NCBI GenBank assembly: GCA_964564245.1
Contig: CAZMAK010000008.1
Location: 6,235-60,686 of the forward strand
Source: an uncultured Ectothiorhodospiraceae bacterium
GTDB lineage: Bacteria > Pseudomonadota > Gammaproteobacteria > UBA9214
Direction of reading: 5' to 3'
Length of the DNA stretch: 54,452 nt
Both the position numbers and the translations under genes were made by a program. The notes under the pieces were generated by a model. That model was given only the letters and a program-made list of their open reading frames with translations, searched no databases and was not told the DNA's origin. Each line of letters opens with the position of its first letter. Position 1 is the stretch's first letter. Positions 1 through 54,452 of this stretch are shown in pieces.

Positions 1-26
1 AACCGGGCGGGCTGTTTTCGGGCACT

Positions 27-452
27 TCAGGTTCTGGATACGGGCAACTCGGACTTTTGCCAGGCCTGGATGCCCCCCTTCAGGTTGTAGACGTTTTCGA
101 AACCCTGCCTGTGGAGTTTGCCGCACACCCCCAGGGAGCTGTTACCGCTGTTGCAATACACGATCAGTGGCTTGTCGCGATACTTCTGCAGCCCTGCCGC
201 CGGATCCTGCAGGTTATCCAGGTGAATTGCATTGATGATGTGACTGCCGCGGAACTCCTTTTCGCTGCGCATGTCGATCATGACGGCATGCTCGGTATTC
301 AGCAGCCGGGTGGCCTGGCGCGGCTCAATATCCCTGATGCCGGACAGCCGGCGCCGGATCGTGTCGGCGGCCAGCATGGCAAGGATGGCAAGCAGTGCCG
401 CCACCAGCATGGAATGACGACTGCCGAATTCAATGAGCTGGTTGATGTTCAT
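27..452 (-). CDS. Rhodanese-like domain protein with N-terminal membrane anchor (YibN-like)
   Basis: Hydrophobic N-terminal helix, IDMR..EF..SHI motif, active-site loop CNSGNSS, V.NLKGGIQAW; yibN-like position near gpmI. Confidence 0.9.
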   Translation of the reverse strand: MNINQLIEFGSRHSMLVAALLAILAMLAADTIRRRLSGIRDIEPRQATRLLNTEHAVMIDMRSEKEFRGSHIINAIHLDNLQDPAAGLQKYRDKPLIVYCNSGNSSLGVCGKLHRQGFENVYNLKGGIQAWQKSELPVSRT

Positions 453-529
453 GGTCGGTCAGGTATCGCTGCGGTAAGGGATCCCGCCGGTACGGTTGCT
501 GCCGTCACCGGGTTGGCAAGTTCCGTCGT

Positions 530-844
530 TCAGGGTTTGGTGCAGAATACTTCCCGCATCATGCCGATCAGTCGCAGGGTGCGGGCATCGCCGACGCGGT
601 AGTATACCCGGTTGGCATCTTTTCTGGACGCCAGTATTCCCTTGTCCCGCAGGATGGCGAGGTGCTGGGAGATGTTGCTTTGCGAGGTGCCGACCCGCTC
701 GACGATATCCTGCACGCTGACTTCCTGGTCACCCAGTGTGCAGAGGATTTTCAATCGCAGCGGATGCGACATTGCCTTCAGTGAACGAGAAGCGCGCTCA
801 ATATCTTCCGCCCGTGTGATCAGTCCTTCGTTACTGGATGCCAT
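530..844 (-). CDS. ArsR/SmtB family transcriptional regulator, BigR/SqrR/HlyU-like
   Basis: LKAMSHPLRLKILC, SQSNISQHLAILR, RVYY wHTH motifs, C-terminal VFC; start placed at ATG 844 (ORF track begins at 874). Confidence 0.9.
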   Translation of the reverse strand: MASSNEGLITRAEDIERASRSLKAMSHPLRLKILCTLGDQEVSVQDIVERVGTSQSNISQHLAILRDKGILASRKDANRVYYRVGDARTLRLIGMMREVFCTKP

Positions 845-1050
845 CTGCGCCCCTTGGATCGTAATTATGTGCATGCAACGCCTACTGCATTCATTACTAA
901 AACATTATACAATAATAAACCATCCGGGCCAGAGGCAAACAACGTTTGTCCGCAAGTGGAATTACCTGCGGTTCCCAGCCCTTTACCTGTACAGGCGGCC
1001 GTCCTGGGATGGCGGGGTGCCAGGGATTGATTTAGACTCTTTCCAGACTC

Positions 1051-2676
1051 ATGAGCGAACGGCAAACAGGCAATCCGGCGATGAAAGGCCCTCCGAAACC
1101 CATGGTCCTGGTCATTCTCGATGGCTGGGGTTACAGCGAGACACCACAGCACAATGCGATTGCCGCCGCCAGCAAACCGGTATGGGACCGGATGTGGAGC
1201 GAATACCCGCATACCCTGATCCGTACCTCGGGGGCGGCGGTCGGCCTGCCTGCCGACCAGATGGGAAACTCCGAGGTCGGTCACCTCAACCTGGGTGCGG
1301 GGCGCGTGGTGTACCAGGAATTCACCCGCGTCAGCCGCGCGATCAAGACCGGCTCGTTCTTTACCAACCTGACGCTGACGGACGCCGTCGACCAGGCCAT
1401 ACAGGCAGGCCGCGCCGTCCACATCCTTGGACTGCTGTCGCCCGGCGGCGTGCACAGTCACGAGGAACATATCCACGCCATGGTGGAACTGGCGGTACAG
1501 CGCGGCGCCGACAAGGTCTACCTGCACGCCTTTCTGGATGGCCGGGATACCCCGCCCAGCAGCGCGGCATCCTCGATCCGGGCCATGCAGGAGGTATTCG
1601 ATCGTCTGCACGGGGGGCGTTTTGCCTCGGTGGTCGGCCGTTATTTTGCCATGGATCGCGATCATCACTGGCCACGCATCCAGTCGGCCTATGACCTGAT
1701 TACCCGGGGCAGGGCGGACTATTCAGCGCCGGACGCAATGACCGCGCTGCAGCAGGCCTATGCACGCGGTGAGGGAGATGAATTCGTCAAGGCAACCGCG
1801 ATCGTCCCGCCGGGTGAAGCACCGGTCCGGATCGAGGATGGTGATGTGATCATCTTCATGAATTACCGCTCCGATCGAGCCCGGCAGATCACGCGACCGT
1901 TTATCGAGGACGATTTCGACGGTTTCGAGCGCGAGGTGCGGCCGCAGCTGGGTTGCTTCGTCAGCCTTACCGAGTACAAGTCGGACTTCAAGGTGCACGT
2001 GGCCTATCCGGCGGAACGCCTGAAAAACGTGTTCGGCGAATACCTTTCCCGGCTGGGTCTGCACCAGCTGCGTCTGGCCGAAACGGAGAAATACGCGCAC
2101 GTCACGTTCTTTTTCAACGGTGGTGTCGAAGAGCCGTTCGAAGGTGAGGAACGCATCCTGATCAAGTCACCGATGGTCGCGACGTACGACCTGAAACCGG
2201 AAATGAGTTCGGTGGAAGTGGCCGATCACCTGGTCGGGGCAATCCGGGGTGGTGACTACGATGTGATCATCTGCAATTTCGCCAATCCGGACATGGTCGG
2301 ACATACCGGCAAGTTCGACGCCGCAGTCAAGGCGATCGAGGCCATTGATATCGCCCTGGGCAGGGTGCTGCAGGCACTGCTATCGGTCGGCGGCGAGATG
2401 CTGGTCACGGCGGACCATGGCAATGCCGAGCAGATGCAGGACGAGGTGAGCGGACAGGCCCATACCGCGCACACCAGCAACCTGGTGCCGCTGGTGTATG
2501 TGGGCCGTCCTGCAACCATGGCACAGCATGGAGCACTGTCCGATATCGTGCCAAGCATGCTGTATCTGATGGATCTGGACATTCCACGGGAGATGACCGG
2601 TACCCCGCTGGTTACGCTGCAGAGCGCGCCGGCAACAGACCGTGAGGCTGCGGCCGGAACGGAGCGGCATGGCTGA
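1051..2676 (+). CDS. gpmI: 2,3-bisphosphoglycerate-independent phosphoglycerate mutase
   Basis: [45 protein letters not shown] and TADHGNAE motifs; start could be 1081. Confidence 0.98.
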
Positions 2677-3907
2677 CCACACGGGCGGGTCATTGCGTCC
2701 TGCGCCGCAGCACCGGTTGTTCCATGCTTCCCGCTGGCGGGTTCCACTGCTGGCAGCGTTGCTGCTGCAGCCGGTAGCGCTGCCAGCCGCCAAACCGGCG
2801 AAGATCGACATTGAAACCGGCCGGCTGCAGGAGTTACGCGCCAGCATCGATGCCCTGAAGAAGCAGCTGGAGAATGTACGCGGCGAGCAGGATACGCAGC
2901 AGCAGCGCCTGGAAAAAACCGACAAGGCGATCGGTGAAATCCGCAACGAACTGCGCCGGCTGGACAGTGAGGCGGCTGCCGCCGACAGCCGGCTGACCCG
3001 GCTGGAAGCGCAACGCAGCGAGGCAAGGAAGGGTCTTGCCACCCAGCGCCGCGTACTCGAACACGAGCTGCGTACGGCCTGGGTGGGCGGGCGGCAGCAG
3101 CGGATCAAGCTGTTGCTGAACCAGGAGGAACCGGCGGTGATCGGACGCATACTGACCTATCAGGGTTATTTTGCGCGCGCGCGTGCGCAACGCCTGGATG
3201 CGTACCGCGCATCCCTGCAGGCGCTGCAGGAGGCAGGACAGGCAGTCCTTGCACAGCAGGCGCGGATCGCTGCGTTGCGTGAGCAGCGGCAACAGCAGGA
3301 AGCGCAGCTGGCGGACGAGCAGGAATCCGGGCGCAAACTGGTGGCGGCCTTGCAGGAAAAGCTGAACTCCGGTAACACGCGGCTGGTACAGCTCCAGCAG
3401 GACGAGCAGCGCGTCAATCAACTGGTCAGTTCCCTGCAGAAGGCCATGCGGGAATTGCCGTCGGGCCCGGGGGCACGGAAGGATTTTCACCGGCGCAAGG
3501 GGAAGTTGCCCTGGCCCCTGCCCGGACGGGTCAGCATGGCCTACGGCGCCCGGCTGGCTTCCGGTCAGACCACATCCCGGGGGGTGCACATCAGTGCGCC
3601 GGCTGGCACGGAGGTACACGCGATCGCCCGGGGGCGTGTCGCATTTGCGGACTGGCTGCGGGGTTTTGGCCTGTTGATCATTATCGATCATGGCGCGGGC
3701 TTCATGACGCTGTATGGCGAAAACAGCAGCCTTTACAAGGCCGTCGGTGAATGGGTGGAACAGGGTGACGTGATATCGGCGGCCGGGAGCAGTGGCGGGC
3801 ACGCGCGCACCGGGGTGTACCTGGAATTGCGCAAGGACGGCCAACCGGTCGATCCGGCAGCCTGGATCGGGGGACAGCCGTCATCACAGCAGGCCGGTCG
3901 TGACTGA
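2669..3907 (+). CDS. envC: Murein hydrolase activator EnvC family (coiled coil plus degenerate M23 domain)
   Basis: Signal peptide, long coiled coil, KGKLPWP...[21 protein letters not shown]; lies between gpmI and ctpA; GGAG RBS before ATG 2669. Confidence 0.9.
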
Positions 3908-4085
3908 ATTTTCCGGGTTGGTGAATTTATTGCCCACCGGTCTGTCCTACAGTCCGGTCAAGCCCGACCCCTGCAGGCCGATACCGCTCCAGACAACGCT
4001 GTGATATTGTTGACATTTCCCGAGACAGCGCCCGACCCGGTCGCCAGACCGGTATAGTAATCGCCTGACATACCACGGATATTGA

Positions 4086-5411
4086 ATGATGAAACCCACA
4101 CTCAAGAGTTATTTGCTGCTGTTTACCGGTTTGACTGCAGGGGTCTTGCTGTCGATCGGACATGGTGTCTTCGCCGAACGGGAGACCGCACAGGCCACGC
4201 TGCCCGTCGAGGAATTGCGTACCTTCAGCGACGTGTTCGGCCGGATCAAGAACGATTACGTGGTCGAGGTCGATGACAAGGAACTCATCGAAAACGCCAT
4301 TCGTGGCATGCTGGCCGGACTCGATCCGCATTCCTCCTACCTCGACGCGGAACAGTTTGCCGATCTGCAGGTCGGCACGACCGGACAGTTCGGCGGCCTC
4401 GGCATCGAAGTCGGGATGGAAGACGGGTTCGTCAAGGTCATTGCACCCATCGACGATACCCCGGCCCAGCGCGCCGGTGTGCAGTCCGGTGACCTGATCA
4501 TCCGGCTGGACGAAACACCGGTGAAGGGCATGACGCTCAGCGATGCGGTCAAGATCATGCGCGGTGCTCCCGGTACCGATATCGTGCTGACCATCGTTCG
4601 CGAAGGGCTCGACCAGCCGATCAAGATCACGATCACGCGCGACGTCATCAAGGTCAAGAGCGTGCGTGCGCACATGCTCGATCCCGGTTACGCATACGTG
4701 CGCATCTCGCAGTTCCAGTCCACCACCGCGGAAAACATGGTCGACGCGATCAACAAGCTGAAGAAGGACAACAAAGGCAAGCTGGCCGGCCTGGTGCTGG
4801 ATCTGCGCAACAACCCGGGTGGCGTGCTCAACGGAGCGGTTGCCGTGTCCGATGCCTTCCTGACCAAGGGCCTGATCGTGTACACGGAGGGCCGTATCGC
4901 CGATTCGAAACTGCGCTTCAATGCCACCCCTGATGACATCCTGGACGGTTCACCCATGGTGGTGCTGGTCAACCAGGGTTCGGCATCGGCCTCGGAAATC
5001 GTTTCCGGCGCATTGCAGGATCACAAGCGTGCAATCATCATGGGCACCAAGACGTTCGGCAAGGGCTCGGTACAGACGATCCTGCCGCTGAGCAGTGATT
5101 CCGCACTGAAGCTGACTACTGCGCGCTATTACACACCGTCCGGGCGGTCCATCCAGGCCGAGGGCATCACTCCGGATATCGTACTGCAGCCGGTGCAGGC
5201 GGCGGTTGTCGACAAGGACATCGAGCCGCTGAAAGAGGCCAACCTGTCCAATCACCTGGAAAACACCACGAAGAAGAAAAAGAATAAAGCCGGTGACGAC
5301 AAGAGCGATGACGAATCCGAAGCCAGCAAGCTGCTGAAAGACGACTATATGCTGTACGAGGCCCAGAACCTGCTGAAAGGCCTGTCCATATTGCAGGCAC
5401 ACGTGCAGTAA
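4086..5411 (+). CDS. ctpA: Carboxyl-terminal processing protease, S41 family
   Basis: LDPHSSYL, PDZ domain (GLGIEV), LDLRNNPGG, SASASEIV, TFGKGSVQ. Confidence 0.95.
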   Translation: MMKPTLKSYLLLFTGLTAGVLLSIGHGVFAERETAQATLPVEELRTFSDVFGRIKNDYVVEVDDKELIENAIRGMLAGLDPHSSYLDAEQFADLQVGTTGQFGGLGIEVGMEDGFVKVIAPIDDTPAQRAGVQSGDLIIRLDETPVKGMTLSDAVKIMRGAPGTDIVLTIVREGLDQPIKITITRDVIKVKSVRAHMLDPGYAYVRISQFQSTTAENMVDAINKLKKDNKGKLAGLVLDLRNNPGGVLNGAVAVSDAFLTKGLIVYTEGRIADSKLRFNATPDDILDGSPMVVLVNQGSASASEIVSGALQDHKRAIIMGTKTFGKGSVQTILPLSSDSALKLTTARYYTPSGRSIQAEGITPDIVLQPVQAAVVDKDIEPLKEANLSNHLENTTKKKKNKAGDDKSDDESEASKLLKDDYMLYEAQNLLKGLSILQAHVQ

Positions 5412-5417
5412 CCGGGA

Positions 5418-6221
5418 GTGCAGGCACGCACGGCCACAGGACTGCTGCTGGCCGTGGTGTGCCTGACCGGCGCCGGGTTCCTGCCCGACGCCCCGGCGGC
5501 CGCGGATAACCGCCCGGTCATCGCGCTGATTATCGATGATCTCGGTAACCAGCGCGGCACCGGCAGCCGCGCGGTCGATCTGCCCGGCCCCGTCGCCTGC
5601 TCGTTTTTCCCGTACGGACACTACACCGCCGAACTTGCACGGCAGGCACATGCACGCAACAAGGAGGTCATGCTGCACCTGCCGATGCAGGCAGCCGGGC
5701 CGTACCAGGAGGTGCGGGAAGCGGGCGAGCTGACCGTGGACATGACCTACCGGCAGTACCGCGACACCTTCACCCGTGACCTGGCTGCCGTTCCCTACGT
5801 CAGCGGGTTCAACAATCACATGGGCAGCCTGCTGACCCGCCACCCGGGCAACATGGCCTGGCTGATGCAGGCGGCCCGTGAAGCGGGCAACCTGTTTTTT
5901 GTCGACAGCCGGACCACGGCCGCAACCGTGGCCCGGCAGATCGCCGCTGAATTCGGTATCCCCAACAGCAGGCGCAATGTGTTCCTGGATGATGACACCA
6001 GTCCGGATGCAATCCGCTACCAGTTCCGCCGCCTGCTCCGGATTGCCCGTCGCGAGGGCTCCGCGCTCGCGATCGGACACCCGCACCCTGCTACACTGGA
6101 TGTACTGACCGATGAACTGCAGCACCTGGACCGGTCGGGTTACCGCCTGGTCCGGGTCAGTGAACTGATTGAACAACAGAAAGGCAGGAAACCACCATGG
6201 CAAATGTACTCGTCCCGCTAG
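5418..6221 (+). CDS. Divergent polysaccharide deacetylase family protein (YibQ-like)
   Basis: IIDDLG, LHLPM, NNHMGS, FVDSRT, VFLD and AIGHP motifs; GTG start. Confidence 0.92.
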   Translation: MQARTATGLLLAVVCLTGAGFLPDAPAAADNRPVIALIIDDLGNQRGTGSRAVDLPGPVACSFFPYGHYTAELARQAHARNKEVMLHLPMQAAGPYQEVREAGELTVDMTYRQYRDTFTRDLAAVPYVSGFNNHMGSLLTRHPGNMAWLMQAAREAGNLFFVDSRTTAATVARQIAAEFGIPNSRRNVFLDDDTSPDAIRYQFRRLLRIARREGSALAIGHPHPATLDVLTDELQHLDRSGYRLVRVSELIEQQKGRKPPWQMYSSR

Positions 6222-6748
6222 CCCAGGGTTGTGAGGAGCTTGAGGCCGTCACTGTCATCGACCTGTTGCGACGTGCCGGTATCACCGTGGTCAGTGCCGG
6301 TCTCGATGACCGGCCGGTGCGTGCCTCGCGTGGCGTGGTGCTGGTTCCCGACATGACACTCGATGAGGCGCTGGGCGGTGAATACGACATGATCGTATTG
6401 CCGGGCGGGCTGCCCGGTGCGGATCACCTGGCAGAGGACACACGCATTGTCGAGCTGGTCAGGCGCATGTCGGAGGCCGGCAGGTATACCGCTGCCATCT
6501 GTGCCGCACCGCGGGTACTGGCGCGTGCCGGCGTGCTGGAAAACCGCGCCGCCACCAGCTTCCCCGGCAGCCTCGATACCGGATCGATTGCAGGCATCGA
6601 TTACCGGGAGCAGCCGGTAGTGATCGACGGAACGGTCGTCACCTCGCGCGGCCCCGGGACGGCCATGGACTTTGCGCTGGCGTTGATCGAACTGCTGCGG
6701 GGTGCGGAGGTGCGCGACAAGGTGGAGTCGGCCCTGCAGCGCCCCTGA
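6197..6748 (+). CDS. DJ-1/PfpI family protein (YajL/ThiJ-like)
   Basis: GCEELEAV, YDMIVLPGG, AAICAAP nucleophile Cys, VTSRGPGTA. Confidence 0.93.
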   Translation: MANVLVPLAQGCEELEAVTVIDLLRRAGITVVSAGLDDRPVRASRGVVLVPDMTLDEALGGEYDMIVLPGGLPGADHLAEDTRIVELVRRMSEAGRYTAAICAAPRVLARAGVLENRAATSFPGSLDTGSIAGIDYREQPVVIDGTVVTSRGPGTAMDFALALIELLRGAEVRDKVESALQRP

Positions 6749-6766
6749 GCGGCGCGGAACCGGTGC

Positions 6767-7759
6767 ATGAAGATCATCGAGATCATTGCCGATGCGGGAC
6801 ACCTCGACACCCTGAAGGGGATTGCAGAACAGCACGAGATCGATGACTGGTGGCAGGTCGACGCCGGTGAAGGCGGTCGGGCGGTCCTGCGCATGCTGGT
6901 CAGCGATGCCAGGCGGCAAACCGTGATCGATGCCCTGCAGAACCTGCTGGGGTCCAGTGAAGGCGCACGCATCGTCATTCAGCCGGTGGAGGCAGTGCTG
7001 CCGCGCAGCAATGATACCGTGGACGTGGACGGCAGCAAGGCCGCCACGATCAGCCAGACGCGCGAGGAACTGTACAACGAGATCGAGCGCGGTGCGCAGC
7101 TGGACAGCACCTTCCTGTTACTGGTCTGCCTGTCGACCGTGGTCGCGTCGATCGGCCTGATCGAGAACAATATCGCCGTGGTCGTCGGCGCCATGGTGAT
7201 CGCACCCCTGCTTGGCCCCAACATCGCGCTGGCGTTTGCGGCCTCGCTGGGTGATGTCCGGCTGATCTGGCGTGCACTCAAGACCGGTCTGGCCGGCATC
7301 GGGCTGGCGTTACTGATGTCGATCGCGACCGGCGCACTGTGGCCGGAGCGCCTGCATAGCACCGAAATCCTGGCGCGGACGGATGTGGGACTGGCCGGTG
7401 TGACCCTGGCGCTGGCCTCCGGTGCGGCGGCGGTCCTGTCATTGATTACCGGCCTGTCCAGTACGCTGGTGGGCGTCATGGTGGCGGTTGCCCTGCTGCC
7501 CCCGGCGGCAACCCTGGGCATGATGCTGGGCAGCGGCCAGTATTCGCATGCGGCGGGCGCCGGCCTGCTGCTGGCCGTCAACGTGGTGTGCATCAACCTG
7601 TCGGCAAAGCTGATGTTCTGGTACAAGGGGGTGAAGCCGCGCACCTGGCTGGAACGCACCAAGGCGCGTCAGTCGCTCACTATCTCCACACTGTTCTGGG
7701 TGGTCAGCCTGGCGCTGCTTGTCACCGCGATCGTCCTGCGGCACCAGGTCATGGAATGA
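6767..7759 (+). CDS. TIGR00341/DUF389 family membrane protein
   Basis: Soluble N-terminal domain, then VVVGAMVIAPLLGP and LVGVMVAVALLPP motifs with about 7 TM helices. Confidence 0.88.
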   Translation: MKIIEIIADAGHLDTLKGIAEQHEIDDWWQVDAGEGGRAVLRMLVSDARRQTVIDALQNLLGSSEGARIVIQPVEAVLPRSNDTVDVDGSKAATISQTREELYNEIERGAQLDSTFLLLVCLSTVVASIGLIENNIAVVVGAMVIAPLLGPNIALAFAASLGDVRLIWRALKTGLAGIGLALLMSIATGALWPERLHSTEILARTDVGLAGVTLALASGAAAVLSLITGLSSTLVGVMVAVALLPPAATLGMMLGSGQYSHAAGAGLLLAVNVVCINLSAKLMFWYKGVKPRTWLERTKARQSLTISTLFWVVSLALLVTAIVLRHQVME

Positions 7760-7777
7760 CCCGGATCCGACCGGCTC

Positions 7778-9442
7778 CTAGCGGCTGTTGCCGTTTTCCG
7801 GCCAGCTGAACACCATCAGCACGATGCCCGCCACCCCCAGTATCCAGGTCAGCCAGGGTGCTCCCAGTACCATACGCGGCGCATAACCGTCGAGTCCGTA
7901 GATGACGGCGGCGGCCAGCACCAGGCCGGTGCCGCTGATGGCGGCGATATTGCGCCGGTTTGCCTGACGGATTTCCCGGCGCAGACGCTGCAGTTCGTTT
8001 GAGCTCCACTCCACCTGCAGCTTGCCGCTGGTGGCCTGCTCCAGGTAGTCGTGCACCAGCAACGGGAGGTCCGGCAGGGTCCGGCTCCATTCCGGAGCGC
8101 TGGCCTTGAGGTTGCGCAGCAGTGCGCGTACGCCCAGCTGTTCGCTCATGGTGCGCTCGAGGAAGGGTTTCGCGGTCTTCCAGAGATCCAGCTCTGGATA
8201 GAGCTGGCGTCCGAGGCCTTCGATGTTGAGCAGGGTCTTCTGCAGCAGCACCAGCTGCGGCTGTATCTCCATGTCGAAACGGCGCGCGGTCTGGAACAGG
8301 CGCAGCAGCACGTTACCGAAGGAGATCTCCTTCAGGGGTTTTTCGAAGATCGGTTCGCACACGGTACGGATGGCGGACTCGAATTCGTCCACCCGCGTGC
8401 CATGCGGTACCCAGGCGGATTCCACGTGCAGTTCGGCGACGCGCCGGTAGTCGCGGTTGAAGAAGGCCAGGAAGTTTTCCGCCAGGTAGCGCTGGTCCAC
8501 CGGGTTGAGGGTACCCATGATGCCGAAGTCGACCGCCATGTAGCGGCCGTCCCTGGCGACGAACAGGTTGCCCGGATGCATGTCGGCGTGGAAGAAATTG
8601 TGCCGGAACACCTGGGTGAAAAAGATCTCCACGCCGCGCTCGGAAAGGCGCTTCAGGTCAATACCCTGATCGCGCAGCGCCTTGACGTTACTGACCTGGG
8701 TGCCGTAGATGCGTTCCATGACCATGATCTCGGGCCGGCAGTAGTCCCAGTACACCTCCGGCACGTACAGCAGGTCGGTGCCGCTGAAGTTGCGCCGCAG
8801 CTGCGAGGCGTTGGCGGCCTCGCGCAGCAGGTCGAGTTCGTCGTACAGGGTCTTCTCGAATTCCGACACCACCTCGATCGTCCGCAGCCTGCGCCCTGCG
8901 TTCGAGTAGCGCTCCGCCAGCTGGGCCACCGTATAGAGCAGGTTGACGTCGCGCGCGATCAGGTGGCGGACGTTCGGGCGCAGTACCTTGACCACCACGT
9001 CCGATCCGTCGCGCAGACGTGCCGTGTGTACCTGTGCAATGGAGGCGGATGCCAGCGGGGTTTCGTCGAAGTCGGCAAACAGTGTACCCACCGGCTGGCC
9101 GAACACGGCCTCGATGCGCGCACGGGCGTCACGCCCGGGAAACGGTGGTACATCGTCCTGCAGGTGCGCGAGTTCCAGTGCGATGTCATCCGGCAGCAGG
9201 TCCTGCCGGGTGGACAGGATCTGCCCGAACTTGACGTAGATCGGACCGAGTTCCTCGAGGGCGCGCCGGATGCGCACTGCCCGCGGGCCACGCTTGCGCG
9301 GTACCCAGTTCCACGGAGCCAGGTAGTACAGGAAACGCACCGGACGAAACAGGTGGGTGGCGAGAATGATTTCGTCCAGGCCGTGTTTGACCAGCACGTA
9401 GTTGATGTGGATCAGGCGCGTGATCTGGGCCGGCCGGAACAT
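7778..9442 (-). CDS. ubiB: Ubiquinone biosynthesis protein kinase-like UbiB
   Basis: LGPIYVKFGQILSTR, ASASIAQVH, VVKVLRP, FFHADMHPGN, DFGIMG; start MFRPAQ at 9442 abuts the ubiJ stop. Confidence 0.97.
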   Translation of the reverse strand: MFRPAQITRLIHINYVLVKHGLDEIILATHLFRPVRFLYYLAPWNWVPRKRGPRAVRIRRALEELGPIYVKFGQILSTRQDLLPDDIALELAHLQDDVPPFPGRDARARIEAVFGQPVGTLFADFDETPLASASIAQVHTARLRDGSDVVVKVLRPNVRHLIARDVNLLYTVAQLAERYSNAGRRLRTIEVVSEFEKTLYDELDLLREAANASQLRRNFSGTDLLYVPEVYWDYCRPEIMVMERIYGTQVSNVKALRDQGIDLKRLSERGVEIFFTQVFRHNFFHADMHPGNLFVARDGRYMAVDFGIMGTLNPVDQRYLAENFLAFFNRDYRRVAELHVESAWVPHGTRVDEFESAIRTVCEPIFEKPLKEISFGNVLLRLFQTARRFDMEIQPQLVLLQKTLLNIEGLGRQLYPELDLWKTAKPFLERTMSEQLGVRALLRNLKASAPEWSRTLPDLPLLVHDYLEQATSGKLQVEWSSNELQRLRREIRQANRRNIAAISGTGLVLAAAVIYGLDGYAPRMVLGAPWLTWILGVAGIVLMVFSWPENGNSR

Positions 9443-9443
9443 G

Positions 9444-10055
9444 TCAGTGCTCCCGCACGGACTGCAGGCGCCGGACGCGCGCCTCCAGCCGGTCGGTATC
9501 GGTGCGGGTACGTTGGATCTCCGCCGCGAGGTTCTCGACCTCGATGCGGGCCGGCACCACGCGCAGCTCTTCCTGCAGGTATTCGCCAAGGTCCTGCTGC
9601 AGTGTGGCGCTGCCGTGGCGCAGTGCACGGCCCAGCCGGCGGACGGCGTTACCGGCCTGGTGGGCAAACACGTCTCCGGTCAGCTGTGCCAGTTGTTCCT
9701 CCCAGTCGATGTCGATGTCATCGAGGATGGCCTTGAAGGCCTGCCCGGTCTCCACGTCGCCGGTGATGGTGACATCGCCCGAGAACAGGGTTCTGCCGGC
9801 ATCACTGCCTGCGCCAAGCCGTGCCAGCGCCAGGGGTGTGCCGTGCAGCATGGTATCGACCTGTTCGGACTGCGCCGTGATGTGTACCTGCTCGCGGCCC
9901 GGCCGGAGATAGAAGCGCAGGCCAACGCCCTGCAGGTCGATCCCGATGCAGCGGCCGTCCAGCCGGGCCATCCGTTGCATGGCGTCGGCATCGAGCCGCA
10001 GCAAACGATTCAGTGCCTGCTCCAGGGCGTGCAGGAAACCGGGTGGCAGATGCAT
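9444..10055 (-). CDS. ubiJ: Ubiquinone biosynthesis accessory factor UbiJ (SCP2 domain)
   Basis: LN.LL.LD, ITGDVETG, IDWEEQLA...GD, EYLQEE; between ubiE and ubiB. Confidence 0.92.
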   Translation of the reverse strand: MHLPPGFLHALEQALNRLLRLDADAMQRMARLDGRCIGIDLQGVGLRFYLRPGREQVHITAQSEQVDTMLHGTPLALARLGAGSDAGRTLFSGDVTITGDVETGQAFKAILDDIDIDWEEQLAQLTGDVFAHQAGNAVRRLGRALRHGSATLQQDLGEYLQEELRVVPARIEVENLAAEIQRTRTDTDRLEARVRRLQSVREH

Positions 10056-10085
10056 GGGCGGGTCCGGGATTTGTCGGCGGCCGGA

Positions 10086-10829
10086 TCAGAACCGGAAACC
10101 CCGGTGTATCGCGACGATGCCACCGGTCAGGTTGTGATAGTCACACTGCTCGAGGCCGGCCTGTTCCATCATGCCGCGCAGGGTTTCCTGGTCGGGATGC
10201 ATGCGGATCGACTCGGCAAGGTAGCGGTAGCTGTCTGCATCGTTCGCGACCAGCTGGCCGAGACGGGGCAGTACACGGAAGGAGTAGAAATCGTAGGCCG
10301 GTTGCAGGGCACGCATGGGCCGCGAGAATTCCAGGATCAGTGCCCGGCCGCCCGGCCGCAACACCCGCGCAACCTCGTTCAGCGCCTGTTGCTTGTCGGT
10401 GACATTGCGCAGGCCGAAGGCCATGGTGACCCGGTCGAAGCTGCGATCCGGGAACGGCAGCTGCTCGGCATTGATCTGCGCAAAGGTGACATTGTTGCTG
10501 ACGCCGTGATCGAGCAGTTCGCTGCGGCCGTTACCGAGCATGGCGGCGTTGATGTCCGACAGCACGATCAGCCCGTCCGGACCGACCCGCGGCGCCATCA
10601 GCCGGACCAGGTCGCCGGTACCGCCGGCCAGGTCCAGCACGCGTTGTCCGGGCCGGATATCGGCCAGGTTGATGGCACAGCGTTTCCACAGGCGATGGAT
10701 ACCGAACGACATCAGGTCGTTCATCACGTCGTAGCGATCGGCGACCGAGTCGAATACCTCGCGCACGTGGCGCGACTTTTCCCCGACCGGGACGTCGCGG
10801 AATCCGAAGTGGGTGGTTTTCCCCGCCAT
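10086..10829 (-). CDS. ubiE: Ubiquinone/menaquinone C-methyltransferase UbiE
   Basis: [50 protein letters not shown]. Confidence 0.98.
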
Positions 10830-10849
10830 GCGTCCGGTGTCCCTGCGGG

Positions 10850-11221
10850 TCAGGCCGGGACCTGACGCTGGTAGCCGGCCACCTTGAGCCGGTCGAGGTA
10901 TTCCTGCCAGTAGCGGTCCCGGTTTCTGCCCAGGTCGTACAGGGTCTCCCAGGAGAAGATGCCGGTATCGTGACCGTCGTCGAAGGTCGGCTGGATGGCA
11001 TAGCTGCCGACCGGTTCGATGCCGGTGATCATGACATTCTCCTTGGCCAGCTGCAGGGTCCCCTGACCGGGGCCGTGCCCCTGTACCTCGGCGGACGGCG
11101 AGTGCACGCGCAGGAATTCATAACTCAGTTCAAAGCTGGCACCGTCGTCAAAGGTGACTCGGAGTACCCGCGACCTGTTGTGCAGGCTGATCTCGGTGGG
11201 TTTCGGCTTGCTGGTTTTCAT
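10850..11221 (-). CDS. DUF971 / gamma-butyrobetaine hydroxylase-like N-terminal domain protein
   Basis: [35 protein letters not shown]; conserved position between hslU and ubiE. Confidence 0.92.
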
Positions 11222-11243
11222 GGCTGTCTCGTCGGTGTGAGGG

Positions 11244-12569
11244 TTACAGTATATACCGGCTCAGGTCCTCGTCCTTGACCAGTGCATCCAGATGCGCGGA
11301 GACATAGGCGGCATCGATGTGTGCCGTGCTGCCGGCGTGGTCGGTGGATTCGAAGGAAATCTCCTCCAGCAACCGCTCCATCACCGTGTGCAGCCGGCGC
11401 GCGCCGATGTTCTCGGTACGCTCGTTGATCCGGCTGGCAATTTCCGCGATTCGTTCGATCCCGTCCGGGGCGAACTCGAGCGTGACGGACTCGGTGGCCA
11501 GCAGTGCCTCGTACTGCTCGGTCAGCGAGGCATCCGGCTCGGTCAGGATGCGCACGAACTCGGCCGCCCCGAGATCATCCAGCTCCACGCGGATCGGCAG
11601 ACGCCCCTGCAGCTCGGGGATCAGGTCCGAGGGCCTGGACAGGTGAAACGCGCCGGAGGCGATGAACAGGATATGGTCGGTCCTGATCATGCCGTGCTTG
11701 GTGTTGACGGTACAGCCCTCGACCAGCGGCAGCAGGTCGCGCTGCACGCCCTCGCGCGACACGTCCGGCCCGCCGCCTGACTCCCCGCGCCGCGTGACCT
11801 TGTCGATCTCGTCGATAAAGACGATACCGTTCTGCTCGACATTTTCCAGCGCGCTCTGCTTGAGGTCGTCCTCGTTGATCAGGCGCGCCGCCTCGTCGTC
11901 GGTCAACAGCCGGCGCGCGTCGCGGATGCGCAGCTTGCGGTGGCGGGTGCGTTTGCCCCCCATATTCTGGAACATCTCCTGCAGCTGGCTGGTCATTTCC
12001 TCCATGCCCGGCGGGGCCATGATCTCCACGCCGACCTGGGCGGCCGAGACCTCGACCTCGATCTCCCGGTCATCCAGCGCACCCTCGCGCAGGCGCTTGC
12101 GGAATTTCTGCCGGGTGTCGGATTCCGTACCGTCACCGGCAGCGGCCTCGCGCGGTCCCGGCAGCAGGATCTCCAGAATACGATCCTCGGCGAGGTCCTC
12201 GGCCCGGTGCCGTACCTTGTTCATGGCGGTTTCACGCGCCAGCTTGATGGCCGCGTCGACCAGGTCACGGATGATGGATTCCACGTCACGACCGACGTAG
12301 CCGACCTCGGTGAACTTGGTGGCCTCGACCTTGATGAAGGGGGCATTGGCGAGCCGGGCCAGGCGGCGTGCGATCTCGGTCTTGCCGACCCCGGTCGGGC
12401 CGATCATCAGGATGTTCTTCGGGGTGATTTCCTGGCGCAGCACGGGATCGACCTGCATGCGGCGCCAGCGGTTGCGCAGGGCGATGGCCACGGCGCGCTT
12501 GGCGGCATCCTGACCGATGATGTGCTTGTCCAGTTCCTGGACGATTTCTCTGGGGGTCATGTGGGACAT
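11244..12569 (-). CDS. hslU: ATP-dependent protease ATPase subunit HslU
   Basis: [29 protein letters not shown] pore loop, FIDEIDK, NIGARRL. Confidence 0.99.
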
Positions 12570-12639
12570 AGTGTCTGCGGGTCGGAGCGGTTCGATAACA
12601 TGGGATTCAGGCAGGGAGACCGGACGCGGTTCAATGCGG

Positions 12640-13182
12640 TCAGCTGATCTCCAGGGTCTCGATGGTCAGGTTGCGGTTGGTATAGATACAGATGTCCGCG
12701 GCGATGTTCAGGCTGGCCTCGGCGATCGAGCGGGCATCGAGTTCGGTATTTTCCAGCAGGGCGCGGGCCGCCGCCTGGGCATAGGGGCCTCCCGAACCGA
12801 TTGCCATCAGGGACCGTTCCGGCTCGATGACATCGCCGTTCCCGCTGATGATGAGCGAGGTTTCCCGGTCGGCCACCGCCAGCAGTGCCTCGAGGTTGCG
12901 CAGCATCTTGTTGGTGCGCCAGTCCTTGGCCAGTTCAACGGCCGCGCGGGCGAGTTGCCCGCTGTGTTTTTCCAGCTTGCTCTCGAACAGTTCGAACAGG
13001 GTGAAGGCGTCGGCGGTACCGCCGGCGAAGCCGGCGATGACCCGGTCGTTGTAGAGGCGGCGCACCTTGCGGGCATTCCCCTTCATCACGGTGTCGCCCA
13101 TGGTGACCTGGCCGTCACCACCGATGACCACGCTGTCACCACGGCGCACGGAAAGGATGGTCGTGCCGTGAAACTGTTCCAC
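12640..13182 (-). CDS. hslV: ATP-dependent protease subunit HslV
   Basis: GTG start, short propeptide then [26 protein letters not shown]. Confidence 0.98.
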
Positions 13183-13196
13183 TGGAAGGCTCCTGC

Positions 13197-13254
13197 AAAA
13201 AAGGCATCCGATTGTACACCATACTATTGGTGCAATCGGGACACGAACAAAGGG
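13197..13254 (-). promoter_or_regulatory. hslVU upstream element: long imperfect hairpin followed by U6 on the minus strand, overlapping a weak sigma32-like promoter
   Basis: Minus strand GTGTCCCGATTG-CACCA-atagta-TGGTG-ta-CAATCGGATGC-c-TTTTTT just before the SD AGGAG; tTTGtt-N13-CACCAATA is a loose match to the RpoH consensus. Confidence 0.4.
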
Positions 13255-13602
13255 GTTGGTAGCGCGCGAGGGGGCGCTTCACCACCTGCCGGCGGCACGC
13301 GGCCCGGGCCTCCGGTCGGGACAGGGTGGCGCAGGAAAATGCCATGAATTGGCGTATTCTCTAAATTTAGTCAATGGTTGAAATGGTGGATTTCCCGCTC
13401 CGTGCCCGGGACGGCAAGGCCGGCAACGGTACACCGGGTGCCGGTTACGTCCACCTGGCCGATGGCGACGGCGGTTGGTGCGAGGCCGTGAGAAAATTAT
13501 AATTAATTGTAATATATAATAAAAATATGAATGATAGAGAATTATCTATTTATTGATAAGCATCGATTTACCGGATACGGGCCCCCGCCAGGCACGCGCG
13601 GC

Positions 13603-14505
13603 TCATTTCTTGCGCGCCCGCGGGTGGGCCTTGTCATACACCTGGGCCAGGTGCTGGAAATCGAGGTGGGTATAGACCTGGGTGGTGCTGATGTCCGCGT
13701 GCCCCAGCAGTTCCTGCACGGCGCGCAGGTCACCACTGGATTCGAGCAGGTGACTGGCGAAGGAGTGGCGCAGGGTGTGGGGATGAAGCCGGCCCGGCAG
13801 CCCGCGCAGCCGGGCGCGTTGCCGGACGCGATGTTGCACGGCCCGCGCACCCAGTCGCCGGCCGCGCAGACTGGTGAACAGGGCGGTCTCGCGCGCCTGG
13901 ACCGGGCGCACGGCAAGCCAGTCGCGCAGGGCCTGGCAGGCCTTGCCGCCGACGGGCACCACCCGGGTCTTGGCACCCTTGCCGGTGACCCGGACGATCC
14001 GCTCCTCGAAGTCGATATCATCCAGGTTCAGTGACACCAGTTCGGCCAGCCGCAGCCCGGACGAATACAGCAACTCCAGCATGGCAAGGTCGCGCAGTGT
14101 GAGCGGCTCGCGATCGGTCACGGCAAGCAGGCGGTTCATGTCGTCCACGCTGACGGTATCCGGCAGGTGTCGGCCACTGCGCGGGGCGCGGACATCCAGC
14201 CCGGGATTCTGGCCGACGGCGCCTTCCCGCAGCAGGTAGTTGAAGAAGGTGCGCAGGGCCGACAGGCGGCGCTGGATGCTGCGGCCGTTCAGGCCGCGCC
14301 GGTGACCGTGGGCGGCGTAGCGGCGTACGTGATGGGTGTCGAGCCGGCCCCAGTGGGTCAGCCCCTGGTCCCGGCACCAGGCGGACAGCTCCAGCAGGTC
14401 GCGGCGGTAATGCAGACGGGTCTGTTCGGACAGGCGGCGTTCGGTCCGCAGGTGATGCAGGAACCGGTCGATCCAGGCTGTGGCCGATTCATCCAAGCGC
14501 GGCAC
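13603..14505 (-). CDS. xerC: Tyrosine recombinase XerC
   Basis: LLYSSGLRLAEL, GKG.KTR, HTLRHSFASHLLESSGDLRAVQELLGHADISTTQVYTH; after dapF-DUF484; start uncertain (GTG 14505 or TTG 14496). Confidence 0.96.
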   Translation of the reverse strand: MPRLDESATAWIDRFLHHLRTERRLSEQTRLHYRRDLLELSAWCRDQGLTHWGRLDTHHVRRYAAHGHRRGLNGRSIQRRLSALRTFFNYLLREGAVGQNPGLDVRAPRSGRHLPDTVSVDDMNRLLAVTDREPLTLRDLAMLELLYSSGLRLAELVSLNLDDIDFEERIVRVTGKGAKTRVVPVGGKACQALRDWLAVRPVQARETALFTSLRGRRLGARAVQHRVRQRARLRGLPGRLHPHTLRHSFASHLLESSGDLRAVQELLGHADISTTQVYTHLDFQHLAQVYDKAHPRARKK

Positions 14506-14521
14506 CGCCGGCGGCAGGGGA

Positions 14522-15262
14522 TCAGGCGGCCGGTGGTTCCGGCGGGGTGAGCATGCCGATTTTCTTGGTGTGCAGGGCCAGCAGCATGCCGAGCAGCTCA
14601 CCGAGGTGGGTCAGGAACAGGGTGCCCATGCCGGGGTGAAAATGGCTGGCCTCCTGGCTGCCGATCGCCAGCATGCCAAAGGCGCACTTCTGGCCAAGCG
14701 GCACCAGTGCGGCCGACTCGATGGCCGCGGCCTGGTCGCCGAACAGGTATTGCAGCTGCTCCGGCTTGAAACGGCCGCACTGCGGGCGGGAAGAGCGCAG
14801 AAACGACTCGAAGTGCTCCAGTTGCGGGGCGCCTTCGCTGAAATCCTCGATACCGCATTCGCGCCGGATCACGTCCGGCACGCCGGTCACGCGCAGGGTC
14901 ACGCTGTCCGCCCGGAATTCCCCCCGCAGGTTGTCGCGCAGCGTATCGAGCAGCTGCACCAGTGAACCGGAGCTGATCAGTTCCAGGGTCAGCTGGTGCA
15001 TGCGTTCATTCAGGCGGTTGTTGTCCCGCGCCACCTGCACCAGGTCCATCAGCTTGCGTTTCAGCTGGGTGTTCTGGTCGCGCAGCACCTTCACCTGGTG
15101 CTCGACCAGCGACACGGCCGGTCCGCAGCTGTGCGGGATTTCCAGGGTGGCCAGCAGGCTGGCGTTGTTGCGGAAAAAGTCCGGGTTCTCGCGCAGATAG
15201 TCGGCGACGGTTTTTTCTTCCAGCGGCAGTGCTTCCGGGCGTTTCTGCTGAGGCGTCGTCAT
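14522..15262 (-). CDS. DUF484 family protein (YigA-like)
   Basis: [33 protein letters not shown]; start ATG 15262 overlaps the dapF stop. Confidence 0.93.
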
Positions 15263-16098
15263 GGCTCGATACGTCCCTGGTAGACCGTGGTGGCGGGTCC
15301 GGTCATCATAACCGGGCAGCCTTCTCCAGACCAGCTTATTGCCAGCTCGCCACCGGCCAGACGGACGCGGACCTGCTCGTCCAGCCTGCCCCACAGGCGT
15401 CCGATGACCACGGCGGCACAGGCGCCGCTGCCGCAGGCAAGGGTTTCCCCGGCGCCCCGCTCGAAGACGCGGACCCGGACGGTGTGGCGATCGACGATCT
15501 GCACGAACCCGGCATTGACCCGCTGCGGAAAGCGGGGATGCCGCTCGATCCGGGGTCCGAGCGCGGCCAGCGGGGCGCTGTCGATGTCATCGACCTCCAG
15601 CACCGCGTGCGGATTGCCCAGCGCCACCGCCCCGATCTCCAGCGCCTGGCCGTCCACCTCCAGCGGGTAGCGTCTGGCCCGTTGTGGCGCGTTGAACGGG
15701 ATATTGGCCGGTTCGAACTCCGGGACCCCCATGTTCACCGTCACCTGTCCGTCCGGGCGGCGGGCCAGTTCGAGCACGCCGTTCAGGGTCTGCACGCGAA
15801 CCTGTGGCCGGTCGGTCAGCCCGCGCTCGTGCACGAACTGCATGAAGCAGCGCGCCCCGTTGCCGCACTGGGCCACCTCGCCGCCATCGGCGTTGTAGAT
15901 GCGGTAGCGGAAGTCGATGCCGGGGGTGGATGCGGGCTCGACCAGCAGTAACTGGTCAAAGCCAACGCCGAAATGGCGGTCGGCCAGTGTCCGGATCCGC
16001 TCCGCCGACAGCTGCACCGGCTGGTGGATGGCATCGATGACCATGAAGTCGTTGCCGAGGCCGTGCATCTTGGTGAATTCGAGGGTCATGGTGCGCAT
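15259..16098 (-). CDS. dapF: Diaminopimelate epimerase
   Basis: [41 protein letters not shown]; start 16098 or 16089. Confidence 0.98.
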
Positions 16099-16120
16099 CG
16101 TGCCATGCTTTCAGAAAAAT

Positions 16121-16270
16121 TTCTCGCGCAAAGGCGCAAAGGTGCGATGCGAATAAAAATGGTTGCTACAGAGGTCACAAAGAACACGGAGGGAAGGGAA
16201 GACATGAATTTCCGTGTGCCGCTAGCGCGACATGACTGCTTCGGCAGGTACCCGGCGCCTTTGCGCAAGA
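16121..16270. repeat. Intergenic REP/MITE-like inverted-repeat composite
   Basis: Left arm TCTCGCGCAAAGGCGC(AAAG) and right arm GCGCCTTTGCGCAAGA are 15/16 complementary; internal (C)ACAGAG-like periodic tract. Confidence 0.7.
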
Positions 16271-16277
16271 CAGATGG

Positions 16278-17528
16278 TTACTCCGGCAGCAGGTGTTCGC
16301 CGCGGTAGAGGTCCGGGATCGTTTCCCGCTCACGAATCAGGTGTGCCTGCGCCCCGTCCACCATGACCTCTGCCGCGCGCGGGCGCGTGTTGTAGCTGGA
16401 ACTCATGGAAAATCCGTAGGCACCGGCGGAACGAATGGCCAGCAGATCACCTTCCGCCAGGTGGAAGACGCGGTCCCTGCCGAGGAAATCACCGGTCTCG
16501 CAGACCGGCCCGACCACGTCATAGACCAGTGCGCTGCCGGTACGAGTCCGCACCGGCACGATCTCGTGCCAGGCGTCGTACAGGGCCGGGCGCTGCAGGT
16601 CGTTCATGGCGGCATCGACGATGGCGAAATTGCGGTGTGCCGTATGTTTCAGGTATTCCACACGCGTCAGCAGTACACCGGCGTTACCGGCGATGGCACG
16701 GCCCGGTTCGAGCAGCAATTCCAGGTTGCGCCCCGCCAGGCCCGCCAGCAGGGCCTGGACGTAGTGGTCCGGCGCCGGCGGCGCGTCGCCGCACCGGTAG
16801 GCGATGCCGAGCCCGCCGCCGAGGTCGATGTGCCGCAGGACGATACCCGCCTGCGCCAGCCGGTCCACCAGTTGCAGCACCCGCTCCAGTGCATCGACGA
16901 ACGGGTTGACCGAGGTCAGTTGCGAGCCGATATGGCAATCGATACCGGTGATGTCGATGTGCGGCAGATCCATGGCAATCCGGTAGGTGTCGAACGCCGA
17001 GTTCACATCGATGCCGAACTTGTTGTCACGCAGGCCGGTGGAGATATAGGGATGGGTTTTTGCATCGACGTCCGGGTTGACGCGCAGCGAGACCGGTGCG
17101 ATGCGCCCCAGCCTTTCGGCGACGTCGTTGAGCCGGTAGAGCTCGACGTCGGATTCGACGTTGAAGCAGCGAATGCCGGCCTGCAGGGCGCTGCGCATCT
17201 CGTCCGTGCGCTTGCCGACCCCGGAAAACACCACCCGGCCCGGATCGCCGCCGGCCGCCAGCACGCGTTGCAGTTCGCCGGCGGAGACGATGTCAAAGCC
17301 GGAACCGAGGCGGGCAAGTACCTGCAGCACGGCCAGGCTGGAACAGGCCTTTACGGCATAGCAGACCAGGTGCGGCTGTCCGGCCAGGGCGTCGTCGAAC
17401 ACGCGCCAGTGCCGTTCCAGCGTGGCGCGCGAATACACGTAGCACGGGGTGCCGAAGCGGGCGGCGACCTGTTCCAGCGGGAGTGATTCCGCGTACAGTT
17501 CGCCGGCCTGGTGATTGAAGTAATCCAT
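16278..17528 (-). CDS. lysA: Diaminopimelate decarboxylase
   Basis: GTPCYVYS, YAVKA PLP lysine, HPYISTG..NKFG, HIGSQ, EPGR, GPVCETGD; start MDYFNH at 17528. Confidence 0.98.
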   Translation of the reverse strand: MDYFNHQAGELYAESLPLEQVAARFGTPCYVYSRATLERHWRVFDDALAGQPHLVCYAVKACSSLAVLQVLARLGSGFDIVSAGELQRVLAAGGDPGRVVFSGVGKRTDEMRSALQAGIRCFNVESDVELYRLNDVAERLGRIAPVSLRVNPDVDAKTHPYISTGLRDNKFGIDVNSAFDTYRIAMDLPHIDITGIDCHIGSQLTSVNPFVDALERVLQLVDRLAQAGIVLRHIDLGGGLGIAYRCGDAPPAPDHYVQALLAGLAGRNLELLLEPGRAIAGNAGVLLTRVEYLKHTAHRNFAIVDAAMNDLQRPALYDAWHEIVPVRTRTGSALVYDVVGPVCETGDFLGRDRVFHLAEGDLLAIRSAGAYGFSMSSSYNTRPRAAEVMVDGAQAHLIRERETIPDLYRGEHLLPE

Positions 17529-17533
17529 GAACC

Positions 17534-17671
17534 CTAGTGCGGCTGTGCGGGGTCCTGCTGGTCCGGTGGCGGCTGGTCCGGCAGGTACAGCGGGCCGGTC
17601 TGCCCGCAGCCGGCCAGTACCAGCAGCAGTGCGGCGATCAGACAGCGGGTCCTCAGGTAACGGTACGCCAT
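17534..17671 (-). CDS. lptM: Small lipoprotein of the LptM/YifL (LppL) family
   Basis: 45 aa, lipobox LAGC followed by GQTGPLYLP; directly upstream of lysA. Confidence 0.88.
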   Translation of the reverse strand: MAYRYLRTRCLIAALLLVLAGCGQTGPLYLPDQPPPDQQDPAQPH

Positions 17672-17770
17672 GGCGGTGTCGGGTGTGCGGGATACACAGT
17701 ATACGTGTCCGGCGCGGCAAACCCAATCCGCCGGTACAGTTGTACACCAGGCTGGTGCATACTCCCGGAC

Positions 17771-18442
17771 ATGACCGCAGCCCTGCTTGATGCCGTGGAA
17801 ATCAACCCGCCGGACCGGCCGCGCGCCTGCATCATCTGGCTGCACGGGCTCGGGGCCGACGGTCATGACTTCGCGCCGCTGATTCCCCAGCTCGGTATCG
17901 TGCAGGAGCACGGGGTGCGCGTGGTGCTGCCGCATGCGCCGCACCGGCCGGTGACCCTCAACGCCGGCCTGGTCATGCCGGCCTGGTATGACATTCCGGC
18001 GAGTGATTTCCTGCATTCCGAAGACGAGGACGGGATCCGCCGCTCACAGCGGCAGATCGTGGCGCTGATCGAACGCGAGGTCGCGGCCGGCCTGGCGCCG
18101 GAGCGCATCGTGCTGGCGGGATTTTCCCAGGGTGGCGCCATTGCCCTGCATACCGGTCTGCGTTACCCGCGGCCACTGGCAGGTATCCTGGCCCTGTCCA
18201 CCTACCTGCCGCTGCCCGTCCGGCTGGACGACGAGGCGGCCCCGGCCAATGCATCGGTGCCGGTGTTGCTGGCGCACGGCAGCCATGACCCGGTCGTGCC
18301 GCTGGCACTGGCGGAACAGGCGCGCGCGCTGTTGACCGCCAGGGGTTACCCGGTGGAGTGGCGTGTCTATCCGATGCCGCACGCGGTGTGTCCGGCCGAG
18401 GTGCAGGATATCCGGAAGTGGTTGCTGGCCCGGCTGGGCTAG
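17771..18442 (+). CDS. Phospholipase/carboxylesterase, alpha/beta hydrolase
   Basis: IWLHGLGADGHDF, MPAWYDI, GFSQGG, HG.HDPVV, PMPHAVC. Confidence 0.93.
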   Translation: MTAALLDAVEINPPDRPRACIIWLHGLGADGHDFAPLIPQLGIVQEHGVRVVLPHAPHRPVTLNAGLVMPAWYDIPASDFLHSEDEDGIRRSQRQIVALIEREVAAGLAPERIVLAGFSQGGAIALHTGLRYPRPLAGILALSTYLPLPVRLDDEAAPANASVPVLLAHGSHDPVVPLALAEQARALLTARGYPVEWRVYPMPHAVCPAEVQDIRKWLLARLG

Positions 18443-18571
18443 GAGCCTGCCGGATCCGGGACTGCTGCGCCGGCGGGGCAGCGGCCCGTTGTTTCCGATC
18501 CTCCGCGTCAGATAGCGACGGCTATCCTCCACGACCGATCGGGTAGTGACCTCGTTCTCCCGACCGGCTTG

Positions 18572-19417
18572 CTACGACCGCCCGAAACCGGCAGTCTCCT
18601 GGACCGCAATCGAGCGGCCGGTGTCGTTGCGGTACGCCTCCTGCAGGGCGTCCTCGGCGCGTTCCAGCAGGGACACGGCATCATCGTTCTTCTGGCACTG
18701 GGTAACGCCGAAACAGGCCTGGGTCATGCAGCTGGCCCCCGCATTCATGCGCTCGATGTGTGTGGCGAGTTTGTCGATCAGCAGCAGTGCGGCGTCCTGG
18801 CTGGTTTCCTGCAGGATCAGGATGATGTCTCGTGCCTCGTTGCAGCCCACCAGGTCGGCCCAGCGGGTCTGGTCACGCAGCAGGGTGGTGATCCGGCGCA
18901 GGACCATGTTGCGGGCGGATCCCGGTTCGGACCGGATACCCAGCGCGATCACCGACAGCGGGCTGTTGTAGCGTCTGCAACGGGCCACCAGCGGTTCCAG
19001 TGCGGTCTGCAGGCCGTACCGGCTCAGCAGGCTGACGAATTCGTGATCGTGCAGGGTGATTCCCTGCAACTCGGAGGCGAGGGCGTCGCGCTCCTTGCGC
19101 AGCCGCAGCTGCTCGGTGATGTCGATGTAGAAACGTACCGAGTTGCCCGGGGAGTCATCGATTTCATGGTGCTCCACGGCCAGCCAGCGTTCCACGCCGT
19201 CGGGCATGATCCAGTGCAGTACGGTGCTGTCGCCCAGCAAGGGCAGGATCAGGTCGTCGGGTTGCCGGGGTTCGGTCAACGTCTCCACGTTGCTGCCGGT
19301 CAGGCTGGCAAAGGCCTTGTTGCAGGCCCGGATATGTCCACTGTCGTTCAGCAGCAGCATCGGTACGGGGCAAACACCGAGCAGTGTGAGGGCTTCGTGC
19401 AATACCAGGTCTTTCAT
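18572..19417 (-). CDS. PAS-like plus degenerate GGDEF-domain protein
   Basis: RRYNSPLSVI, TRWADLVG, ILILQET...A, FGVT, LLERAEDAL follow the GGDEF fold pattern; GGDEF signature replaced by EARDI. Confidence 0.8.
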   Translation of the reverse strand: MKDLVLHEALTLLGVCPVPMLLLNDSGHIRACNKAFASLTGSNVETLTEPRQPDDLILPLLGDSTVLHWIMPDGVERWLAVEHHEIDDSPGNSVRFYIDITEQLRLRKERDALASELQGITLHDHEFVSLLSRYGLQTALEPLVARCRRYNSPLSVIALGIRSEPGSARNMVLRRITTLLRDQTRWADLVGCNEARDIILILQETSQDAALLLIDKLATHIERMNAGASCMTQACFGVTQCQKNDDAVSLLERAEDALQEAYRNDTGRSIAVQETAGFGRS

Positions 19418-19445
19418 TGGCGGGTGTCCCGGTTCTTATGGCCGC

Positions 19446-20876
19446 TTAACGGGTGGATGACAGGCTGACATCCTGCCTGTTCTGGCTGTCGACCCGCTGG
19501 CGAGCGGTGGCGGCGGCGGCGCGCACCTGTATCGGGGCCGTGCCACCGGCATGATTGCGCGCGGCCATGGAGCCTTCCAGCGAGAGCACATCGAACACGT
19601 CGGCTTCAATCGTCGGAGAGAACTGTTGCAGTTCCTGCAGCGTCATCACGGCCAGGTCCCTGCCCTGTTCGATACCGTAGCGCACGGCGCGGCCGACGAT
19701 CTCGTGGGCATCGCGGAATGCCGTGCCCTTGCGTACCAGGTAGTCGGCGAGGTCGGTGGCGGTCGCGAAGCCCTGCAGCGCGGCATCGCGCATGCGGTCA
19801 TGGCGAATGCCGATTGCAGGCACCATGTCGGCAAACGCACGCAATGACCCGGACAGGGTGTCGATGGTGTCGAACAGCGGTTCCTTGTCCTCCTGGTTGT
19901 CCTTGTTATAGGCCAGCGGTTGCCCCTTCATCAGCATCAGCAGGCTGACCAGGTGGCCGGTTACGCGTCCGCACTTGCCGCGCACCAGTTCCGGGACATC
20001 GGGGTTCTTCTTCTGGGGCATGATGCTGGAGCCGGTACAGAAGCGGTCCGGCAGTTCGACGAAGCTGAACTGGGCCGAGGACCACAGGATCAGTTCCTCG
20101 GAAAAGCGTGACAGGTGCATCATGATGAGGGACGCCGCGGCACAGAACTCGATGGCGAAGTCGCGGTCGCTCACGGCATCGAGCGAGTTGGCGGCCGGCG
20201 CGTCGAAGCCGAGCAGCTGTGCCGTGTAGGCACGGTCGATCGGAAAGCTGGTGCCGGCCAGTGCCGCCGCGCCCAGCGGCATGATATTGACCCGCCCCCG
20301 GCAGTCCTGCAGGCGCGCATGGTCACGCGCCAGCATGGCCTCCCAGGCCAGCATATGGTGGCCGAAGCTGACCGGCATGGCGACCTGCAGGTGTGTGAAG
20401 CCCGGCATGATGCTGGCGGCCTCGCGCTCGGCCACGTCGATCAGTGCGTACTGCAACCGCTGCAGCTCGGCGGACAGGCGATCGATCTCGTCACGCAGGT
20501 AGAGGCGCAGGTCGGTCGCCACCTGGTCGTTGCGCGAGCGCCCGGTGTGCAGCTTCTTGCCGGTCTCGCCGATGCGCTCGATCAGCCGGGCCTCGATATT
20601 CATGTGAATGTCCTCGAGCCCGACCGACCACGGGAAGGCGCCGCGCTCGATGTCCACACGAATCCCTTCCAGTCCTTCCACGATGGCATCGGCCTCGGCC
20701 GGCTCCAGGATGCCGACGTGCGCCAGCATGCGGGCATGCGCAATCGAGCCGGCGATGTCGTGGCGGTACAGACGCTGGTCGAAACGGATCGAGGCGGTAA
20801 ACTCCTCGACGAATGCGTCCGTCGATTCGGTGAAACGGCCTCCCCAGGGTCTGGATTCGCTTGGCTTGTCGGTCAT
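19446..20876 (-). CDS. argH: Argininosuccinate lyase
   Basis: [50 protein letters not shown]. Confidence 0.99.
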
Positions 20877-21002
20877 GGTCCGGTCGTGAGGGTCAGGATG
20901 GGCGCAGTATATCGAATCCGGGCCGGATTTCCGTTACAACCTTGCCCGAAATCCGTTCCGGAAGCGGTGCGATGCCGCTGTCCGGCGGCAGGGCGTCAGC
21001 AG

Positions 21003-21539
21003 TCAGTTGCCGGTACCGTTCGTCCAGGGGCGGCAGCCGGCAACGGCCCGGGTTCCGGCCGGGTTACGGATCACCTGCAGGGCGGTATCGATACAGGCGT
21101 CCAGGTAACCGCCAAACAGTTCGGGTGTGTTGATGCCGACAATGCGTTCCGTGAGTTCCCGCCCATGGCCGTCCATGAAAACCAGCGTGGGCGTCATCCG
21201 GGTCCGGTAGCGGCCGGCCAGTGTCACCGTCGCCAGGGGCTGTCCGTCGAAACCCGTGACGGGGGAGCCACTGTCCAGCGACAGGCGCCGCAGGATGAGC
21301 TTGTCCGTGTAATCGCCGCTGAGCAGCATGGGGACCAGGAATTCCTGTTCCAGCTGCCGGCAGTACGCACAGCCTGCCGTGCTGATTTCCAGCACGATCG
21401 GGAGTTGCCGGTCGAGCGCCTCGCGCCCGTCGCGCTGCAGGTCCGTGGCGGCGGGGACCGCGGGTTCCGCACCGGCACCGGAGACCAGCCACAGAAACGC
21501 GCACCCGGCCAGCACAGGCTTGTATAATCGCAACCACAT
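21003..21539 (-). CDS. Exported thioredoxin-fold protein (SoxW-like)
   Basis: Signal peptide, CAYC motif, TPTLVF cis-Pro loop, RIVG; start uncertain (ATG 21539 or GTG 21515). Confidence 0.78.
   Translation of the reverse strand: MWLRLYKPVLAGCAFLWLVSGAGAEPAVPAATDLQRDGREALDRQLPIVLEISTAGCAYCRQLEQEFLVPMLLSGDYTDKLILRRLSLDSGSPVTGFDGQPLATVTLAGRYRTRMTPTLVFMDGHGRELTERIVGINTPELFGGYLDACIDTALQVIRNPAGTRAVAGCRPWTNGTGN
21523..21528 (+). promoter_or_regulatory. Possible sigma70 -10 box for hemCD
   Basis: Perfect TATAAT about 40 nt upstream of the hemC ATG in GC-rich surroundings; no clear -35. Confidence 0.4.
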
Positions 21540-21568
21540 GTTTCCATTAGGAGTCGGGGCGGCCATCC

Positions 21569-22498
21569 ATGTCAACCGAAATACTGCGAATCGCAACCCG
21601 TAAAAGCCCGCTTGCGCTCTGGCAGGCCGAGCACGTCCGCACGCGCCTGCAGGCGGCCCACCCCGGTCTGGTTGTCGAGCTGGTCACCATGAGCACCCAG
21701 GGTGACCGGGTGCTGGACAGTCCGCTGGCGAAGATCGGTGGCAAGGGCCTGTTCGTGAAGGAACTGGAGCAGGGCATGCTGGAGGGCCGTGCCGACATCG
21801 CCGTGCATTCCATGAAAGACGTACCGGCCGAGTTGCCGGACGGGCTGGAGATCGGTGCGATCCTGGAGCGCGAGGACCCGCACGATGCCTTCGTGTCGAA
21901 TACATTTGGCAGTATCGAGTCGCTGCCACATGGCGCGTGCGTCGGGACATCCAGTCTGCGGCGCCAGTGCCAGTTGCGCGCATTGCGGCCGGACCTCAGG
22001 ACTCCTGACCTGCGCGGCAATGTCGGCACCCGGCTGGGCAGGCTCGACGCCGGCGAATACGACGCCATCGTACTCGCCTGCGCCGGCCTGAAGCGCCTCG
22101 GCATGGCGGAGCGGATCACGGCGGCGCTGCCGCCGGAGACCATGTTGCCGGCCATTGCCCAGGGCGTGATCGGTATCGAATGCCGCAGCGGGGACAGCCG
22201 GGTCGCGAACCTGATTGCAGTGGTGAACGACCGCGCCACGGCGCTGCGCACGAGGATCGAGCGCGCCATGAACGCCCGCCTGGCCGGTGGATGCCAGGCG
22301 CCGGTGGCCGGTTACTCGGAACTGGTCGATGATGTACTGGAGATGCGCGGGCTGGTGGGCCGGCCGGACGGCAGCGACCTGGTGTATGCCGCCATCAGCG
22401 GTCCGCCGGGCGACGCCGAGCTGCTTGGACAGGAACTGGCCGAGGACCTGCTGGCGCACGGCGCCGATGTCATCCTGAGGGAATTGCTGGGTGACTGA
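21569..22498 (+). CDS. hemC: Hydroxymethylbilane synthase (porphobilinogen deaminase)
   Basis: [56 protein letters not shown]. Confidence 0.99.
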
Positions 22499-23255
22499 AC
22501 GGCCGCGCGTCCTGGTCACGCGCCCGGCCGGACAGGCGCAGGGCCTGTGTGAACGGCTCGACCGGGCCGGGTTCGAGGCGATCCACCTGCCTGCCCTCCT
22601 CATTACCGGTAGCGCGGACGACAGCGCGCTGGCCGCATTGATACCGGCACTGGAGCAATACCAGCTGGCCGTCTTCGTCAGCATCAATGCCGTGCGGCAT
22701 GGACTGGAGCGCCTGCTGCAGCAACGCAGCTGGCCGGCGCAGACCGCCATCGCCACGGTCGGTGCCAGCACATCCGCGGCCGTGGAGGCACTCGGCCTGA
22801 CGGTGTCACACGTGCCGGAACAGGAATTCAGCAGTGAGGGCCTGCTGGCGTTGCCGGCCCTGCGCGACATGACGGGGCAGCGTGTCGTGATCCTGCGCGG
22901 CAACGGCGGTCGCGACACCCTGTATACGGAACTGGGGGCGCGTGGTGCACAGGTGGAGTACGTGGAGGTCTACCGGCGCAGCTGTCCGGAGGACGGTTCG
23001 GCCACGCTGTTGCCGTTGCTGCGCGAACAGCGGCTGGACGTCGTCACCGCCACCAGCAATGAAACCCTGCAAAACCTGTTCGACATGGCCGGGATCGAGG
23101 GGCAGCCCCTGTTGCGCGATATCCCGCTGGTGGTCGCCAGCACACGCCAGGCGGCGCTGGCCGCGCGGCTGGGCTTCCGCCAGGGGGCGGTGATCGCGGG
23201 TCACGCCAGTGACGCGGCGATGGCGGACGGGGTGCTGCAGCTGGGACTGCTTTGA
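22491..23255 (+). CDS. hemD: Uroporphyrinogen-III synthase
   Basis: VLVTRP..QA, FVS.NAV, SEGLL, RGNGGR, EVYRR; overlaps the hemC stop. Confidence 0.95.
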
Positions 23256-23295
23256 ACACCGGTGTGCCTGCGTGCCAGCCGGGCCAGGCAGTCCG

Positions 23296-24339
23296 TCAGT
23301 CCCGCTTCAGACCCTTGACGCTTTCCGCGACCGCGGCATATTCGAAGGCATCCGAGAAGAACCGGGTTTCATCCAGCCCGTGCTGCAGGAACAGGCGGTG
23401 CCCGGACTGCACCATCACCGGTGGTCCGCTCATGTAGACGTCGTGCCCGGACAGGTCGGGGTACCGTTCCACGACGGCGTCGGTCACGTAGCCGGTTATC
23501 CCGGTCCAGTCATCAGCGGGCTGCGGTTCCGACAACACCGGGGTATAGCGGAAGTTCGGGTATTGCCGCAGCCACTGCTGCGGCAGGCTGTCGAGGTAAA
23601 GGTCGCGCCGCGCACGCACGCCACGGAACAGGTGCAGCGGCTTGTCGAGCCCGGTCCGGAAGGCATGTTCCAGGATGCCCTTGAGGGGCGCAAAGCCCGT
23701 GCCGCCACCGATCAGGATGGCCGGGCGTGCCGATTCCTCGCGCAGGAAGAAGGTGCCAAGCGGTCCACGGATACGCCACATGGCCTTTTCCTTCATGCTG
23801 TGAAACACCTGGTCGGTGAACAGGCCGCCTTCCACGTAGCGAATGTGCAGCTCCACCAGTGTATCGTCGTGCGGTGCGTTGGCGATCGAGAAGGCGCGTG
23901 GTTCGTGTCCCTCGATGAGAACATCGATGTACTGGCCGGCCAGGAACTGCATGCGGTCGCTGGCCGGGAGTTTCAGGTAGATGCGGATGACATCGTGGGC
24001 GAGGTGTTCGAGTTTCTCCACGCGGCAGGGAAAGGTGCGGACCTCGATATCGCGCGCGGCATCGACCTCGCGCACGCGGATATCGAGATCGCAGGCCGGA
24101 CGCGCCTGGCAGAACAGCGCCCGGTGCTCGGCACGGTCCTGTTCGCCCAGTGCCGGCGGCATGCCGTCGGGATATTCGACGCGCCCGCGCGTCACCGTGC
24201 CCATGCATGAACCACAGGCGCCGTTGCGGCAGCCGTATGGCAGAATAACGCCCTGGCGCAGTGCGGCGTCCAGTACGCTTTCCGAAGCCTCCACGGTAAA
24301 GCGGTGGCCGCTGGACTGGATGGTGACGGTATAGGGCAT
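23296..24339 (-). CDS. 2Fe-2S/FAD/NAD(P)H oxidoreductase (CDP-6-deoxy-delta-3,4-glucoseen reductase-like)
   Basis: CRNGACGSC...C ferredoxin domain, FLAGQY, RAFSIAN, GPLGTF, GGTGFAP, YMSGPP.MV. Confidence 0.9.
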   Translation of the reverse strand: MPYTVTIQSSGHRFTVEASESVLDAALRQGVILPYGCRNGACGSCMGTVTRGRVEYPDGMPPALGEQDRAEHRALFCQARPACDLDIRVREVDAARDIEVRTFPCRVEKLEHLAHDVIRIYLKLPASDRMQFLAGQYIDVLIEGHEPRAFSIANAPHDDTLVELHIRYVEGGLFTDQVFHSMKEKAMWRIRGPLGTFFLREESARPAILIGGGTGFAPLKGILEHAFRTGLDKPLHLFRGVRARRDLYLDSLPQQWLRQYPNFRYTPVLSEPQPADDWTGITGYVTDAVVERYPDLSGHDVYMSGPPVMVQSGHRLFLQHGLDETRFFSDAFEYAAVAESVKGLKRD

Positions 24340-24385
24340 CGTGTTGCAGGAACCGGAAACGGTCGGGCATTGTCGCTGATTTGAC

Positions 24386-25255
24386 ATGGAAGATAAACCG
24401 GAAATCCCTGTGCTTATCGCGGGTTGTGGTTATATCGGCCGGCGCGTGGGCGCACGCCTGCGGGCACAATCGCGCGCGGTGACCGGACTGGTGCGCAGTG
24501 CCGCCAGCGCTGCGGAACTGCATACTGCCGGCATCGAACCGCTGCAGGCCGACCTCGACGTGGCAATACCCGTGCTCACCGCAAGGGAGGTCTTCTATTT
24601 TTCGCCGCCCCCGCCCGCAGGTGAGCGTGATCCGCGCATGCGGCGTTTCCTGGCGGCGCTGGCCACGCCACCACGCAGGATCGTCTATATCAGCACCAGC
24701 GCGGTGTACGGGGACTGTCACGGGGAGTGGATCGACGAAACCCGGGCGACCGTGCCGACCACGTCACGCGGGCAACGCCGCCTCGATGCCGAACGGCAGC
24801 TGGTGCGCTGGTGCAGCGAGCAGGGCAGTCAGTGGATCATCCTGCGTGTGCCGGGTATCTACGGACCGGGCAAGTTGCCGCTGGCGCGCCTGCAAAAGGG
24901 CCTGCCGGTGTTGCGCGAGGCGGAAGCGCCGTACACCAATCGTATTCATGCCGATGACCTGGTGAACATCTGCATGGCGGCCATGCAGTCCGTGCACCAC
25001 AACACCGTCTACAACGTCAGCGACGGACAACCCGGCAACATGACCGACTACTTTTTCCGTGTCGCTGATGCCGCCGGCCTGCCGCGCCCGGCGGAGGTGT
25101 CGCGTGCCGGGGCGGATGCCGTGCTGAGCGCTGCCATGCTGTCGTTCCTGCAGGATTCACGGCGCATGAAGAACGGCAAATTGCTGAAAGAACTTGAAAT
25201 CGTGCTGGCATACCCGGACCTGGACAGCGGGCTGGGCAGCTGCTTCGGGCGCTGA
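24386..25255 (+). CDS. NAD-dependent epimerase/dehydratase, atypical SDR (YeeZ-like)
   Basis: IAGCGYIG, YISTSAVYG, LRVPGIYGPG, NRIHADDL. Confidence 0.9.
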   Translation: MEDKPEIPVLIAGCGYIGRRVGARLRAQSRAVTGLVRSAASAAELHTAGIEPLQADLDVAIPVLTAREVFYFSPPPPAGERDPRMRRFLAALATPPRRIVYISTSAVYGDCHGEWIDETRATVPTTSRGQRRLDAERQLVRWCSEQGSQWIILRVPGIYGPGKLPLARLQKGLPVLREAEAPYTNRIHADDLVNICMAAMQSVHHNTVYNVSDGQPGNMTDYFFRVADAAGLPRPAEVSRAGADAVLSAAMLSFLQDSRRMKNGKLLKELEIVLAYPDLDSGLGSCFGR

Positions 25256-25305
25256 TCTTGCGCGTCGGACAACATTTGGTACAGTTAGCAGGCAGAACAA
25301 CTCAC

Positions 25306-25380
25306 TATGGAACCTCTGATTCAATCGGAAATTCCCGTCACTGCGTTCCTCGCAATGACGAATTAATCAGAGATTCCCTG
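25306..25380. repeat. Short MITE-like inverted repeat enclosing a REP-like hairpin
   Basis: GGAACCTCTGATT (25309-25321) and AATCAGAGATTCC (25365-25377) are 12/13 complementary; inner CGTCACTGCG-ttcct-CGCAATGACG is 9/10. Confidence 0.7.
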
Positions 25381-25402
25381 TAATAGCCGGGGGTTCAGGA
25401 CG

Positions 25403-26227
25403 ATGAAGAACATTCTCGCGGCCATCTTGCTGTTGCTCGGTCCTGTGCACGCGGCGCTGGCGATTACCGTGGCCGATCTGCCGGGGCAATTACAAACCTG
25501 TGTTGGCGATGCAAGCTGTTTCCTTGCGTTAAGTCCCGCGGCGGATTTCGGCAACATGCAGGCCTATTCCTATACCGATTCCGGTGGATACGGTTATGCG
25601 CTGCGCTACACGCTAACGCCACCATCCGGCCAACAGAGCAGTTACAGCGGTTTCACGCCATATACCGGTTCGGTCTGGCTGACTGTCTACAACAGCTATG
25701 ACCTGGCAACGGATTCCGCACGTGTCACGGTGTATACGGATACAGTCAGCCCCACGCCTGCAAACCTGCTGATCGGTGACAGCAGTGGCCTGGACCTGAG
25801 CATTGACATGCAGAACGCGGCGTTGTTCTCTTCTTCCGGTTACCGGGAGGTCGGTCTTGATAATGATCTCAACTCCATTGACCAGGGCACGATGAGCCTG
25901 CTGGGTGACCAGGAGGTTACTGCATTGCTGCCCTGCCTCGCAGAAGGTTGTTATTCGCGTGCAACGCTCAACCTGCTCTACCTTTCATTTGGTGATAACG
26001 GTAGTGGTCGTGCAGTACTGTCCCTCAATCCGGCGGATACGCGGGCACTGCTGTATGAGCTGGAATCGTATGACCCTTACGGTTATGACCCGAATACAAT
26101 GGATACCACGGGCACGCTCACGAAGCAGTCGTACTACATTGCCACGGTGCCGCTGCCGGCTGCCTGCGGGTTGTTGCTGTCCGGACTGGGATTGCTGGGC
26201 ATGCGTTGCCGCAGGGTCAGCGGCTGA
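25403..26227 (+). CDS. VPLPA-CTERM (PEP-CTERM-type) sorting-domain exported protein
   Basis: N-terminal signal peptide; Ser/Thr/Gly/Tyr-rich body; C-terminus VPLPAACGLLLSGLGLLGMRCRR (motif, TM helix, basic tail). Confidence 0.88.
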   Translation: MKNILAAILLLLGPVHAALAITVADLPGQLQTCVGDASCFLALSPAADFGNMQAYSYTDSGGYGYALRYTLTPPSGQQSSYSGFTPYTGSVWLTVYNSYDLATDSARVTVYTDTVSPTPANLLIGDSSGLDLSIDMQNAALFSSSGYREVGLDNDLNSIDQGTMSLLGDQEVTALLPCLAEGCYSRATLNLLYLSFGDNGSGRAVLSLNPADTRALLYELESYDPYGYDPNTMDTTGTLTKQSYYIATVPLPAACGLLLSGLGLLGMRCRRVSG

Positions 26228-26984
26228 ATTCCGCCACGACCGGTGCATGGTCGGACGGTCGCTCCAGCCGGCGCGGTTCCCTGTCGATGGTGCAGGCCGT
26301 GCAGGTGTTCGCCAGTGCGGCACTCGCCAGGATCAGGTCGATGCGCAGTCCCAGGTTGCGGCGAAACGCGGCGGCGCGGTAGTCCCACCAGCTGAAACTC
26401 CCCTCTTCCTGTTCGAAGCGGCGAAACACGTCACTGAGTCCAAGCCCGAGGATCTTCTGCAGCGCCGTGCGTTCCGGCGTGCTGCACAGGATGCGTTCGC
26501 GCCAGGCCTCCGGGTCGTGGACATCACGGTCTTCCGGCGCGATATTGAAGTCACCCAGCGTGACGAAGTGTGCATGTTCCTGCAGCTGGTCCGCGATGTA
26601 GTCCGCCACCTTGCCCAGCCAGTACAGCTTGTGATCGTACTTTGCGCTGCCGACCTCCTGTCCGTTGACGACGTACAGGTTGAGCACGCGCACGCCATCG
26701 ATGGTGGCGCCGAGAATGCGCCGCTGCGGATCGTCGAGCCCGGGGATGTCGGTGATGACGTCAGCGGGCGGCCGCCTGCTGATGATGGCCACGCCGTTGT
26801 AGGTCTTCTGGCCGGAATACACCACTTCGTACCCGGCCGCGCGGATTTCCCCGGCCGGGAAATTCTCGTCGGTCAGCTTGGTCTCCTGCAGGCACAGCAC
26901 GTCCGGTTCGGCCACGGTCAGCCAGTCGAGCACGTGCGGCAGGCGTACCTTGAGGGAGTTGACGTTCCAGGTGGCGATTTTCAT
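26217..26984 (-). CDS. xth: Exodeoxyribonuclease III
   Basis: MKIATWNVNS, LCLQETK, YNGVAI, GDFNIAP, FSWWDYR, GLRIDLIL, SDHAPV. Confidence 0.97.
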   Translation of the reverse strand: MKIATWNVNSLKVRLPHVLDWLTVAEPDVLCLQETKLTDENFPAGEIRAAGYEVVYSGQKTYNGVAIISRRPPADVITDIPGLDDPQRRILGATIDGVRVLNLYVVNGQEVGSAKYDHKLYWLGKVADYIADQLQEHAHFVTLGDFNIAPEDRDVHDPEAWRERILCSTPERTALQKILGLGLSDVFRRFEQEEGSFSWWDYRAAAFRRNLGLRIDLILASAALANTCTACTIDREPRRLERPSDHAPVVAEFSR

Positions 26985-26992
26985 AAGAATAA

Positions 26993-27014
26993 TTCTCGCG
27001 CAAAGGCGCCAGGG
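26993..27014. repeat. Second, single-arm copy of the CTCGCGCAAAGGCGC repeat
   Basis: TTCTCGCGCAAAGGCGC at 26993-27009 is identical to 16121-16137. Confidence 0.65.
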
Positions 27015-27075
27015 AAAACAGCTGGAAGCGCCTGCAAGGCGCTCCTGCAACGGGACATTTTATGCTTTGTGGAAT

Positions 27076-29112
27076 TCAGGCAGCCAGTCCACTATGGCGC
27101 AGCAGTGCGTCGATGGTGGGTTCGCGGCCGCGGAATTCCACGAACAGTTCCATCGGTTCACGCGAGCCGCCCTGCTCCAGCACACTGTGCAGGAAGCGCT
27201 CGCCGGTCTCGCGGTTGAAGATGCCGGTTTCCTCGAACGCGGAGAAGGCATCCGCGGACAGTACCTCGGCCCACTTGTAGCTGTAGTAGCCGGCCGCGTA
27301 ACCACCGCCGAAGATGTGGGTGAAGCTGTTCTCGAAGCGGTTGAATTCCGGTGGCCGGACCACGGCCACCTCGTTGCGCACCGCCTCCAGGGTTTCGTGT
27401 ACGCGCGCACCCCTGGCCGGATCGTAGTCGCGGTGCAGGCGGAAGTCGAACAATGCGAATTCGAGCTGGCGCAGCATCTGCATGGCGGACTGGAAATTGC
27501 GCGCCTGGTGCATGCGCTGGTACAGCTCATCCGGAAGTTTCCCGCCGCTGCGGTAGTGACCGGAGACCAGGTCCAGCGCCTCGCGCTCCCAGCACCAGTT
27601 CTCCATGAACTGGCTGGGCAGTTCGACCGCGTCCCAGGCCACGCCGCTGATGCCGGATACTCCCGCGTAATCGATCCGGGTCAGCATGTGATGCAGGCCA
27701 TGACCGAACTCATGAAACAGCGTGATGACCTCGTCATGTGTGAACAGCGCCGGGTCGTCACCGATGGGTGGTGAGAAATTGCAGGTCAGGTAGGCCACCG
27801 GGGTCTGGACGCCGCCGGCCGTGCGTCGGCGGCTGATGCACTCGTCCATCCAGGCGCCGCCGCGCTTGTGCGGGCGCGCGTACAGGTCGAGGTAGAACTC
27901 GCCACGCAGGCTACCGCCGCGGTCATGGATGCGGAAGAAGCGGACATCACGGTGCCAGGTGTCGATGCCCTGCGCCGGTGTAACCTGCAGTCCGTACAGG
28001 CGTTCGACGATGGCGAACAGGCCGCCGAGTACACGGTCTTCCGGGAACCAGGGTTTCAGTTCTTCCTGGGAGATGCTGTATTTCTGCCGGCGCAGCTGCT
28101 CGGACCAGTACGGGATATCCCAGGCCTGCAGGTCGTTGCAGCCGTGCGTGGCGGCGAAAGCGCGCACTTCCTGCAACTCCCTTTCACCGGCCGCGCGGGT
28201 TCGTGCGGACAGGTCATTCAGAAACGCCATTACCTGGTCTGTGCTATGCGCCATCTTGGTCGCAAGTGACCGCTCCGCGTAGTTGCCGAAGCCAAGCAAC
28301 CGGGCGGCTTCGTGGCGCAGTGCAAGGATCTGTTCCATGATCGTGTCGTTGCCGAACTGTCCGGCATTCGGGCCGAAGGCGGAGGCACGCGTAACATAGG
28401 CGGTATACAGTTCCTTGCGCAGATCACGATTTTCCGCGTAGATCATGACCGGGTAATAGGACGGGAATTCCAGGGTGAACACCCAGCCTTCGAGTTCGCG
28501 CTGCGTGGCGGTCTGCCTGGCCAGCGAGCGCGCGCTTTCGGGCAACCCGGCCAGCAGTGACTCATCCCGGATCTGTTTGTGCCAGGCAGTGGTTGCATCC
28601 AGCACGTTGTCGCTGTACTTCGAGGACAGCTCGGACAATTGCTGCATGATCGCCTTGAATCGTTCGCGCTGCTGTTGCGGCAGCTCGATACCGGACAGGC
28701 GGAAGTCGCGCAGGGCATTGTCCACGACCTTGCGCTGCGCGGTGTCCAGCCGCCGGTATTCCTCGCCTTCTGCAATCTGCCGCCAGGCACGGTACAGGCC
28801 CTCGTGCTGGCCGAGGTCGGTGCCGTACTCGCTGAGCAGCGGCAGGCACTCGTTGTAGGCCTTGCGCAGGTCCTCGCTGTTGACCACGGCATTCATGTGG
28901 CTGACCGGCGACCAGGCGCGGCTGATGCGGTCGTCCATCTCCTCCATGGGCGCGATCAGGTTGTCCCAGGTCCAGTGGTCCTGATTCGCCAGCAGCTGCT
29001 CCACCTGCGCCCGTCCTTCACCGAGCAACTGCTCGATGGCCGGTCTCACATGCCCGGGCCGGATTTCGGAAAAGCGTGGCAGACCGTTCTGGTTGAGTAG
29101 TGGATTCGACAT
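27076..29112 (-). CDS. prlC: Oligopeptidase A (M3 peptidase)
   Basis: MSNPLL, KRGGAWM, HEFGHGLHH zinc motif, WDAVELPSQFME, YAAGYYSYKWAEVL. Confidence 0.97.
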   Translation of the reverse strand: MSNPLLNQNGLPRFSEIRPGHVRPAIEQLLGEGRAQVEQLLANQDHWTWDNLIAPMEEMDDRISRAWSPVSHMNAVVNSEDLRKAYNECLPLLSEYGTDLGQHEGLYRAWRQIAEGEEYRRLDTAQRKVVDNALRDFRLSGIELPQQQRERFKAIMQQLSELSSKYSDNVLDATTAWHKQIRDESLLAGLPESARSLARQTATQRELEGWVFTLEFPSYYPVMIYAENRDLRKELYTAYVTRASAFGPNAGQFGNDTIMEQILALRHEAARLLGFGNYAERSLATKMAHSTDQVMAFLNDLSARTRAAGERELQEVRAFAATHGCNDLQAWDIPYWSEQLRRQKYSISQEELKPWFPEDRVLGGLFAIVERLYGLQVTPAQGIDTWHRDVRFFRIHDRGGSLRGEFYLDLYARPHKRGGAWMDECISRRRTAGGVQTPVAYLTCNFSPPIGDDPALFTHDEVITLFHEFGHGLHHMLTRIDYAGVSGISGVAWDAVELPSQFMENWCWEREALDLVSGHYRSGGKLPDELYQRMHQARNFQSAMQMLRQLEFALFDFRLHRDYDPARGARVHETLEAVRNEVAVVRPPEFNRFENSFTHIFGGGYAAGYYSYKWAEVLSADAFSAFEETGIFNRETGERFLHSVLEQGGSREPMELFVEFRGREPTIDALLRHSGLAA

Positions 29113-29238
29113 GCAGTAACTTCCTCGCAACCGTTTATCCCGGCAACTTTAGCACGGGATCACTTGCCAGGGCATGTACCTTGCCTGTACTTTTGCCGTC
29201 CTGCCCGGACCCAACAACCCTGTAAAACGAGGTGCCAT

Positions 29239-29772
29239 GTGACGATCCGTGTCTTTGAATCCATTCACCCGACCATCGCCGCGAGTGCCTACGTGGACGA
29301 GCGGGCCGTGGTGATCGGCCGCGTCACGCTGGCCGAGGATGTCTCGCTGTGGCCACAGGTCGTGGCGCGCGGTGACGTGAACTTCATCGAGATCGGTGCC
29401 CGCACCAACATCCAGGACGGCACCATCCTGCACGTCAGCCATGACAGCGAATTCGCACCGGGAGGGTTTCCACTGCGTATCGGTGCCGATATCACCGTCG
29501 GTCACCAGGCCATCCTGCACGGCTGCACGGTGGAGGACCGCTGCCTGATCGGCATGGCAGCAACCGTCATGGACGGCGCAATCGTGCGTTCCGGCGCCAT
29601 CGTCGGTGCCGGCAGCCTGGTCCCGCCCGGCCACGAACTGGAAGGCGGCTACCTGTGGGTGGGTTCACCGGCGCGCCGGGTGCGTGAACTGCGCGCGCAG
29701 GAAATCGCCTTTCTCGATTATTCCGCGCAACATTACGTGGAACTGAAAAACCGGCACCTGGCCGGGGAATGA
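29239..29772 (+). CDS. Gamma carbonic anhydrase family protein (YrdA-like)
   Basis: Hexapeptide repeats, RGDVN, NIQDG..LHV, VGH.A.LHGC; GTG start after GAGG. Confidence 0.93.
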   Translation: MTIRVFESIHPTIAASAYVDERAVVIGRVTLAEDVSLWPQVVARGDVNFIEIGARTNIQDGTILHVSHDSEFAPGGFPLRIGADITVGHQAILHGCTVEDRCLIGMAATVMDGAIVRSGAIVGAGSLVPPGHELEGGYLWVGSPARRVRELRAQEIAFLDYSAQHYVELKNRHLAGE

Positions 29773-29798
29773 CTACCATACAGCATGACCGGTACGTC

Positions 29799-30668
29799 CT
29801 AGTCGAACACTACCGTCCGGTTTTCGTAGACCAGGATATTGTGATGCAGGTGGTGCCATACGGCGCGGGCCAGCACCACCTTTTCCAGGTCGCGCCCCTT
29901 GCGGATCATGTCTTCGACCGAATCCTCATGCGTCACACGCACCACATCCTGTTCGATGATCGGCCCGGCATCCAGTTCGGCGGTCGCAAAATGGCTGGTC
30001 GCGCCGATGATCTTCACTCCCCTGTCATGCGCGGAGTGATAGGGCCGGGCACCGGGAAATGAGGGCAGGAAGGAATGATGGATATTAATGATTCGCTCAG
30101 GGTAGTTGTCGATAAATCCGTCACTCAGGACCTGCATGTAGCGCGCCAGTACGATGAAATCAATCCGGTACTGCCGCAGCAGTTCAAGCTGTTTGCGTTC
30201 CTGTTCCGCACGGTTCTCCCGGGTGACCGGCAGATGCACGCAATCGATACCCAGTCGCCCGGCCGCTGCCTGCATGCCGGTATGGTTGCTGATGATCAGG
30301 GGGATGTCGACTTTCCACTCGGCGGACTCATAGCGGGCCAGGATATCGTAGAAGCAGTGCAGCTGTTCTGACACAAACAGGGCCATGCGCGGTATTTCGT
30401 CTGAAAAGTGCAGCCGCCAGTGCATGGAAAAGCGGTTTGCCACCAGTGTTTCAAAGTACTCGCCGATCTTCCCGTCAGCAATGACAAAGTCCTGCAAATC
30501 CCATTCGATGCGCAGGAAGAATACCTTGTGCTCGGTATCCACGTGCTGGTCCAGATACAGGATATTGCCGCCGTTCTTGAATATGAACTCGGTGATTGAT
30601 ATCACAATCCCCTTCTGGTCCGGGCAATGAACCAGCAGAACTGCCGACTTCGAGGTTGCGTTGTCCAC
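29799..30668 (-). CDS. purU: Formyltetrahydrofolate deformylase
   Basis: ACT domain CPDQKGIV, LARYMQ, INIHHSFLP, GVKIIGATSH, LDAGPIIEQ. Confidence 0.97.
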   Translation of the reverse strand: MDNATSKSAVLLVHCPDQKGIVISITEFIFKNGGNILYLDQHVDTEHKVFFLRIEWDLQDFVIADGKIGEYFETLVANRFSMHWRLHFSDEIPRMALFVSEQLHCFYDILARYESAEWKVDIPLIISNHTGMQAAAGRLGIDCVHLPVTRENRAEQERKQLELLRQYRIDFIVLARYMQVLSDGFIDNYPERIINIHHSFLPSFPGARPYHSAHDRGVKIIGATSHFATAELDAGPIIEQDVVRVTHEDSVEDMIRKGRDLEKVVLARAVWHHLHHNILVYENRTVVFD

Positions 30669-30677
30669 TTTGCTTTC

Positions 30678-31496
30678 CTAACTGTTTCTCAACGCCGCGA
30701 TTACCGGTGCGGTATCCGGCATGACCTTGCGCCACAGGCGGAAGGATTCCGCGGCCTGTTCCACCAGCATGCCGAGTCCGTCCACGACCGTGCCGGCACC
30801 GTGCCGGGCGGCCCACTCCATGAACACGGTCGGCTCGTCGCCGTACATCATGTCGTAGCACAATCCGTCTGCCGTGATCACGCCGGGGTCGATGGCCGGC
30901 ACCGCGCCCGACAGGCTGGCGGCCGTGGCGTTGATGATGACATCGAAGTCCTGTCCTGCCACGTCGGGCAGGCCGCAGCCCTCGGTGTGCCCGAGGGTGC
31001 AGAAGTGCCGTGCCAGGTCGAGGGCACGGTCGGCCGTGCGGTTGGCGATGACCAGCAAGGCGGGGTGTTCCTGCAACAACGGCTCGATCACACCCCGTGC
31101 GGCACCGCCGGCCCCGAGCAGCAGGATGCGCTTGCCCGGCAGCTGTACGCCGTGATTGTCGCGCAGGTCACGCAGCAGACCGATCCCGTCGGTGTTGTCG
31201 CCGAAATGCCGGCCGTCGGGAACCAGCACCAGTGTATTGACGGCACCGGCGTGCTCGGCGCGCGGGCTGCGGGTGTGTGACAGCCGCCAGGCGGCCTCCT
31301 TGAACGGCACGGTGATGTTCACGCCCTTGCCGCCCTGGTCGACGAATCCGGTCACCGCGGCCTCGAAACCGCCCGGTTCGACCAGGATGCGGGAGTACTC
31401 GATATCCTGGCCGGTCTGTTCCGCAAACAGGGCGTGTATGCGTGGTGACCGGCTGTGCGCTACCGGGTTGCCCAGCACGGCATAGCGGTCACGCAT
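30678..31496 (-). CDS. aroE: Shikimate dehydrogenase
   Basis: GNPVAHSRSP, NITVPFK, AVNT, NTDG, GAGGAARG, DGLGMLVEQA. Confidence 0.98.
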   Translation of the reverse strand: MRDRYAVLGNPVAHSRSPRIHALFAEQTGQDIEYSRILVEPGGFEAAVTGFVDQGGKGVNITVPFKEAAWRLSHTRSPRAEHAGAVNTLVLVPDGRHFGDNTDGIGLLRDLRDNHGVQLPGKRILLLGAGGAARGVIEPLLQEHPALLVIANRTADRALDLARHFCTLGHTEGCGLPDVAGQDFDVIINATAASLSGAVPAIDPGVITADGLCYDMMYGDEPTVFMEWAARHGAGTVVDGLGMLVEQAAESFRLWRKVMPDTAPVIAALRNS

Positions 31497-31505
31497 CGTT
31501 GCCGG

Positions 31506-32513
<1,008 letters not shown>

Positions 32514-32624
32514 TTACTCCTGTGCGGTTACCCGGACAGTGTACCGTGCCTCGCTGCCAGAGGTCAGTCCCCTGGCGGTAGTGCGTGACTTTCGCGCCGG
32601 GGACCCGCCGTGTAAGCTCGCGGG

Positions 32625-33182
32625 ATGACTGATGCGGCATCCACCCGGCACGTTCGCCACGTCCTGCTCGACGGCGGCCTGGCGGGTCTCGCCGACTGGT
32701 ACGCCACGCCGATGGCGCCCCGTCAGGTGGATGTGCTGCTGCCTGTCGTGGAGCATGCGGTCCAGCAGCGGTTGCGTGCCGGCGCGTGCTGTTTCGAGGC
32801 CCGGCTGCTGGGCCTGATCTGCCGCTGGTGGCAGCAGCGGGAAGTCCAGACCACCTGCGAGGAATTGCGGCAAACCGCGGCGTCTCCCCACCAGCTCGCC
32901 CTGCTGCACCTGATCTACGGCCAGTTGCTGGCCAGCCGCAAACTGGAGCCGGCGATGGAGTGGCTCGCCAGCGGGTTCCGGTACGCTGCCGGTCTGGTGA
33001 CGAGTGCGGAATATTTCCGGCTGCTGCGCCGTCACGAAGTGCTTGGCAGGCTGACGTTCGGTACCAGCCCGGCCGCGGCACAGGATCTGCCGGCGTTGCT
33101 GGCCGAGTCGGCCGTGATCGAGCGGTTGCAACGCGGCACCCGGGCAGGCTATACGCACGGGCACCTCGACACGCTGGGGTAG
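32625..33182 (+). CDS. Hypothetical protein, predicted alpha-helical
   Basis: 185-aa ATG ORF fills the gap between hemB and the symporter, host-like codon usage, 4 bp from the next gene; no family recognised. Confidence 0.75.
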   Translation: MTDAASTRHVRHVLLDGGLAGLADWYATPMAPRQVDVLLPVVEHAVQQRLRAGACCFEARLLGLICRWWQQREVQTTCEELRQTAASPHQLALLHLIYGQLLASRKLEPAMEWLASGFRYAAGLVTSAEYFRLLRRHEVLGRLTFGTSPAAAQDLPALLAESAVIERLQRGTRAGYTHGHLDTLG

Positions 33183-33186
33183 CCAC

Positions 33187-34143
33187 GTGCTGGCCTGGTT
33201 CGTCCGCGGCTGCCGCGTGGTTGCCAACCAGCTGGCACCGGTCACCCTGCTGGGGGCGATTGCCGCCTACCTGCATCCGCCGCTGTTCCTGGTATTCAAA
33301 AGTACCTTCCTGTGGTTCTTCGCCGCCACCATGTTTGCCATGGGGTTGGTGCTCGATGTCGGGGAGCTGCGTACCACGCTGCGACAGCCGGGACGGGTGG
33401 CACTGGGCGTGCTGACCCAGTTTACGGTCATGCCGGCACTGGGTTTCCTGGTCGCCATGCTGGCGCCGCTGCCGGAGGCCGTCCGGCTGGGTTTCATCAT
33501 CGTGGCCTGTGCGCCCGGCGCCATGGCCAGCAATGTGATGGTGTACCTGGCCGGCGGCCGGGTCGCCTACTCGGTCGCGTTGACCACGGTGGCTACCTTT
33601 CTCTCCCCGCTGGTGACGCCGCTGCTGGTGGAGTGGCTGGGTGGCGTGTTGCTGGACATCCCGTTCCGGCCGATGATGCAGACCATCCTCCTGACCGTGG
33701 TGTTGCCGTTGTGGCTCGGTATGTGGATGCAGCGTTTCCTGCGACAGCGCCACGACCTGACCCATGCAGTGGCGCCGGCCGTCGCGGCCATCGCCATCGT
33801 GATCATCTGCAGTTATGCCGTGGCCGCCAACCAGGCTCGTATCGCCCAGGTCGGCGCCTGGGTGGTCTCCCTGGTGATCCTGCTCAACGCGCTGGGTTAT
33901 CTCTGCGGCTGGTATCTGGCACGGCTGTACGGGTTTGACACCGGGTACCGCTTCACGCTGGCCATCGAGATCGGGATGCAGAACGCGGGTCTCGGGGTGG
34001 CGCTTGCCCTGCAGCATTTTTCCCCCGAGGCCGCCCTGCCGGGTGCCCTGTTTGCCTGCTGGTGCATCCTCACCGCAGCCGGGGCAAGTTCCTGGCTGCG
34101 CAATCGAGGCGGGATTTTGCTGGACGGAAAAACAACCATATAA
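33187..34143 (+). CDS. Bile acid:sodium symporter (BASS) family transporter
   Basis: MFAMGL, QFTVMP, CAPGAMASNV, EIGMQNAGL motifs; about 9-10 TM helices. Confidence 0.92.
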   Translation: MLAWFVRGCRVVANQLAPVTLLGAIAAYLHPPLFLVFKSTFLWFFAATMFAMGLVLDVGELRTTLRQPGRVALGVLTQFTVMPALGFLVAMLAPLPEAVRLGFIIVACAPGAMASNVMVYLAGGRVAYSVALTTVATFLSPLVTPLLVEWLGGVLLDIPFRPMMQTILLTVVLPLWLGMWMQRFLRQRHDLTHAVAPAVAAIAIVIICSYAVAANQARIAQVGAWVVSLVILLNALGYLCGWYLARLYGFDTGYRFTLAIEIGMQNAGLGVALALQHFSPEAALPGALFACWCILTAAGASSWLRNRGGILLDGKTTI

Positions 34144-34163
34144 AACATGTAGTTACAGATAAT

Positions 34164-34186
34164 TAACCACTAAAATCCGGTGGTTA
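34164..34186. promoter_or_regulatory. Inverted repeat directly upstream of the sigma28-type promoter (possible operator or hairpin)
   Basis: TAACCAC-N9-GTGGTTA, perfect 7-bp arms. Confidence 0.4.
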
Positions 34187-34193
34187 TTCTGCC

Positions 34194-34220
34194 TAAAGAA
34201 ACTATTCCCGGCGTCGATAC
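34194..34220 (+). promoter_or_regulatory. Sigma28 (FliA)-type promoter
   Basis: TAAAGAAA-N11-GTCGATAC versus consensus TAAAGTTT-N11-GCCGATAA; exact spacing. Confidence 0.7.
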
Positions 34221-34225
34221 TCTCA

Positions 34226-34358
34226 TCAAGAGCGCAGCGCAGATACACGCTGTGCAGCGGTCTTCAGCAAAGTTCCGGTTTTTTGTCAGTGCACAGGGTT
34301 TCAAGGCTCCTCCGACGCTGAAAAGCGTTTTCAACCCGCCGCAAGGCGGGTTTTTTTT
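34226..34358 (+). ncRNA. Candidate small regulatory RNA, about 130 nt
   Basis: Bounded by the sigma28-type promoter and an intrinsic terminator; no ATG or SD inside; hairpins at 34232-34255 and 34314-34329, U-tract, single-stranded CTCCTCC. Confidence 0.6.
34333..34358 (+). terminator. Rho-independent terminator
   Basis: CCCGCC-GCAA-GGCGGG followed by T8. Confidence 0.9.
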
Positions 34359-34379
34359 CCCTGCTGAATCCCGATATCC

Positions 34380-34464
34380 GGATTCCGGGCCACTGCGCGG
34401 CAACTGTCCCATGTGTTGCTCCACCTCCTGCATTCCTGCCGTCGTGCGCTTTGACCGGGATGAC
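34380..34464. repeat. Nested REP-like composite
   Basis: Minus strand GTCATCCCGG...[CGACGGCAGGAATGCAGGAGGTGGAGCAACACATGGGACAGTTGCCG]...CCCGGAATCC; family resemblance is from recall, and there is only one copy in the window. Confidence 0.5.
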
Positions 34465-34531
34465 TGGAACCTGTCTCCATAATCCCGCGCGAGGCGGCTT
34501 TTTCTTTCAGCTTGTCCGGAACGGGCAAGGT

Positions 34532-36373
34532 CTACCAGTGCAGCTGGCGCAGCCGGGAGACCTTCTTGTACTGGTGGGCGTCCATGCGGGTGAGGATGTT
34601 GTCGAGCACACTGACGGCGTCGCCGATGTAGGCACCCTTGTTCAGCATCACGCACTCGGCGCGCACACTCATGGCCGCGTCGGTAATTTCCGGGCGCGCG
34701 ATGACGCCCTTGCGTGCCAGGGTATCGAGTACCTGGGTTGCCCAGACGACCGGCACGCGGGCGGCCTCGCAGATCCACAGGATCTCTTCCTGGATCTCCG
34801 CCATGCGGACGCTGCCGAGCTCGATCGCGAGATCGCCGCGCGCGATCATTACGCCCACGGGGTGCTGGCCCATGGTGCCCAGCAGCAGGTCTGGCAGGTT
34901 CTTCACTGCGGCCGCCGTTTCAATCTTCAGGACGATCGGCAGTGCCGTCCGGTTGCGTGCCACCAGCTCCTGGCGCAGGGTGTCGACGTCCGCGAGCTTG
35001 CGTACGAAGGAAAACCCGACCATGTCCGCGTTTGCACAGACGAAGTCGAGATCGGCAAGGTCCTTTTCCGTCAGTGCCGGCAGCGGCAACTCGGTATCCG
35101 GCAGGTTGATCCCCTTGCCGCCCTGGATGCGTGCGCCCCGGGGGCCGGCGTGACTGACCTGCAGCAGTACACCCTCCGGGCCGTTCTGCACGACGGTACA
35201 GCCCAGTTTGCCGTCGTCGATCCAGACGCTGTCGCCGGGCCGCAGCAGGTCGACGATCTCGGGGTGTGAGCAGCCGATCTGTGCCGGCCGCAGCGTGCCG
35301 GTTGGCAGCGTGGCGGCGGCCATGCCCGGCTGCCGGTCGCGGCGCAGCAGCAGGTGGTCGCCGCGAAACAGGCGGATGTTCTGCGGCTTGCCGGTAAATT
35401 CCCCGCAGCGGTAGGCATCACTGGTGATGAATGCACCGTCTTCGGACACGCCCTGCCAGCGCAATCCGGTGCCGGGCAGGACATAGGCGCTTGCCTCGCA
35501 CTCGGCAAGCCAGGCCCCGTTTCCCGCCGGTTCCCTGATCTGCAGCACCCGGTACTTGTCGCGGGCATCCCTGAAATGCAGCGAGTGTCCGGTGCGCAAC
35601 TGATCGAGCAGTGCCCGGTCCACCGGCAGGCACGGCAGCCCGTTCCCGGCAGCCGCCCTGTCAGCGCTCAGCAGGACCCGCGCGGGCTCGGTGATCTGTC
35701 CGTACACGTCGCGGCGGACCTGCAGGTGCAGCACGGCGGCTCCGGCCTGGATACTGCCGGTACGGATCTTGTGCCCGGCAAGGTCCATGAAGATGCGGAC
35801 GGGTGTGCCGCTTTCGGCGGCGACCGTTTGCACGTTTTCGATCATGCGTTGCCACGCCGCGGAGTCGTCGTGGGCACAGTTGATGCGTGCGCAATCCATG
35901 CCGTTGGCGACCAGTTGCCGGATCAGTTCCGGTTGTGCGGCCGCCTCGGGCGGCAACGTGACCATGATGCGGGCATAGCGGTTGTGGTGGCGCGAACCGA
36001 ACAGCAGTGCGGTATGCGATTCCAGCCGTTGTGCGCCGTTGTCCGCCTCGCTGGCGGCAACATCCGGGCCGGCGGCCTCGTCCAGCCGGTGGATGACGCG
36101 CGCCAGATTTACCCGTACCTGTGACTCACCCCGGCCGAGCGATGACAGGCCGGCACTGACCAGCCGCTGTTGCAGCGGCCTCAGGTCGTGACTGCGCAGT
36201 GACAGGTAGTCGGCCAGGTTGCGTGCATCGGATGAAAGGCCGTGCGGGTAGCGCGTACGGTAGGGTACCAGGCGGGCGTCCGATTGCCGGCAGACACTGG
36301 CATAGAGCGCGGTAAGCTCGCCCAGCAGGTCGTCCTCGCCGTCACCGCCGGGTGACAGTGCCTGCATGGTCAT
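34532..36373 (-). CDS. Atypical long pyruvate kinase (N-terminal extension, enlarged B-domain region, no C-terminal domain)
   Basis: IMVTLP, ARINCAHD, DLAGHKIRTG, IDDGKL, KGINLP, LKIET, MIARGDLAIE, WATQVL, ECVMLNKG. Confidence 0.88.
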   Translation of the reverse strand: MTMQALSPGGDGEDDLLGELTALYASVCRQSDARLVPYRTRYPHGLSSDARNLADYLSLRSHDLRPLQQRLVSAGLSSLGRGESQVRVNLARVIHRLDEAAGPDVAASEADNGAQRLESHTALLFGSRHHNRYARIMVTLPPEAAAQPELIRQLVANGMDCARINCAHDDSAAWQRMIENVQTVAAESGTPVRIFMDLAGHKIRTGSIQAGAAVLHLQVRRDVYGQITEPARVLLSADRAAAGNGLPCLPVDRALLDQLRTGHSLHFRDARDKYRVLQIREPAGNGAWLAECEASAYVLPGTGLRWQGVSEDGAFITSDAYRCGEFTGKPQNIRLFRGDHLLLRRDRQPGMAAATLPTGTLRPAQIGCSHPEIVDLLRPGDSVWIDDGKLGCTVVQNGPEGVLLQVSHAGPRGARIQGGKGINLPDTELPLPALTEKDLADLDFVCANADMVGFSFVRKLADVDTLRQELVARNRTALPIVLKIETAAAVKNLPDLLLGTMGQHPVGVMIARGDLAIELGSVRMAEIQEEILWICEAARVPVVWATQVLDTLARKGVIARPEITDAAMSVRAECVMLNKGAYIGDAVSVLDNILTRMDAHQYKKVSRLRQLHW

Positions 36374-36424
36374 GGGTGGATTCCTCTGATATTTCGTGCC
36401 ACTGGGGGAGTCTGGACCCGGACT

Positions 36425-36442
36425 GTTACAGTATTATGAAAG
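36425..36442 (-). promoter_or_regulatory. Pho-box-like (PhoB/OmpR family) direct repeat upstream of the pyruvate kinase gene
   Basis: Minus strand CTTTCAT-AATA-CTGTAAC (11-bp period), then 10 nt, then CAGACT (-10-like). Confidence 0.55.
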
Positions 36443-36617
36443 TCCCTTACCGTTACAGGGTGAACGGGATGCACGGGAAGACCGGGTTTTGCTGCACGGT
36501 ATCCGTACCACCACCTGGCTGCGACCGGCAGAAGGTCCGGACCGGATGCAGGGCGATCAGGTCAGCGCGGTTACCGGGGTACGGCGGATTCCGCATCCCC
36601 CCGGAGGCAGCAGGGTT

Positions 36618-37565
<948 letters not shown>

Positions 37566-37641
37566 TCAAGAACCACGTTGATGGATTTCAGGTGGCACAA
37601 CCGGTGCCGTGCGATCCGCCCGTGTGCGGAACAGTCAATGC

Positions 37642-38193
37642 TCAGCCGCGCAGTATCCTGCCACTGATGCCGTCACGGATCCGGCTGGGCGTGCGCGTTT
37701 TGCCGGTGTCGCCATGCAGGATGCAGTCGAGCTGTCCGTCGAACGCCTTGCGCACCATGAGTGCATTGCATGCCGGATTCCGGCCGTGCCGGTTGGCGCT
37801 GCTGGATACCAGCGGACCATCCCATTGCCTGCACAGCGCCTTCGCCAGCGGGTGGGTGGTAATCCGCACCGCCAGCGTATCATGCCTGCCGCGCAGCCAG
37901 GCCGGTACCTCCGGAAGGCAGGGCAACACCCAAGTCACGGGTGATCCGCCCGGCGTGGCGACCCGTTTGCGCAGGCCGGGATTCAGCGGCAGCAGCAGCG
38001 GTTCCAGCCGGCTGAAGTCGCTGGCAATCAGGACCAGGCCGTGCGTGATGCTTCTCCGCTTGAGCGCCAGCAGGTGCAGCACCGCGGCCGCATTGAACGG
38101 ATCGCAGCTCAGGCCATAGACGGTTTCGGTCGGGCAGGCGATCACGCCGCCGTCCGAGAGCATGCGCAGTGCCTCGTGCAGCTGCCAGTTCAT
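37642..38193 (-). CDS. tsaC: Threonylcarbamoyl-AMP synthase (YrdC/Sua5 family)
   Basis: GGVIACPTETVYGL.CDP, LKRR, LAVRIT.HP, LVSSSAN, PSRIRD. Confidence 0.93.
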   Translation of the reverse strand: MNWQLHEALRMLSDGGVIACPTETVYGLSCDPFNAAAVLHLLALKRRSITHGLVLIASDFSRLEPLLLPLNPGLRKRVATPGGSPVTWVLPCLPEVPAWLRGRHDTLAVRITTHPLAKALCRQWDGPLVSSSANRHGRNPACNALMVRKAFDGQLDCILHGDTGKTRTPSRIRDGISGRILRG

Positions 38194-38209
38194 GCCGGTT
38201 CAGATCCGT

Positions 38210-40510
38210 TCAGGAGGCCTCCGATTCGCTGGCCGTGGCCTCTTCCCAGGGCTCGACGAACTTGCAGTCAGGCTGCGGACAGACGCGCTGGGTACCGGAA
38301 CGCTTGGTGGTTTTCACCGTGGTGATCGGCCAGCTGCAGGCCGGGCACGGCAGCGCCAGCGGCTCGTTCCAGATCGCATAGTCACAGTCCGGGTAGCGGG
38401 CGCAGGAATAGAAGACCTTGCCACGCCGTGACTTGCGCTTGAGGATGGTGCCCTTGTGACACTGCGGACATTCCACACCGGTGTCCGCCGGTTTTTCCAG
38501 CGGCTCGATGTACTTGCAGTTCGGGTAGCTGCTGCAGCCGATGAACTTGCCGTACTTGCCGCTGCGGATGATCAGGTCAGACCCGCAGTCCGGGCACTTG
38601 CGGCCCTCGACGATCTCCGGCTCGTTGCTGCCGCGCTCGTCATCGATATTGCGCGTGTAGTCGCACTCCGGGTAGCCGCTGCAGCCGATGAAGCGACCGC
38701 GCCTGCCGAGCCGGATATTCAGGGGCTTGCCGCATTTCGGGCAGACCTCGTCGGTGGGCTCGGTGGTGACGTCCTCGCGCTTGATTTTTTCCTTTTCGGT
38801 AACCAGTGCCTTGAACGGTTCCCAGAATGCCTGCATCACCGGCACCCAGTCCTTCTCGCCGCGTGCCACGGCGTCCAGTTCATCTTCGAGCCTGGCGGTA
38901 AAGTCGTAGTCGACATAGCGCGTGAAATGCTCGGTCAGGAACTTGCTGACCACGCGGCCGACGTCGGTGGGATAGAAACGCTTGCTTTCCAGCACCACGT
39001 ATTCGCGCGCCTGCAGGGTGGAGATGATGGTCGCGTAGGTCGACGGGCGGCCGATGCCGTATTCTTCCAGTGCCTTGACCAGGCTGGCTTCCGAGAAACG
39101 CGGTGGTGGCTCGGTGAAGTGCTGGTCGGCACGGATTTCCTTCAGCTTGCAGACATCACCCTTCTCCAGCGGGGGCAGCATCCTGTCCTCGCCATCCGCC
39201 TGCTTGTCGTCCACGCCCTCCTGGTAGACCGCCATGAAGCCGGGGTCCACCACCACCGAGCCGGTGGCGCGGAAGCGGTGATCCTTGCCACAGGCGAAAT
39301 CGACACTCACCGTGTTGATGGTGGCGTGGATCATCTGGCAGGCGATGGTGCGCTTCCAGATCAGATCGTACAGCTTCAGCTGTTCGGCGTTGAGGTACTG
39401 CCTGATGTCTTCCGATGTGTTGCGAATGGAAGTCGGCCGGATGGCCTCGTGTGCTTCCTGTGCGTTCTTGGCCTTGGTCTTGAATACGCGCGCCTCTTTC
39501 GGCAGGGCGTGTTCACCATAGCGTTCCGGTATATAGGCACGGATCTCGTCGAGTGCATCCTGCGCCAGGTTCACCGAGTCGGTACGCATGTAGGTGATCA
39601 GGCCGACGGTATCGCCACCGATGTCCATGCCTTCGTAGAGCTGCTGGGCCACGCGCATGGTGCGGCTGGCGGTGAAGCCCAGCTTGCGCGAGGCCTCCTG
39701 CTGCAGCGTGGAGGTGGTGAACGGGGCGGCCGGATTGCGCCTGCGCTGTTTCTTCTCGACCTCGTCGACAACCAGTTTGCCGCCGGCCGCCTGCAGCAGT
39801 TCGTCGCGCGCCCGGTTGGCCGCCTTGCCGTTGTTGATGGTGAACTGCCTGAGTTTCTCACCATGCAGGTGGGTCAGGCGTGCAATGAATTCCTGGCCGT
39901 CCTTGCCGAGGTCACCCTCCAGCGTCCAGTATTCGCGCGGCTTGAAGTTCTCGATCTCGATCTCGCGTTCCACGATCATACGCAGTGCCGGGCTTTGCAC
40001 GCGCCCGGCGGACAGACCGCGTCGTATTTTTTTCCACAGCAGCGGCGACAGGTTGAAACCGACCAGGTAGTCGAGTGCGCGGCGTGCCTGCTGGGCGTTC
40101 ACCAGCTCGGTGGAAAGGTCGCGCGCATGCTCGATGGCCTCGTTCACGGCGCGTTTGGTGATCTCGTTGAATACGACACGATGCACTTCCTTGTCCTTGA
40201 GCGCATTGCGTTGCGTAAGCAGTTCACACAGGTGCCAGGAGATGGCCTCGCCTTCACGGTCCGGGTCAGTGGCCAGGTACAGGGCATCCGACTTTTTCAT
40301 CGCCTTGATGATGCTGTCGACGTGTTTCGAGTTGCGCTCGATGAGCTGGTACTTCATGGCGAAGTCGTGTTCGGTGTCGACCGCACCTTCCTTCGGGACC
40401 AGGTCGCGGACATGACCGTAGGAGGCCATGACTTCAAATCCCTTGCCGAGGTACTTCTTGATGGTCTTGCACTTGGCCGGTGATTCGACGATGACGAGGT
40501 TCTTGCTCAT
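38210..40510 (-). CDS. topA: DNA topoisomerase I
   Basis: LVIVESPAK, ATDPDREGE, SAGRVQS, ITYMRTDS, GIGRPSTY; four C-terminal Cys4 zinc ribbons. Confidence 0.99.
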   Translation of the reverse strand: MSKNLVIVESPAKCKTIKKYLGKGFEVMASYGHVRDLVPKEGAVDTEHDFAMKYQLIERNSKHVDSIIKAMKKSDALYLATDPDREGEAISWHLCELLTQRNALKDKEVHRVVFNEITKRAVNEAIEHARDLSTELVNAQQARRALDYLVGFNLSPLLWKKIRRGLSAGRVQSPALRMIVEREIEIENFKPREYWTLEGDLGKDGQEFIARLTHLHGEKLRQFTINNGKAANRARDELLQAAGGKLVVDEVEKKQRRRNPAAPFTTSTLQQEASRKLGFTASRTMRVAQQLYEGMDIGGDTVGLITYMRTDSVNLAQDALDEIRAYIPERYGEHALPKEARVFKTKAKNAQEAHEAIRPTSIRNTSEDIRQYLNAEQLKLYDLIWKRTIACQMIHATINTVSVDFACGKDHRFRATGSVVVDPGFMAVYQEGVDDKQADGEDRMLPPLEKGDVCKLKEIRADQHFTEPPPRFSEASLVKALEEYGIGRPSTYATIISTLQAREYVVLESKRFYPTDVGRVVSKFLTEHFTRYVDYDFTARLEDELDAVARGEKDWVPVMQAFWEPFKALVTEKEKIKREDVTTEPTDEVCPKCGKPLNIRLGRRGRFIGCSGYPECDYTRNIDDERGSNEPEIVEGRKCPDCGSDLIIRSGKYGKFIGCSSYPNCKYIEPLEKPADTGVECPQCHKGTILKRKSRRGKVFYSCARYPDCDYAIWNEPLALPCPACSWPITTVKTTKRSGTQRVCPQPDCKFVEPWEEATASESEAS

Positions 40511-40561
40511 TGCAATCGGTGGTCGGTGGCCTGGCAGCTGGCCACGGCTCGGGTTTGATTT

Positions 40562-41035
40562 TCAGTGCAGGTTGTGTGGCGCGCTTTCGAATACCAGGTC
40601 TTCGACCCAGGCGTAGGCTTCCTGCTTGCCGGGCTGGTTGAACAGCACCATCAGGATGACCCACTTCAACTGGTCCAGGTCGAAGTCCTCGGTATCCAGC
40701 GCCATGGCGCGGTCGATGGCAAGTTCCCGGGACTCCGGGCTCAGTACACCCATCTGCTCCAGGAACAGCAGAAAGCCGCGGCACTCGGTGTCCAGCCGGT
40801 CGAGTTCCGCTCCGGCGTAGTGCCGGATGGAATGCTCGGCCTGGACCGACGGCCGGCACTGGTCGTCCATGAGACCATCCATCCAGGTAAAGGCACGGTC
40901 GATTTCGCGGGTGGGGAAGCCGGCCTGGCTGAGCTCCTGCTGGACGATCTCGCGGTCCGGCGCGGGCGTACTGTCGTCATCCATATAATAGTTTTCGAAC
41001 AGGTACATCAATACGTCGAAGACGTTCTCTTTCAT
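40562..41035 (-). CDS. smg: Protein Smg (DUF494)
   Basis: VFDVLMYLFENY, RGFLLFLEQ, LKWVILMVLFNQPG; between dprA and topA. Confidence 0.95.
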   Translation of the reverse strand: MKENVFDVLMYLFENYYMDDDSTPAPDREIVQQELSQAGFPTREIDRAFTWMDGLMDDQCRPSVQAEHSIRHYAGAELDRLDTECRGFLLFLEQMGVLSPESRELAIDRAMALDTEDFDLDQLKWVILMVLFNQPGKQEAYAWVEDLVFESAPHNLH

Positions 41036-41046
41036 TTAAAGCCCTT

Positions 41047-42162
41047 CTATTTCAGCCGGTTATAATGTCCGCCGGGACTGGAGGCAACGTAGCCGGCCAG
41101 TTCGAGTTGCAGCAGCATGGAGGAAACTTCCGCCGGCGTCAATCCACTTCTGTCGACCAGCCGATCGACAGGAATGTCCTCAAATCCCATAAATTCAAGA
41201 AGTTGCAGGTATTCCTCGGCCGGTTGCCAGGACGCCTCGGTGTAGGCGTCCGCCCGGGGCCGGGTCTGTGTGCAGCTGGCGGCAAGCGGCCCCAGTTCGT
41301 CGATGATGTCCTGGGCGGTCTCCACCAGCTTGGCGCCCTGCCGGATGAGGGCGTGGCAGCCGCGGGCCAGGGTGTTATGGATGGAGCCCGGGATGGCAAA
41401 TACCTCGCGGCCCTGTTCCGTGGCGAGCCGGGCGCTGATCAGTGAGCCGGAGCGCAGGGCGGCCTCCACCACCAGTGTGCCCAGACTGAGTCCGCTGATG
41501 ATGCGGTTTCGCCGCGGAAAGTTTTCCGCCAGGGGCGGGGTGCCGACCGGGAATTCCGAAACCAGCGCACCCTGTTCGGCAATCCGCCTGGCCAGTGAGC
41601 GGTTGGCGGCAGGATAGACCCGGTCCAGGCCGGTTCCCATCACGGCGATGGTCGGGCCGTCCGCGTCCAGTGCGCCCTGGTGGCTGGCGGTATCGATGCC
41701 CAGCGCCAGTCCGCTGGTGATGACCAGACCGGCAGCGGACAGGTGGCGGGCGAAGTCGGTGGCGGTCCCGCGTCCGGAGGGTGTCGGGTTGCGGCTGCCC
41801 ACCATGGCAAGCTGGGGTACCGTCAGCAGGGCCGGGTCGCCGTGTACGTAGAGCAGGGGCGGCGCATCGGGTAATTGGGACAGCAGGACGGGATAGTCCG
41901 GATCCGTACAGGGGATGAGGTGATTGCCGGGTTGTCCGAGCCATTCCAGGTCCCGGTCCAGGGTGGCCTGGTCCGGGTGGCGCAGCGCATGGATGTCCTG
42001 CTGTGACAGCCCCAGCTGGCGCAGCGTCCCGGTGTCGGCGGCCAGCACGGCGGCGGGATCGCCAAGGTGGCGCAGTAACCGGTGAAAGGAGACGACACCA
42101 ATGCCGTCAGCGTGGTACAGGACCAGCCATTGCTCGAGGGAGCCGGGTGCGTGCGTTGCCAT
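41047..42162 (-). CDS. dprA: DNA-processing protein DprA
   Basis: AMVGSRN, TSGLALGID, FPRRNRIISGLS, SGSLISA, GREVFAIPGSI; start ATG 42162. Confidence 0.96.
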   Translation of the reverse strand: MATHAPGSLEQWLVLYHADGIGVVSFHRLLRHLGDPAAVLAADTGTLRQLGLSQQDIHALRHPDQATLDRDLEWLGQPGNHLIPCTDPDYPVLLSQLPDAPPLLYVHGDPALLTVPQLAMVGSRNPTPSGRGTATDFARHLSAAGLVITSGLALGIDTASHQGALDADGPTIAVMGTGLDRVYPAANRSLARRIAEQGALVSEFPVGTPPLAENFPRRNRIISGLSLGTLVVEAALRSGSLISARLATEQGREVFAIPGSIHNTLARGCHALIRQGAKLVETAQDIIDELGPLAASCTQTRPRADAYTEASWQPAEEYLQLLEFMGFEDIPVDRLVDRSGLTPAEVSSMLLQLELAGYVASSPGGHYNRLK

Positions 42163-42244
42163 GTTCCGGCAACTATAACGCAACCGCGGCCGGTGGTTTG
42201 TCGGCGTTATGCCGGCACCGGCCGCAGTGGTGTCTTACGGTGTG

Positions 42245-43273
42245 TCAGGGTGTGCGGACGTAATCGTTGACGTGAATCGCGCGTGTCGCGGACATGATCA
42301 GGCCGTAACTGACCTTCTCGAAGGTCTTGAATACCATGACGATGCCGGCCTCTTCATCGGGCAGCCGGACCTTGTCGCCGGACTTGCCGCTGACCGTGTC
42401 ACGAACCACCTTGCCGTGCTGGAAGACGCGCAGGACACTGCCGACCTCCATGCCGTTCCGTTCGCCGAGATCCAGTGCAACCACGTTGAACTGGCCGATC
42501 TCGGTCACGCCGTCGACGACCGATATGATGTGGCCATCCGAGCCGGGTGGCGCGGCGTGCGGCTGGAAGTGGGTCTGGACCTCGCTGCGGTCGGTCGGGC
42601 GCAACCGGTCGCCGATGCGGGCCTCGCGCGCGGTCTTGAGCAGTTTGATTGTGGCGGGGTCGCCGTAATGCTGGACCGGACCGGTACCGACGTACAGGGC
42701 CTCGTAGCCCAGCACTTCCCCGGTGTCCGGGTTGACCAGCGGGCCGCCGGGCTCGTAGACATCGTACAGGGCGTAGTCACGGTTGTTGATACCGCGGACG
42801 TAGACCCGGTCACCGGCGCCGGTAACCACGTGTTCATCCGCGCTCTCGACGATATAGGGGGCATCATCCAGTTCGCCTTTCTGTACCACGATGGCGCGCG
42901 TGAGGAATTGCTTGATGGCGTCCACGGGAATGGTGGGTATGGCGTTCTCGAGGCTTTCCGTTCGCACCTGTGGTGACAGGTGGACGGTGCCGTCATCGGC
43001 ACGCCGGATCTGCGGCTTGCCGTCCACGTACACCAGGTTGAGTGTGTCACCCGGGTAGATCAGGTGCGGATTGGCCACTTGCGGGTTGACGTACCAGACC
43101 TCGGGCCACAGCCAGGGATCGCGCAGGAATCGGGCGGATATGTCCCACAGGGTGTCGCCCTTGACGACCGTGTAGCTATCCGGGTGATTTGGGTTGAGCA
43201 CCACGTCGGCTGCGAACAGCACGCCGGTCAGCAGGGCTGCGCAGACCACGGTGAGCAATTTCTTGATTGACAT
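42245..43273 (-). CDS. LysM peptidoglycan-binding protein (TsaP-like)
   Basis: Signal peptide, YTVVKGDTLWDIS...WLWPEVW..NP...NPHLIYPGD; between def and dprA. Confidence 0.92.
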   Translation of the reverse strand: MSIKKLLTVVCAALLTGVLFAADVVLNPNHPDSYTVVKGDTLWDISARFLRDPWLWPEVWYVNPQVANPHLIYPGDTLNLVYVDGKPQIRRADDGTVHLSPQVRTESLENAIPTIPVDAIKQFLTRAIVVQKGELDDAPYIVESADEHVVTGAGDRVYVRGINNRDYALYDVYEPGGPLVNPDTGEVLGYEALYVGTGPVQHYGDPATIKLLKTAREARIGDRLRPTDRSEVQTHFQPHAAPPGSDGHIISVVDGVTEIGQFNVVALDLGERNGMEVGSVLRVFQHGKVVRDTVSGKSGDKVRLPDEEAGIVMVFKTFEKVSYGLIMSATRAIHVNDYVRTP

Positions 43274-43478
43274 AGGCGTCCCTTGATGTCGAGTTACAAT
43301 GGGTTATTCCGGTATCCGGTACCAGCGCAAACTGTAGACGGGCGGCAGCAAGTCAGCGGCGAGTCTAGCTGAAAATCCACATGGAACAAAACCTTTTGAG
43401 GATTCCCGGGAATTGCCACCGGCGCTCTTTTCATACAGTATATTGGATACATATCTCCTGAATCGTGACGGCAATCAC

Positions 43479-44018
43479 ATGACTACCCTCAATATTCTGC
43501 ACTTCCCCGACCCGCGGCTGCGCAACGTTGCCAAGCCGGTGAAACGGGTGGATGACGCGATTCGTCAGCTGGCCGAAGACATGCTGGAAACCATGTATGC
43601 GGCGCCTGGTATCGGCCTTGCCGCCACGCAGGTCAATGTCGATAAACGCATCGTCGTGATCGATATATCGGAAGAAAAGAACCAGCCTTTATGCCTGATT
43701 AACCCGGAGATCCTGGAACTGGACGGAGTCGAGGAAATGGAAGAGGGCTGCCTGTCCGTGCCGGGCTTCTACGAACGGGTGCAGCGGGCCGAACGGGTGC
43801 GTATCCGGGCGCTGGACCGTGAGGGCCAGTCATTCGAACTGGAGACAGACGGGCTGCTGGCGGTCTGCATCCAGCACGAGATCGATCACCTCGACGGAAA
43901 GCTGTTCGTGGACTACCTCTCCCAGCTCAAGCGTACCCGGATCCGGAAAAAACTCGAAAAAGAGCAGCGCCAGGGTCCGGAAGACCCGGATGCCGACATC
44001 AGCAAGCGCGTCATCTGA
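43479..44018 (+). CDS. def: Peptide deformylase
   Basis: [24 protein letters not shown]. Confidence 0.98.
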
Positions 44019-44107
44019 CCGCTGATGTGGCCGGTACGGGTGCATGGCCGGCCAGGCGCGGGTTGCCGCATGCAGGCCCCGCCGCGCAGCAGCCGGGTCC
44101 TGATCCG

Positions 44108-45040
44108 GTGAGAATCGTATTCGCCGGCACCCCGGAGTTTGCCGTTCCGCCGCTGCAGGCCCTGTTGCAGGGCGGGCATGACCCGGTTGCCGTGTATACC
44201 CAGCCGGACCGCCCCGCCGGGCGCGGCCGGCGGACGTCCGCCGGCCCGGTCAAGCAGCTTGCACTGCAGCACAACCTGCCCGTACACCAGCCGCTCACGC
44301 TGAAAACCGCCGAGGCGCAGGCCGAACTGGCCGCCCTGCGACCGGAGCTGCTGGTTGTCGTTGCCTACGGCCTGATATTGCCGGAGGAAATCCTCTCGAT
44401 CCCGCGCCTGGGCTGTATCAATATCCACGCCTCCCTGTTGCCGCGCTGGCGCGGTGCGGCGCCGATCCAGCGCGCCATCATGGCCGGTGATATCGAGACC
44501 GGTGTATGCCTGATGCAGATGGAGGCAGGACTGGATACCGGCCCGGTGCTGGCCCGTGTGCGCACTGCAATCGGTGATACGGAAACCGGCAGTCAGCTGC
44601 ATGACCGGCTGGCGCAGCTGGGGGCGCAATTACTGTCGGACAACCTGGATGCCGTGCTGCGACAGCAACTGGCCGCACGGCCGCAGGACGCTGCGCTGGC
44701 AACCTATGCACACAAGCTCGACAAGCGCGAAGCAGTGCTGGACTGGCGACAGGATGCGCCGGCACTGGCACGCAAGGTCCGCGCCTTCAATGCCTGGCCG
44801 GTGGCGGAAACCCGCTATGCGGGCAGGCAGCTGCGCATCTGGATGGCGTGCGCACGGAATGTGGACAGCGGGCAACCACCCGGAACGGTGTTGTCCGGCA
44901 CGCGTGCGGGTGTGGATGTGGCCTGTGGTTCCGGTGTGCTGCGGCTGCAGCAGCTGCAATTGCCTGGTGGGCGTGCGATGGCGGCGGTGGACTTCATCAA
45001 TGCCCACGCACTGGCAGGCAAACGGCTTGGTGAGGCCTGA
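44108..45040 (+). CDS. fmt: Methionyl-tRNA formyltransferase
   Basis: [43 protein letters not shown]; GTG start at 44108. Confidence 0.98.
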
Positions 45041-45059
45041 TCCTCCGGTGATCCCGCGC

Positions 45060-46361
45060 ATGCTGTCTGATCCACGTGCGCTGGCCGCCAGCGTGGTCGC
45101 GCAGGTGCTCGATGGACATTCGCTGTCCGAGGTGCTGCCGCCGGCGCAGGCCGGGTGTGCGGACGACCGGGACGCCGCCCTGGTGCAGGAACTGGTGTTT
45201 GGTACGGTGCGCTGGTTTATCCGCCTGGATGCGTTGCTCGTGCAATTGCTGCGCAAGCCCTTGAAGGCGCGTGATGCCGACCTGCGCTGCCTGCTGCTGG
45301 TCGGCCTCTACCAGCTGGACCGGCTTGCACTGCCGGAGCGTGTTGCGGTCCATGAAACGGTGCAGGCGGTACGTGCCCTGGGCAAGGACTGGGCCAGCGG
45401 GCTGGCCAACGCAGTGTTGCGCGGCTTTCAGCGCCGTCGCAGTGAACTGGCGCAGGCCGTCACGACCAGTCCGGGGCTGCGCCACGCGTATCCGGACTGG
45501 CTGGCGGAGCTGCTGCAGGCGGACTGGCCGGACCGGTATGAACAGATCCTGGAAGCCGGCAACCAGCGGCCGCCACTTGCCCTGCGGGTCAATCGACGCA
45601 GGATGACGCGTTGCGAGTATCTCGACCTGCTGCAGCTGCAGGGGATCGGTGCGGTACCCGTCCCGGGCACCGGGGAAGGTATCCGTCTGGACACCCCGCT
45701 GGCGGTTGCACGCCTGCCGGGATTTTTCGCCGGGGACGTGTCGGTGCAGGATGGTGCCGCGCAACTGGCCGCGGGACTGCTCGACGTGCATTCCGGCATG
45801 CGGGTGCTCGATGCCTGTGCGGCGCCGGGCGGCAAGACGGCACACCTGCTGGAACGCTACCCGGATCTTGCACTGACCGCGCTGGATATCGATGCGCAGC
45901 GCTTGCTGCGGGTACGGGAAAACCTGGACCGGCTCGGCCTGGAGGCCGGCCTGCAGGTTGCCGATGCCGGCCAGCCCGGGCAGTGGTGGGACGGCCGGAC
46001 GTTCGACCGTATCCTGCTGGATGCGCCCTGTACCGGAACCGGAGTGATACGGCGACATCCCGACATCAAGTTGCTGCGTCGGGCGACGGATATCGCTGCA
46101 CTGGTGCAACGTCAGGCGGAACTGCTAAATGCATTGTGGCCCTTGCTGTCGCCAGGCGGTATGCTGCTATATTGCACGTGCTCGGTACTCAAGGCGGAAA
46201 ACAGCCGGCAGATAACGGGCTTTCTCGGGACACACACCGATGCCGCCGAGAGTCCGGTCACTTCAGGCCCGACCGGTGGCAATGAGACTGGCAGGCAGAT
46301 AATGCCGGGCGAAAACGGGATGGACGGGTTTTACTACGCATGCTTACACAAGGCCGTCTAG
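45060..46361 (+). CDS. rsmB: 16S rRNA m5C967 methyltransferase RsmB
   Basis: NusB-like N-terminal domain, VQDGAAQ, LDACAAPGGKT, LLDAPCTGTGVIRRHPDI, YCTCS, DGFYYA. Confidence 0.97.
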   Translation: MLSDPRALAASVVAQVLDGHSLSEVLPPAQAGCADDRDAALVQELVFGTVRWFIRLDALLVQLLRKPLKARDADLRCLLLVGLYQLDRLALPERVAVHETVQAVRALGKDWASGLANAVLRGFQRRRSELAQAVTTSPGLRHAYPDWLAELLQADWPDRYEQILEAGNQRPPLALRVNRRRMTRCEYLDLLQLQGIGAVPVPGTGEGIRLDTPLAVARLPGFFAGDVSVQDGAAQLAAGLLDVHSGMRVLDACAAPGGKTAHLLERYPDLALTALDIDAQRLLRVRENLDRLGLEAGLQVADAGQPGQWWDGRTFDRILLDAPCTGTGVIRRHPDIKLLRRATDIAALVQRQAELLNALWPLLSPGGMLLYCTCSVLKAENSRQITGFLGTHTDAAESPVTSGPTGGNETGRQIMPGENGMDGFYYACLHKAV

Positions 46362-46954
46362 CCGGGAATTCATATGCTCCTGCGTCGGGCGGCACGATCC
46401 TGTGGCGCTGGCTTGCCCTGTTGTTGTCCCTGCTATGCGCCATGGCGGCGTATGCCGATGATGCCGGCAAATTCTCCGTGCTCGATGCGCACAGCCGCTC
46501 GATCGGCGGTGTGCAGCTGCTGGACGCCCGCTTTGCCATCCGGCTCAGTCACGGTGCCAGCGAGGCACTCGATAACGGTGTGCCGCTGACCTTCGAGTTC
46601 CAGGTACAGCTGGTCAAGCAGCACAAGTGGCTGTGGGACGTGGTCGAGACCGAACATGTCGTGGTCCGTCAGCTGCAGTATCACGCCCTCAGCCGCAGCT
46701 ACCTGGTCCGGACCACGGGCGGTACCGGCACCCAGGGAAGCTACAGCCAGCTGCAGGATGCACTGACGGCGGTCGGCAGTATCGACAGGTTGCTGGTCAC
46801 CAGTCAGCCGCTGGAGGCCGGTCTCAAATACTACATCCGCCTGCGCGGCAGCCTGGACATCGAGGAACTGCCCACCCCGGTTCGCCTGCTCGCCTATGTG
46901 TCCTCTGACTGGGATATGGACAGCGAGTGGTACACATGGCCGATCGACCGGTAA
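46340..46954 (+). CDS. DUF4390 domain exported protein
   Basis: Signal peptide, EALDNGVPL.F, LQYHALS..Y, LD.EELP.P; between rsmB and ntrY; start uncertain. Confidence 0.85.
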   Translation: MLTQGRLAGNSYAPASGGTILWRWLALLLSLLCAMAAYADDAGKFSVLDAHSRSIGGVQLLDARFAIRLSHGASEALDNGVPLTFEFQVQLVKQHKWLWDVVETEHVVVRQLQYHALSRSYLVRTTGGTGTQGSYSQLQDALTAVGSIDRLLVTSQPLEAGLKYYIRLRGSLDIEELPTPVRLLAYVSSDWDMDSEWYTWPIDR

Positions 46955-49170
46955 AGCGTATCGGGTTTGGCATGTTGCCCATGCTGGGGCTGTTCGCGCT
47001 CCTGCTCGTTTCGCTCTCGTTCATGAGCGATGCCACCCACAACTCGGACCGTTTCGGCGAGATGTATTCCATCCTGCTGGTGGTCAATGCGGCCGGACTG
47101 CTGGTACTCGGCGTCCTGGTGGTGGTGAACATCATCCGGCTGATCCGGCAACAGCGTCTCAAGGTACCCGGCGCGCGCATGACCAGTCGCCTGGTCGTCA
47201 TGTTCGTGATCCTGTCGGTGGTGCCGGTCTCGGTGGTCTACTATTTCTCGCTGCAGTTCCTGCAACGCGGTATCGACAGCTGGTTCGATGTGCGTATCGA
47301 GCAGGGACTCAATGACGCACTGGAGCTCAGCCGTGCCGCGCTCGATGTACGTCTGCGCGACGTACTGCAGCTGACGGTGCGCATGGCGGACGAGCTTTCG
47401 GATGCCGAACCGGCGACCCTGTCACTGACGCTGTACGACCTGCGCGTGCGCAGCGGGGCGGCCGAGCTGACCCTGATCGGCAGTGACGGGCGTATCGTCG
47501 CATCCAGCAGTTCGGAGGTTTCGAAGCTGATACCCACCCAGCCGCCCAGCGAAATCCTGCTGCTGTTGCAGAACCGCCGCCATTATATCGGACTGGACCC
47601 GGTCGGAGACGCCGGTCTGTTTGCGCGGGCGCTGGTGCCGGTGCTGTCGGCCCGGGCCGATGGCGAGGTCTATACCCTGCAGGCATTATTCGAGGTATCG
47701 GAGCGCTTCAGCACGCTGGCGGACAGCGTGCAGGAATCCTTCACCCACTACCGTGAACTCAAATACCTGCGTACCCCGCTCAAGTTCAGCTATACGCTGA
47801 CCCTGTCGATCGTGCTGGTGCTGAGCCTGCTGGCGGCGATCTGGGCCGCCTTTCACTCGGCACGTCGCCTGGTAGCGCCGGTGCGCGACCTGGCTGAGGC
47901 CACCCACGCCGTCGCCGAGGGTGATTACAGCAAGCGCCTGTCGGTTGCCAGTGACGATGAACTCGGTTTCCTGGTGCGTTCCTTCAATGACATGACGCGG
48001 CGTCTGGCCAAGTCGCGTGAACAGGCGAATCGCGGGCAGCGGCTGATCGAAGGGCAGCGCGCCTACCTGGAGGCGGTGCTGGCCACGCTGTCCTCCGGCG
48101 TGATCAGCCTGGGCATGGACGGTGTCATTCGCGCGGTCAACCGTACCGCCACGCAATGCCTGGGTATCGAGATCAAGGACTATCTGGGCAAGGACATCGG
48201 CACGGTTGCCGCTGATCATGCCTTTCTGGAGCCGTTCGTCGAGGCCGTCAGCCGGCATCGCGTGAGCAACAGCCAGTCGTGGCAGGAAGAGGTCGCGTTG
48301 TTCGGTGAGCACGGGCGACAGGTGCTGATCTGCCGCGGGGCGCAGCTGCATAGTTCCGGCCGGCGTGGCGGCGGCATGGTGATCGTGATCGATGACGTGA
48401 CGGTCCTGCTGCAGGCACAGCGCAATGCCGCCTGGGGTGAGGTCGCGCGCCGCCTGGCACACGAAATCAAGAACCCGCTGACACCGATACAGCTCTCTGC
48501 CGAGCGCCTGCGCCGGCGTTACCTGAACGTCATGCCGGCGGAAGACGCCGAAATCCTGGACCGGTCGACGCGTACCATCGTGAACCAGGTCGAGGCCATG
48601 AAGAAAATGGTCAATGCCTTCAGTGAGTATGCGCGTGTACCGCAGATCAGCCTGGAACCCATGGATCTGCATCAGTTGATCCAGGAGGTGCTGGACCTGT
48701 ACCGCAGCAACGACCCGTCGGTGGAACTGGTAGAGCACCTGGAGGCAAGGCAGTCCGTGATCGACGGCGATGCGGGGCGATTGCGCCAGTTATTGCATAA
48801 CCTGCTGAAAAATTCTCTCGAGGCCTGCAGGGACACGGAGCATGTACGCATTGTCGTGGCCACGCGCAACGAGGATGGTTCCGGTCACGAACACGTGGTA
48901 TTGACCATTACCGATAATGGTCCCGGTTTTGCGCCCGGCATCATGGAAGACCTGTTTGAGCCCTACGTTTCCACAAAGCCGCGCGGCAGCGGTCTCGGTC
49001 TGGCCATTGTCAAGAAGATTGTCGAGGAACACTCGGGCACCATCGGTGCGGATACGCTTGAGTCCGGTGGCGCGCAGATCACGATACGGTGGCTGCAGTC
49101 CACGGGCCATCCGGTGCGCGGCCCAGGCAGCGCGAAGATTACGGAACCGGCCGCCGGTAGTGGGCTATAA
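46936..49170 (+). CDS. NtrY-like sensor histidine kinase (TM, HAMP, PAS, HisKA, HATPase)
   Basis: GIDSWF, HAMP DELG.LV.SFN.MT, AWGEVARRLAHEIKNPLTPIQLSAERL, DNGPG, GSGLGLAIV. Confidence 0.93.
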   Translation: MADRPVKRIGFGMLPMLGLFALLLVSLSFMSDATHNSDRFGEMYSILLVVNAAGLLVLGVLVVVNIIRLIRQQRLKVPGARMTSRLVVMFVILSVVPVSVVYYFSLQFLQRGIDSWFDVRIEQGLNDALELSRAALDVRLRDVLQLTVRMADELSDAEPATLSLTLYDLRVRSGAAELTLIGSDGRIVASSSSEVSKLIPTQPPSEILLLLQNRRHYIGLDPVGDAGLFARALVPVLSARADGEVYTLQALFEVSERFSTLADSVQESFTHYRELKYLRTPLKFSYTLTLSIVLVLSLLAAIWAAFHSARRLVAPVRDLAEATHAVAEGDYSKRLSVASDDELGFLVRSFNDMTRRLAKSREQANRGQRLIEGQRAYLEAVLATLSSGVISLGMDGVIRAVNRTATQCLGIEIKDYLGKDIGTVAADHAFLEPFVEAVSRHRVSNSQSWQEEVALFGEHGRQVLICRGAQLHSSGRRGGGMVIVIDDVTVLLQAQRNAAWGEVARRLAHEIKNPLTPIQLSAERLRRRYLNVMPAEDAEILDRSTRTIVNQVEAMKKMVNAFSEYARVPQISLEPMDLHQLIQEVLDLYRSNDPSVELVEHLEARQSVIDGDAGRLRQLLHNLLKNSLEACRDTEHVRIVVATRNEDGSGHEHVVLTITDNGPGFAPGIMEDLFEPYVSTKPRGSGLGLAIVKKIVEEHSGTIGADTLESGGAQITIRWLQSTGHPVRGPGSAKITEPAAGSGL

Positions 49171-49248
49171 TCACTCCCCCGGAACCGGCGTGCAGGATAT
49201 CTGCCCCGGCAGGCAGGTACACGTACACAATGGTACGGAACAGCACGA

Positions 49249-50619
49249 ATGGCAGGCCGACACATTCTGGTAGTAGACGACGAGCCCGATATCCGCAACC
49301 TGGTGCGTGATATCCTGGAGGACGAAGGCTATTCGGTCACCACCGCCGAGAGCGGTGACGCGGCACGCGAGGCTCGTCGCGCCCGGCGCCCCGACCTGAT
49401 CCTGCTGGATATCTGGATGGAAGACATCGACGGCATCTCGCTGCTGCGGGAATGGTCGGAGAGCGGCGACCTGCCGTGCCCGGTGGTCATGATGTCCGGT
49501 CATGGCACGGTGGAGACCGCCGTCGAGGCTACCCGGCTCGGGGCCTATGATTTCATCGAAAAGCCGATTTCACTGGCCAAGCTGCTGATTACGATAGAAC
49601 GGGCTTTCGAAAGTGACCGCCTGCAGCGCGAGAATACCGACCTGCGCGAGTTCGCCAAGCCGGTCATCGAGCCGGTGGGCAGGACCACGATCATGAACCA
49701 GCTGCGCAGCCAGGCGCGCAAGATCGCGCAGCATCCCGGCAGCGTGCTGATCAGCGGCGAATCCGGGTCAGGCATGCGCACGTTCGCACGCTATATCCAT
49801 GACCAGAGCCCGCGCCGCAGTGGCCCGTTTGTGGAAATCGCCGTCGGTTCCATATCGGAACAGAATTCCGCCGAGGAGCTGTTCGGACACGAGGACGGCA
49901 ACCGCGTGCATTACGGCCGCCTCGAACAGGCCAACGGCGGGACGCTCTGCATCGGCGACGTCGCTGACATGGACCTGCAGACCCAGGGGCGCCTGCTGAG
50001 TGTGCTGCAGACCCATACCTTCAGGCGCATCGGTGGCAGCGGGGACGTGGATGTCGACGTGCGGATGATCGCGACCACCCACCGCAACCTGGAAGAGGAA
50101 GTGGCGGCCGGCAGGTTCCGCGAGGATCTTTTTTATCATCTCAATGTCCTGCCGATGCGAATCCCGCCGTTGCGCGAGCACGAGGACGACGTGCACGAGC
50201 TGCTGAATTTCTATATCGATTACATGGTCAGCAACGAGCGGCTCCCCTACCGCCATTTCAGCGTTGCAGCACAGAATCGCCTGCGCAGTTACGCCTGGCC
50301 GGGCAATATCCGCGAGTTGAAGAACCTGGTGCAGCGCCTGCTCATCATGGGTTCCGGTGACGAAATCGGTGTGGAAGAGATCGATCACGCCATCAGTGCA
50401 CAGCAGGCCGTTCCGGAAGGCAGGTCTGCGCCCGCCCTTGCCTATGACATGCCGTTGCGGGAAGCGCGCGAGCAGTTCGAATACGATTACCTGGTACACC
50501 AGCTGGAGGCGGCCGGAGGCAGTATCGGCAAGCTGTCCAAACGGGTCGGCATGGAGCGCACACACCTGTACCGGAAGTTGCGCGCGCTTGGCATCGACCA
50601 CAAGAAAATCACCGAGTAG
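49249..50619 (+). CDS. NtrX-like response regulator (REC, degenerate AAA+, Fis-type HTH)
   Basis: ILVVDDE, LLDIW, MMSGHG, EKP; WPGNIRELKN; LREAREQFE, GMERTHLYRKL. Confidence 0.93.
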   Translation: MAGRHILVVDDEPDIRNLVRDILEDEGYSVTTAESGDAAREARRARRPDLILLDIWMEDIDGISLLREWSESGDLPCPVVMMSGHGTVETAVEATRLGAYDFIEKPISLAKLLITIERAFESDRLQRENTDLREFAKPVIEPVGRTTIMNQLRSQARKIAQHPGSVLISGESGSGMRTFARYIHDQSPRRSGPFVEIAVGSISEQNSAEELFGHEDGNRVHYGRLEQANGGTLCIGDVADMDLQTQGRLLSVLQTHTFRRIGGSGDVDVDVRMIATTHRNLEEEVAAGRFREDLFYHLNVLPMRIPPLREHEDDVHELLNFYIDYMVSNERLPYRHFSVAAQNRLRSYAWPGNIRELKNLVQRLLIMGSGDEIGVEEIDHAISAQQAVPEGRSAPALAYDMPLREAREQFEYDYLVHQLEAAGGSIGKLSKRVGMERTHLYRKLRALGIDHKKITE

Positions 50620-50668
50620 ACGGGCAGCCTGAACTGCCAGCCACGCCCGGCCCCGGAATGTTACTCCA

Positions 50669-52042
50669 GTGAAAATCGTCATCCTTGGTGCTGGTCAGGT
50701 GGGTGCGTCGGTCGCGGGCAATCTGGCGAGCGAGGCCAACGATATTACCGTGATTGATGACAATGCGGCCGTACTGCATGACCTGCAGGACCGGCTCGAC
50801 ATCCGGACGATTGTCGGACATGCATCACACCCGGAGACCCTGATGCAGGCCGGCGCAGACGATGCGGACATGATCATCGCCGTTACCCGCAGTGATGAAA
50901 CCAACATGATCGCCTGCCAGATCGCGTACACGCTGTTTCGCACGCCCACCAAGATTGCGCGGGTACGCTCCGTGGAGTACCTCAAGCACAATCGCCTGTT
51001 TGCACAGGCGGCGCTGCCGGTCGATGTGATCATCAGTCCCGAGCAGCTGGTTACGGATTACATCGAGCGCCTGATCGAGTACCCGGGTGCGCTGCAGGTG
51101 CTCGATTTCGCCGACGGGCGCGTGCAGCTGGTGGCGGTGCGTGCGCTGCGCGGAGGGCCGCTGGTCGGTCACGAGTTGCGGGACATCAGGCAGCACATGC
51201 CGGGTGTCGATGCGCGTGTCGCCGCGATCTTCCGCCGCGGCCGGGCGATCTCGCCGGAAGGTAACACCGTCGTCGAAACGGACGATGAGGTGTTCTTCCT
51301 GGCGGCGCGCAAGCATATCCACACCATGATCAGCGAGCTGCGCAAGCGGGACAATCCGGTCAGGCGCATCATGATTGCCGGCGGCGGGAATATCGGCATA
51401 CGCCTGGCAGCGGCGCTGGAAGGGCGTTACCGGGTCACCATCATCGAGCACAATTCCACACGCATCAAGCTGCTGTCCGAGCAGCTGAAACACGCCACCG
51501 TGCAGCAGGGCGATGCGGCCGACGAGGATCTGCTGCGGGATGAAGGCATCGAGAATACCGATGTTTTCTGTGCACTGACCAATGACGAGGAGGCGAACAT
51601 CCTGTCAGCCATGCTGGCCAAGCGGCTCGGTGCCAGCAAGGTGATGTCGCTGATCAATCGTGCGTCATACGTAAACCTGGTCCAGAGTGACGCGATTGAT
51701 GTAGCCATCTCACCCCAGCAGGCAACGATCGGAAGCCTGCTGACACACGTCAGGCGTGGTGATGTGGTCATGGTGCATTCCCTGCGCAAGGGCGCGGCTG
51801 AGGCGATCGAGGCGGTGGCCCACGGCAATCATACCAGTTCCCGGGTGGTCGGCCGGCCGATCGGCGAAATCAGGCTCCCTGCAGGGACCATGATCGGTGC
51901 CGTCGTGCGCGGTGAGGAGGTGATCATTGCGCATCATGATACGGTGATCGAGACCGATGACCACGTCATTCTGTTCCTGTCCGACAAGAAATCCATTGCG
52001 CAGGTGGAGAAACTGTTCCAGGTCGGCGTATCCTTTTTTTGA
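50669..52042 (+). CDS. trkA: Trk system potassium uptake protein TrkA
   Basis: MKIVILGAGQVG, DETNMIAC, second RCK domain IAGGGNIG, AEAIEAVAHG. Confidence 0.97.
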   Translation: MKIVILGAGQVGASVAGNLASEANDITVIDDNAAVLHDLQDRLDIRTIVGHASHPETLMQAGADDADMIIAVTRSDETNMIACQIAYTLFRTPTKIARVRSVEYLKHNRLFAQAALPVDVIISPEQLVTDYIERLIEYPGALQVLDFADGRVQLVAVRALRGGPLVGHELRDIRQHMPGVDARVAAIFRRGRAISPEGNTVVETDDEVFFLAARKHIHTMISELRKRDNPVRRIMIAGGGNIGIRLAAALEGRYRVTIIEHNSTRIKLLSEQLKHATVQQGDAADEDLLRDEGIENTDVFCALTNDEEANILSAMLAKRLGASKVMSLINRASYVNLVQSDAIDVAISPQQATIGSLLTHVRRGDVVMVHSLRKGAAEAIEAVAHGNHTSSRVVGRPIGEIRLPAGTMIGAVVRGEEVIIAHHDTVIETDDHVILFLSDKKSIAQVEKLFQVGVSFF

Positions 52043-52158
52043 GGGGTACAGGCAGGTAGCCGTGGCCGTCGATTGCGGTCCGGGTGCGTTGGCCGCCGCG
52101 GGCGGGTGCCGGTCCTGATGACGCACACCATTCCCGTGTAGCGGAGGTGCCCATTGCC

Positions 52159-52503
52159 ATGAGTATGATTACCAGGCTGCAGGCCATGCTGGATTCCGGT
52201 CAGGACAATGCGCTGCTGCGCTTTACCCTGGGCGGACAGTTACTGAAGGAAGGTGAGCTGGACAGTGCAATCGCGCACCTGAAGGTCGCGGTCCGGCATG
52301 ACCCCGGATATTCGGCGGCGTGGAAAATGCTCGGCAAGGCATTGCAGGAAAGCGGCGATCACGCCGCCGCGCGGGATGTGTACCTGCAGGGAATCGAGGC
52401 GGCGCACCACAACGGCGATGTGCAGGCGGCGAAGGAAATGCAGGTATTCCTGCGGCGTGCCGAGCGGGCGCTGGCGGAAGGTGATGACGGGAGCGGCACA
52501 TGA
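52159..52503 (+). CDS. Small tetratricopeptide repeat protein
   Basis: GQDNALLRFTLG, DPGYSAAWKMLGKAL, GD.QAAKEMQVFLRR; follows trkA as in Pseudomonas. Confidence 0.88.
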   Translation: MSMITRLQAMLDSGQDNALLRFTLGGQLLKEGELDSAIAHLKVAVRHDPGYSAAWKMLGKALQESGDHAAARDVYLQGIEAAHHNGDVQAAKEMQVFLRRAERALAEGDDGSGT

Positions 52504-52507
52504 ACGC

Positions 52508-53389
52508 TCAGCGATACAGTGAGATTTCTCCCTCGGGGCGGGTACGGAAGCGCTTGTAGCCCCACTGGTACTGGGACGGGCATTCCCGGATGCAGCTTTC
52601 CACGGCGCGATTGATGCCGGCGGCCGAGGTCTCCAGGTCCGCGTCATGGGCCTCGGGTGGCGGACTCCGGAAATGCAGTGCATAACCGCGTCCCCAGGAC
52701 AGCCGTTCGCACCAGACGAATATGATCGGTGCCCCACTCCGTGCGGTGAGGCGCGACAGGAACACCATGGTATTGGCGGCGATACCGAAAAAGGGCGCAA
52801 ACACCCCGGTACCCGCCTGGGGTTCCTGATCCGGCAGCATCGCCACGCTGCCGCCCGCTTCCAGTGTCCTGAACAGTGTCCGTACCCCGCGGGCATTGGC
52901 CGGAACATAGCTGCCCCCGGCCCGGCTGCGTGCCCGGTTCACCAGTGTCTCGAGTCCCTGCAAGCGCAATGGACGGTACAGGCAGGTGATATTGAATCGT
53001 GCGGCGCAGTACAGGCCGGCGGCTTCCCAGGCGCCGAGGTGTGGTGTGGCCAGGATTACACCCTGACCCGCTGTGATGGCGTTTTCAACGAGTTCGAGGC
53101 CGTCGACACGACGGATCAGGCGCAGGATCGAGGACGCGGGCCGTAACCACAGGGCACCGGTTTCCAGGACGGTCTTCCCGGTTTCACGCAGGCACTTCCG
53201 CACCAGGCGCCGTTGCCGTGCCGGGGTGTATTCAGGCAGGCACAGTGCGACGTTTTTCCTGGTGATCTCCCGGATGGCGCCCGGGATCAGCCACAGTCCG
53301 AGACCGAGCAGGTTACCGAGCCCGTGAATGACGGGGAGCGGTAGTGCCGCGCAGAAATAAAGCAATGCCTTGATCGCAATACTTTTCAT
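52508..53389 (-). CDS. Lipid A biosynthesis acyltransferase (LpxL/HtrB family)
   Basis: N-terminal LPL membrane segment, PHLGAWE, LPDQ, APFFG, PSQYQWGYKRF. Confidence 0.92.
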   Translation of the reverse strand: MKSIAIKALLYFCAALPLPVIHGLGNLLGLGLWLIPGAIREITRKNVALCLPEYTPARQRRLVRKCLRETGKTVLETGALWLRPASSILRLIRRVDGLELVENAITAGQGVILATPHLGAWEAAGLYCAARFNITCLYRPLRLQGLETLVNRARSRAGGSYVPANARGVRTLFRTLEAGGSVAMLPDQEPQAGTGVFAPFFGIAANTMVFLSRLTARSGAPIIFVWCERLSWGRGYALHFRSPPPEAHDADLETSAAGINRAVESCIRECPSQYQWGYKRFRTRPEGEISLYR

Positions 53390-53757
53390 GTTAAATATGA
53401 CATAAAACCCACTCTGTATTAAAATCCTGCATAAATGAATAACACTTTCTACACTTTATTGAAAAATCATGAAATGTGTATAAATATTATCTTTATATGC
53501 AAGTAAATAACTTGAAAGTAGATAAAAAATACAGTTATGTGTAATTAATCGAGGTAGTGTGGTAAATAAAATGCGTTTGGCGCCTCGCTGTCAGGTTGGT
53601 CCAGTCATCCCCGCTTGCCATGGCCGACATGATTTCATGCCTTAGCCTCGGTTGCCAATGGCGTAGTATGTCCCAATTTTCTCAAGTATTTGCCTCGACG
53701 TGACGTTGGTCGGAGAATGGGCCGCAGGGAACCGGTCGGCCGGACAACTGGAGCAGG

Positions 53758-54186
53758 ATGATGACGAAGCAGGTGCAGACGGTTTCTCCCCCCGAGGCAT
53801 GGGAACTTGTCAAGAAAGATCAAAGGGCTGTATTGATTGACGTACGATCCAGCATGGAATTCCTGTTTGTCGGTCATCCGGCCGGCAGTATCCATGTGCC
53901 GTGGATCGATGCGCCGGAGTGGACCGTGAATCCCCACTTCGTCACCGAAGTCCGCAAGGTCATGCTCGGCGGTATCGGCGTGGAAGGCGGTGACAAGGAC
54001 GCCCCGGTAGTGCTCATTTGCCGCAGTGGCAAACGCTCACTCGAAGCAGGCAAGCTCTTGATGGAGAATGGTTTTAATGAGGTCTACAATATCAGTGAAG
54101 GGTTCGAGGGCGAGCTGGACGAGAGCCATCACCGTAGCACGACCGGGGGATGGCGGTTTCACGGGTTGCCCTGGGAGCAGTGTTAG
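53758..54186 (+). CDS. Rhodanese-like domain protein (single-domain sulfurtransferase)
   Basis: LIDVRS..EF.FVGHP, active-site CRSGKRS, NI.EGFEG, GW...GLPWEQ; GGAG RBS. Confidence 0.92.
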   Translation: MMTKQVQTVSPPEAWELVKKDQRAVLIDVRSSMEFLFVGHPAGSIHVPWIDAPEWTVNPHFVTEVRKVMLGGIGVEGGDKDAPVVLICRSGKRSLEAGKLLMENGFNEVYNISEGFEGELDESHHRSTTGGWRFHGLPWEQC

Positions 54187-54196
54187 CCGCTGTGAA

Positions 54197-54225
54197 TTGA
54201 CCGGTTGTCAACGGGTAAATATACT
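54197..54225 (+). promoter_or_regulatory. Sigma70 promoter with an overlapping palindrome
   Basis: TTGACC-N17-TATACT; TTGAC-N5-GTCAA inverted repeat (54197-54211) over the -35. Confidence 0.65.
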
Positions 54226-54391
54226 TGATAGGCTTATAATTAAATAGTAAAGCAGAATTTTGATGATCTGGAACGGAGGGCACTGAACCGCTCCCGTATC
54301 CATGTCAAACCATACCGCTGAGTCTATCAGCACGACACGAACCATTCCTCGACATCCTGCAGAGGCATTGGGGTGTCCCTTCTGAGGAGAA

Positions 54392-54452
54392 ATGAATATG
54401 TCAACACCCGCAGAGAATGTAGAAGGCAATGCCCAGCTGGATGCGTGGCTGG
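54392..54452 (+). CDS. 5' fragment of a CDS truncated by the window end
   Basis: GAGGAG SD, then ATG (54392 or 54398); open to the edge: MNMSTPAENVEGNAQLDAWL. Confidence 0.6.
   Translation, partial: MNMSTPAENVEGNAQLDAWL

Follow-up and report, generated by a model that had tools for sequence, protein, structure and literature searches.

The window, a 54,452-nucleotide stretch of DNA from an uncultured Ectothiorhodospiraceae bacterium, carries a member of a real and conserved RNA family, new here, that is uncatalogued, linked to sigma-28 and, in relatives, fused to a 6S paralog. We favor, with confidence somewhat better than even, the reading that the locus is a conserved non-coding unit from which sigma-28 would transcribe an RNA of ~130 nt, that the tail of this RNA would block GGAGGAG-type ribosome-binding sites with Hfq, and that the unit shrank from a 6S–tail fusion. 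Sequence comparison supplies the conservation of promoter and tail, the 6S homology of the long form, the shared locus and the retention of the RNA in genomes without flhA.

The RNA gene and its conserved tail

The RNA gene lies between a bile-acid:Na symporter gene (SBF, Pfam PF01758; 33187..34143, + strand) and a convergent pyruvate kinase gene (Pfam PF00224; 34532..36373, − strand), the latter a variable neighbor found at a minority of relatives' loci. All elements of the original prediction were recovered in place between these two genes. A predicted sigma-28 (FliA) promoter (34194..34220, +) consists of box TAAAGAAA at 34194-34201, an 11-nt spacer and GTCGATAC at 34213-34220; a search for a sigma-70 promoter at the locus found none. 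The predicted primary RNA, ~131 nt long (34228..34358, +), takes its start from the promoter spacing. It comprises a decayed 5' body (34228..34304, +) with a 5' hairpin within 34228-34264 and a U6 tract, a seed G-N-CUCCUCC (34305..34313, +; CTCCTCC at 34307-34313) complementary to GGAGGAG ribosome-binding sites, a conserved small hairpin with a GAAA tetraloop (34314..34329, +), and an intrinsic terminator with a U8 tail (34333..34358, +; GCAA terminator at 34333-34352). Its predicted fold is moderately better than that of shuffled sequences (z score of -2.4, with 3/200 shuffles equally good). The claim that the unit is non-coding was upheld by the absence of any ATG from the RNA; this absence, together with homolog lengths that vary out of frame, led us to reject a small protein. 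A 185-aa open reading frame without a Pfam match lies 5' of the symporter gene (32625-33182, +). Small inverted repeats at 34366-34389 and 34447-34496, between the RNA terminator and the pyruvate kinase stop, are possibly the pyruvate kinase gene's own terminator.

BLAST with the whole 261-nt region returned matches in 32/36 genomes of the genus; our genus set consists of the 30 loci returned, the window's included, 29 of them with upstream sequence. The seed–hairpin–terminator tail was invariant across 29/29 genus homologs, which were collected by whole-region BLAST and not by pattern. A 22-nt tail pattern occurred in 44/54 genomes of the order, including 25/26 good ones, with 2 matches for the reversed-pattern control, and it drew 100 stretches from the species collection, with Thiogranum, Thiohalobacter and Thiohalobacteraceae among the named records. 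A 3-mismatch scan of the class was mostly noise, and therefore only copies with hairpin and terminator were retained: 11 of the 401 class genomes lie outside the order and have copies that passed this inspection, and a twelfth carrier (G107) was found later. (The 401-genome tally and the 149-genome tally below take in the unpublished genomes G170 and G314.) The tail is thus present in several other gammaproteobacterial families besides the window's order. Since the species-collection, order and class members were collected by the tail pattern, tail invariance among them is partly built in. The G at position -2 of the seed is not in the search pattern and was kept in 108/110 members; the U-run was found in 110/110. 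The GAAA hairpin was 100% paired, with one compensatory pair within the genus and a change from A-U to G-C in distant copies.

A metagenome search with the tail pattern found a terminator-like U-run at 16/118 loci, one of them doubtful. Phage carriage was dismissed, as none of 4 viral matches had the terminator. Three records titled Halobacteria archaeon or Lysobacteraceae (L045, L079 and L084) carry this gammaproteobacterial RNA, and their titles may be mislabelled.

The RNA had been proposed to belong to no known family, and this was confirmed: no Rfam family reached its cut-off in the window or at 20 homolog loci, and the weak matches were terminator-driven. RF02278, the best match, scored 23 bits in the window and at most 27.6 in homologs, against a gathering score of 50; scores for RF02278 and RF02837 spanned 16-28 bits versus cut-offs of 50 and 49.5. 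The literature searched, which consisted mostly of papers outside subscription, describes neither this family nor a 6S paralog driven by sigma-28 and ending in an antisense tail; supplementary tables of 6S and small RNA surveys could hold such loci.

The sigma-28-type promoter motif and the genes behind it

The sigma-28-type promoter is well borne out by the relatives. The box was present in 29/29 genus homologs with upstream sequence, with a first half of TAAAG or TCAAG in 27/29. Family-wide it was found in 92/101 distinct copies with enough upstream sequence and in none of the reverse-strand controls, at a box score of at least 11 of 12 that was relaxed after variants had been seen. Its spacing is fixed although the body ranges from 86 to 232 nt. 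In the source genome (G000), the motif occurs at 17 sites with the 14-nt spacing, compared with about 1 expected; other spacings gave 0-3 sites, except for 6 at 15 nt. A matrix from 91 homolog promoters, trained without the window site, ranked the window promoter sixth in this genome and placed 22 of its top 25 sites between predicted genes. Behind these top sites lie pilT, pilin-like genes, a REC-REC-CheW pilus-chemotaxis operon, a cheY-cheA-like pair, a GGDEF protein gene and a flagellin gene (rank 23). The genes behind lower-ranked sites are presumably pilM, pilB, crp/vfr and rpoH.

The source genome carries both fliA and hfq, whose presence the original prediction had presupposed, together with csrA and a full flagellar cluster; a conserved predicted sigma-28 promoter and fliA, the combination expected of a sigma-28-dependent small RNA, occur in one genome. 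The fliA gene sits on contig C3 (L001, L188), far from the flagellar cluster, beside an flhG-like paralog and in housekeeping surroundings. In the order's 26 good genomes, FliA scored over the cut-off in 25, the RNA was found in 25 and flhA in 11. All 15 good genomes without flhA retain the RNA. Most of these assemblies are incomplete, but several that lack flhA consist of at most 20 contigs. Since within the order the RNA goes with FliA and not with flhA, and since the motif precedes pilus and chemotaxis genes, the label of a flagellar-regulon RNA holds for its conserved sigma-28 box but is too narrow in the word "flagellar". Near-universal FliA against patchy flhA suggests a pilus-centered sigma-28 regulon in the order. 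Distant carriers are mostly flagellated (11/12). In the carriers G018, G019, G008 and G203 flhA is apparently split or interrupted, fitting ongoing flagellar loss or assembly errors.

Two further elements lie upstream of the promoter. The 7-bp inverted repeat (34164..34186, unstranded; arms 34164-34170 and 34180-34186), which had been counted as part of the system, is present in the window and not conserved in the family: it is weak (P about 0.03 in shuffles), its arms are kept only in the window's copy and its two closest relatives, and a role as an operator is not supported. At 34143..34155 (+), 51 nt before the sigma-28 box, lies a putative IHF-like site. The motif was found in 24/40 short copies at a median offset of 53, compared with a shuffled mean of 1.0 and an upstream control of 0; it is possibly a relic of the sigma-54 promoter carried by long relatives.

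Three body types at one locus

After removal of three rows (two truncated, one chance match), 110 distinct copies fell into three body types: short (44, including all copies of the window's genus here), GGA-rich (35) and long (31). All three types were found behind the same symporter gene. A symporter tree groups the copies by body type, with weak deep support and open deep forks. A sigma-54 box precedes the sigma-28 box by 44-62 nt in 15/31 long and 30/35 GGA-rich copies, the latter count following partly from the definition of that type, compared with 0/104 reverse controls; at the family's usual place, no sigma-54 box was found in any of 29 genus copies. Several genomes hold two or three family copies, with long and GGA-rich forms mixed (L037/L068/L095; L039/L071; L083/L125).

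The symporter lies directly upstream in 28/38 short copies, 6/30 GGA-rich copies and 7/25 long copies. Its frequency before short copies, and the degenerate 5' body of the window's RNA, would suit a silent relic in which selection acts only on a conserved terminator of the symporter mRNA. We regard this as quite improbable: copies lacking the symporter upstream retain promoter and tail, in agreement with the original view of more than a symporter terminator, the window promoter ranks high in its genome, and the invariant seed and second hairpin are superfluous for a terminator.

ANGGA motifs number 4.5 per RNA in the GGA-rich form versus 1.0 in shuffled sequences, and csrA and a UvrY/GacA regulator are both in the source genome. 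The family might thus mainly titrate CsrA, with the window's copy a decaying Csr/Rsm RNA. This is very unlikely in our judgment, as short copies contain 0.65 motifs per RNA versus 0.49 shuffled and the window body, with zero GGA, lacks the multiple exposed ANGGA motifs of a Csr/Rsm sponge; even the motifs of the GGA-rich form do not stand out in predicted openness from the average of the RNA (0.41 vs 0.37), and no Csr/Rsm family of Rfam matched at the 20 homolog loci. A separate Csr RNA scan of the source genome gave repeats and no clear candidate. Many GGA-rich, REP-like intergenic repeats are present on its contigs C43, C1, C149, C5 and C65, and a related repeat follows the terminator at many homolog loci.

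A divergent second 6S RNA precedes the tail in the long relatives, one of which is the cultured Thiohalobacter thiocyanaticus. RF00013 matched one long copy over its full model with 35.9 bits and a genome-wide E of 1.5e-5, and the match stops 29 nt short of the seed; this was the best score among long copies, below the gathering score of 46.4 bits, and the long copies among the 20 homolog loci scanned against Rfam gave no 6S match at E up to 1. A covariance model built from 6 ordinary 6S RNAs of related genomes (R1) matched 26/30 long copies tested, of which 24 matched across the entire model region with E < 0.005, and had no match at the RNA's place in 32 short or GGA-rich copies. A reverse model from the long copies (R2), not fully independent because these were aligned by R1, matched in 82/149 class genomes; most of the inspected matches lack the tail and the promoters, and they resemble ordinary 6S genes. 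The ordinary 6S gene is separate in the source genome and in 5/5 other carriers. Compensatory changes were found in 16/36 pairs of the long-form rod in a plain, unfitted alignment of 24 copies (0/500 shuffles), a test that kinship inflates; an earlier count of 44/51 was set aside, as its fitted and partly misregistered alignment inflates it. The central bubble is about 16 + 13 nt, compared with 14.5 + 12 in ordinary 6S copies. With rod, closing stem, central bubble, apical arm and covariance-model matches, the long body, judged by its sequence, is a second 6S RNA.

In the excerpts of PMC11077062 and PMC8876501, 6S RNAs bind the housekeeping holoenzyme and can come in two copies, as in B. subtilis with 6S-1 and 6S-2. 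The long form resembles the 6S RNA (SsrS, RF00013) of these excerpts in its rod, closing stem, central bubble and apical-arm motifs, and it occurs beside an ordinary 6S RNA. Unlike that RNA, the long form is not at the usual locus, is preceded by sigma-28 and sigma-54 boxes, ends in a 3' seed–hairpin–terminator tail and scores below the Rfam cut-off; its apical arm is mostly ACUCCUGA, compared with AAGCCUGA in ordinary 6S copies.

Short copies retain the closing-stem arms of the long form (5' arm significant in 34/43, 3' arm in 23/43), and their stem shows compensatory changes in 10/27 pairs (1/500 shuffles). In the window's copy (L007), neither R1 nor R2 found a 6S rod and the closing-stem arms were not significant, so that this copy itself is not a 6S RNA. 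Its 5' body occupies the place of the long relatives' 6S-like RNA, or of the closing stem of most short relatives. The window locus is likely a shrunken descendant of a fusion between a 6S paralog and the tail, a descent that rests on relatives and synteny because its own body shows no 6S trace. In the favored reading, the window's order would have deleted the 6S core, most copies keeping the closing stem and the window's losing it too; we infer this direction, loss and not gain.

Genome G190 (L385, L156) contains an ordinary 6S RNA, a 6S paralog without tail, promoted by a sigma-54 box only, and a separate GGA-rich RNA with the tail; body and tail are therefore separable. L420 (G130) and L422 (G131) each show a second 6S-like RNA that ends in a terminator of its own; the seed tail is absent there, and neither a sigma-28 nor a sigma-54 box is clear.

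One proposal, which we hold to be improbable, is that the long form is a 6S-type decoy for the sigma-28 or sigma-54 holoenzyme, that its synthesis by those sigmas gives negative feedback, and that cleavage sets free a 3' antisense RNA, such that one transcript would brake both transcription and translation. Later, lineages would have replaced the decoy by a CsrA sponge, separated the two parts (G190) or retained the antisense tail only (window).

Seed, candidate targets and related RNAs

An Hfq module consists of a terminator with a U-tail plus a preceding hairpin. The window's RNA has all three, with hfq in the genome. This layout is that of Hfq-binding base-pairing RNAs (excerpts of PMC10578931) and of the Burkholderia double-hairpin RNAs (excerpts of PMC5688073). 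The seed had been described as exposed. In the full-length RNA it is about half so (predicted unpaired probability 0.46), and the description fits a 60-nt 3' fragment (0.90). Across the RNAs folded, predicted seed openness was 0.83-0.94 in the 3' fragment versus 0.53-0.69 at full length, and this difference suggests that the RNA may be processed to free the seed.

The motif GG[AG]GG[AG]G stands at the ribosome-binding site of 38/2663 predicted genes in the source genome. The best target lead for the seed, still a weak one, is gacA/uvrY, which keeps the motif in 25 of the best 30 of 48 genomes' orthologs (symporter controls 0/37); the A-to-G changes within it leave pairing intact. Among more distant genomes, 5/15 carriers have the site versus 0/15 non-carriers, or 5/16 versus 0/14 with G107 as carrier; in an energy scan, gacA was 60th of 644. 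Within the order, glnA (29/30) and ftsZ (4/5) keep the same site; outside it, glnA was not discriminating (carriers 4/10, non-carriers 3/19), nor was ftsZ (1/10 and 4/18), and both were rejected as specific targets. As these two sites are not commoner in distant carriers, conserved strong Shine-Dalgarno sequences can mimic targets. A GGDEF gene and a radical SAM gene were discarded (site in 0/2 and 0/4 orthologs), and for an aldolase candidate no ortholog turned up in 5 genomes. The energy scan gave no site below -13 kcal/mol for flagellin, flgM or the pilin gene tested. Extending the seed into the hairpin was abandoned, with 0/15 one-mismatch complements at a start codon.

No target passed a clean test of carriers against non-carriers, the hairpin keeps its sequence and not just its pairing, and the tail sits on three different bodies. 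All this would fit a tail that is a protein-binding or processing/stability element, or the partner of one RNA (for example a GGA-rich Csr-type RNA), and not an mRNA seed. We consider this rather unlikely, though worth weighing. The tail persists on decayed bodies (the window's, L008 and L009) and G190 has a long-form body without it, so the tail is not needed just for the body; the sole perfect 12-nt complement in the source genome is the RNA gene's own opposite strand.

Among known systems, the E. coli RNAs UhpU, MotR, FliX and FlgO share sigma-28 control (predicted here) and the 3' stem-loop and U-tail of Hfq-binding RNAs; in the excerpts of PMC10578931 they are UTR-derived and conserved among some Enterobacteriaceae. 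The window's RNA is by contrast stand-alone, apparently descends from a 6S fusion and persists in genomes that lack flhA, and neither Rfam nor the literature searched linked it to these E. coli RNAs. Campylobacter CjNC1/CjNC4 and CJnc170 (FlmR) are likewise stand-alone sigma-28-dependent small RNAs, and repress by 5' UTR pairing; they differ in being ~44 nt long, Hfq-independent in a reporter and directed at sigma-54 flagellar genes (excerpts of PMC4626219 and PMC11187230). The Betaproteobacteria toxic or double-hairpin small RNAs (RF02278) and anti-hemB (RF02837) resemble the tail in their CU-rich anti-Shine-Dalgarno stretch, two hairpins and U-tail, and one member of this type is processed from a longer RNA; they have two CU-rich stretches where the window's RNA has one, and belong to another lineage with another promoter (excerpts of PMC5688073).

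The window's copy most likely acts like a sigma-28-dependent anti-Shine-Dalgarno small RNA. Sigma-28 would transcribe the ~130-nt RNA from the window promoter, trimming to a 55-60 nt double-hairpin form would free the seed, and the invariant 3' tail, presumably aided by Hfq, would pair to GGAGGAG-type ribosome-binding sites and repress translation. Its role may be in switching cells into a sigma-28 motile or piliated state; targeting of gacA/uvrY, a weak step, would tie sigma-28 to the Csr system.

The family illustrates how a base-pairing small RNA may emerge, or survive, as a 3' tail on a duplicated 6S RNA, the 5' domains being exchangeable at one locus. A sigma-28/sigma-54-promoted 6S paralog with an altered apical arm in the cultured Thiohalobacter thiocyanaticus Hrh1 makes 6S service to an alternative sigma factor directly testable. 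The finding further suggests that, in this order, a sigma-28 regulon of pilus and chemotaxis genes persists after flagella are lost.
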